In this document: positions 1 through 64,000 of the stretch, one piece after another
How positions within the stretch are numbered: position 1 is the first letter of the stretch
How the letters are laid out: each line of letters opens with the position of its first letter
Assembly: GCA_000165425.1 (NCBI GenBank)
Contig: CT868681.1
Location: forward strand, 1 to 64,000
Direction of reading: 5' to 3'
From: Paramecium tetraurelia
Lineage: Eukaryota
DNA length: 64,000 bases
Notes under the pieces: generated by a model
What the model was told of the DNA's origin: nothing
Databases searched by the model: none
Seen by the model: only the letters and a program-made list of their open reading frames with translations
Position numbers and translations under genes: made by a program

Positions 1-1211
1 AAAATAAGAGGGTTGACAACTTGAATAGCAGATTTAAACTTATGAATTTAAGATAGGGTAAAGTAGCAAGCACTTTAATGAACATCTATGATGATATAAG
101 ATTATTATCAAATCAAACTAATTTTCAAATCTTCCTATTTTAATTTCTAAATATATCACATTATATTTAAGCTATGCCATAAAGAAAACTATTCAGTTTA
201 ATCTAATTGTTAAAGATTTTAATTCCTAATTATAATAATGAAGAATTAACTTCAATAAGGGATACATTATTTTTTGAAAAGGCTAACACTACTCTTAAAA
301 AAAATTGAATTCAAAATTTGTTTCGAAATCTGTTTAATTCATAATTCTAATAATCAATTGTAATGATTTGTAACAACCCCTGAATATTGAAAGGCAGGGT
401 AAATTAAATGTAATGAAAAATAATTGTAAGAAATAGCAAGGATATGACTGGTATTGATTTCTTAATAGATGAATAAGTACATTTACTTACAATAAAAATA
501 ATTTGCTATTCTAATCACTAAGAAACAAAACTAAAACTTTAATTTGAAATTGTTCAAATTTAAAATTTTCACAAAAAAAAAAATTTGGGTATAAAATGGT
601 TGTTGTAGAAAAAAATTGTAATAATAAATGATTATATAATATCTGTGCATATTTTCCCAATAACTATCTTATATGCAAAGAAATTCGCCTTACCACTGCT
701 CCAAGAATTTAAATTGTTTTTTATCTTGGTGATTACAAAATTGCATTAATAATTAATTAAAAAGAATAAAATTTTTTTTATCTTAAGGAGCTGTTTGATA
801 CAAGATTATGAGAACATAATTTGGCGATTATCCAATGTGAAACCAAAAATTATTGCTATTGATGAGGGAAGACTATAAAATACAATATAATTCTAATATA
901 GTCGAATTCATAATTATACTCAATCAGTATTTTGTATTTTATCAAACACTCATTTTATAAAATAAAATTTTTCATAAGTTCTATGATATTTATTCATTCA
1001 CTTTACACTACTTCCTTTTGCAAATTGAAATTTGATTAAAAGGCTTGCGATCTTAAATTTTGGTAATTTTCATATTTTTCAATTTATGAAATCTCTTATA
1101 ATTAGGTATCCAAGTGTTATAATTTTTTAATTATATTTGTCTATTTCTTTATTTCTTCTTGCAATTGTGCAGTTACATTATACATTTTCTCCTTAATTTT
1201 CAATGACTTTT

Positions 1212-1264
1212 CCAAACCCAACCCCAACCCCAAACCCAACCCCAAACCCAAACCCAACCCCAAC
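1212..1264. repeat. Interstitial Paramecium-type telomeric tract (mixed CCCCAA/ACCCAA; G4T2/G3T3 on minus strand)
   Basis: Reads CCAA ACCCAA CCCCAA CCCCAA ACCCAA CCCCAA ACCCAA ACCCAA CCCCAA C (53 nt), with non-telomeric sequence on both sides. Confidence 0.95.
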
Positions 1265-3269
1265 GCTAGATAAGGTATAAGTAAATTTTTGGAAAGGAAA
1301 AGTCAAACCAAATAAAGATAATAAAGAAAATAATTTTTTTAAAGAAATTCAGTACAAAGCTCTTTACTATGTATGTCCATTAACAATAAAATAGTACCTT
1401 TTGCTATTGCCTCACTACTATCACAAAATTTATTTATTATTTATAGGAATTTTTTTTAACTCATCTAATATGAAAACTTCTTTGTAAGATGTAATTAAAT
1501 ATTGAATTTTTGGTACAATATCAATGCTATCTTTGAACATAGCCTCTAAATAAATTAATTAAAGAGTGGTATTTTCCTATTTAAAATCAATCATAAAAGA
1601 AGCTCTTAAATATCCAAGTCTTCCCAATTGTAAACCAAGACAAAATACAAGGGATAATAATACGCAGATAATATTAATTGATCATATAAGCTTTAAAACA
1701 ATTTAATAAATATATCTAAAAAGTTAAAAGTGATCTAGTCAATTGGAAATTAAAACATCATCCATTTTAGATATTTATCCTACTACTTTTTATACGTATT
1801 TGAACAGAGATTACAACTCCAAGATACAAAAAGACATTCTTCCAGCTTTAATGGCAATAAACTTGGATTTCAAAACTTCACCACCTAATATAATATTAGA
1901 AATTATTGATTCCTCATCCAGATCAAGGAATAGCTTAAATTATAACAAAAGAAATGAAGGTGGATTCAAATAAATGTTGATATTATAAATTTCTCCCAAT
2001 AGACTTCTCTAAAATACAAAATATGCATATGATTAGAAAAATTATATATTTGAGTATAATATAAAATACCAATTGAATATTAATGTGAAATGCATTCTTA
2101 TGGATTGGAAAAATCAGAAACTATGAAATAATTCGAAAGAAAATAGCTAATTCATTTGAAATAGTTTCTATAAGTTCTGGAAATCCGCTTGTTGAATTAT
2201 TTATTAATAAGCATTCTATAAAATATAATATTTACACTTTTATCAAAAATATTGAATTTCATTTATAAATAACAATAGCAAAAATCTTTTTTTAATAACA
2301 CAATATTATTTAATTCTCCTTTTAATATTGATTGAATTTTATCTTAAGAAATAATCATTTTACTATTAAATTCATTTTGAATTAGTAATTATTGGCTTTC
2401 TTATTTAAAACAAAATTATCCCTCAGGCTGATGGCAAATACATATTTAGAAGTTTATTTAAATTAAATAATAGATCGATGTTTTATGAACATTAATTAAA
2501 AGAATAAAATCAATTATTTTTATATTAAGCATTATATTTATCTCTAAAAATTTATTCATAAGAAATTTTAATTATATATCATAAATTCTATCACTAATAT
2601 TTAATTCTGTTCTGTAATAATTTAATTTCTGTGTGTAATAATGTGATATAAATGATGTTACCTACCTTGTCCAAAGTTTTAACTTTAAAGTTGATTGCTA
2701 AGATAAATTAGTAGACCTCCAGTTAAATTCTTGTTTCTCTCAAATGAGAAGTCCGAGAAGGTTTGTCTAAACCAACCTTTAGATATATTTTTGGAGTTTC
2801 AAGTAACAATATTCTTTCCAATTATTTTTTTCTCAACAAAGTATTAATTATTTTATAGTTACATCAAATGAACTCAGCTATCACAGTACTCTGATTTATT
2901 TCTTTTAATAAATCTCTAATATTTGAATAGGATATAATTATTTGCATAACATATATTTCTTATACTAATTAAGTTATTGGTTTATTATAGATTAAATATT
3001 CCTATTTAATAAATTCTGAAATTTTTGTATTAATTTATTGTAAAATGATATTTGGATAGGTTTAGAACTTAATAAAATTTGGTTATTCCATCAATTGAAT
3101 TTATATTCTTAATATAAAGGAGGAGGTAATTATTATTAAGAATATTAAGAATTCACAAAATATAAAAAGTTGTCAATAAAAATATATTTCATACTATGAA
3201 TGACAAATTAATCACTATGAAATTGAATAAGTCATATAAAAATTGTTTAAATAATTTTATAATTAAAAA

Positions 3270-3563
3270 ATGTAGGTATTAACACCAGCAGATCTAAAAT
3301 CTGATAAAAAAGTAATTTTATATGGAGCAACACACTGTCCATATTGCTCTAAGGCAAAAGCTCTTTTAGCAAACCTTAATATAGAATTCGAGTATCGAGG
3401 AACTGATGTATCAGCCTAATTTGAATAAGAAAGAGAAGCATTAGGAAAACATTTAAATTACGAGACTATTCCTATGATTTTTGTAAACAATTAATTCATA
3501 GGTGGCAACTCAGATTTGCATGAGCTTCATGAAAAAGGAGGTCTGTTGCCATTGTTAAAATGA
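3270..3563 (+). CDS. GRX: Dithiol glutaredoxin
   Basis: Intronless 97 aa in code 6: MQVLTPADLKSDKKVILYGATHCPYCSKAK...ETIPMIFVNNQFIGGNSDL...LLK*. Has the CPYC active site and the TIP and IGG motifs. Confidence 0.95.
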
Positions 3564-4472
3564 AAACGAATTATTCATATAAAGAAAAAGTTTATATATT
3601 TTTAATCAGCCTGCCAATTCTTCAAGAATAATTAAACTTTCTTGAGTCTTTTTTGAGCTATTTTATGGAATTCAAAGTTGTAAATGTTGTTTAAAGCACT
3701 ATTTTCTTTAATCAATTTTTTAATTAATTATAGTCAAAATCATGGTTGTGTTTATGCTCAGACTTATTTTCATATCAATTACATAAGATGTAGGAGAAAG
3801 CAAATATAAATCCAAAATTCATGCATAAATATTCAATATTAAAGGAAGGCTGTGCTTATTTAACTTTTGCAATTTTTTAATAAATTAATTGAGCGAAAGT
3901 AAATTGGATAGAATATATATCTTCTTTATTCATTATGAAAAGGAATAATTTTCAAAATAGTGAGAATTGGATGCAACAATATATTTATTAAACATAAGTC
4001 TGAGAGAAGGTATTTAGATTAAATTTTTGTTTGTTAATATTACAACTTAATAAAGACGATTTGTCACGTTAAGACTTCTTTATATTTGCTTTAAATAAAT
4101 ATCCCTCCAAAAAAAAAGAAGATTAACTTAATTTTTCTTTTAGAATCTAATATGTTTCTAAAATTAGAAAGATTTCTAGTAGTTATTATATATTTTTACT
4201 GATGTTTGTGATAAATACAAAAAGCCGGAAAGTTATGAGAAAAATAATTCTTAAGTTTTTTGAATAGATACAAAATCAAAAGGCTTCCATTTATTAGTTT
4301 TGCATTTTCATAAAGTAAAAAGTATTTTATACATAAGCAAAATATATAATTTCTCATATATTGTTTTTATATATATAAAATTAATCATCTTTCAGTTTCT
4401 AATCCACAATTGCTAATTATTTTTAAATTGAATAATTAACGATAAAATAATTAGAGTATTATTTTAAATTAA

Positions 4473-6372
4473 ATGAGTAGGAACTTTAAATTAGGTATAA
4501 TTTAGATAATATAAAGTAGGAGAGATAGAAAATCAAACCAAAATAAAATTAGCAAAGTTTTCAGGATAGAATAGCAGATTATTTACATTCGTTGATGATA
4601 TCAATTAGATTTTCATAAACAAGATTGAATTTTCAAAAAATTTAAGTGAGTTGGGTATATAGAATCCATTTAATAAACAATTTGGAATAAGTCAGAATGA
4701 GATTTCATCAATAATATTTTCATAGTCTGAAAACGAATTAGTAAATGGGTCTAATAAAGGAATATTAACTTATTGGGATATATCTACATAAAAAAGTATA
4801 CATAGTAAACGATTTTAGTTATACAAAATATAAAAGGACATTTATCTGGCATTAGTTGTTTGAGTGTATTTCCAAATGATAATAATTTATTGATATCTGG
4901 AGGAATGGATAGTTAGATAAAGATTTGGGATTCAAGACAGTAAAATAATGGATTGACATTACGATCTCACAAATTATCAATAAATAGTATGATGGTATCT
5001 AAAGATGGGAAATTATTGGCTTCAGGATCAAATGATGGAAGTGTAAAGATTTGGGAAATGAATACTTAAAAAGTATTGGCATCATTTAATGAATCAGATT
5101 GGCCTATATGCTGCGTTTAATTTAATCCTGTTGATAAGGCTGTTGCTGCATCCTCAGATGATGGTTGTATCAGATATTGGGATGTTGATAGATTGAGTCT
5201 AATATCTCAAACAATCCCAGACAAATAATGTATTTATCAGATAAAGTTTTGCGAAAATGGTCAATAGTTATTTTCAGCCTAAAACTTCTCCTTAAAAGTT
5301 TGGGATATGGAAAGAGATGGCTTATTATTAGATTATATTGATAGTCAATGGAAATGTATTTTAGATTTAAATGTTTTTGATAACAAAGATATAATTGGGT
5401 TAACAACCTAAAATTCTACAGGTTTAAGTATATTTGGTACAAAGATGAACAATATCAACAATGAAAAACACATATATCGAAATCATAGTGAGAAGGTGCA
5501 GGGATGTTAAATTAGTGATCACGGTTATGAAAGACATAGTGTAAATGTATTGAAACCAAAAAACACTCATATACAGAGTTATGGAAATATATTAGAAGAA
5601 TAAGGCTTTTAATTGTGTAGTAATAATTCAAACAAATTTTTACCGACAAGCCAAATTGCTTAGAGAATTAATTATGAAAGTGTTATTTAAGAGGAGGACA
5701 TGAAATAAAGTTGCTTGGATTTAATAATAAGTCATGATGAGGTTAATTTGTCTAGTTTTGTCATTGACGATTCAAATAAATAAAAATTTAAATAAATGGA
5801 TTAAATCAATGACATTTCAAAAGATCATAGTAAAGTTATTTAAATATTAAATTAAAGAATCAATTATATGAAACCCATTATGCATTGGTGGAGTAATAAT
5901 AATATAAAATCTGCAGTAAATGCGATCAATTAATTAAGCGAACCTTCCATTTTATTTGATGCATTATTGATGTGTGCTTAAAGTACAAAGTTCAAATCCA
6001 TTCCTATGGAACAACTACCTTAGCTTTTAGAAAAATGCAAAATTTTAATAGACTCAAAATACTTGTCTCATATTAGAGGAGGTCTACTGTTTTGTTATAG
6101 AACATTCACTACTTATAGAGACGTACAATTTTGTAATCCATAAATTTTAGGATATTCAAACCATCAAGAGTTTTAATTAGATGTCTAAAGTAGATTTGAG
6201 TAGAGAAGAGAGAATTGCAAAATACGATAAAATAGTGGAACAATTAAAACAAATTGTTTAAATGTCTAAATTGACCAAATTAATTGAGAGAAATAAAATG
6301 GAAGTTAGTGAATTAGCGAAAAAGTTACAAATAGAGATGCTAAGTTTGCTTAAAAGAATTAATTAATAATGA
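4473..6372 (+). CDS. KATNB1: Katanin p80-like WD40 protein
   Basis: WD40 repeats (LISGGMDSQIKIWD, LLASGSNDGSVKIWE, SSDDGCIRYWD) plus a C-terminal con80-like region (HSKVIQILNQRINYMKPIMHWW; VDLSREERIAKY). About 3 tiny introns. Confidence 0.85.
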
Positions 6373-6449
6373 AAACTCTATTATAATATTCTTATTATTT
6401 TGTATATAATAATTATCACAAAACTAGTTTTTTCGACTAATAGTTCAAT

Positions 6450-7797
6450 ATTTAAATAAATTCTATATAACCTCCAGCTTCAAGAATGGATAAGCAAATG
6501 CAACTCGAATTATATTGTATAATAAGTATACGATAAGTAGAATCGAAGAACTTTCTACAACTGAATTATCCTTTATATCTCCATCGACACACCATAAGAT
6601 GATCTTCCCTCTTTTAGAAATCTATTCATCAGCTATGATCTAGGCCATATCCTTACCTCATTATAGTATTGACTCTAATTTGCTCCATTAATAATTGAAT
6701 AATACATCAAAAATAGTATAACTACTGCACGTCCTGACAAGAAACCGAGGCATAAAAATATTACAAAAAAGTATAATCAAGGTGCAATCACTAGTCTCTT
6801 TGCTACTTCTTCTGAATTAGAGAAAACTACAACTTCTCCAACTGTTAAAAATGCAATACTAATAGCAATTTCCAATATACTTCTGATATTGGATATTATA
6901 TATAAGGATTATTGAAACTCAAATTTCTGTGTCGCATTTGACTATACCATCTATCGCAGTATATAAACTACAGCCCAAAATAATTGTTGATTCTCTATAA
7001 ATGAAGGCACAAACTATAACTCCCGTAGCATACCCACAGCAGCAGATGTCCATTAATTATAATTTATCTAAGGGTTTTATTATCGTTATTAATTCCTTAC
7101 AAACTTTAGAATAATAAAAACAGTAATAAAAAAATGAAATATATTGACGTAATGCATATCAATACCACTACAAATCTTACTGTATAAATATAATTCTCAC
7201 TTGTTTTATATCCTGTTGTAATAACTCTACAAATGGATCTACCTGCAAATTTAAATGCAGTCCAAGCTATAATGGAAAAAGAATTGAATCCAAAGAACAA
7301 TCCAATAACGAAACCAGCTTTAGTTCCTACAGGCATAAACCATACCTACAATATTATTTAGAGCTTAATAAAGTTGCTAATAAGGGTAGGAGTATCAAAA
7401 TCAATGCATAAATAAATGAATTATAGTACATTCCAATCACTATATTTATATTTATATTTATCTGCATCCATCAACCAAATCACTTGCATAGTTATGCCTT
7501 ACCTATTCTCATTTGATTGAACACTTCATATTATCTAACGATTTCTTAAGCTTCACACATTAGCACAAATTATTTGACTAAATATTGTGGTTCATCAACT
7601 CTCTCTGACAATCCTCCACATTATGCTATAATACACCAGATCAATTCTAATAAGGATGCTAAGATTATCAACAAAATTGGCCAATCCACTACTAAATCAA
7701 ATACCAACTGCTACAGCTGTTAAAGCAATCTACAAAGATAATTTATATAAGATACTATTGAACCTAGACGCATTCCCAAAGAATAACCAATACACAT
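6450..7797 (-). pseudogene. Decayed multi-pass membrane transporter (MFS-like) pseudogene
   Basis: Hydrophobic segments (MCIGYSLGMRLGSIIALTAVAVGI*, WFMPVGTKAGFVIGLFFGFNSF, VIAP*LYFFVIFLCLGFLSG) are broken by in-frame TGA and frameshifts. Ends are approximate. Confidence 0.6.
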
Positions 7798-7845
7798 TTA
7801 TTAAAAAAACGAATTTATTATAATCTTAATATTCTATACATAATT

Positions 7846-10800
7846 TCATTTAGAGTTAAAATTTCCTTTATTATAATGAGAACCAATTGCTCTAGGATTT
7901 GATTCTTAATATTTTAAACCTTTGGGATTTCGCTAAATGTATAGATAATATTGCTACTTAATTATTATTATCGTTAAATTCTTCTTCTGATGTCGCTGGT
8001 TCAAATTAAAGTTTTGAATTTTCTTGTATTTATTTTTATTACATTTTCTCTTGATTTTTTCTACTTTCCTTCCATTTTCTAAATTCATATGACTAATTTA
8101 GTTTATTTTAATTATGTACTTATGAAAGATTCTTAATTATTTCAATAGAAATTCCACTAAAATTACTGACCCAAATTCCTTATTATTATTATTTTAATGA
8201 AATTACAAAACACAAAGTTGATATATAATTGTCTAATTGTTTATAAATCTCTTCCTATTTGATTAGATGCTATCTCAAAATAATCTCTTCTAGTCTAAAA
8301 TTACAAAAAAGATCAGATCTCAACATTTATTCGTGATGCATCAAGTAAACAATTGTATCCACCAACTTATACTCTAATATTCTATGATCTTTCTATAACT
8401 CTTCACTTACTCTATTTAAGGCTTCTAAATCTTGCAATCTTTCTGGTACTATTTATCCTGATAATACTTATTATCTATTTTATTAAGATATTTTTTCTAT
8501 TTCTTTTAATATATATTCTTAATCTTGATAGTTGGAAATCTTTAGATCTTATATCAATTTTGGGAATTTATTGTATCTTAATTCTGTTTGATGACTAAAA
8601 TAATCAATAGTGAAAGTGGAACCATCAGGTAAAACTAATTTAGAGCCATTTTGACCTATTTTTGTTAATTTGTCTCCGTAAATATATGGATAGACCTAGA
8701 TTAAATTAAGTGTATTGTTTTACTTCTTTTTTGTTTTAAAAAATTTTTGGATCCTTCTCTTCTTCTTTTTAAGTTGCTTTATTGTTTGGAACTAACTTAA
8801 ATTCAGAAGATCCTTGAGATACTGAATCTTAGCTGGATGAGATGCTAGATTATATTTAATTTTATTCTTTAAGTTTTGGTTGTTATTTTTAGTTTGATGA
8901 GACTTATAAGATTTATTATTTCTATTATTGCTGTTATTATTTTGATTCTTACAATTTTTGTATCAATAAACATTAATTGTTTAATTATTGATTCAATTTA
9001 TCCAATTTTACATTTTACATTATCTAAGGCTGTTGTTTTTATACTGTTGATTGAGTTTAAGATTTAAGTCTAATCTTTTATGTCTATAATGTATTATTAT
9101 TCTTAATTTAAGATAAAGAACTTACATCTTATTACCTAACCTATTTATATTTATCTTCACATTTTTGTAATTTACCATCCTAATATTTTTACATGGCTTT
9201 TGCAGTAGTTTCTAGATTAATTTATGCAGAGAATAATTGTTTAGAATAGTTTGGAAACTTTTACAACTCTCTATATGTTTCTATAATTAATTACATCACT
9301 TCTTCATATTCTATATATAAATAAATAAAAGTACTCGATTTATTTTAGACATACTCTCCAAACTATTAATTTTCAATTTCTTTCGCTTTTTCACTCAAAT
9401 CTTTTCTATCTTTTAAAATTGGGACCTATTTCATAGCTGTTAACAACTCATGTCTTTTCTCAATTCTTAATTTTTCATAATAATTGTCATAACTAGATTT
9501 CTTAACCTTTTTGATAGACTATTCCGGCTTGTCTTTTGCTGTGGATGGAATCATCCTTTTCTTTTATTTCATCTATATTTTATCTAGATATTGATTAAGA
9601 TCATCAAATGGTTTCCTTGGTTACAAATCTTTTAATTTTTCTTATTTTTGATAGCTAGAAGCATGCTAAAGTTCTAACACTAATTATGAAATATCTATCT
9701 TTCCTTCGATCAATTAGTTCCCATTAGTACTACTTGTCACAACATTAATGATTTTATTCATTAATTATTCTAAGTATGTGATAAATCCTTTTAACTTCTC
9801 AACCTATAATTTTTAATTATTTAATAATGCTGATTCTAAAATCTCATATCCTTAATGTACAAGATTTTGAAAAGAAGAAAATCCTTATTTTCCAGATTAT
9901 CCACTTTTAAATTAATTAACTTATTTAATCCAAATAGCCATTCTAACCCTTTCATATTATTCCCCCCATCTTAGATTAGTCTTTAATTCCTTAAATTCTT
10001 TTTAGGACTGATCTGATAATGGATTACATTCTATTTATTCTAATCTTTTATTAAATTCTTAGTAGTCTCTCAATAGGTTTTCAGTTTCAGGATGAATAAT
10101 GATGCAATCCTCATTTTATTTCTATAGTTTTTTCATAAGTTCAGTCAACTGTTTACAATTTTGTGATGACTTCTATTTTTATAACATCTATTTAATGGTT
10201 GAATAATTTCCTTTCAATTATTCATACTAGTTTAACCATGTCTATGCTAATTATTTTTCGTCTTATAATGGCAATTGTTCTAATTTTTCTACAAGGTTCT
10301 ATACCACTATCTCCTTGCATTTGACCGATGAACTTTATATTTCATTTATGTCCTTTTTCACTTATTAGCATTCCTAATACTTTATTAATACATCTTCTTT
10401 ATCATTTATCTCAATATTTAATATTTTTCCAATATCCTCTATACATAATTCCAATTCTTCAAATTTGTAATCCTATTCATTCTTTATTTTATTAGCAATA
10501 GTTTGAACATTTTCTGCAATTGCTAATATGTTATTGAATTATGAAACATACTCTTCAAATTCATTGTTGGTTCCTTCCATTAAATTCATTAAACTTGTAT
10601 ATTATTTTTTAGCCTTTTACAATTCAACAGTTTTTTTTCCCTTAACAATGTCTCTAATCTTCGATTAGTATATTTTTATTTTCAATTGATCTAATAGCAA
10701 ATCGTCCTATATAAATGATTAAGTCAATCTTTAATATAGCTATGAATAGATTTAGATATCATCATTGTTGCAATTATTAAAATCTTCTTATATTTGTTTA

Positions 10801-13800
10801 ATATTTTCTAAATCTGTACAGAATTCTTTTGAAAAGAAATCATGTACCATATTACTTATTCTTTTTAGTTTTTGTTCTAAATCAATGGCATCTAAAATTT
10901 AGAAATGTAATTTTTATTTTGATGATGATTCTTACTTCGATTTCTTTTTTTCTAAAAATACTTATTTTCTTTAACCATATTCCTTAAATTTATCCACTAA
11001 GTTGTTGAAATTATTGACTTTTTGATTTATTATTTGAATAATTGCTGAATACTTAGGCATATGAGACATTTAAATAATTTCTAATAGCAGCTTGAGACTC
11101 TCATATGTGTGTAATTCAGAGTTTTCAATTTCTTAAAATTTCGTAATGATTGTTACCCATACATTATAAATTTTCACTTAATCCCATATTCCACCTTTAA
11201 TATTTAAAGTTATTTTGTTATAACCCTCAAACCAATCAGATAATGAGATTTCTTTTGGTTATTTATTAATATAGTCTTGTAATGGTACAACTATCTAATT
11301 AAGTATTACAAATTATTTATTAAACAATTCAATAAATTAATCCAACTTAGTTTATTCTACATGATCTTATAATTGAAACTTCTTTGTTATTACAGATTCT
11401 ATTAATTGATTACTTATTTCTGACTTTTACTCATGTAACGATAATAATATTTTGGTTTATTTTTACCATAAGAAGTTTGAATATTAATTAAAGACATTAT
11501 TGATTCGTTTATCGAGTATGTTTTGCTGTTTATTTAAGATGGCTTCTAAATCATTAATCATCGATTCTTGATCATTTTTAAATATGATAGAAAAAGGATT
11601 GCTAATTTAATTAATTTTAAATTGCAAATCTGGATTTTTATCATCTTCAATTTCCATTTCCTACTCAGGAGATTTATATTTTTAATAAAACTCATACAAT
11701 TGTTAGATAAATTGACAAGCTTTGTTTAAACTTTATAATTGTTATTTCTCTTCAAATATAATTTTACTTTAAGAAATTTCATATAAATATAACTTGGCTT
11801 AATCTAATTATTCACATTCATAAATTTCATTTTCTAATAATCTTTGAATTTCTTTCTTTTTTTAGTGATACTTATTGATTTCACATTCAAATTAGTGAAT
11901 TATTTTATCATCAAAATTATATTATTTTGATTTTTCTAAACACATTTCTAATTATTAAAACGTTTGTGTTTTGGCTAGTCTTATTTTTTCAACTTCCTAA
12001 AATATTTCTAATTTTTATTGAAGTTCTTTAATTTCTGGAACATCATATAATTTATTCATTTATAATTCTGCTTAGTATTTTTTTCTTAATTATTCATTTA
12101 GCCCTTTTTAAAGTGTTATATTTCTTAACTTTTATCTATATTCATTCATTTGTTTTTCTACTCTACTTAAAAGTTAAACCTCCTTCTAAGGAGCTTTAGT
12201 TTCTTTTTATAAGTCTTTTAGCATTTATAAATGTGGAATGGAGATTTTAATCTAAATTTCTTTAGTTATTTATTATAACTCGCTGTCGTCATCATCATCA
12301 TCCCTATCTTAATAATAATCAAGATCTTGGATGTATAGTTCATACAATTTAATTTTAGATAGAAAAGCATAATGTTTAGGGAAATCCTTATAATAACAGA
12401 ATGTTTGTTCCATTTTATTTATTAGAATTTGAATGGCATTATTCTGATTATATAGTTTGGAATCCTCTAATTATCCAATAATATGCAATCCTTAATTTAC
12501 TTCTTATTCTATGTATGAAATCCAAGATACTTTAATAGATAAGTTTTCAATTTATTTTAAAATCTTATTAACATACTCCACATTAATTTTACATTAATTT
12601 AATTTAATTCTGGATTGAGAAATGAGATTGAAGAATTCTTAATAATTGTGAATTGGCTCTATTTCTAATTCAAAATATTTTTGTAATTTTTAATACTCCT
12701 CAAGTTCATCATCTTCATCTTCTTCTTCTTCAGATGAGTCAATAATTCCATTAAATTTGGTTTCAAAATCTTAGAATTTATCTTAAGATTTTTGCAAAGT
12801 AGAAACAAACTCTCTTTTTATTCTTTTATAAGTTGGTATTTATTATTGTAAGTAAATGAACTCTTGAAATTCAGTTGATTTATATTCCATTAATATTGTA
12901 GTCTTCGTTATTTTCTATTTCATTATAATTATGTCAAAGGCTTTTTGTAAATGATTCAATTTTTGTAATAATTCCTAATAAAATTAGCATTCTTCCAAAT
13001 CTTTAAACAAAGTGATAACTTGTAATAGTTTATTTTTTAAAGCACTATTATGTTGAATATTTTCAGGAATAGTGTTATTTTTGTCATCTAACTAAGATCT
13101 GATTATCCATTAGTTTTCATCTCTATAAGGAATTTTTTAGGTAAAAATAAAGTTCATCAAATCAGTTAATTTAGATTTCTCTTCAATTAAACCAAGCTAA
13201 GTTTATAGAGAATTTGGAAATGGAAGATTTGAAAGAATGAATTATAGTATTTAATATTCAGCTTCATTATCTAAATATTTAAAAAATTTTACATTTGGAT
13301 ATCATTCTATCTAACGCTCTTTCACAATAAATTCCAATAATAAGGAGTGATATGAAATTCAATTTCAAAACAGGTGGAAATAATTGATTTAAATTAGAAA
13401 TTGGATTAAATCTTAAGATATGATTTAGTTTATTTTTTGCCCATCTAATACAGAATGGACAACAATATATTTCTTTGCTCTTTTGTTCTTGAAAATCCTT
13501 TTAGTATTTTCGTACACATTGATCATGAAACCATTCTGTACAGGTTTCACATTAGACCATATCATCTGAATCTACTTCTTGTTTACAATAACAATAAGAC
13601 TTAGCAGATTTGTGTTTGAAACAAATCCATGATAAGATAGATCTAATATGATAATTATTAATTACTCTTTTTCTTCTTCAATTTTATCAGTTTAAAAGTA
13701 TTGTTAAAATAATACATCTAATTTAATTTACTTAGAATTTCCTTATATTTTCATATATTATTCAAATATATTTTGGACATTATTTTTAAGTGACTATTTA

Positions 13801-14655
13801 TCTCTATTTGATTGAACCATATTATCAATAGAAAGCATTTGTTTATAATTAAAGTATATTTACCATTAATTCTCCTTGCTGCTTTCTGAATAATCTAATC
13901 TAAACCCTCCAGAATCTGTGATTTTTAGTAAAATGCAATAGACGTGAGCATATGCATTACATTTATTGCATTTGATGGTTCCAGTAGGTCCTTTACAGTA
14001 TACACAAGCCTATGAGTTTTACTTTAATTTTTCTGTATTTGATCTATCAATTTATGGAATATTTTAATTATTTAGTTTGTTAAATTTCATTTCAATAAAT
14101 GAGATTATTTCTATTTGTTTAGAGAACTATGCGCATAATGGATGTACAAATTCATTAGAATTATACAATTTTTTTTTGAGACCTTATTTTTAATTACAAA
14201 CAAGACATGGATAATCTTGAAGTTTATTTGACTTGCACCTGTCACATTAGAAATACCCTTAATTATTGGAATTGGACAATTTTTCAATTTCTGTTGATAT
14301 CCCATAGCAATAGTAATGACATGTTGATAGACATCCAAAACATGTTATTTTCATCATACCTAAATGTAAATATGAGAGTATACCTATTTCAGGCTATTAA
14401 ATTTGTCTATCAAATCCGATTCCGCAAATCTCACAACATTCAGCCTAAAAAAAGTTTTTAATTATATATACATTTTTGTCTTTGAAATGAGGTTGTTTCT
14501 TCAGTCTGAATCCCTATTGCTACTTATTTAAGTGGTGTTAAACTAAAGATAAAATAGGAATTATAATTATTATATAATCGTATATAAAGCGAATAAATAT
14601 ATATAGATAACACACCTACTGAAAGATCTAATTTTTTATTGTCTTCTGGGTTCAT
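7846..14655 (-). CDS. Large (about 2200 aa) chromatin protein: PZP (PHD-Zn knuckle-ePHD), extra PHD, long helical region, TFIIS-M-like and SPOC-like C-terminus
   Basis: PHD1 CEICG...CFGCLSTCHYYCYG...CDRC; knuckle CLVC...FVHPLC; ePHD CVYC...IKCNKCNAYAHVYC...CFKH; PHD3 YCYCKQEVDSDDMVQCETCTEWFHDQC...CPFC; TFIIS-M-like RHELLTAM...AKEIENQQF...Y. The SPOC assignment is inferred from position and is tentative. Confidence 0.8.
14543..14615 (-). other. Unusually long (73 nt) first intron, GTG...TAG, no internal AG
   Basis: Removing it joins MNPEDNKKLDLSV to VQHHLNKQQQGFRLKKQPHFKDKN and on into the PHD frame. Other donors give early stops. Confidence 0.6.
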
Positions 14656-14750
14656 TTCTCTCCTTGAATCGTCTTAAAATATTTAAAAAAATAATCAAAA
14701 TTTATAATCAGAAATCCTTTTAATTATTTATATTGCATATAAAATATTGG

Positions 14751-16454
14751 TCACTTTGGTACTATCCCAAAAAATTAATCATATCTCTTATCTATAAATA
14801 CACTGGCTCTCCGGTTATACATCTGTCCTGTTGTTGATCCTTACATTTCAGCCAAAACTTATAAGAAGTTCGCCAAAATATGATGGAATTTAGCAGTTTC
14901 CAAAGCCCTCATTTATCCCATCCTAACGAATTTTTTTGCATAAACTTTAATTCTAAAATCAATCATCTAATTGATTTCTTCCTGCAATTAATGATTCATA
15001 AAAGCATACATCTCCCGTATTTCATTTACTTGCTTTGTTTCATTAGGTAACATATATTTGAAGGCTTCTCCCTTATTAAACTAAAGTTCTTTGAGGGTCT
15101 TTGGAATATCAGGGGGTAATTCCCATTTTGTAGGATCTCCTTTGATATATAATTACTCTTTCTTCTCATTTACCTTGTTCTTAAGATTTTAGTATTTCTA
15201 TTACAACTAATTCTTACTCTATAAATAATCAAATGCAGATGATTACATCTTTTTATGATATCTAAAAAACTCATAAAAGTTTTCCTAATGATATATGATT
15301 ATTAATTACTTTCACATTCTTCATCTAAAAATTGACTCCGTATTGCCAACCTGTAACAAACTTTGATAATTCTTAATAAACTAATTAAATCTATTCAATA
15401 GCTCCTTAAGATTTGGTTTATTTAATAAAACCATCTGTCAATTTGTCTAAAGTATTAAAATTTTCTGTTATTGCAGTCAAGGTATTACTCAGGTTTTCCA
15501 AATCTGTACATAATTTACTAAAATTATTGCCAGTCTTTTTATAAATATCTTATGAATTTTTTAAGTAATCACTTAAGGAATTTGAGTAATTTTATAATTC
15601 ATTAGAAATCTCCAAAACGCAAGAACCATTTGTGGTTATATATTCACCTGGTTTGGATGGTCCTTTCTATTTTTCATATTAATTGAATTTTTCTTTCAAT
15701 TTAGCTTCCTCACTAATTTCTAAAAAGTCAGAAAATAAAGGATGAGTCTTAAATAATGGATGGTATAAGCAATTCTATAAAAATAATTCCATGATTCTCA
15801 TTCGTTTTTCTAAATAGGCTGCCCCTGTTTATGATTTCCTATTTAAAATGTATTATATCTATACAATTTCTTTCCAGGAATAGGAGGAACCAAATGGCAC
15901 GGGTACGTCATTACTAAAATATCTCTCAGTTTCAAAAAGTCAGTAAATCTTCTATTTACAACCCATCCAATTGGTTTGGTCTCAATTTTAAATGAAATAT
16001 ATGATGATATGATGCCATCAGATTTACTTATATATTCACTCATTATTATTTCCACTTACTTATGATAAAATCAAATAATACTTTATGTGTATTTTCCATT
16101 ATGAAATCTGTTAATTTTGTTCTTCCTGGCAATTAGCATTGTACTTCTGTAACAAAGTTGCTATCATCCTAAATTTTCTGAATCTAAAATTATTGATTTG
16201 TGGATTATTAAATAGGTTGCTTTTCAAACTCTTTTGAACTAAATACTTAATTTATTTTCTTACTCTTCTTTCTTGATGAAATCCTGTATTGTTTTTTGCA
16301 ATTCTTCAAATGTCCATAAATCTATCTCTTGACTTCCATTTTACTTGATTTATTCACAATACACCTAGAATGCAATAGTGTCGTATCCTGCATCCACTAT
16401 TGATGAAACCAATAGATCTTATTTTCTCTATCTTTCTTATTCTATGTCTTACAT
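14751..16454 (-). CDS. PX-domain sorting nexin-like protein
   Basis: PX motif YISFKIETKPIGWVVNRRFTDFLKLRDILVMTYPCHLVPPIPGKK, followed by a helical (BAR-like) region. N-terminus MQDIEQERQRKQDLL...DLWTFEEL. Confidence 0.85.
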
Positions 16455-16882
16455 TTTATTAATAATATTAATTTCTCGTTATTGATTCCCTCAAAAATAC
16501 TTAAATCAATATTATAAACTAAAGAGTACTTTTATTGTAAAGGTTTCAAAGTTATAATGGCAGACCTAACAATTCTTTGAATCAAATATTCAAAACCAAA
16601 TGCTCTTTCACTCAAATTTAAGATAATACAACAATATTTTAATATTCTGTATAATTTTCTAAAAATATATTAGAATCTAATTTACGATGAACAGTTTTTT
16701 ATTGAAAATTAATATTGGATTATTGAGAAAAACTCTCAATTTGAAATACTTTATTCAAATGAATCTAAAATTACTAAACGAAACTCCAAGAAATAACATA
16801 ACATTATTGATATAATAAAAAATGTAATTTTCTTAATAGTTAGCATAACTGTATATTGATATTCTATTATATCATTTAATAT

Positions 16883-17815
16883 TCAAAAGTATTTAGCCTA
16901 TGAGTGAGGTTAGAACAATTTTACAAAGCTGCTAATGTCTAAACTTTGTTAAGTAAGGAATTTAAACACAATATCTGCGCTAGGAAATCTGGATTTAAAA
17001 TCTGCATATGATAAAATGCCATCTCTGTCAAAATCTAACCAATTGAAAACATAATCTAATTTTAATGCCATGTATTAGAATTTCTATCTATAATATTCTA
17101 AATGAGTATAGGTTTAAATTATCATGGCTATGACTCTAGCTTATATTTAATCTATATGTTCATCTTATTCTTATTTTGTAAGGAAATCCTTGCCTATTAG
17201 ATTTTATAATTTAAGTTTTCTAAAAGGATAATTGAATAAACATACGAAATTTAATCTTGTTGAACTTGTTGGTTTATAGAATTGAAGAATAGTTCAATAT
17301 CACTCTTTTTAATTTATGTAAGGTCTTATGAGTGCAAGTATTCTAATAAGTCAATGGCTGTTATATTATTTTATAATTTTTGAAGGTTGATATAAACTAC
17401 GTTGGATTTACATCTTTCAATATCGCGTAATTATGAAGCAATTTCATAGATCATTTATTAAAACAACTCTCGTTCTTCAATATATGAAACTGATAATGTT
17501 TCAATTCTTTTGAAATAGAAGTATAATTTACTTATTTTTTAAAGTTTGAAAATCAAATTCTAAATTCTTATTGAGTTTACTCATGTATTCATAATGTTAT
17601 TCTTTCTGTATTTGAAATAGTTAACGATCTGCTTAGGGATAATATTGTTTTTCTTAATAATAACAGTCATTATAATATTTTTGATTGGCCTATTATTATA
17701 AATAAGTAGGTTTATTAGTGTAGGATTGATAACTTAATGTTGAATATGGATGATAATAGTGATCAGATTAAGCGTGATTAATTTGGGGTGCAACTTAAAT
17801 TTTATAATTATACAT
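16883..17815 (-). CDS. EF-hand domain protein
   Basis: Starts MYNYKIQVAPQ. Has an EF-hand VFNWLDFDRDGILSYADF and ends QAKYF*. Confidence 0.7.
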
Positions 17816-17826
17816 AATTTAATATC

Positions 17827-18942
17827 TCACATATACATTGTTCTTTTTGCATATTTTTTTTTGATTTCATCTCTCTTTTCTTTCTCTTACAACTTGATTT
17901 ATTGTTCTCTAGGTAAAGACAATAACTTTTATTTTTCCTTTTGCAATTTTTCTGTCTTCTTTTTCTAAGCTTCCTAAAATGGATAACAGAAATTAAATAC
18001 TTCAATTTTCTTTTACTTTTCATCCTTAAATTTGATTTCTTCAAATTTTGCTCTTTCTTCTTCATTTTATTATCTAGCAGATTATGATAATTTGAAGTTA
18101 GCAATCTTATCAACAATTTAAAGGATCAATTATATGAATTCTGTGTAATCTTCTAGCGATTCAATATTAATTAAGGTAGCTCTAAGATGATATGGACTAA
18201 AATATGGATTAAGATGATTAATTACTTTGCTAAGAGTGTTTTTTAATCAGTGAAATGAATATTTTGAATATATTTGTCATATTTCTTTAAGGCTTGACAT
18301 AATTTGGAATCAAAAATAGTGGTCAAAGGTTCTTTGCCTTCACCAAGGGTGACAAGTGTTAAACTAAATATGTATGATTGAATTACTTGTCATCAATTTT
18401 ATCAATGGATAACTTTTCACAGAGATATTTAAGATCTATATTGGCTTCCTTATATGATTTGGCATCTCTTTTTTTGACCAAAGCAAAACAAATGGGTTAT
18501 GGTGTAGCTGCTATTGGGATATCAATAGTGATGGTGTCTCTTTCAGGCCAGATGAATGAAAATAATAACATTGACAATAGATCTTATCTTTTCTTTAGTT
18601 CAATAGTGACTGCTAAACAATTTAAATTGTTTCTTCCTTAAGCCATAAATCTAAGAATATAGAAGTGATTGTTTACCCAAAGGAATTACTTGAAATGGAT
18701 TACAGGAGTGGTCCATTTTCTTTGTTTGTGATTCCAACAGCAGTGAAGTTGGTTTTAAAGAAGTCATAGGTTGTTGATGCAAATTTTAATGCTAGTTTTT
18801 TATTGGTTGTGTTTCCTGTGAAGTACATAAAGATGTAAATGAGGAAAAGTATAAATCCCATGCATTCATAAGGGTAATTATGCGGAATGTTTTTAATAAA
18901 GGCTACATAATCAAATGCAATTTGTGCTTAATTGTCTTCCAT
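17827..18942 (-). CDS. CCDC47: CCDC47 / DUF1682 (ER PAT complex subunit)
   Basis: N-terminal TM (GFILFLIYIFMYFTGNTTNKKLA), AQGRNN...IELKKRQDLL motif and a C-terminal charged coiled coil (LPREQQIKLQEKEKR). Confidence 0.8.
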
Positions 18943-18990
18943 TTGATAAATATTTTATCAATTAATTTTTGGATATTTACAAATATATTG

Positions 18991-19788
18991 ATGGATTAGA
19001 ATATTATATAATTAACACAAGATTAGAAAGCCAAATTGCATTAATTAAAATAGAGTGTATACATAGAGGCATAGAAGCTATTGAGAGATGATTTAATACA
19101 AAAATATACAGATTAAGCCCATTTGCTTAGATTATTGATAGCTAAAGATTGGAAATTAGACGAGGCTTGGGAACAATGGAATAGGTGGGTGGAATGGAGG
19201 AAACAATATAAGGCAGATGATATTAAAATTGAAGAAATTAAAAAGGAACTTGATATGAACAAAACATTTTGGAATGGATAAGATAAATTGGGGAATCCTT
19301 GTTTAATCATCAAGGCTAGAAGACATTTCCCTGGATAAAGTGATCCTGATACCCTGATACGATATATGCTCTATATGATTGACATTGGCATTGAAAGGGC
19401 AGAATAGGGAGGCACTGGTAAAATCACTGTCATCTGGGATAGAGAAGGAGTTACTACTAAGAATTTTGATTCGTCCATGTTCAAAATCATTAAAAGGATG
19501 ATAACTCTTGTTTAAGACAACTATGCTGAGCGATTGCATCAAGCATACATTCTATATCCGAACTTTTTATATAAAACTGTGATGACTATCGTCAAACCTT
19601 TCTTAAGTGAGAGAACTAAATAGAAAATTATTTTATGTAATGAATTTAAGGATCTATATCCATATTTTGGAGAGAACTTCATTATTTCTGATGGGATTGG
19701 AGATGAACAAATCTAATAATTGTAGGACAACATATAAGATTAATAGTAAATCGAGTCCTTTATATAATAATAATTATTATAATAATGA
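18991..19788 (+). CDS. CRAL-TRIO / Sec14-like lipid-binding protein
   Basis: HLLRLLIAKDWKLDEA...WVEWRKQY; GQDKLGNP; VQDNYAERLHQAYILYPN...VKPFLSERTKQKI. Confidence 0.9.
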
Positions 19789-19858
19789 ATTATGCTATTT
19801 ATATAATGGAATAATCAATTATGTAATACTCATTTATTTTATTTAATATTATTTTATT

Positions 19859-21501
19859 ATGCATAAGATTTTGAGATCAATCAAGTCATTCAAAGGGTCT
19901 AGATTTACCAACAAATTGCCTACTTATCTAGAAAGATTAAAATAATAGGAGGAAATGGATCGTAAGACTAATTTAGATGTGTTGAGAAGAGAAGTCTTTA
20001 ATGATTCAATCTAATTACCTATAAAATTTGCTGCTTATTATATTACTAAGTATACTTAATTTTATTAATAGCTAATAGACTTTTTGGGCTGAATTAACTA
20101 GATCTATGATTGATGCAAGCAATCATGTCATTTTATTTGCAACCAATTATATTAATTATGGTAATTTTATCATTAATACTTTAGGTCCAAATAAATAATT
20201 TCCATATGGAATAGAAAAAGTAAAGCATCTAGTTGCTTTAATACCCTCTGCCTTATTTTTATACTTTGGAGCCTCTATTTCCTATGAATCATTTCTTAAT
20301 ATTTATAATTATGGCCATTATGTTGGTGAAATACACAGTAATGCTTGGGGATTGGCTGTATACCTATTTAATTATCGGATAGTTATATTTATTATCTATT
20401 GGAATAGAAACAAGCGTAGTTTTCAAAAATATAAGAGATGCATAAGCTGTAGATTCAAATGATGACACTAAAATGGGGTTGTTTAAATAATTCCTATCAG
20501 TATTTCAAAAGAAGGATCCAGTACTATAAGCTATTCTTTATGAGAATGCAATAACATTGGGATCCACTTTAATTCCTTTATTATCCTCAGCATTCACTCT
20601 CATATACCCAACACATGCATTTGAAATTGTAGGATCTTTGGCAATCGGCTTAATATAATTGTATTGTCAAATCCTTTATATCATTTAGATAACTAGCATA
20701 TCACTTGAGTGCCAAGAACCTAAGTTCTTTGATGGGGGAACAATCTATAAGTGATCTGGAAGTCAAGAAAATATTAGAGATTATTAAGCAGAATCAATAT
20801 GTTGAAAAGATTTAGAATGAGAAGGCTGTGATGTTAGGGAGTAGGAAATTTAGATTTTCAGCTGAAATTACTTTTAATATTAAAGTATGTTTATATATAG
20901 ATTCAAATTAGCAAATAAATTAAGATACGGAGTCTAAATATTTAGAGAGATTTGACAAGGTTATTTATAGTGAGTCTTATAGAGATAGAGAGGAATATCT
21001 ATAAGAATTATTAAGGGAAATATAAGAATATGTTCTTGCTAGTTTACATATTCAAGTATTATTATGAATAACTATTTAGATATAAAAAATTGAAAGTGCC
21101 ATAAGAAATGAATTTCCCAATTGTATCCATTTGGATTTTGAAATTAACAACAAATCATTGGCTGAAACCTATTCTATTGATGATGGTAATTGGTTATTTA
21201 GAGAAACTTTATTAAAATCACCTTTTAAAGTTGAAAAGTGGATGCTTGATGAAGTAGATAGATTAATAAAGAAAATTACAAAGAAAAAAACTGAAACCTA
21301 CATTGAAACGTAATAATTATAAAGATATTTGTTAGCTATTAATCCTTATGTTCATCAATTTAATATAATTAATGGAATGATTTGGAAGATGATGATGAAT
21401 AACTAAAAATAATTGAGGATTACAGATTTGAATAATTGTAGAATGAATTAAAAAGCATAGACGAAATATAGTAGATCAATAATCAATCAAAAGGAAAATG
21501 A
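19859..21501 (+). CDS. Cation diffusion facilitator, SLC30A9/ZnT9-like (probably mitochondrial)
   Basis: AELTRSMIDASNH...PNKQFPYGIEK; KKDPVLQAILYENA; KNLSSLMGEQS; cytosolic C-terminal domain ending HLDFEI. Basic N-terminal leader and several tiny introns. Confidence 0.75.
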
Positions 21502-21795
21502 ATATATAAAAATAACAGCTATTAATAATCATATAAAAACACTAAATCCTTGATTCTATAAGTATTCGTTGAGGAGAATGCTTACCTGACCAAAGACCAT
21601 CTAAGAAAATGAGATAAAACCACTTAAGTGATTACAAATTTATATTACAAGAGGAATAATCCTAATCTGGAATCAAATTCAATTCTATAAAATATCAATT
21701 ACTAGTTTATCCTCCTTATGATTTAATATATTTCAATAACATTGTTCTCATAGGATATATTCTAATACTATTTTATTTATTAATTATTAATATTA

Positions 21796-23243
21796 TCAAA
21801 ATTCAGTCAAATATTCCAAACTCTGTAATTTTCTTATTTTCTATGTAAGATTTAAGTGAAGTTGATTGGTTTCAAAATTACATAGTTCGATGTAGAATCT
21901 TTGGATCCTTTAAATCTCTTTTGTAATTATTCCACTTGAGCCAACAATAAGGGATTCTATTGAATGTTACCTAAGTCAGTTAATGTTGTATTTTCAGGTC
22001 CAATAACATTCAATAAAGGCTTGATTTCAGAGATTGAATTGTAACCCAATTTTAATGAATTCAATACGTTATTCCTCTTTAAAGCTACACTGATCAATTA
22101 AATAAAGTCATTTCCTAATTGATTGTGTTCTAGATCTATTGAATATAAATAATAATTTGTTTATATCATTTAGGCAAGGTATTTCCCTGATAAATCATTT
22201 AAACCATTGTGTTGTAAATTCAAATATATTAAAGATTGATTATTTGCCAATCCTTATGCCAATACACTTATATGTTCTGATGTTAGAAAACAATATTTCA
22301 AAGTCAATTCAGTCAAATGACATTGCAAAGATGAGAGAGATTGACTCAACTTTTAGAGGTCTTAAATGATGGAATCTTGTATTATTACACTCCTTAATGA
22401 TTTCTAATTTATAACCAATTTAATTAAGACATCAGCACCTTTATAATCTTACTAGCCAGGTTTGAATGCATCTAAACACACATGATATAAGTCAGTCTAT
22501 TGAATTAAAGCACTATATAATTAGTTTAATGTGATTAGACTATGAGAGAAATTATTCCTTGAAAAACTAATCATAGTAATTTGTATTACTCAAATGATTT
22601 AAAATAAGTAACTTCTTTAATACTGCCCAAAAATAGTTCCATTCCTTTTGGACCTAGTTCATTATGACTTAAATCCAAACTTTTTACATGAGTATTAGAA
22701 ACTATAAATTTCAATTCATCACTATATGAATCATCAATCCCATTATTTCTTAATTTCAATGTGTGCAATGTTCTCATATCTTATACCTATTCTAAGAACT
22801 CCTTAAATGCCAATCTATTGAATTTCTTACTACCAAAATTGCTTAAATCAATGACCTATTTGGTACAAGAATTAATATACTTCAATTAAATGATAATGAT
22901 TTTTAAAATCAATATTAGTCTTTAGATTATTCTTAGGTCTTGTTTTAGATGGCAATAATTTCGTAGGCAATTTTAAATTACTAACAGCATCATAAAATGT
23001 TTAGAATTATTCTGATTGCTTTTCTTCTTCATTTTATTATGTAAATATTATTGATTTGGCTTAAGGTAATGTAATTGAATGAGGATTAACTTTTGATTAT
23101 GTAACAACTTCATTCTATGTTTACATGTGGGGTGCTTCAAAACCAGTGGTTTCTTTATATTTTATTTTAAGGAACTCTATCATTTTTTCTTATTCCTCTA
23201 TCTTCTGTAGATATTTCAAATTGGGTCCCAATGATTTATTCAT
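21796..23243 (-). CDS. Ribonuclease-inhibitor-type leucine-rich repeat protein
   Basis: LHTLKLRNNGIDD, VKSLDLSHNELGPKG, IDLEHNQLG, LNSLKLGYNSI repeats. Confidence 0.85.
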
Positions 23244-23279
23244 TTATAAAAATTATTTAATAATAAATATTTATTAGAA

Positions 23280-24253
23280 ATGAATGAATAAGAGAAACTT
23301 GCATCACCTGTCACAAAGAAAGTTTCTGAGGATGAAATCATTAATGAGAAAGAAGTTCTTTAAGCACTTTCTTATATTAATTTTAAACTTCTTAACGTAT
23401 GAATAATTGTTTAGTTTAGACATTAATTCTATAGAATAAACAAGAAAACAATGTAATAATTCTATTCAAAGCATTGTTAACTATTTTCCAAGAGTCTGAA
23501 AATTGGATTCCTAAAAATATTAAAGACTGGGCAACCATCTAAAGAACGATTGGACACACATCAAAATTCATCCAAATGTTATAAAATTTTAAAAAATATT
23601 ACATTACAGAGTGCAAAATATAACAAACTTAAGTCTTATTGTAAGAAGTTCATATTTAAAAACTATCTCAAAGGGCAAACAATTTATTAAAAATTGTTAA
23701 GTCACTTCTCAAATATTATAGTAATCCCTTCTTCAATCAATCTTTACATGAAGACTCATAATTAACGTATCAATTTCAGAATGAACCTCCTTTAAGTCCA
23801 ATAAAAAACTCAAATCTCTTGGACTAAGACTCTGAAATCATTATGCAAGAATTAATAAAAAAAGAAAAACTGAGTACAGTTCCAAATGAGATGAAACGAT
23901 CATGTCAAATCAGCAAGGTAAGATCAAGGAGTCCAACCACTGCCTCTTCAGGAAGTAAGAGTAGAACAATTCAGTCATGTTAGCCTCATAGATTGTCCAT
24001 CCCTGTAGGCAATCCCATTAGATAATTAAGTAGTTCCCAATAGAAATCGAATTTTACTATCAAATAGTTTAGCAAAACAATTAATAATACAGCATCTCTG
24101 AAATCTAGCGGCATCTATTTTAGAGAAAGATCGCAAACTAATACTCAAAATAAGTTCGATTAAGTTGAGAAATCCCCATTACAATAAACAAAATAGCAAT
24201 GTATTAAAGAGTCTTTATTCACAAAAAAATCAACTCTAAAAAATAACAAATGA
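23280..24253 (+). CDS. Hypothetical protein
   Basis: Open in code 6 from MNEQEKLASPVTKK, with tiny GT..AG introns and a Ser-rich tail ending KNNK*. Confidence 0.65.
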
Positions 24254-24263
24254 TTATAATTTT

Positions 24264-25306
24264 TCATTTTAGTATTACTAACAAAAATGTATTAATCATG
24301 AATACTATTAATGCCAAGGCTTAAAAATAACAAAAATAAGTACTAAATATTGTTTAAAAGATAGAACAAATTGTAAATGAGAATTTGCAACACTTATAAT
24401 TAATGTTTATCCTGTCCTCCATTATGTAATCAAATTCATCACCTTCTTAATTTATAAATGGCTTATTGACCTTTTGATACTGAAATATAGGAATTTCTGT
24501 TTGTTGCATGAGCTTCTTTTTCTATAATATATTAAATATTAAAAGTACTATTATATATATAGATAATAAGAATTGTATGTGTATTTATATTCATTTCAGC
24601 ATTTCTTATAACAACTCATCTATTTCCAATAGACTTTGATCACATGCTGATCCTCTAGTGGTTGCTTTGATTGATGCTTTCACAAAACTTTCATCATATG
24701 GATTTCTTATTTATGGTGTCATGTCAGTTATTTTATACTTTATCTAAGTGCTTTGATTCAATTATTCATCATCACTTATGGTCTTAGAATTCAATATAGA
24801 ATAATCAGCTCCTAATAATTTTTATTCCTAACTTTAAATAAACATTTAGCAAATACTTCTTCATTGTCTGGATGTTTTTAAGGTCGAAATAAAATACATA
24901 ATTTTATAATGCACCAAATAAATGATGAAAAAACCGATACTACAAACAAGCATATTAGCACTTCTTTGTAGTGTAGTTTTATCAATAATTATTTTACTTT
25001 CTGGAACTCTTACTTATATGCACTTTGCTTTTGCTCACTCGACTTTTCAAACTATGGAATCGTATAATTTTATTTTGGAAATTCAGATACATCTTCCTCT
25101 ATTAATTCTTGCTATAACACTAAATTAGAATCAAACTCTAATCTTTCTATCTCAAATTGGTTAACCCTTTCTTATCCTATCAGAGGTTCTTGTATCAATT
25201 ATAAAATTGAAATTGGTTTCTGAACTATTCCAATATGCTTTTTTGGATGCTAAATCCTACAATCAGAAAAGGCAATTTAGTGCATAATCATAATCAAAAT
25301 TATCAT
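24264..25306 (-). CDS. Hypothetical membrane protein
   Basis: Signal-like MIILIMIMHQIAFS, internal TM VLICLFVVSVFSSFIWCII and C-terminal TM ALALIVFMINTFLLVILK*. Confidence 0.6.
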
Positions 25307-25350
25307 CTTAAGCTTTGTTTATTTATTAAATAAACAATTAAAATATTATT

Positions 25351-25812
25351 ATGAAACGATGTTAATCATCAATAACTATTAATAATCACTCATAAAAACA
25401 GACTATCAAATTAAAATCTGCTTCATAATTTTACCTAAATCCTTGCCTTTAACCCTTATAATAAACACTAAAAAAATACTAAAATTTTAGTTTGATTTAT
25501 CTAAATAAAAAGGATTTCTTTTATCCATATTGTCATAAGAGATTACGTCTTTTTGGGAACTCTAACGATTCTACGATCTCAAATCTTAACAAAGAAAATG
25601 ATCTTATGATCTCCAAAAACAAACCATACATTCCTCCTTTATAACTTAAGAACAACTTTTCAAATTACTAGAAGATTTCGAATAATTAAATTCTAACAAA
25701 ACAATCTAATACTGATAGAATTTACAAGAAATTAACATAAAGAAGTATCAAAAGTTTACTTTGTGAATCAAATTATCCAAAGAGTACTTCTCGGTAATTA
25801 CAATTAAATTGA
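25351..25812 (+). CDS. Small hypothetical protein
   Basis: MKRCQSSIT...; a 23-nt intron restores the frame; contains KPYIPPLQL and ends QLN*. Confidence 0.5.
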
Positions 25813-26489
25813 TGAAATTATTGATAATATTATTTGATTATAGAATTATAGTATTTATACATTAAGTTATAAATTACTTATATAAACAACTTTTTTCATT
25901 TAATTAGAAACTTTTATAAATTATAAAATCATCAAATGCAAGTTCCAATCAAAAAGTAACAGTTTCAGACTTGATATTTACTCAATATTCTCTGAAACAA
26001 ACAAAGTTTTACAATTATTTGTGAAACCTTCTAAAAACCATATAATTAGAAAATTGAATTCTCTCTCACATTTTTTTCAAATTAGAAAGAAACTAGAGGA
26101 GGGAACTGATTAAACATATATTTCTTAATGACACTTTCTATTGAATTGGTTCTACTATTTTTACTCAGATCACGATTTTAAAATATAAATGGACAATCGT
26201 GAATATTTATTTTAATAATGAGAAACTATCATTGTTTGTTTGAGAGTCTTCTTTTCTAAACTAGGCGATAATATTAATTAATTATATAAATAATTATATT
26301 AAGAGTGTTCACTTTGGAAATTTTTAAATTTTCTGATCTCTTTTATTTAATACTTAATTATGAAATAACATAGTGTATAAGTATTCATGTTTATTTATGT
26401 TAATATTCATTAGAGTGAGGATTTTTTATTAAATAATTTGAGTACTTATTCATTATTTTATTTTTTGTTGTGAAAAATGTTCAGTAAAA

Positions 26490-27240
26490 TTATGAAATTT
26501 ATTATTTTATTATTGGAAGATGAATGATAAAATCACCATCCCAATGTGCTCTGTCTATTTTAAGGAGAATTCTTAATTTATTCAAAACAAAATTACAGAA
26601 TTGTATACTGGTTGGATGATTTAGTACAATAACTTCTTAATACAAAAGTTTAAATTTTTTGAATTAGTAATGCTTGTGATTAATGCTAGGGGAAGGAATT
26701 CTAAAAATAGTATGAAATTTAAATTTAAGTAATTAGATAGAAACTAAAAATGTGTTTAGGTTTCAATGGTAATTAATCGCTTTTTAGAGGCTACTTGTGG
26801 AGAAAGAGAAAATATACAAAAAAATAAGGTGTGATTGATGTAATGATTACGTTTTAATTTCCAGGAATTAGATAGAACAAAAAATAGAATGAATGAAGTA
26901 AAATTGTGTAAGATCAAGAGTGATAGTCATGACGAATTAGTATTAGGAGTGTTCCATCATGTTTAAAGGTAGGAAATAGGGGAAATGATGAATATTAATT
27001 TGAGATTATTGTGTGAGAAATATTTGAATCGAATTCATGAGAGAATGAATGATTTAATTAAAGTAATTAATTTTAATAAATCATCATTGAGAAAACAGAA
27101 TGAGTATGGTTTTAATTTGTGGTAAATATACATCAGTTTTAGAAAATGCTGGTGTGAAAGGCCTGATCTTATGTTGAAGAAAGAATTCAGAGTCAAAAGA
27201 AAGACAATAATTATAAATTTAAATTGTTGTTACAACTAAT
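26490..27240 (+). pseudogene. Probable decayed gene remnant
   Basis: Purine-rich coding-like sequence with frame switches and TGA stops. No intact model and family not identified. Confidence 0.3.
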
Positions 27241-27300
27241 TAAATAAATATAATAATTATTTTTCTTGTTTTGATATTCAATAGCAATTAACATTAATAA

Positions 27301-28050
27301 TCATGAATTAACTCGTGGCAACATCGCAGCATATGTTGGTTAGTAAATATGTGGTTGAATTTGAAGAGGATATTGTGTTAGTGTTGGAGACACAGATTCA
27401 TATTCTTGTTTTACGTGGATTTACTATTTAACTTCAAGGAGTTGCTTGAATATTAGTTGTGATGCCAAATATAAATTTTGAATAGTCGTGTAATAATATG
27501 GATTCTAGGTTTCTGCAGCCTTCTAATATTATTATGACAATGTAGAAAATAGTTTTTGACAATGCTATTGAAGAAGAGAACGTTATTCTTAGATCAAACT
27601 AGCCTAGTCTGCCTTTGAGGGTTGTTTATCAATATATATCTACATAATTTATTTTAAAATACCTGACTAACTTCCGATGATACAATAGGCTCAGACAGTT
27701 AGAAAATGAGGGGATTCATTATGGATATCTTCAAGATATTCTCCACCTTGAGCTTTTTCTTTCTTGTCTCTTTCTTACCTATCCTACCTTCTTTTTCATA
27801 GGCCTTTTGTATCGTCCGTACAGTACAGTATTTTAGCTTCAACCTATTCGCGACCTAAAAAGATTAATGATCAAGATATCATATATATGGGTATAGAATA
27901 AGCACAGATTTGGGATTAATTTGATACCTCTTGTAACGAGAGCTTGTCATGCAAAAGTAGCTTTAAAACTAGTTTTCTTTCTTCCTTATTGATTTTCTGG
28001 TACTTTCTACTCGATTTCGCTTATGCTTCCTAATTTTCAGATTTGGTCAT
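27301..28050 (-). CDS. Helix-turn-helix (homeodomain-like / transposase-N-terminal-like) DNA-binding protein
   Basis: YQKINKEERKLVLKLLLHDKLSLQE|VANRLKLKYCTVRTIQKAYEKEGRIGKK, then a Q-rich tail. Two introns (73 and 23 nt). Confidence 0.8.
27855..27927 (-). other. Unusually long (73 nt) first intron, GTA...TAG, no internal AG
   Basis: Phase-0 intron splitting the HTH (SLQE|VANRL). Retention gives an in-frame TGA. Confidence 0.85.
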
Positions 28051-28149
28051 GATGTTAGAATCTTTATTTTTATTATATTTATATAAAATTTAAAATCAAT
28101 ACTTAACAAATTTGAATTAAGATTTCATCATTTTATATATTATTTCTTT

Positions 28150-29190
28150 TGATTATCTAATTTATTAAAAAGACATTCTGCACACCTCATCCAACAATTC
28201 ATCCTCTAAAATATTCATTCTATCTGACTTTATTAATTACACTCAACAAATCATTCCTGCTTTTACATTTTATAGGTATTTTGTTAAGCTAAATTTTGAA
28301 AGTAAATCAAATTATGTCTAATTTATATTCATTAGGTTAATAATCAATTTCAAATTTACTTCCAATCTAAATTATTCAATGTTATGTATATCAATGCATA
28401 TCAATAAGGAAAAATACTAAAACTGCTTTACATTGATTTTTAAATGCTTGAATCCCAACACTCATCTCTTCCTCAATTTTCAAGTTAATCTCGCTTTCTC
28501 ATTTCATAATGTAATCAAACCACCTACTTTCTATAACATATAAGCTTGCTTCTCCATATTTATTACATAAAGTCATAATTTCAACAGGCAAATTTTATTC
28601 ATAAAATTACTTCCACTCAAAGTGGCTCATCTATTCAAAAATCCTATGTAAAAGGAATGTTCACGTTATTCTCCACTCAATAATTCAGTTTGCAATCAAA
28701 ATAATATAGATTCCTTATCATTTATATTATGATGCTGGAGATTTTATTCCTTCATTTCAAATGGTATTCCAACTCATATTATGAGATGATATTAACATTC
28801 TAAATGATTATTGGTATTAGAGTCAACCTAATGCAGCTCTAACATTTTTAGATTATATTTTGTCTGATGAAAAGAAATCCATATTCTCAAAGTTATATCA
28901 TCTAAGTTAACACTTTTCTTCTCTTTGTTGTGTTATAAATGGCTACTATTTAGAGATTACCATCTAATTAGAGGAGAATGAGGTCTTTTTAAAATGGTTA
29001 GATTGAACCATTTACTTCTATTATTAGTTCAGGCGTCGATAAAATGAGATGCCAATTCAGAGGATAGTTGATGATGGCTTAAAGGGATTTTGAGAGTTTT
29101 AAGGAAATGTTTGGCCACTAGTCTGACATTTACCAAGAATAATTTAAGAATTAAATGTTCTTAAAATAGTTTAAATTAGGATGATGTAAA
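28150..29190 (+). pseudogene. Probable decayed gene remnant (helical/TPR-like fragments)
   Basis: Coding-like fragments (SQPNAALTFLDYILSDEKK; IVDDGLKGF*; EMFGHQSDIY) in shifting frames with TGA stops. Confidence 0.35.
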
Positions 29191-29263
29191 TTTATGAAAC
29201 AAGACTAATTTTTATTTAGTTAAAATAATCAAAAAATATAACGATATGAGTATGTCTAAATAA

Positions 29264-30969
<1,706 letters not shown>

Positions 30970-30993
30970 AAGTTATTATAAATAATAAAATAA

Positions 30994-31687
30994 ATGGGTA
31001 CTTGTAGTTAAGGATAGAACATAGAGAATGTTAGGGGAAGTGAAAGAACATTGAAGAAATTAGTGGGGTATTTTTACAGTATCTCTATGCAACAACATCC
31101 AGACATTGATAGTTTAGTAATTCCTAAATTGGAGAGATAAAAAATAATTTCAAGAGGATTGAGTAAGAATCTCATTCAAGAAATCGTAATCTTTCTAAAT
31201 TCTCGCCAGATCAGAAATAAGGAATAAGATGATTTACTAGATCATTTTAATTATGTATACAACTAATCTTTTAAGAAATTGAATGACTTTAATACCAATC
31301 TTGGGAAGATGATATTGATTGTAACACTTTTATAATAAGATATGTAAGACCTCCATCGAAGTCTTATTATGTTATAAGTCTCTTGAAATGGGAGAGTTGA
31401 CACCAGTAGATGTGTGGTGGGTAGAAGACCACTTTTTATGGAGGTATTGCCAATTATAGGATCAGTACAAGGTTGAATATGACAATTTTTTGGATTTTAG
31501 TTGTCTCATCAAATTTATGTATCTTTTGAAGGAGTGCACACGAATAGAATTGAAAAAGATGAATTTGGAATTGAAATAATTGATCGGTTCCATAAAGACT
31601 GAGCATTCTTAATAATAAGAATTCCCAAACACAGCTAGAACTGCCGATAGTTTTCGACCATAACAGAAAAGAATAGATACCTTTTGA
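30994..31687 (+). CDS. Hypothetical protein with N-terminal MGTCS acylation motif
   Basis: MGTCSQGQNIENVRG...; the frame is restored by a 19-nt GT..AG intron at 31321-31339; ends RIDTF*. Confidence 0.6.
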
Positions 31688-31700
31688 ATACTTATATTCA

Positions 31701-32553
31701 TCAATCAAATTCAGAAAACATTTTGTATCTTCCAGGACCAGGAGTCACTTTATTTATTTCATATGGTCCTTTTCTTGTAGACTTACTAAAAGTCTATTAC
31801 ACTGCAGATCTCATTCCATTCTTAGGGTATACTCCTGATTAGTTAATACCAATATTCTCAAGTGAGTAACGTCCTGGTTCAGGATAATCATTCACTACTT
31901 CAGATGTTAAAAATTACCTCCCAAAGTCTTAAATCTCTCTTGATCTTTTCCGATGATGCAAGCACCTGAGTTTTGGAACTTGGAGAGTGGATAAACTCCT
32001 TTCTGTGTTGTGGCTTATACATATTCATAATTTCCAGGTCCTTTTATATGAATTTAATGGTGTACCTGGAGTATTAAACTTTTATAGGGATTATGTCCTT
32101 TAACCAAATGTAAACTTTTATCTTCTTGTAACTGTGCTTGGTATTTGATAACGATCTGGAGGAGGGGTGGTTTAAGTTAGAGTTGCCCAAATCCCTTGAA
32201 GCCAAGTGTCCTCTCTACCCAAAGCAAATTGGATTCCTTTCTTCTCTTCCATGTTCAATTCTGCGAAACTCTTGATTTCATATTTGTTTGGAGCAGGAAC
32301 TTATTTAACATGTTTGGTAAAATCATGTCTAGGGTGTTATTGGGATGAATTTACTTTTATCCATAACCGATGGCAGCCATTCTCTTGCTTAAACTATCTG
32401 GAAGGTTGTACATAGATCCATTACTAGGTTAGAATAATGAAATTACGTTTATTTGGTTGAATAGGTTTCACGAGGAGCTTTGGAAAAGGTGTATCTTTGT
32501 TTTGAAATTGAATTGTTGAGAGGTTGATCAAATATACTTTTAGAGGTATTCAT
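31701..32553 (-). CDS. STPG/ODF3 (SHIPPO repeat) ciliary protein
   Basis: YTFSKAPR, PAPNKYE, PPPDRY, PGNYE, PEPGRY, PGPGRYKMFSEFD* repeats. Confidence 0.85.
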
Positions 32554-32622
32554 TTATATTATTTTATAATTGTGCGTATATATATCTATTTTGATTATTT
32601 TTATTTAACTTATATTCAACGA

Positions 32623-34778
<2,156 letters not shown>

Positions 34779-34847
34779 TCTATGTGGTTAATTGTACATG
34801 TTTATTTAAATAAATATTCTTTTGATTTCTATTATGATAACCAATCT

Positions 34848-35708
34848 TCATTAATTGTGATGACCTTCGAATGCTCTGATGTTGTGAGCTGTGTTTATTA
34901 CAAAATTAGAGGTGTCTATTACATATCCCTTAGTTGCTGCTTCAAACAATTCTGGATGATGTACTACTCCTTCCTATTTCACATTAATTATTCATATACC
35001 TTCATGAAATAAATTACTTCGTCTTATACTGTTGTACCCAATTCTTGAATATGATCAAGTTGACATGCCAACTCATATTTTAATTGACCTTCCTCTGTTA
35101 AATAATCAGCATTGTCTCTATCATCAAATTGCTTGAGATCTGCCGTTAAGGGATGGAATTAATAGGTTTCAACCCAATACACATTTTTATCATTAGCAAG
35201 TGTATTTGTCTCAATCTTGAGTACTTTTCCTCCTCTCAACAAAGAAAGTCTATGAATTTTATATTATAATGATCTCCAATACCTAATTTAATAAAAGCTG
35301 TCGCTTACCACATTCTAGGAATCCACAAAAATGATGGGGCATATATAAATAGATTATTCCAATACCAAGCAATATCCAATGGGTTTTTGAACCAAAGATA
35401 AATTGATAAGGGGATGGCTGTCTCATAAAGCACATATGGGTATTTTAGGAATATTGTAAGATGCTTATGAGGATCACATGAGTAGCTAATTATAATTGAT
35501 TAAGGTACAGCAACACTTCTCCAATTCTATCAAACTCAATTGTATAGGTTGGTTTATAAATTCGATCTGTTTTTACAACATATTGTGATTCGTCATTCAT
35601 AACTTATGCTTTATGAGCTATGGTTGCATTATGGAAACTTTTAATGTGATTCAATTAATAGAGATTCTTAATACCCAATCTAGCAGTACTTGTAATCCTA
35701 GGCAGCAT
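34848..35708 (-). CDS. Probable mitochondrial inner-membrane protein (TMEM70/TMEM223-like pattern)
   Basis: Basic leader MLPRITSTARLGIKNLY, two TM segments, then KIHRLSLLRGGKVLKIET. Three tiny introns. Family call is tentative. Confidence 0.6.
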
Positions 35709-35971
35709 TAATTTAAAGATATGAATAATATTAATTTTGTATTGCTCTGATAACAAAATACTACGTCCATTTTTATACCATTGTTTAATATATTGTCTAA
35801 CTATATTATAAATTATGCTTCATTCTTCAATTTAAGCAATGTCATATTCATTATTTGTTGTTATTTGCACACTAGTTACAATCATATATACGATTATAAT
35901 CATATCAAATATAAATATTAAATGAAAATTAAATCGTTTTTGAGATGTATCGTTTTTTAGTTAATAAATAA

Positions 35972-37075
35972 ATGAAAGGAATTATTGGCTATTAATCTTG
36001 CATTGGCTGTGGTCTCAAATGCCACCAGCACAAAAGGATTAAATCTTGGCCTCTCCTTTAAACAGGAACAAAGGCCAGCGATGCCATTGACACAGTCTTT
36101 GGATTGCTTAATGATTTAAAACAATCTAACATCGATGCCCAATTTGCTGCTGACCAAAAGAACGAAACAGACGAATGGGTTGGTGCCTAAACCATTGAAT
36201 AATTCACTAAAATTAAGACTCTTAACCAAAAATTGTTCCAATAGGCTGTCGAAAACAGAGCTGAGTATGAAAACGTACTTAAATAAACCAAAAACTATTT
36301 GGCATGGAATGAAGCCAGAAGAGATTCAATTGCTGCTAAAATTGAAACACTCCAAGACAACTAATGTTTCTCCAACTAATTATTTGTTAAATCCATCAAG
36401 CACAATTAAGAAGCCTTAGAAGTCATCAGACTCCTCAAATAAGATGTTGCTGGATACATCGTCAATGGAGATTCCTTTGAATTCACTTAAGTCTAAGCCT
36501 AATCAGTTGCTGAAAAATTGAAGTAATACAGCAACTTATTCTAAGAACACTAAATCAAATCATTCTTGGCACTTGCTTAAGAAGGATAAGTATCTATAAT
36601 AATCATATATCAATTAGGCTTCAGAATCATCTGGACATGGATAAACATTGGCTGAAAGAGTCTTGGGTGTCCTAGAAGGATTACATTCAGAATTGGAAGG
36701 ATCATTAGAAAATTTGAAATAAAATGAAATCAATGCCTCATGGGAATTGGCTGGATGGGTCTCATTGTCTGAAGCTGAAATCACCTCATTGGAAGTTGAA
36801 TATGAAAGAAAATAAGTCTTCGCTGATAGAACTGCCACTGTACTATATAATTCACTAATCAATTCTAGCAAATCTAAGCTGCTTTAGCCCAATAAGCCAA
36901 ATCAAAGATCATCTTATAAGAATCTTAAGATGCCTTAGATTAAGCATAAGCTGATTTGGAATCAAAGAGAGCTGATTATGCTGAAGCCAAGGCCAAGAGA
37001 CAAGAAGAGAATGCCATCTTGGATGAAGTAATCATCATGTTCAAGAAACAAGTTGCCTCCTGGTCTGGAAGATGA
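35972..37075 (+). CDS. Trichocyst matrix protein (TMP/GRL family), 5' end with compensating frameshifts
   Basis: LLQTGTKASDAIDTVFGLLNDLKQSN..., acidic helical repeats and strong codon bias; ends KQVASWSGR*. The signal peptide is encoded in the +1 frame. Confidence 0.85.
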
Positions 37076-37339
37076 TATTCTTTTTAAATACAAAATTAGT
37101 CAATCACAAAATTAAAGTTTTATTTTAACATTGTCCTACCCAAGAGCTACAATTAGTGAAATAATTTAAAAAATGGAGTTATTCTTTTCCTCTAAGAACT
37201 CTAAAAAAATCCATAATGTTGTGATCAAAATTAATTTAAAATCAAAAGAAATAATATTGTTTTAAATTCTAATAATTCAAAGAATATAAAAGGATAATAT
37301 TAATTATTGCTGTCTAATTTTAGTTAATTCAATTTATTA

Positions 37340-38060
37340 AATATTATCAAAGTTTGTTCTTGAATTGTATTTCAATACAAAAATGGTAATGCATTTGTGC
37401 AATCATAGATCAAAGCTATGATAAAGCTATAGTAGATGAATGGAAAGAATTTACCCAAAAACCTATTGATCCATTTCTCCCTTAATGGACTATAATAGTC
37501 GTAATACGTTACCTAAAGTACAACAATATATTATAATAAAACACCAATGCAACATATATTATATTTAACACAAAAATGAATGGATATTTCATTAATAGCG
37601 TATGAGTTGCCATGATCATCGTGTCCTGCCATTCATATTCTTTTCTTAGTATGATAGCAGTTACAACAATAATGGAAATCTAATTGTAATTTAATTATTG
37701 TACCACATGATGATACCATAAACAAAATCTACATGGTTCAAAAAGTGAACCCTCAAAAATAGAGATTGCAAGATCTATAAAATAATAAAGCGGGATTGGG
37801 ACAGCCTATACATAGGGTGAAGCAATACAAAAAAGTGGACTATCCTTTGATCGAGTGAGTGTTTGTTGATGTATTAATAGTAATTGGGGATTGTATAATG
37901 TTTGTAAAGTTGATAAAATGCCACCAGAAAAATGGGAAACATTTATATTAGACTCCAAATGTACCTAAAATAATGGAAGATTAGTGCGTACCATAGCATG
38001 TCATTATGATATCGGAGTGAGTAAGATGTCCATTAAAAAGGTATGTTGGCCCAATGAAAC
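37340..38060 (+). pseudogene. Probable decayed secreted-protein remnant
   Basis: Fragments CAIIDQSYDKAIVDEWKEFTQKPIDPFLPQW and NWGLYNVCKVDKMPPEKWETF lie in different frames with TGA stops. Confidence 0.4.
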
Positions 38061-38075
38061 GTCATAAATTTATTT

Positions 38076-39684
38076 ATGTTTTAATCCGATAGTGAAGAAG
38101 AAGATTCACTAATAGTAAGTTTATAAAATCTAGTAATCTAGATAGGAGACATAATTCAGGGTCGATTTGAGATCCATTCCAAGATAGGGTACGGTTCTTT
38201 TGGCTAGGTTTACAAGGTGATCGATTAAAAATATGGGAATACTCCATATGCAATGAAAGTGGAATTCACCAATTAGGAATGCAATTTGCTTGAAAAGGAA
38301 ATTAAGGTTTTGATAGATTTGAGGTATGAATGAGAATTGATAAGTGAAAGAAAGAAGGTTGGATTTCCAGAGATAAAGTTTTATGGGAAGGAAAAGAGAT
38401 TTACATTTTGTGTGATGAATATCTTGGGGAAGAATTTGGAATCCGTGATCAGAAAATGCGGGGGTTCGTTCTCTCTTTAAACTGTTTTGCGATTGGCAAT
38501 CTAAGTTATTACACAGTCAAATTTAGATGATAGAAAGAATTGAAGCCCTCCATTCTTGCAAGTATTTGCATCGAGACCTCAAACCTGATAATTTTGTACT
38601 AGAAAATACGACCAGTCCAAAAATAATAAACTTAATTGATTTTGGATTATCAAAAAAATATGCTGTATTAATAAATTTGATTAATAGAATTCAAAAGGAG
38701 ATCATATCAAATTAATCAAAAAACCAGGATTAATTGGTACAGCCAGATATGCAAGTATCAATGCTCACGAGTCTTTTGAGTAAGGAAGGAGAGATGATCT
38801 CCAAAGTTTAGGATATGTTTTACTGTATCTACTTACTGGGCATCTTCCTTGGATGAATGTTAAGATAGAAATGAAAAATCTTAAATATGCTAAAATCCAT
38901 CAAATGAAGAAAAACATGAAATTGGAATAACTCTTCTCCAAATAACCAAAGTGTTTTATTAAGTTTATGTAAGATGTATAAACCTTAGATTTTGCATAAT
39001 AACCCAATTACAAATAATTGAAGGGTCATTTCTAAGATGAGTTGTCTTAGCTCTCTCTTAATTTTTTAAATTATGGCTTTGATTGGGAAAAGCTACCAGA
39101 ATATTCTAGTAAAAAGAAGAAACATTAAACTATTGCAATCATGAATAGTTCAGGAAGAGATGAAATCATGAATATTCAATTCTAAAAGTTTGATCCCAAT
39201 AAACATGAATAATTGTTGAGGAAAAGTACTAAAAAATTGGATAATAAACCATTCCTCATTAATGTGGCTGAACCATCCGAACATCAAAAACAATTAGACG
39301 TTTAACCTCAACACATATCTGGCAACCCATTTCTCCAAATACCTTAATATAATTCATGTACTAAAATAGATTAATTATCCTCTCTAAATTAATCTAATCA
39401 TACATCCAAGACCAACAATTATCTGCAGAGTGATGATGTGATGAGTGAAGAATTGCTCCCAAACATTGAAATGAAAGAAAGTTCTCTCCCAGGATTCAAA
39501 AAAATGATTGATTATGAAATGATAGGCATCAAAAAGCCTTAAGTTCTCAATAAAAAGACCTCACGTATTTATACATCACTATTCATTAGAAATGGATACT
39601 ATACGAATTATGCAATAAAACTTTTTCAAACCTTAAGTGATTAAGGATGAAGAAGAAAATCCTGAGTTAGAGCTTAGTGATTGA
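38076..39684 (+). CDS. Casein kinase 1 family kinase
   Basis: IGYGSFGQVY, AMKVE, LHRDLKPDNF, IDFGLSK, GTARYASINAH, RRDDLQSLGY. Confidence 0.95.
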
Positions 39685-39727
39685 TTAAGTATATGTTATT
39701 TCTAATTTTATTATAACACAATATCTT

Positions 39728-40806
39728 TCATCCTTTAACACTTGTTACAAAGAATATACCCATCGAAGGTGGCTCAAATTCAATCTCATCATTCTGTTTA
39801 GCTTTTATAATCAGCTTTTTCATCAAAAAGTTTTATTATATATTATGTAAATCTTAATCTGTAATTTTACCATGAATTCCATTAAAAAGAGGCTAGATAC
39901 ATAGAAATTCAACTTACATTTTGTTATTTTCTGAATGGTGAAATGAAAGATGTTTCTACCTAAGAAGATTGGGTCTTTATCTCATGAGTATTTTCAAATA
40001 CTTTTATTAATTTAAAAGTGTTTTATTTCATCTCCTTCATATTCTAACTAATCTGATCTAGCATTCTTCCTGAAATCTTAGTCTAATCGTACTATTTCTC
40101 TTTATGTTCTCCCTCAAGTTGTTATTAGCGGATAACATTTTTAATAGGTAAACTTTTAAGAGTTATTGTATTTTGTGGATATGACTCTAATTCTGTTTGT
40201 AATACTGGAACCACATTAGAAGATCGTTAAATTCCAGAGTTCAATTTTGTTTTTTGAGTTATATCCACAATTTTTTTGTCAATTGGCTTAAATTCTGTAA
40301 TATTTTTGGGTGAAGGTTTAGAGATTTCAAATTTAAAAGATATTTGCCTATCTGACCTATTTTTATGTTTTTCTACTTTTTCTCTATTTAAATCAAATGG
40401 AGTGGTATATTGTATTCTACTTCCAAAACCAATTGCTTTGGAAGGCATTCCACCTGAAAATGCAGGTGTGTTGACTCCTGACATAGATTAAACTTTATTT
40501 TGTTTAGGTGAAGGGAGTACAACCGGCTACGAACTCATTCTGTGATGGGTCTTATTGTTCTTTCCTAAATTAATCATTTTTCTTTGAATTTCCTCCAAAT
40601 TAGAATCAGGTTTAATGCTTAACAAGTAGAGCTAATCAAGTTACCCTTTCAACTTTGTTTCTGTGACAAAATTAGAAACTACTGAAATTAGATTACATAT
40701 AGCTAGTCGTATATCCATAATTTAAATTACCAATTAAGAAGATCTGATTTTCTATATTATTCTTCAATATAAAATCCAGTCTAAGGAATTCCTTTTAGAC
40801 CTACAT
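39728..40806 (-). CDS. Hypothetical protein
   Basis: MQVQKEFLRLDFILKN..., 28-nt intron (an in-frame ATG at 40718 is an alternative start); ends FFVTSVKG*. Confidence 0.65.
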
Positions 40807-40948
40807 TTTATTATAGTTACACAGATAACTAAAGAGAAGAGGATGATCACATTGTAATTTACATAGATATCATTTGTCCTCTATTCTTTTAAAAGTGTTT
40901 TTATTATAATAGTATTGTTATATTATAAGCTCTTTAAATTAATATTTA

Positions 40949-42377
40949 ATGAAGAGTGTAGAACAGTTATTTCCACAATTTTAGGTCGTAAACATAGTGA
41001 GATAAAACCATTATAAAAAATCAGTGATTGTCAAAAGGAATGGATATAATTATATGCTGAGGATTTTTAGTCTTGAGGGAATTCCAAAGGATAGAGTTCA
41101 ATCGATCATTAAAATGCTTAACAAATTATCGAATCACAAGAATCCTCATATTGTTAAATTTTATGAGGCATCCTTTGATCATGATATGACATACTTGGGG
41201 TAATGATAAAAATTGAAGATTAGTATTGTCAGTCAATACTTGGATAAATAATACGAATACCCTTTGAAGGAGGTTGACATTTGGAGTATTATCCAAGAGG
41301 TATCCAACATGTCCTATGTAGTTGTCAATTGCATTACAATAATTTCATCCAAAAAGAGTCCATGGCAAATTATTATTGTCTAATTTATTTCAAAGTAAAG
41401 GAATGACTATTTTGGGTGAGTTGAATGTTCTTTATTATTTGCATAAATAAAACTATCAAGATATCTATTTACTAGCACCAGAATTTATTAGATCTCAAAT
41501 CTACGATCATAAATCAGATATATGGATGGTTGGTTATATGCTCTATTAGATGATGTTCAAGGATCCACCGATAATTACCAACAATGTTGAAATTTTACAT
41601 AAAAAAATACTCAAAGGCATACAAATTACATATAATCCAAATTATAGTCTCAATTTGAACAACCTATTGAGATTGATGATGTGTTATGATGCTGAACTCA
41701 GACCCAATGTTGAATAGATTTAGTATTTCTGTCAGCAATCTAAATTATCTAATGAAGAAATCAACATCAATAGAATATTACCTAAATTTAAAGTAGACAA
41801 AGTAGCCTTACCTAAAAAGAAAACAGAAAAGAAATCAGAACCTGTCTAAAGTGCTGTATATTTGATTGAGGATCAATTTAAATAACCATATTTCCCACCA
41901 TCCAAAATTAAAAAACAAAAGAGATGCCTATAATAAAAATAAACAACCTCTGTCATGGATTTTGGCCAATCTCAAAAAACCAATTACTCTGTATAATTAC
42001 CAAAAGTGTTAAATTCTTAACTTAGTAAATTGAAAGTCAAGGAGGCTAGCACAATTTCAGGATCCATAGAAAAAAGTAATGAACAAGAAATGTACTTTAT
42101 TCTTTAATTTCAGATTGAACAATAAAGCTTAGCTTATTAAATTAGAAATTGATAGTATTTTTCCACAAACAAAAATAACCTTACATACTTAGAGAAAATC
42201 TCCAAATAGAATTTAATTACAATAAGTATTTTAGAATAGATAAAAAAGTTAAAGATTTTTTTATTGATCATTACAGATTTATTATCTATTATTACAAATT
42301 GTATTAAATAAAGAAATTCTTAAAGCTCATTAAAAATATACTATTATGCTATTAGAAAAATCTAATAGCTAAAATGA
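40949..42377 (+). CDS. NEK-like pseudokinase (3' end uncertain)
   Basis: NPHIVKFYEASF, LAPE, YDHKSDIW, LRP are present. VAIK is replaced by YMLR, HRD by HGK and DFG by ELN. Confidence 0.8.
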
Positions 42378-42864
42378 CTTGTTAATAATCTCATTTTATT
42401 TTTACACCTAATTTTAAGATAAGGATATTATAAATGATTTAAATGAAAAGCCAATTATATGAAAATATGTTATTATTTTACTGATTTAAATGAAATAAAT
42501 TTCTCTCAATATAATCAATCTTAAAATTTAAAATTACAAGCTTAAATAACTAAATATTAATTATGCAGAATAGAATTAAATTTTGATATCCAATCGTATC
42601 TTGAAAAGAATGATGATCACAGATATTTGAGAGGAGGTGTTGACATTTTCTATTGAAAAAGAAACTAAGATTCAATTTAATACTTTAATAATATATAATA
42701 ACTATATAATTGATATCTTCCTCTTTGAACAAATAAGTCATATTTAGTTATTTACAATACAAGTAGCTACGCCAATTCACTTTTAAAGATTAGGAAATAG
42801 GATGGATTTAACATATTAATTTTAATGTAATGATGCAGGTGTAATGTAAAATTCTCATATGGGA

Positions 42865-43233
42865 TCAATCAAATTCCTGATCTACTCTTTTTTTACCTTC
42901 TGGGGTCAAAGCTAATGAGACTATAAGTTTCACCTTTTTCCTCTCATCATTTACCAAAGTGAATGAGTTGATCTTAGTTATTGTAGCAATCCCTATTTGT
43001 TAAATGAGGAGATATAACCTTGTTATTATAGAGTATCAGCAACCCTAACACCGTTTTTAGAGGCTTCTCCAAGAGAGTGTAATTCTACATTGCCGAATTT
43101 CTTCAAGAATATCTTGGCAATGAATATTTAGGCTTTAAGTGATTTCCTGGTTAAGATTTAGAGATGATTATCTTCAGGATCTAATTTTTATTTTGGTGTC
43201 TGTTGTTATTATTAATTAATGCTATCTGTCCAT
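42865..43233 (-). CDS. Alba-domain nucleic-acid-binding protein with +1 frameshift after ATG (pseudogene or assembly error)
   Basis: IFIAKIFLKKFGNVELHSLGEASKNGVRVADTLQQQG|IATITKINSFTL...KVKLIVSL. ATG-G-ACA puts the ATG one base out of frame. Confidence 0.75.
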
Positions 43234-43571
43234 TTAATTAATAATTTAAATTCTAATAATAATTATTGATTCTCTTATCATTTTATGGAAGTACTTTCAA
43301 TATTACTACTATATTATTCTAAATATTTTGGACTGATTTAGGAAAGTAAGCATAAATAACCAATTAAATAGGTTTAAATTGATTAATTATATTAATTTTT
43401 TATTTCTTTCAAGACAGAATAAAGTTAATGAAAAATAAACTAAAAGACTTGATGTGAAATTGTTAGAATTAAATAATATAAAGTAATTATATATATTGAA
43501 ATGAATAACGTGCAATAAAAGGAAAAGAATTGGAAGATAGAGGTATGAATTATTTTTATAAATTTTTGATA

Positions 43572-44728
43572 TCATTATCCTCTTTCAATAATTTTAGATC
43601 TAACTCTGTCAACTAAATCTAATTCTTATTTTCTAACAGAGGTGGCCTTTTCGTATTCAGAAGCGAAATCGTTGCACATTCTAGTAGCACTGTCAAAGAT
43701 TTCACCATTTCTAACCTTAAAACATTAGATATGAAGCATACCTTCTTTCCTCTTGCACTATCAATGATGGCTGATTATTAATCTTAGCAAATGTCCATGG
43801 TGGTGATGTGATCTCTTAATTTATTTTCAGTTCTCTTCAAGTTGTTGTAATATTCAACCAAATGAACTCTTCTGTCATCATATTCTTAGATGGATTGATC
43901 CTCTTCTTCTGAAATCTTTTATAAGTTTGTGTACAAATTCTATTCCAAGTTTTATAAAAGTTACTTAAGTCTTTCAAAAACTTCAATGTAGCTATTCAAT
44001 TATAATAATAAATACCCTCCATTTTATGTGAGCATTTAAGCGAAGATGCTTGAAATTTGACTCATGATGTTGGTTGTCTTCAATTTGACTGCATCTTAAA
44101 TCATTCTCAAAGAGATCTCTGACATTTAAGCCAATGAGGCACCTCCTGATTAGAAACTATCTAAGATTTTCAAACTTTCTTAGATTGATCTCAAGGCATC
44201 AATGTGATCTTATTTCTTGGCATTGTAATTTTAAGCACCTGCTTATCTAATTGAATCTAAGATCTTGATATCAGTATCAGTTGCCTAATATGATATTTAT
44301 ATTAATTACTTTTTGACTATCCAAATTGTTATCTAATTCAGCATCAGCCTTCTTTTTTGAGGTTGAACAATTTTCATATTATTCAGTTGCTCTGTTTAAG
44401 ACTTATTCGGCATCTTTGACGTCTTTGGTTCTTAATTCCAATTCAGCACTGCATTGATTTCTTTGATCTGTGTATAATTAATCGTGTCTGATTTATTCTG
44501 AATCAATAGATGCTCTTAAGCTATCCAAAAAGTTGACGGCTGTGTCAACAGAACCACCTGAAGTCAATTTGCTTTCCAATTCTGTCAAGATGCTTACCAA
44601 GGAGGGCTTACTCTTACCAATGATTGGATATCTATTGGGTTTATGAATAGAACTCACTTATGGATGAGATCGCCAGCAAAGGCATTTCCTGCCAACAATA
44701 ACACTAAGGTCACTGCAATAACTTTCAT
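43572..44728 (-). CDS. Trichocyst matrix protein (TMP/GRL family)
   Basis: Signal peptide MKVIAVTLVLLLAGNAFA, LTELESKLTSGGSVDTAVNFLDSL...RHDQLY...QC, heptad helices with paired Cys. Confidence 0.85.
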
Positions 44729-44773
44729 TATTATAATTAAAATAAAAACGGATTATGTTAACTACTTATATAA

Positions 44774-46222
44774 TCATAGAAGTTATTAATAAAACAATAT
44801 ATATCCTTATTGTTAGAGTACATCAATGTTGTTTACTTATTTAATCTTTTGATCATTGAATAGCCACCATTTATTTTATCTCTTGCAATAAGAATAATAG
44901 TGACCTTACTCTAGAGAACCAGAATGGACAATAATTCCAACTAAACTGTATTTGATACCACAAAATGTCGATTCCAGTGAAAACTTTACATGTTAGATTA
45001 TTTTGTTTGATTTTGGAAAAAACTTGAATCTTTTTAGATGTAGTATTAAATATTAAGGTAATTTAATAATTCTTGTCTTTTTGATGGCTGTTTTCTTTTT
45101 ATGACAGCAATCGCATTTGTAATCCTGGATCAATTCATCTTTAAGAAACTCATCCAAGGATTGATTAATGGAATTGATTTTGTTCAAAGCCAACGATAAA
45201 GTCAAGAAATCTTCAGTTATTGAGGACTTATGCGAACAATTTTTGCAAATAATTTCACTTATCGTCTATCCTTTAAGATATTTCTCAATAATATTAGGCA
45301 ATTTAGTTTGTTGTTAGCCTTGCTTTTTATTGAAGTTGCTTATTTCATCTTCTAAACTCGATATCAAAAACAACAAAAATTCTTATGCATCATGTTGGTG
45401 TTTTGGATTGAATTTCTTACTGATAGTATTGCGCAAAGAGTTAATTTTGATATAATCATATTAGGTATCTTTGAGCTATCGAAGAAGTTCTTGATAATTG
45501 CGACATAATGTCATAGATTATGAGTGTTATCTATTGATACTATTTAAAATGAAGTTGTTGAGTTCCTATATGCTCATCATGCATTATAATGTTGAATGCA
45601 TATAGCAAAAGTACAACTCATTCTTCAACCCTTTGATTGGAATCTCAGGATTTATATCTAATTGAGATACGCTCGAAATTATGCTAATATCAACGGACTT
45701 TGCTCTGTCTGTTGTTGAACTGGCATTGGAGGTTGGAGATGGGGGAATTTTCTCATCCAGAATTTCAGGACCTCCACTATACTCTTCAAGAAGGAACTTC
45801 CAAACTGTCTCATTCACCACAAAGAAATCCACATTCCTCATCTGATTCCTATTTTGTAACAAGTCAGTATTGTCAATTGGACCAGGCAATGTACTTGAGT
45901 TGTCATATAAATATGTTGTGTATTTCTATGCCCAAGCTCCATTCAATCTGTACCAATCCGAATCGGTATTCTTTTTCAAATCAACCAACCTTTTTATTAA
46001 TTGGCATTCCAATTCTCGACGAATGTTTCCTTGAGCATTTCTGAATTAATTTTATAATTTAAGTATTTGAGGGACTTCACGAGAATATGAGGGAGCCTTC
46101 TTCTAAGGGAACTACGGGACCTGCTGATTTATTGAACTGCTTGAGTTATACACAATATTACATTACTTATCTTCTTCATTCAAGTTTTCACTATTATTAT
46201 CAGTGTCTTAAAATGATTGCAT
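44774..46222 (-). CDS. Ubiquitin-specific protease (DUSP + C19 domain)
   Basis: DUSP PGPIDNTDLL...VWKFLLEEYSGGP; Cys box GLKNELYFCYMHSTLQC; QHDAQEF; His box HSGSLEQGHYYSY...FND. Confidence 0.9.
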
Positions 46223-46519
46223 TTAATGTAATTAAATAAAAACAATATAATATCAAAAAATCAAAACAGTTCATTTATATCTATCTATCACCTAAATGTT
46301 GTCATAAGTGCTCGCAAGTAAATCTTGCCTAATTTCAGTATTCTATCGTGGCCAATTCTAAAACTACTGCTCACACTTGATATAGAAAGTATAAATATAT
46401 ATGTTCAGAAAATTCAAATGTTAACAAATTTTTTGGATTATTTATTTTTTAAATTAACAGTATTTCTAATACTATTTTAGTCTAATAGAAATAGCAATTT
46501 TTAAGTCTTATGACTGATA

Positions 46520-47310
46520 TCACTTTGGATTAATTATTGAATCAAATTCAACTGTGTTGACAAAATCGAATTATATTGTAGGAATGACTGAATTCATAAA
46601 CTTCAAAAATATTGTTGAAGAATTATCAGGATGTCTTTTATTTTCCGCACATCCATTGTCTCTCTTTTAATCTACAAAGAATTTAAGAGTATCAGCAGGT
46701 AGAATTGTAGCCAGCTTGATATTTAATTCAAGAAATTCTCCTCATTCACAGTTTTATCAGCATACTCTCCCGAGACATCCTAACAAATAAATGAGATTAA
46801 ATTATTTCTCTTTGACTTCTTAATAACTCTATTGTCTATCATCAACTTTGCCACTCAAATACAATAGAGGAGTGATATAATAGAGATCATAAGTAATGTA
46901 CAAGTTGTAATATCTATATTGGCTTTAAGTAATTTCTTATGTTGGCTGATCCTCTTTCTTGATTATTGTGACTTCCTCTCCATCTTATTATTCAGAGAAA
47001 GTGCCCCAGCTATTTAAATCTTTAATTCTCTTAAAAGAGATTATATTTTCTTGAATTTAAACTATTTTTATCATCTGGCACATCTGGCAAATACTTGTTT
47101 TTATTTTGATCATTGATTGCCTTAAACCATTTCCAATTGCCTCCGTTACTTATCAGCCAATTCTCAGCCAAATATTCATTTAACACATTTTTACATTTAT
47201 AAATTCCTCTGAAGTCAACATTCCTATTGTGAGGAAAACCGATGCCTTAGGACGAGCTATAAAAGTAGGCACAAGGGATTATTTGAACCAATTTAAATCA
47301 TGTAATTAAT
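46520..47310 (-). pseudogene. ATG3: ATG3 pseudogene
   Basis: FLTIGMLTSEEFI, WKW, KYLP, YNLYITYDLYYITP, DVSGEYADKTV, FLKFMNSVIPTIQFD. No in-frame ATG, mutated splice sites, frameshifts, and the HPC catalytic motif is gone. Confidence 0.85.
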
Positions 47311-47333
47311 TAAAATATCAAAATATTAATTAG

Positions 47334-48444
47334 ATGGGTTGTGCTTAAAGTAGGTAAAATGAGAAATCCAACATGATCTCGTGTGAAATTAAATATCTAC
47401 TACCAGAATTGGTCTAGGCCATTAAACTAGGATAGCAATGTCTTTACTCTGAAGATTCTCCAATTAAGGTATGTTTTATAATATATATCACTATAGTTGA
47501 CTCCCATAAAGGAGATAGAAGGAATATATTGTAAATTGGAGAGTCTCTTACCATCTGGCTCTGTCAAAATGAGAGCCATGTATCATATGTTGTATAGGTT
47601 GCAGCAAAAAAAACGGCATAAAGGAATAGAATAATTGAATCTCGTTATTTGTTCTTCTGGAAATGCGGCTATGGCTTGTATAGAGTGCCTAAAATTAATG
47701 AAATAAGAGAAGAGATAAGACTTATAGGCAGAGTAAACGGTTAGCGAATTTCTTTAAGACGATACACCAACTGACCCAGGATAATCAGCTCTCATTAAGG
47801 ATTAGTAATTATCTTCTAAAATAAAACCATATGAATTACTTGGATAAGTGTTTATATTTAGTAAGCATTTGAATGAGTTGCATCATTTTTAAGATTTACC
47901 CAATGTCAAAGTCATCAATTCTCAATTAAATAGATCAGAAACAGAATTTGAAGCATTTAAATATGCTGAAGATAATGGCTATGATTATCTAGATCTATAT
48001 AATGATGTCGATGTTTTCGGAGGTTACGCAACCATTGGATTTGAAATTGATTAATGGCAAGTTCTAACAAAAACTAAAATTGACTATGTATTCGTAACGT
48101 TAAAGGGTGGAGCCTTAATTGCAGCCATAGCGTTTTACTTAAAATACATAGCCAAAAATTAAGTCAAAGTAATTGGGGTTATGTTATATGGTTCCAGCAG
48201 AAAAGAATCGACATTATGTTCTCAAATTATTGAAGGATTTATCGATGAAATTATGTTTGTTACTACTTATGAAGTCGAAAAAGCTTAATGCGAATTAGCA
48301 AAAGCAGAAGAAATTGCAGAATTCAATTCTGCTATCGCTTATGCTGGATGCAAAAAAACATAATATAAAAATAGTCTTGTCGTTCTCTCAGGAAGTAACG
48401 TCCCAGTGAGTGATTTATCTAAACTCATATCTAAATACGAATGA
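47334..48444 (+). CDS. Divergent fold-type-II PLP enzyme (Ser/Thr dehydratase-like) with MGCAQS acylation motif
   Basis: TPI...KLESLLPSGSVKMR, SSGNAA, YNDVDVFGGYATIGFEI, VVLSGSN. Confidence 0.8.
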
Positions 48445-48515
48445 TAATTCTATTCAATATAATAACTTATTATTTAATTCATTAATTTGCTAAATAGAAT
48501 TACATTTCATCATAG

Positions 48516-49952
48516 TCATCCTAACTATGAAACTTTATCACTACGCTCTCCTTTGAATTGTACATAAATCCTGGAGTCACCTATTTTAACTCTGCCACTA
48601 AGGGTTACTTTGGTTTCTAGATCAATTGAGTATGTTCTAATACAAATTTTATCGAAGCCTAAAACAATTGGAATCAATCCTTACCTTTTGATTTGGAATG
48701 GTCATGTCCTCGCTATCATACAATAAAATATTTCTGTCTATTGATACTATGGCTAAACAATTTTACCATTTAGTCAACACTGATCCAACATCTCTTTATA
48801 ATCTAGAAAAAAACTTTAGTATAAATGGATTCGTCTATGGCATTGTGGGTTTTAGTAATGATCCTGGAAACTAAGTTAAATAATATTTAATTTGAGGAAA
48901 TCCAATCTCTTATGATTTTAAAACATCCTTAATAAATGCAACATCTTTAAAAACTATCTAACTACTTTCCTCTATTGAATTATACTCTTTAAATTTCTAT
49001 AAGACCAATTATACCTAGGCACTTGGAGTTGTACCTGAATATGTTTCATGAAACTTTTCCAAATAATATCTCATTCCTACAGAAATAATTTCTAATCTTT
49101 AAGATTCTTATTTTATAATCTCATTATAATAAGCAATAATATCCTCTCCTAATTATGTCAATTAAGTGATTTGTTAATGCATAGCGTGTTTAAACTTTCT
49201 TTCTTAATTAAACAAGTCCTTAGATCTTTTTTTATGGTTACCTCCATTGCTCATCATTTCATTGTACAACTTATAAAATTTCTTGCTTCTTTCAGTAAGA
49301 ATAGCGAGTTATTCTCTCGCCGACTTTCTTTTCGCTTTGATTTTAGCAACTATTCCATTGATATTATTAGAATATGCACTGAGGTTTGTTTCGAATTTCT
49401 CTTTTATCATTTTTTCCATATTTGTTACCAATATACTAAGTGACTTGCCTTAGGCTTAATGCAACTAGTTGAGATGCTCTAATGATGCTGAAAATTTAGG
49501 ATAGATGACTTAATCTTAATCTTTAAAGATTGAGAGAAAAGAAGGATTTTTATGAGTTAATAACTTCACATTATTTTACTCTTAGGCGATACGATCCTTT
49601 AAAAAGGCTATTATTGCTTAGAGACTCCTGTCTGAGATCAGTACTCTCAGGTCTAGCTATTCAATGACATTATCTGAGCAAAGCAAGTGCTACCTTGCAT
49701 TAGTAAGGATAAATTCTTCGGATTATTTGAATTATTGAAATCCTTCACTTTTCCTATTAATGCTCATCTCACGAAAGATCTTTTTTAGTGGATTTATAAT
49801 ACATTGCCTTTTAACTCTGGATTAATAGGTTTTAATGGAGGTGGGAGAGGGTTTTATGGTGGGAGATGATTCTCCAGAGTTTGTTATGTAATGAGGTCTC
49901 TATCAATATCTCGTACTGACTCAAATTAACCATCAGGGTTATAAGTTTGCAT
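48516..49952 (-). CDS. Hypothetical protein (coiled-coil, low complexity)
   Basis: Starts MQTYNPDGQFESVRD, with tiny introns and coding-like composition. 3' end is approximate. Confidence 0.6.
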
Positions 49953-50144
49953 ACAAAAATTCCCTTATAATTAAAATTAATATTAAAATAAATTCAATAA
50001 GGGGAGGAGAGGAGATTTGCATATTCTTATAAAGTTTAATATTCCTTTGAATTGAAATTGGTGTTGTAAAAGGAGTGTGCGTATGTAAATAATATATTTT
50101 TTGAATATTAAATTAAAATGGCTTCTCATTTTTTCTAAGGTTTT

Positions 50145-51683
50145 TCAACTTTTCTTTTAGTTTTTCTTTTCTTGTCTTATAAATATATAATGATTGCATT
50201 ACTGTCTTCATCTTCTTAATTTTTCAGCTAATAAGCTAAAGTTTCTTTGATAAGGGGTCTTTGGATATCAATAGGTTTATCAATAATCTTGGCGTTAGCA
50301 TTAACTATTTAATCGTTAATAGTCAATTATAAATGGACTGGAGGACGTAAAGCCTCCTGCAATTATGAGGACGATGAATACAAGAGTAAATAACTTGATA
50401 ATTAAAATTTCTTCAATACTTCCTATTTAACTAAAAAACATAAATCCCAATAAGATCTCCATATTTTTTAAACTCCTAATACACATTAAAAGCAAGCACA
50501 TCTCTATCGAGTTCAACTTGAACCTCATAATTTCTTAACAATTCCTAAACAGGACGCTATTTCTTAGCTACTACCAAAAGTGGTATGCCCTTAACATGTA
50601 AGCAGGGCCTCAAGTTGCAGAGAAATTGAGCAGTATTTTCATCTTAAAACTATAATTCCAAAAATTGCATCTTATCTAAAGTGTCTTAATATTTAAAATA
50701 TATATTAACTCCAAACGTGACTAATAGGAGCACTCTATTTATGTTGAGACACAATTTCTTAAATCACTTCATTCTCATTCACTTCTTATGGGATAGAAAA
50801 GATGTACACAGTATTCTTATCTGTAAAGACTTATTAAGGCTTAATGGGTTAGACACTCTCTTTGATGGAATCTCTGGATGAACTTTGGGAGGAATGCCTG
50901 TTTTTCTTTGTCTTCTTGACTCTTCTTGGCTCACTCGAAGAAGATAGAGATCTTCTCTTAGATCCTTGCCATACTTGTTTGTTATCCACTCTCTTGCTTT
51001 TCCTCTTCTTGCTTGTGCTCCTGCTCTTGTATCTCCTTGAGGATTCACTACTGTCACTTCTGCCCTTTGATTATTGCTAAGATGAAATAGAAATTTAAAA
51101 CATTTCTTCTTAAAGAACGTTCCAGGTGTTCTTTGTCAAGCATCTTCTTGTTTTCCAAATAATTCTTGAAGGCATCACTTAACTCCACAGTCTCCTTCTA
51201 TCTTCCTATATGAATAACATCCAAGAAACCAATTACCATTGCGTCCAAAATTGAAATGCTTTTTTCCAATATATACTAATTTAGCATTATCGTCATTTGT
51301 CATTCCTATAGCTACATCACAAAATGACCCTTACTAATTAAACATTTACACAACTTCACATGATCCAGCCAAATTCACTAGATATTGCAATTCATACCTT
51401 TCCTCTTAACGAAACTCAAGAATTCATTATCGCTCATGCCATTCATGTGCACATGGCGTATATAGAAATGCACCTTGAATTCGCTATTGGATTAATAACG
51501 CTTTCCGATCTTATTCTCAAAAGATGATGAAGGAGATGAATCATTAGAAGAGGTACGCTTGTTAGTTGAAGTCTTATGAGCAGGATCATTTCGACTTTCT
51601 TCAGGATACTAAGCTACGATACCTCCCTCCTCTTTAATTTCTTGTTTTGCTCCATCCTCTTGTTACTGCTAAATCATATTCAT
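50145..51683 (-). CDS. Putative RNA-binding protein with degenerate RRMs and an RS/K-rich region
   Basis: NTVYIFSIPQEVNENEV, VYQEFKKYGDL, SRRYKSRSTSKKRKS. About 6 tiny introns. Confidence 0.6.
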
Positions 51684-51750
51684 TATTAAAATATTAATGG
51701 GTTAGTTGTAACTATGCACATCCTATAATCAATTATATAAAAATATAATT

Positions 51751-52474
51751 ATGTTTACAACTCCAGAACTTTATCTTGATCATCCCTTTAATATCAACCG
51801 TTATTAAAATATATTCTTCAAATACCATCCGAATGTAATCATTGGCGAAGGTTTCAAAAGAACCTACTCATACGAATCCTTAATCACAGAACAACAATTG
51901 TTGAAAAAAAGAAATGAATATTGGGGTACTCTTCAAGGACTTTTTAGAGACTTAAATTATTGGAGACCAGGAAGTGTGGATAAAACTGAAACAAATTTTA
52001 GATATGGATGAAGGTAAATATCTCTTTAAAATAGTTTTAGAGAGTGCAAAGAGACATTTAGAGGATGCTAACTTAACCCTGGTAGAAAATAGCATTTAGA
52101 TGGTCTATGATGAGCGTGGTAACTCATATCTATATATCTTGAGGCAATCGATATTAGATCCCAATCTTTGCCATTAACTTACCTGTATCATACAGCGATT
52201 CTGGAATAATTACACTGAATAATGATTTTGAGGCAAAGGATGTTACAGTAATTGATGATTTTTATTTTAGTTTAAAATTAGGAGTGTTAGATGGGATCAG
52301 GATCAGGTTGCGACCTATAATACAAAAGATAGTGTTGAATTCTTGATTTAGGAATTGAAAGTTAAAGAGAATGTGGAAAACGTGAGATTATTCATACAAG
52401 GGAAAGAGATGACTCAGTAATTTGGAAATTACGATATCACTGAGGAGTCGATAGTACAAGCCTTCCTATTTTGA
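51751..52474 (+). CDS. UBTD: Ubiquitin domain-containing protein (UBTD1/2, DC-UbP)
   Basis: QLLKKRNEYWETQIIGDQEVW, VYDERGNRYQIPIFAINLP and a C-terminal UBL (VRLFIQGKEM...IVQAFLF*). Confidence 0.85.
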
Positions 52475-52497
52475 TTATTATTAAAATATAATATATA

Positions 52498-54519
52498 ATG
52501 AATAAATAGAGACGTTAGAAAGTATTGCCGATCCAACAGATTTAGGCCAAACTGAAATAGCTGAAACAAAGTATAAGAGCTAGTGAGATCAAGTCTTTGA
52601 GATCATCTTGTCTATTCACGGAAAGCACTCCTAATGAGAAATTCGATATTCTTAAACCAAAGCAGAATCAGAATAGCAGTCTTGATGAAAGGACCATGTA
52701 CATTAAGCCTACTTTCAAGAAGAAGATGAAAACCACCAAAAGGTAATTTAAGGTATAACAGAAGTCCTCAATCCATGAAGGCTAAAACAAGCTCAATTAT
52801 AACCAAGTCTAAAACTACTGTGTCACCCCAGAAACATATCAAAGATATATTGCAAAGTTACATTAAGAGCAAATTTCCAAAGAGTAGAACCACATCCAAA
52901 TCGAAATCACCTCCAAAGTTAAAAAAAGTCTTAAGTCCTCAATAAAGATAGATCAGAAGTGAAAGCAAAAAGAAGCTGAAATCAAAGCTAAAAACAACTG
53001 TCAGTCCCCAAATGAAGAAATCTAAGAAGTTAAAAACTCAGGTGCAATACTATCAACCTCAAATAAGTAAGATCAGTTCGATCAGATTAAATACCTTCTC
53101 TGTAAGCGAAGATCCTCATAAAATGATATTGAATTCGATAATCGAAGAATTGTAGTTGATGAATGAGAAACAAATGATCGAATTATAATAGTATCTAAGA
53201 AACATCAAATAGGAGAAGAAGGATGAAGCCTTGTAAACGAGCATACATGAAAGATTCGACATGCAGAAGAAGCACCAGTAAGTGGCATCTCAAGAAAGCC
53301 TCCCTTTAAATATCATTAATCAGATATGTCACCAAAGAGAGGAAGGTATCAAATTGAGAGTTGCTATGCAAATGGATGCCTTTAACAATTTATTATAGCA
53401 ACAAAAAATATCTCCCAGATCTTTTAAGAACAATAATCAAGCACTTTAATAATGGGAAGTTCAATAGACTCAAAAATTGAATCGGTATCAAGAACAACTC
53501 AAGAATATCCAGTATGTTACTAATAAAATACAATAAAAAACATTAAAAGACTTTTAATGCATAGAAGAATTAGAATTAAATAAATCTATTGTTATTTAAT
53601 AGTTATGTACTAGAATCAGTATTATTTAGAACAAATTTCATTCGAATCTAGTTATTTAGATTAATCGGATCTCTAATTAAGCACTCCGATACAACAGAAG
53701 AATATCAATTTCAAGAGGAAAGATATTGTTATAGACGTTGACTTTTAACCCTAACAAAATATAGTTGAAATTTAAACGAATGTTGGAACCATCAGTCTAT
53801 TCGTTGAAATTCTCTGTTAATATATTGTAGGTATTTCATTTAGTATATGATAGAAACCAATTTGAGCTCGTTTATCAGAAGAATGAACTATCCCTTTGGC
53901 CTATAACCCTTTAGTAAACTAAGACAAATACATGGACATGAAGTAATAGAGGATGACAAATACTTATACCCGGTCTAGGAATATATCTTCACTGAATTAT
54001 AAGTAAGATATTATCATAGAATAAGCAAAATAGTTCCCTATATGAAAAGATTCATAATCGAGCCATATTTGATACTTTCAACGAAATACTGAACTAATAT
54101 CGGCCATTCTATTACAGTAATGGCTAACCATACCCTTGGGAATACAATAGGAATCTAGTGGTTATCTTATATGACAGTGAGAATATCAATTTATTATTGA
54201 TGAAGGCCAAAGAAAAGTTGATATTTTATGCTTCAACTTTGTGCGGCTTAATAAATGAGGACGATGAGGAAAATGGTGAATAATTACTAAATTATGAACA
54301 AGTCTTGTAGAACTTGATCAATTCGGATTATTTGTCTCAATTGCGAAACGAACGGTTATAGTTATGTATAAACAATGAAGTAATCTTTAATATCATATTT
54401 AATAGTTATAAGAATATGAGTACATGTGGTCATATACAGACACAACTGAAACTTTAGTTGAAATAACTGATCACATTTTCGAAGATTTAATAAATGAATT
54501 AACACTTGAATTATAATGA
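52498..54519 (+). CDS. Basic low-complexity protein with DUF4378/CEP350-like C-terminus
   Basis: K/S/P-rich N-terminal half; C-terminus IHNRAIFDTFNEIL...W...TLVEITDHIFEDLINEL. Confidence 0.65.
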
Positions 54520-54528
54520 AAATATAAA

Positions 54529-56017
54529 TCAATTTCTCAGGTTTCTATCCTGCTCATTCATAGCATAATATTAAGCTAAGTTTATATTGACTTGCTAATT
54601 AATTTCTTCATTTGTTTTCTTAATGAATAGTCTTTTATATAAGTATAAAGTGCACATCATTAAAATACCCATGATACTCAAAACAACTAACCATACTATC
54701 CATGTATTAGTCTCCTGAGTGTAATTAATCTATTAACTATAGACATATATCATACCCAACTACCATCATCATCCAAATAACCAACCATTCTCCTCTTACA
54801 AACTTCAGGAAGAGAACTATTTATGAAACTCTTGCATACAGCTTAAAATGGACCGAAACGAGAACTATCATATATCTCTTAATCTCCTTAATCAAAATTT
54901 GACTTGTAACCTGATACTGTTAGACTACCCCTATATTTTATATCATTAATGTAGAGGATTGGCCAAGCTCGAATTTATAATTCTTCATTTTTTTCATATT
55001 CCTTAGAAAGCAACAAATTATCATCTAAATCATCATTAAGTCCTGAGAAGCTCTCCTTATAACAATTCTCTATCTTCTGCTAGTCAATCTAAACTTATTC
55101 AAGGACATATTTATAGCACAAATTTGCAATAGAGATAGAGGATCCTAGACATTATTGGCTGTATTTTATGACATATTTCCACCATTTTACTTTATCTACG
55201 TTGTATATGCAGAGTTATCTAACCACTTCTCTTACTGCATCTTGACCATCCAAAGGACCATCACCATCAGGATCTGGAGCACAATATCTTCCTCCAGAGA
55301 GACAAAGTGAGTCTCTTTTATTAAAATTTGTCTTGGCACATTATGCGCAACGTCCTAAGGTGTAATGAGGAGTGAATTATAAGGATTCATTCATTTGCAT
55401 GTGAAATGAGTAAAATTGCCTTAAAAATTTATAGCTTTTCTAATCCATTGAACTAAACCAATACTCATACTTCACTATATCTGTTTAATAAAAGTCTGGG
55501 AATTTCACTTGCACATACAGATTCTTGTGATTGATTTACAATAAAAAATTCTTAAGGATATTTCCCTAATTTTTGGATATCATAATGGTTGGAATGCGTA
55601 TATCCAAATTACTTTCAGAATCATTCCTTGCTCCAAGATTGAGTTCCTAATTGGTATCATCAACTATGATCAACATTACGTAACCATAATTTTAAGCATT
55701 AATTGCCTTATTGATATAATATATATTAAGTTTACTTTTTTGAAGTTCAAGCATTCTCCCCTTTCAACAAGTAGAATTTTTGAATTGGCATAATCGTTAT
55801 TGTAATTTCCAATCCTTTCTTCTTGAAGTTCACAAAAATTGTAAGGTTAAGCCAATTCCAACTCAGCTGAAATCTTCTATCCGTATGGAACATATCCAAA
55901 ATTGGCTATATTAAATTGAATCTCTTTGAGTATCTCTTCTGATGCCAAGGTTGATGGACTCAAGATTTTAAAATATTGGTCTGCCTAAACTATGATTAAT
56001 AATGACAATAGCAACAT
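54529..56017 (-). CDS. VSR: Vacuolar sorting receptor (BP-80/VSR type: PA + TRX domains, TM, YxxPhi tail)
   Basis: IANFGYVPYG, LLVERGEC, IRIPTIMI, FTPHY, CLSGGRYCAPDPDG, EVVRQLCIY, TM, AQYYAM. Confidence 0.9.
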
Positions 56018-56111
56018 ATAAAAAAATATAATTATTCAGAAAGTGTCGTAATCAAGAAATTTGAATAATTAAAGTCGACATTATTTTTGAAATCATATAG
56101 ACTTAAAGTAT

Positions 56112-58398
56112 TCATAAAGCTATCTATATAGTTTGTAGAATTTATTTAATTTCAATGGTACTAATGGGTTTTTATAAAAAATAGTCCATACCCACTTCAT
56201 TGCACATTTGTTTGGTCTACATGTCAGTGTAAGCAGTTTAGGCAATGATGATGGGAGGATCTAAGTCTGCAGAACGACAAAATTCGAGTATCTGTTGAGT
56301 GGCTTAGATGCCATTCATGATTGGCATTTCGATATCCATCAGGATGACCTGATAGTTTTCTTTTTTGAATTTCTCTAGTCCTTCCTTGCCATTATGTGCT
56401 GAATCGCACTTAATGTTCAATCTTGAAAGCATTGTAGTAAGTGCATAGATATTAACAAATTCATCATCGACAATAAGGATTTTAGCTCTTTCTTCTGCAT
56501 ACTCACTGACAACTTGATCAATAGAGTATTTCTGCTTTTTAGGTTTCTTTGGTCCTTCTCTAAAGACATAGGGTGCACAAATGACATCATCTGGCTCAGA
56601 AAAATCTTTTAGTATAAGAATTAATAAGCATACTTTCCGATTATTTTTCAATTAGTTTCTATTTGCCCTTTAATGAGAATGTAAAAGAGGACTACCTCTT
56701 CTTATCACTAGGACTGATGATAAAGCTTTATTCCAAAAAGCTTCTACCAGAACTGTGTATTTTACTATATTTGATAGTCCTCCTGCTAACAACATCAGGT
56801 AAATCCATAGTTTTGAGATCCTCTAGGTAGAACCAAAATGTAGTGCCAGTCTTATTATTGGATTGAAAATGTATACCAGATTCGTAATTGGGAGACAATC
56901 CGTTACAAATAGTATTACTTATCATTAAACCTAACCCAAAATTAAGATTGGACTTTCGTTTATGAGGTTGTTTAAGGAACTCTTACAATCGATTCTGAGT
57001 GTTCTAATCCATTCCAGAGCCTGTATCTTAGACACTGACTTTAATAAAGGATTAATCGTGTATGATTTATTCTTGAACATCGATGTTGACACTGCCAGAG
57101 AAGGTAAACTTTTAGGCATTGGACAAGAGATTATTAAGTACTTATTTGAAGCGTTGACCATCCGTATGAATCTAGCACTCATTCATCTTAACATTAAGTT
57201 GCACACCCTTCATATTGAGTTGTTATCGATACAATTCAGACACTTCGTGGATGAGCAAGTAGATGTTTTATATCTAAATGGTTAGTATGAAATTCTTAGA
57301 CAAGATCAAACTGAAATCCCTAACATCTTGAACTATGGAATTGAGAATGTAACAGGAATTCAAAATGGGTTAGATACATGTATTCACAATATAGTCATCG
57401 TCGATATCCTCAATAGCATTTTCTGCTAGAATCCTTATGCAATTTAATGACGTACTGAATTCATGACTGAAGCTGCGAAACAGTTAATTCATAAGTTACT
57501 TAGTTACTTTCCTCTCCCAATAATCTCTCAATTCAAACATGTCATGGAATCTCAGACCCACATTATCATTAATGAGGGCTAATTCAATCATGTAATTGTC
57601 TCCAAAAGGAGCAGAACAATCCAATACTTTACATTTAATAAGATCTGCTGTTTCTATCAATTGCAAAAGAGTGCCAATTTTATATTTCTTGAATTGTTTG
57701 TTAAGTTTATGGATGACTATCTCCTTGAGTATTTATTGAATGGCCACAGGATCATCAGAACCCAATAATTTCTGCTATTCAGATGTTTGACTGACCATTT
57801 TGCCTTAGCGAGTGACCACCAGATCATATTTGTCATTCTGACTGATTATCAAACTATCTGATGGATTGATCCAAGTTTTGGAGTAACTATGATTCTTTGA
57901 AACCTGACGGACTTTCTCTGCAGAACGATTGATAGACAACCAAGCCATCAGAATGAATGCGTAACCGACCAAGGTGTGTTCATAGCTGAACTCTAATTTG
58001 GCACTAACCACCACAGCTATGAATGGCATACAAAGAAACATTTTCTTAGGATGCTGATGATTCTAGATTGGAATGATATAAAGCAACCTTTTTGGGAATA
58101 ATGCAAAATACATCTCACTGATATGTGTAGAACCTATGGTTCTTAATGAATTGCCAACAAGCAACAGTATAAGCAATTCAATCCGATCGTTCTTAAAGTT
58201 CCTTCTCTTGAACCGCCAACCAAACCACATGCTTAAAACACCCAATGATGATATCATAGCATATACTTGGTAACTTCTCTGTAAATCGAAGAAATATTCT
58301 GCCAACGATGCTCCACCTATTCCTACAATATACAAAAAATCAATAATAATCATATTTATAGTAAACCATTCAAATATTCTCTAATCTATCGGCTCCAT
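56112..58398 (-). CDS. Membrane hybrid histidine kinase (TM + HisKA + HATPase + REC); start uncertain
   Basis: SFSHEFSTSLN, QVLNNLLSNAQKFT, VQDTGSGM, GLGLMIS, GTTFWF; REC ILIVDD...MDIEMPIMNG...KP. Confidence 0.92.
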
Positions 58399-59593
58399 TA
58401 ATGGACTCTGTTATTTTCACACCTCTCTTCCATTTCAAATCACATCATTTGAATATCTCTAAATTTACTATCCTCCATCATATCATACTTATATCTTTAA
58501 TTCATCCATTATAATCTCTATAACTCTTCATAAATAATATTAAACACTAGCAGAACACTTGTTTATTTCTGAATTTATCAAATCTATTTGCTGAATTCTA
58601 ATATATATCATTTATCATTCATATAAAATCCTTATGACTTTTTAACATGTAGAAACAATAATCAAAAGTGAGACTTAAATTACTTTAGAACATCAACTTG
58701 TATTGAATCTTATAGATCTATTAATAACAAACAATTGTAACAATTATTCAGCACATGCAATTGAAATCATAAATAATCCACTTTCTTATTATTACTCATA
58801 TTAACATGTCTATTTGAATAAATCCATTATTATAATTTTATTAAATTATTCATTTTCTTAAAATCTATTAATTTAATACACCTTCATTCATTTTAATTAA
58901 TAAACTTCTCCAAATTTAACTAAATATTATGGTCACTCTTATAGAATTAGCATCTTCAATAAACAAAGGAGTCAACTGACTATATATAACTTTTATTCAT
59001 GACTATATCCTAATTTGCAACTTTGGAATCATATCTGCATTAAAAGTGACATTAACTTAAAAATTTAAAGTCATCATTAAAGATCACAAACAAAACACTT
59101 CTAATAATTTAGTACATTAAGAGTTATATCTTGACGTTATAAAATTATCAACTTCTTTTTCTTTGTAGTTATTATAAATTTTTAATATAACTGTGCGTAT
59201 AATTGTAAATCACTATTATAGAGTAGAAATTGTGAATTATCTAGGTATTTCAATCTGATATTAATAAAGTAAATCATCTGTAATTGAGTTTTTCTCGGAA
59301 AATAATGTTGATTTAATTCCCATCACTGAGTAAGATTAAAATTATTAAGATCTTTATCTTTAAAATCTAATAACAAGACTCTCTTTCATGATGTTCGTAA
59401 TTCAGTACTTTAGCATTTATTTACATGGAATCTCTCATTTAAAGTAATCTTGACTAGATGTCAAAAATTTACTCAAATAATAAACATAAGGTTTATTAAT
59501 GAAACTCCTGATTGCTTGATTACAATAGTAGTATTGTTAAGAATACAGATATGAACTTTCTTTATGATAAATATTATTAATATGTTTGATTTA

Positions 59594-60675
59594 TCATTAT
59601 ATTGATTGTAAAAACATAAACATTTATTCTTCTAATCTAAGTTATTTGACACCATATTCGCTATTTCCATATCTATAAACATGATCGAATTTCCCATAAA
59701 TATCCTCTTTGGATAACTAAAGACAGATATTAAATTCTTTACTTTCGATTTTTCATCATTTTCTGTAAAATCAGTAATCTTTTACAAACCTGAGAAAAGT
59801 AACAATAATTTTAATGGTTGTTAAGATAATTGACTGGGATTGAAAGTAGTTGTCTATTAAGCTTCATCACTTTTCTCTGTTTCAACCAAGATCTTCATAT
59901 CGAAATCATCTGAAAGTAATAATAAACTACTTCTTACCTCTCTCTAATAACCTATGAAATTTGGACTCTATTGTGACTGTGTAACCCCAATAGTAGCCCT
60001 CCTTTTTAGCATCTTAACTTGAGACAGGAGTACCAGTCAGATGAGTGGAATTAGGATCATCCAATTTCAAAGTGACTCTGGTTCCTGGTTGCAATGGATA
60101 ATTAATTAAGACTTATCTTTTGAGTCCAATTTCCACCCAAGATGTGTCACCTTTACTAGGTCTTTCAACAACGACACCTTCTCTGAAGGGACATACCTAT
60201 TCTGTAAGTAAATGATGTTTTGATTCAATTGGATTCATGAGACCAACATTTTTTAAATCGGAGTGAATTGGAAACAAGTACTTTCTCAGATATTGTGGTG
60301 TTTCCAAATATTATAGGTTTCTAACAACGTAGGATGCCACATCGAATTATTTGCTTTTTGGTATGCTACAATGTAAATATGGAGATACTATGAATAATCT
60401 CTGAGGATGATGACTTCATCTACTTAAAAGATCGCAAACATCCTTGCTAATTGAGACATAAAATAACTTCTCAATTCAGATGATTAAGCATTAGAGATAA
60501 TTGAATCTGGGATGGCAATAGTGACATGTCTTTATTCAACTGCTAATTTCTTCTTTTATTGTTCCTTCTTCTTCTTCTTTTCCTTCTTTATCTGTTGTAC
60601 TTCTTCGATTACAGGTTCTGGTTACTTTTCATCATCGAACTTCACAATAGATTTCACTTTATTCTTTTTATCCAT
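59594..60675 (-). CDS. SPOUT1: SPOUT methyltransferase C9orf114/SPOUT1
   Basis: VTIAIPDSII, QLARMFAIFQVDEV, LQYLETPQYLRKYLFPIHSDLKNVGLMNP, FREG, LRLEE. Confidence 0.9.
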
Positions 60676-60695
60676 AATTAAGATATATATATTTA

Positions 60696-61208
60696 TCACA
60701 TGAAATCATCATCATCATCAACGTTATCAAAGTCCTCTTCTTCATCTTCCACAATGTTTTTAGTCTTTCCAAATGAAACTCCCTTTGGTGGTCCTTGCTA
60801 TTGACTCTTCTTCTTAATGGCTTCTTCTGCTTCAAATTGCTTCCTTTTTTTAATGTAAATTTCCTCCACTGCTTTGAACAATTCCTCGTAATGATTCAAC
60901 AATAATTTTCCTTCCAACTTAGTTAACAAGGTCTTCAAGAACTCGGTTGTATAGTTGGGACCCACATTTTACAAAGCTGCAGCAAAATTCTCACCAATTT
61001 TCTTCAGATCCACTTATCCAATATTCTTCTTAACTGGTTTGTCTCCTCCGAATAAATCGAAAACATTATTCATATCTGATTCCTTTGATTGCACTTCTGA
61101 TTTCTACTATTAAGTTTAAGGTTATTTAGACTTGTCGTCTTCCTTCTATACTTACTCTTCCCCTTGTTCTTCGTCAGCGTATTATTCCCAATCCTCTACG
61201 TCTGACAT
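60696..61208 (-). CDS. EIF3J: Translation initiation factor eIF3j
   Basis: Acidic DWE N-terminus, ESDMNNVFDLFG, C-terminal DDDDDFM*. Intronless. Confidence 0.8.
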
Positions 61209-61410
61209 TTGGATAATTAAATTAAAGAATAATCACAATTTTAATTCCCATTATAATATATATATATGCACTCCTATTTTATTTATAATTTAATTCCGCA
61301 CTATTATTAAATCATACAATTATTAAAATCAAACACACTAAATATTCTACTATTTTTAAATATGAACCACTTCATTTATTAAATAATATTAATATCAAAT
61401 TCTACACAAC

Positions 61411-61849
61411 ATGGCCAGAACCAAACAAGGAAAACCAAGCAATAACAAATTCAGTCTTTCACCTCAAAGTATGTGCAATGACTCCTTGGAAAACAAAAAA
61501 CAAATTTACAAAAACCAATAAAAAAGGAAACACAAATTCAGACCTGGAACTGTCTCTCTGAGAGAAATCAGAAAGTATGTCTCCTCTCTAAAATTGTAGA
61601 TATCAATCATCCACTCAACTCCTGATTAGGAAACTGCCATTCTAAAGACTAGTGAGAGAAGTGTCATAGAGATCTGAGAAAGATTTCAGATTTACCCAAT
61701 CTGCCCTTTATGCTTTACAGGAAGCCACAGAAGGATTCATTACTCATCTATTTGAAGATGCCAACCTGTGTTCTCATCACGCGAAGAGGGTAACCTTACT
61801 CACTCGAGACTTGCAATTGGCCATCAGAATCTAAGGAATAGAATATTGA
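61411..61849 (+). CDS. Divergent histone H3 variant
   Basis: [137 protein letters not shown]. One 25-nt intron. Confidence 0.95.
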
Positions 61850-61870
61850 TTTGTGATAAATAAAATACTG

Positions 61871-63799
61871 TCAACAACGATCAAATTATTATTATATAAA
61901 CTTTTGCATGTCTCCTCCCATCTTTACATAATCTTCATAAAGATCTGAAACCATTATATTCCTACCTGGATGGTTGGAAGGCAATTTGTTCTTTTGAGTC
62001 AGAGCAGCATCAAAAAACAATCGCTTCATAGTCTATTCAGATGGTCTTTGCATATCAGATTGTCTCTGGACTTCAGATATCCTCTCCTGAGTAAATTTTT
62101 ATTAGGATTCCTAAAGAGAACTTTGTTCAGATCTCCTTTGATATTCAGTTGCATAATAAATGTTTTTAGGCTCATTGCTTGAGTATCTCTATTCTAAGTT
62201 GATGCTAGGTCTCGATTCGAATTACAATTAATAACTCAAACGAGCATCTTGAGAGTATGGTTTATGATCATCAGATTTCCTTTCATAATTGACTGATCCT
62301 CTCGATTCATAGCTGACTTGATTCACAACTGATTGTTATTTAGGTCTTGGAATGTCTGGTTTATTGATATTGCTTAATCTTTAATCAAAATATAGGTTAT
62401 GTTCCTCTAGATGACGTTAATCTCTTGCTTTTTTATCGAAATTGCGATCGACATCGATTTATTGAGTGATCATAGTGTTGCTACTTTCTACTTTGGAAGG
62501 AGTTTAGTAATTATTAAGAGAAGACTTAGTCGTAGAACTGGTTCGTTGTTCTGGCAGAGCATGTACAGGCATGGAGGCTCTTTGAGTGAACAAATCTGTT
62601 TTCATTTTAGAATTGAGCAAAGCCTTATTGATGTATTTATAGAGATTGATAGATCCTTCCTTATTGTTTGATAACTATTGGATGCCTTATTCAATTCTGA
62701 AAATGATGGTTTTGACCAATTAATAATCTTGAGTGTTGATTATTTCTTATAAACTAGAGATCATTTCGCCCAAGATCTTTTATGTGTATGGCATATTCTC
62801 CTTTTAGAGTTCCTATTGCAATTTCTACTTCAATGCTGCTATTTTAGAATTAATTCTTTGCATTGACACTTATTTCTGATCATAAAAGGAATCTTCCATT
62901 TTAGGGAACTATGTATAAACTGTCATGTCTAATTGAGTTATGGGTTGCTAAGCGGGAATTGATTTCTGTTCATACGAGGGGATTGTAGTTGGGACAGACG
63001 GATAAGTAGCAGTTTTGGTTGGACTTTGCTATTGATTTCCATTGGTTTTACTGAAATTCTACTCGTAATTGTTGGAAGTCAGATTGGATTGACCAACTGT
63101 TATTGATTGAGCAAATTGGGCCTGAGCCTTATTTTTAACAGCTTGACTTGAATGCTTACTAGATTGATTAGATTAAAATGTAAACTGTTTTTCTGATTCT
63201 GCTGCCTTATTCGATTAAGGTTGAAGTTGAGATTCACCTGCATTGATACGTGATCGTAACAACTAAGACTTTTCTTATTGCACTTAGGATATATTCTTGA
63301 ATTTAGTAAGGAATTCTTCCACTAGATTGAACATCTAAGTCAATTGTTGTTCCTAATTGAATGATATTCAATCTCATACTTTATATGCTGGTATTGTACT
63401 GTCTGCAATTGAAATGGCTGACAAATCTGGGTTGTTGAATTTGTCTACAATTTAAGAATATTCCTAGGCTACTTGATTGGCATCCAATTCTAATTGATGT
63501 TTGATAGTGTTCTTCTTATTCTATTGTTCAGGAGCTTTCAGAGCCACAGAATACCTCTCCAACATGTCTTTGATATAATGATGATCTGATACTTAATACT
63601 TTATCTTTCAAGTGAGACATGTCATCAAAGAGATCATTCTCATTGAGCAATCGCTAATTTTGTAATTTCTGAGATTCAAATTTCTTGTTCTCTTCTCCAA
63701 AGGTTAGACGAGCAATTGCATCCTTTTTTGGTGGTGGATCTAAATCAAACTATGGTTAGATTGGATTTAGAAACATCTTGTCATGTCTCGATTGTTCAT
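61871..63799 (-). CDS. Hypothetical coiled-coil protein
   Basis: MNNRDMTRYPPPKKDAIARLTFGEE..., long Q/E/K-rich frame ending QFDRC*. Confidence 0.65.
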
Positions 63800-63824
63800 T
63801 TAAAAACTATAATTAGTTATTAAT

Positions 63825-64000
63825 TCACTACATTTGAGGATTCGTTAAGACTCCCTAATATTTATTCATCAACATGAGATACTCTTTCTTAAGGATTATA
63901 TTTGTATTTATTCATGATATCCTACACCGATGGTCTTTGTTGTGTTGATTACATATTATTCTATGGACTCGAAGGTCCGCTATTTTTGAAAAAAGGATTC
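63825..64000 (-). CDS. 3' end of a gene running off the window
   Basis: Coding-like sequence ending ...KKEYLMLMNKYQGVLTNPQMQ*. Frame uncertain. Confidence 0.35.

Follow-up and report, generated by a model that had tools for sequence, protein, structure and literature searches.

The gene at positions 61411-61849 of the stretch of Paramecium tetraurelia DNA analysed here (the window, 64,000 nt in full) is the macronuclear copy of the published histone H3 variant gene H3v1 (GSPATG00027423001). It is best explained as an intact, spliced and conditionally expressed gene whose product would pair with H4 and replace canonical H3 in nucleosomes at meiosis and in early autogamy, a reading to which we assign a probability of roughly 0.6. 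The spliced product agrees in 137 of 137 residues with the P. tetraurelia protein GSPATT00027423001 / XP_001462467 (P0123) and is identical to the sequence printed as PtH3v1 in Supplementary Fig. S2 of Lhuillier-Akakpo et al. (NAR 2016; PMC4770206), whose Supplementary Fig. S1 attaches the label 'H3v1' to GSPATG00027423001. The text and supplementary alignment of that paper, from which the relations of H3v1 to H3P1-4, H3v2 and CenH3 are taken throughout, count 16 H3 genes encoding ten proteins in P. tetraurelia, with H3v1 as a single-copy gene; they already describe changes around K9, K27 and K79 in both H3v1 and H3v2, and report from microarray data an early induction of H3v1 in the sexual cycle (PMC4770206).

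Since the gene, its name, its peculiarities at K9, K27 and K79 and its induction have been in print since 2015/2016, the core observation is not a discovery. What is added here is the support from RNA reads for the splice and for conditional expression, the loss of K56 and its conservation, the rates of change among orthologues, the synteny, and evidence that the differences at K79 and K122 are not specific to the variant. The gene identifier was not found in three supplement files of the 2010 microarray paper, and no paper was retrieved with the gene number as a literature query. A functional study of H3v1, be it of localisation, modification, partners or knock-down, was likewise not found in the literature searched, bioRxiv supplements being outside its reach.

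Gene structure, transcript and neighbourhood

The gene model, read in the ciliate code (code 6), consists of two exons separated by a short intron (Table 1). The coding sequence of 414 nt specifies 137 amino acids and contains four in-frame TAA/TAG codons read as glutamine; exon 1 ends at REIRK, the last codon being split by the intron.

Table 1. Positions of H3v1, its parts and other annotated features in the window
Feature	Positions	Strand	Basis or description
H3v1 gene	61411-61849	+	two exons, one intron; ciliate code (code 6)
Exon 1	61411-61574	+	code 6 translation; Met, ARTKQ N-terminus, rewritten tail, start of helix alpha-N
Intron, 25 nt	61575-61599	+	GTA...TAG; RNA contig and reads
Exon 2	61600-61849	+	end of alpha-N, alpha1, L1, alpha2, L2, alpha3, TGA
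Ser58 codon (Met = 1), canonical K56 position	61607-61609	+	HMMER alignment with solved H3
Glu81-Lys82 codons, animal K79-T80 positions	61676-61681	+	alignment with solved H3
TGA stop	61847-61849	+	
Short 3'UTR, end approximate	61850-61890	+	fall in X21 depth
AT-rich intergenic region between H3v1 and the divergent eIF3j-like gene	61209-61410		
eIF3j-like gene, divergent, upstream	60696-61208	-	Pfam eIF3_subunit, E 3.1e-08
Convergent gene, downstream	61871-63334 and beyond	-	Q-rich; stop 61871-61873
HATPase_c ORF overlapping Response_reg ORF	56112-58416	-	Pfam; likely an intron-split hybrid histidine kinase
DUSP-UCH ubiquitin hydrolase	44774-46252	-	Pfam
PHD-finger-like protein	13365-14651	-	Pfam
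Katanin p80 (WD40 + con80)	4731-6287	+	Pfam

RNA evidence was drawn from four runs over positions 60950-62150, of which X9 and X12 were available as contigs and X21 and X23, both from one study, as raw reads. The X21 reads are oligo-dT RNA reads; X12 had no contig on the H3v1 gene and was uninformative. An X9 contig spanning 61405-62150 lacks exactly 25 nt at 61575, and the loose read ends found in X21 (46 at 61578 and 21 at 61600) each continue into the other exon; the intron is therefore real. In X21 the depth of the intron bin was 54.6, as against about 200 in the flanking bins. Read pairs over the gene are oriented opposite to those over its two minus-strand neighbours, in keeping with transcription from the plus strand.

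The untranslated regions are very short. The transcript starts at about 61401-61405, leaving a 5'UTR of about 6-10 nt: the X9 contig begins at 61405, and upstream RNA depth is 0 in the bins covering 61237-61359, 0.32 in 61360-61400, and rises in 61401-61441. On the other side, the X21 depth drops from 54.8 (61811-61851) to 12.4 (61852-61892) and then to 0.39 (61893-61933), and the transcript ends at about 61875-61890. Only 21 nt separate the stop codon of H3v1 from that of the convergent gene, so that the 3'UTRs of the two genes must overlap; one X9 contig crosses both.

Depth over the H3v1 exons was about 100-206 in X21 as compared with 0.2-3.5 in X23, so that the mRNA differs about 100-fold between the two runs. 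The eIF3j-like neighbour behaved in the opposite way (41-109 in X21 versus 221-421 in X23), and the downstream neighbour was covered alike in both. The contrast between X21 and X23 supports conditional expression, as distinct from its timing, and is consistent with the early induction reported in PMC4770206.

The promoter presumably lies in the AT-rich intergenic region. The sequence TTTAATTCC occurs there twice, at 61240-61248 and 61289-61297, 49 nt apart. As a promoter repeat it is not significant: the expectation for the whole window is 3.0 copies, 6 are present, and a count of 6 is reached in 8 of 100 shuffles. Its presence may well be due to chance in AT-rich DNA.

The eIF3j-like gene encodes an acidic product of 170 aa. 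In both X21 and X23 another base appears at 60957, 60978, 61026 and 61050 at frequencies of 19-47%, and RNA reads have loose ends at 61130; the variant reads over this gene probably come from a whole-genome-duplication twin or an allele. No Pfam domain was detected in the Q-rich protein encoded downstream (677 aa in the database), which is 84-97% identical in the aurelia species and 51% identical, over the aligned part, to a P. bursaria homologue, and whose duplication twin in P. tetraurelia (P0277) shows 90% identity. A tblastn search of the 64-kb window returned H3v1 itself and otherwise only matches with E > 2, hence no other H3 gene, and a Pfam scan of 26 long ORFs in the window revealed neither H4 nor another histone as a neighbour. 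DCL3, an early-peak meiosis gene (GSPATT00027456001), has a number 33 away from that of H3v1 and is absent from the 26 long ORFs of the scan; if the numbering follows the scaffold, it would lie on the same scaffold beyond the window, and two genes of the early sexual cycle would be separated by some tens of kb.

Histone fold and the residues specific to the variant

The protein carries a histone fold of canonical length. The whole sequence matches Pfam PF00125 with an E-value of 2.6e-40 over residues 26-133, and exon 2 alone does so with 1.8e-31. A phmmer comparison with solved structures gave a best E-value of 7e-39 (H3.1/H3.2) with no gaps over residues 39-134, loop 1 having no insertion with respect to solved H3. 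The features typical of H3 are present, namely the ARTK N-terminus, a core stretch of the LPFQRLVRE type and an alignable alpha-N helix. In an alignment of ten sequences (Met = 1) M1-K5, P68-R74, C112 and H115 are invariant, the last two being the equivalents of C110 and H113.

The N-terminal tail retains ARTKQ, with R2, T3 and K4 in place, and is otherwise rewritten. Canonical Paramecium H3 carries the tail motifs TARKST and AARKTA (PMC4770206); in H3v1 the number of ARK[ST] matches is 0, residue 9 (numbered without the initiator Met) is a serine, and ENKK is found near the K27 region. A K36-like lysine is retained (QQKRKH versus GGLKKPH). Altogether nine lysines are left in the tail, at positions 4, 7, 12, 28, 29, 33, 37, 39 and 41 of the Met-less sequence. 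The start MARTKQGKP is invariant, and ARK[ST] is absent, in all six orthologues from five aurelia species. Within the core, the alignment with solved H3 places a serine at position 56, where YQS replaces YQK. This position is occupied by residues other than lysine in six of six aurelia orthologues (S in three, A in one and F in two), and the alignment in PMC4770206 also has a non-lysine residue there in H3v2 (E) and in CenH3a/b (A/T). Positions 87-90 read S-A-L-Y.

The intact ARTKQ without an ARKS motif, the serine at position 9, ENKK at the K27 equivalent and the change of YQK to YQS had all been noticed in the first-pass annotation, made from the sequence alone, and each of them is borne out by the translation and the alignments. 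That annotation had further regarded QRSEKD in place of QDFKTD, and arginine in place of K122, as losses of K79 and K122. The changes themselves are present in the HMMER alignment; their being special to the variant does not hold, since HEFQKE or HDFQKE, and thus Q79 and K80, as well as MSRD, and thus R122, are found in each of the five canonical H3 proteins of P. tetraurelia (H3P1-4b; PMC4770206). H3v1 keeps the K80 and R122 of the Paramecium type. The differences at K79 and K122 therefore set Paramecium H3 apart from animal H3, not H3v1 from Paramecium H3, and the truly variant-specific changes are those at K9, K27 and K56.

Orthologues and the unevenness of constraint

With the fold domain as query, three clusters stand clearly above generic H3 (66-67% identity) among the 120 matches listed of 6003. 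One of them, built at 90% identity, has four members, from P. tetraurelia, P. octaurelia, P. pentaurelia and P. primaurelia, and the remaining two are proteins of P. sonneborni. A query with the tail only was passed by 2 of 100 candidates, both from aurelia species. Among the best 150 of 1.84 billion representatives clustered at 50% identity, the only H3v1-like sequence was a P. sonneborni protein, the canonical H3 representatives in that set being about 53% identical to H3v1 over the full length. No H3v1-like protein of P. bursaria appeared, though the homologue of the neighbour gene is present in the database, and no closer relative outside the aurelia complex was found among the matches listed in the fold, tail and 50%-representative searches. 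These results hint at, without proving, a variant specific to the aurelia lineage.

As a stand-in for a direct measure of constraint, the divergence of the H3v1 protein was compared with that of the adjacent uncharacterised gene (Table 2). Microsynteny is kept: in the other species H3v1 and this neighbour share contigs, and their accession numbers differ by two. The whole-genome-duplication twin has been lost for H3v1 in P. tetraurelia and kept for the neighbour gene; both H3v1 copies are retained in P. sonneborni.

Table 2. Identity of H3v1 orthologues and of the neighbour gene product to P. tetraurelia
Orthologue	Core (residues 45-137)	Tail (residues 1-44)	Neighbour
P. octaurelia	93/93	40/44	97%
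P. pentaurelia	93/93	40/44	92%
P. primaurelia	92/93	40/44	91%
P. sonneborni, copy on 477,209-nt contig	78/93	36/44	84%
P. sonneborni, copy on 429,846-nt contig	77/93	29/44	85%

Judged by this comparison, the core is clearly constrained within the tetraurelia group. Towards P. sonneborni it is 83-84% identical and the neighbour gene 84-85%; across that split the core has kept pace with an ordinary protein in its rate of change, and for an H3 this is very fast. As core and neighbour have diverged from P. sonneborni to the same extent, H3v1 is constrained unevenly, with a possible relaxation in some branches of the clade.

This unevenness bears on the first alternative to the replacement of canonical H3 proposed above, according to which H3v1 would be a fast-evolving, lineage-specific minor H3 paralogue unrelated to K9/K27 marking, with tail changes that are tolerated drift; in the burst of meiotic divisions it may provide an extra supply of histone, or looser nucleosome ends through the loss of K56. 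Such an origin would fit the tail, which has changed at about the rate of an ordinary neighbour gene (40 of 44 residues identical, versus 91-97%), the core divergence from P. sonneborni just described, the loss of the duplicate in P. tetraurelia and the want of a closer relative outside the aurelia complex among the matches listed; moreover, lysine 56 is gone from H3v2 and CenH3a/b as well (PMC4770206 alignment). Drift is, however, difficult to reconcile with the conservation, in all six orthologues, of the first nine residues and of the absence of both ARK[ST] and K56, with a core that stood frozen in three species while the neighbour changed by 3-9%, or with an expression that is very strong and conditional. 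We regard this alternative as unlikely, yet as one that carries some weight.

Polycomb-type marking and comparison with known H3 variants

If H3v1 replaces canonical H3 as preferred here, it would pair with H4 and take the place of canonical H3 in the nucleosomes of at least one of the nuclei during meiosis and early autogamy. Chromatin assembled in this way would be unable to carry K9me3 and K27me3 at the canonical sites, or acetylation of K56, and marks of the K4 and K36 types would still be possible on it. The matter is of interest because Ezl1 alone writes H3K9me3 and H3K27me3, which guide DNA elimination and transposon silencing. The deposition of both marks by Ezl1, taken as established in the first-pass annotation, agrees with PMC6586856, where Ezl1 chiefly targets K9 and K27 and K23 becomes methylated in vitro once both are mutated. 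EZL1 is described as turned on 'immediately upon meiosis'; GFP-Ezl1 shows up first in the meiosis I MIC and the maternal MAC, and then in the new MACs, H3K27me3 following the same route (PMC4177680). H3v1 and EZL1 are both induced early, and the idea that the variant shields DNA from Ezl1 is therefore compatible in time.

That idea, which takes up the protective chromatin of the first-pass annotation, can be put as follows: at meiosis H3v1 would enter the nuclei in which Ezl1 first appears, namely the MIC at meiosis I, the maternal MAC or both, and its nucleosomes, wherever Ezl1 acts (meiotic MIC, maternal MAC, then new MAC), would shield the underlying DNA from H3K9me3 and H3K27me3 and hence from silencing or elimination. 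Chromatin lacking K9, K27 and K56 would be immune to Polycomb-type marking, in a device specific to the aurelia lineage and with an independently evolved counterpart in Stylonychia H3.7. In its favour are the absence of ARK[ST], shared by six of six orthologues, the standing of K9 and K27 as main targets (PMC6586856), the onset of EZL1 at meiosis (PMC4177680) alongside the early induction of H3v1 (PMC4770206), and the Stylonychia precedent (PMC3918171, PMC5996456). Against it, the specificity of Ezl1 in vitro is relaxed, as the methylation of K23 in K9/K27 mutants indicates (PMC6586856), and nine lysines remain in the H3v1 tail; the part of the argument that concerned K79 and K122 is not specific to H3v1, and induction at the new-MAC stage, the time of elimination, belongs in PMC4770206 to H3v2a/b, not to H3v1. 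A shielding function is accordingly plausible in kind, and in this full form we consider it rather improbable, somewhat more so than the drift of a minor paralogue. If it were true, the germline genome might stay accessible to the genome-wide transcription from which scnRNAs are produced or, alternatively, H3v1 might serve as a mark of what must be kept. An H3 that is turned on along with Ezl1 and lacks the usual sites of both marks is a natural 'mutant substrate', which could show how cells choose the chromatin that is marked.

Two further readings have practically no probability left. That H3v1 is a pseudogene or an annotation artefact, for which nothing speaks beyond its divergence from canonical H3, is refuted by the open frame, the correct splicing, the high and conditional RNA depth (about 100-206) and the orthologues in five species, with a core 99-100% identical in three sister species; the earlier view of an intact fold, intron and stop thus stands. 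That it is a centromeric histone would accord with the divergent tail and core, which leave about 53% full-length identity to typical H3, and is effectively refuted by loop 1, by ARTKQ and by the existence of separate CenH3a/b genes, whose products were localised to the MICs by antibody and GFP (PMC4770206); LPFQRL is kept as well, the last residues, GIEY, coincide with the end of canonical H3 and leave no C-terminal extension, and the best 60 solved-structure matches listed are all named histone H3 (H3.1, H3.2, H3.3 and H3t), none of them CENP-A. The first-pass annotation had argued against CenH3 from the canonical length of loop 1 and from LPFQRL, and correctly so, as the alignment is ungapped over residues 39-134 and extra loop-1 residues occur, in the published alignment, only in CenH3a/b.

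Among the H3 proteins of P. tetraurelia compared in PMC4770206, CenH3a/b share with H3v1 a divergent H3 fold and a residue other than lysine at position 56, and differ from it in that loop 1 is longer, the tail long and unrelated, and the C-terminus extended; their expression is constitutive and low, and they localise to the MIC. H3P4a/b, the replacement proteins of the H3.3 type, are developmentally induced like H3v1 but possess the full canonical tail (ARKS, ARKT and K56) together with the I89 signature, in place of which H3v1 has L89-Y90. H3v2a/b resemble H3v1 in keeping MARTK, in the absence of K9, K27 and K56 and in a loop 1 of canonical length. By eye they also share with it, as against canonical Paramecium H3, E79, QEATE and HHAKR. 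Unlike H3v1, they have a shorter tail (129 aa), a core that is only about 60% identical by hand count, and a later induction, while the new MAC is developing (PMC4770206).

Outside Paramecium, H3.7 of Stylonychia lemnae is a development-specific variant that, like H3v1, is devoid of a conserved K9/K27 motif. As described in PMC3918171 and PMC5996456, it bears a K4me3-like mark, is not recognised by an H3K27me3 antibody, and belongs to decondensed chromatin in which it is enriched on retained sequences. It is unlike H3v1 in its size of about 20 kDa, its long N-terminal extension and its deviating K4 motif; moreover, it acts in the macronuclear anlagen, and its host belongs to a distant ciliate class. 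As the H3v1-like sequences among the matches listed all came from the aurelia complex, orthology between the two proteins is not expected. Stylonychia H3.7 is nevertheless the closest known working model for the shielding of chromatin from Ezl1.
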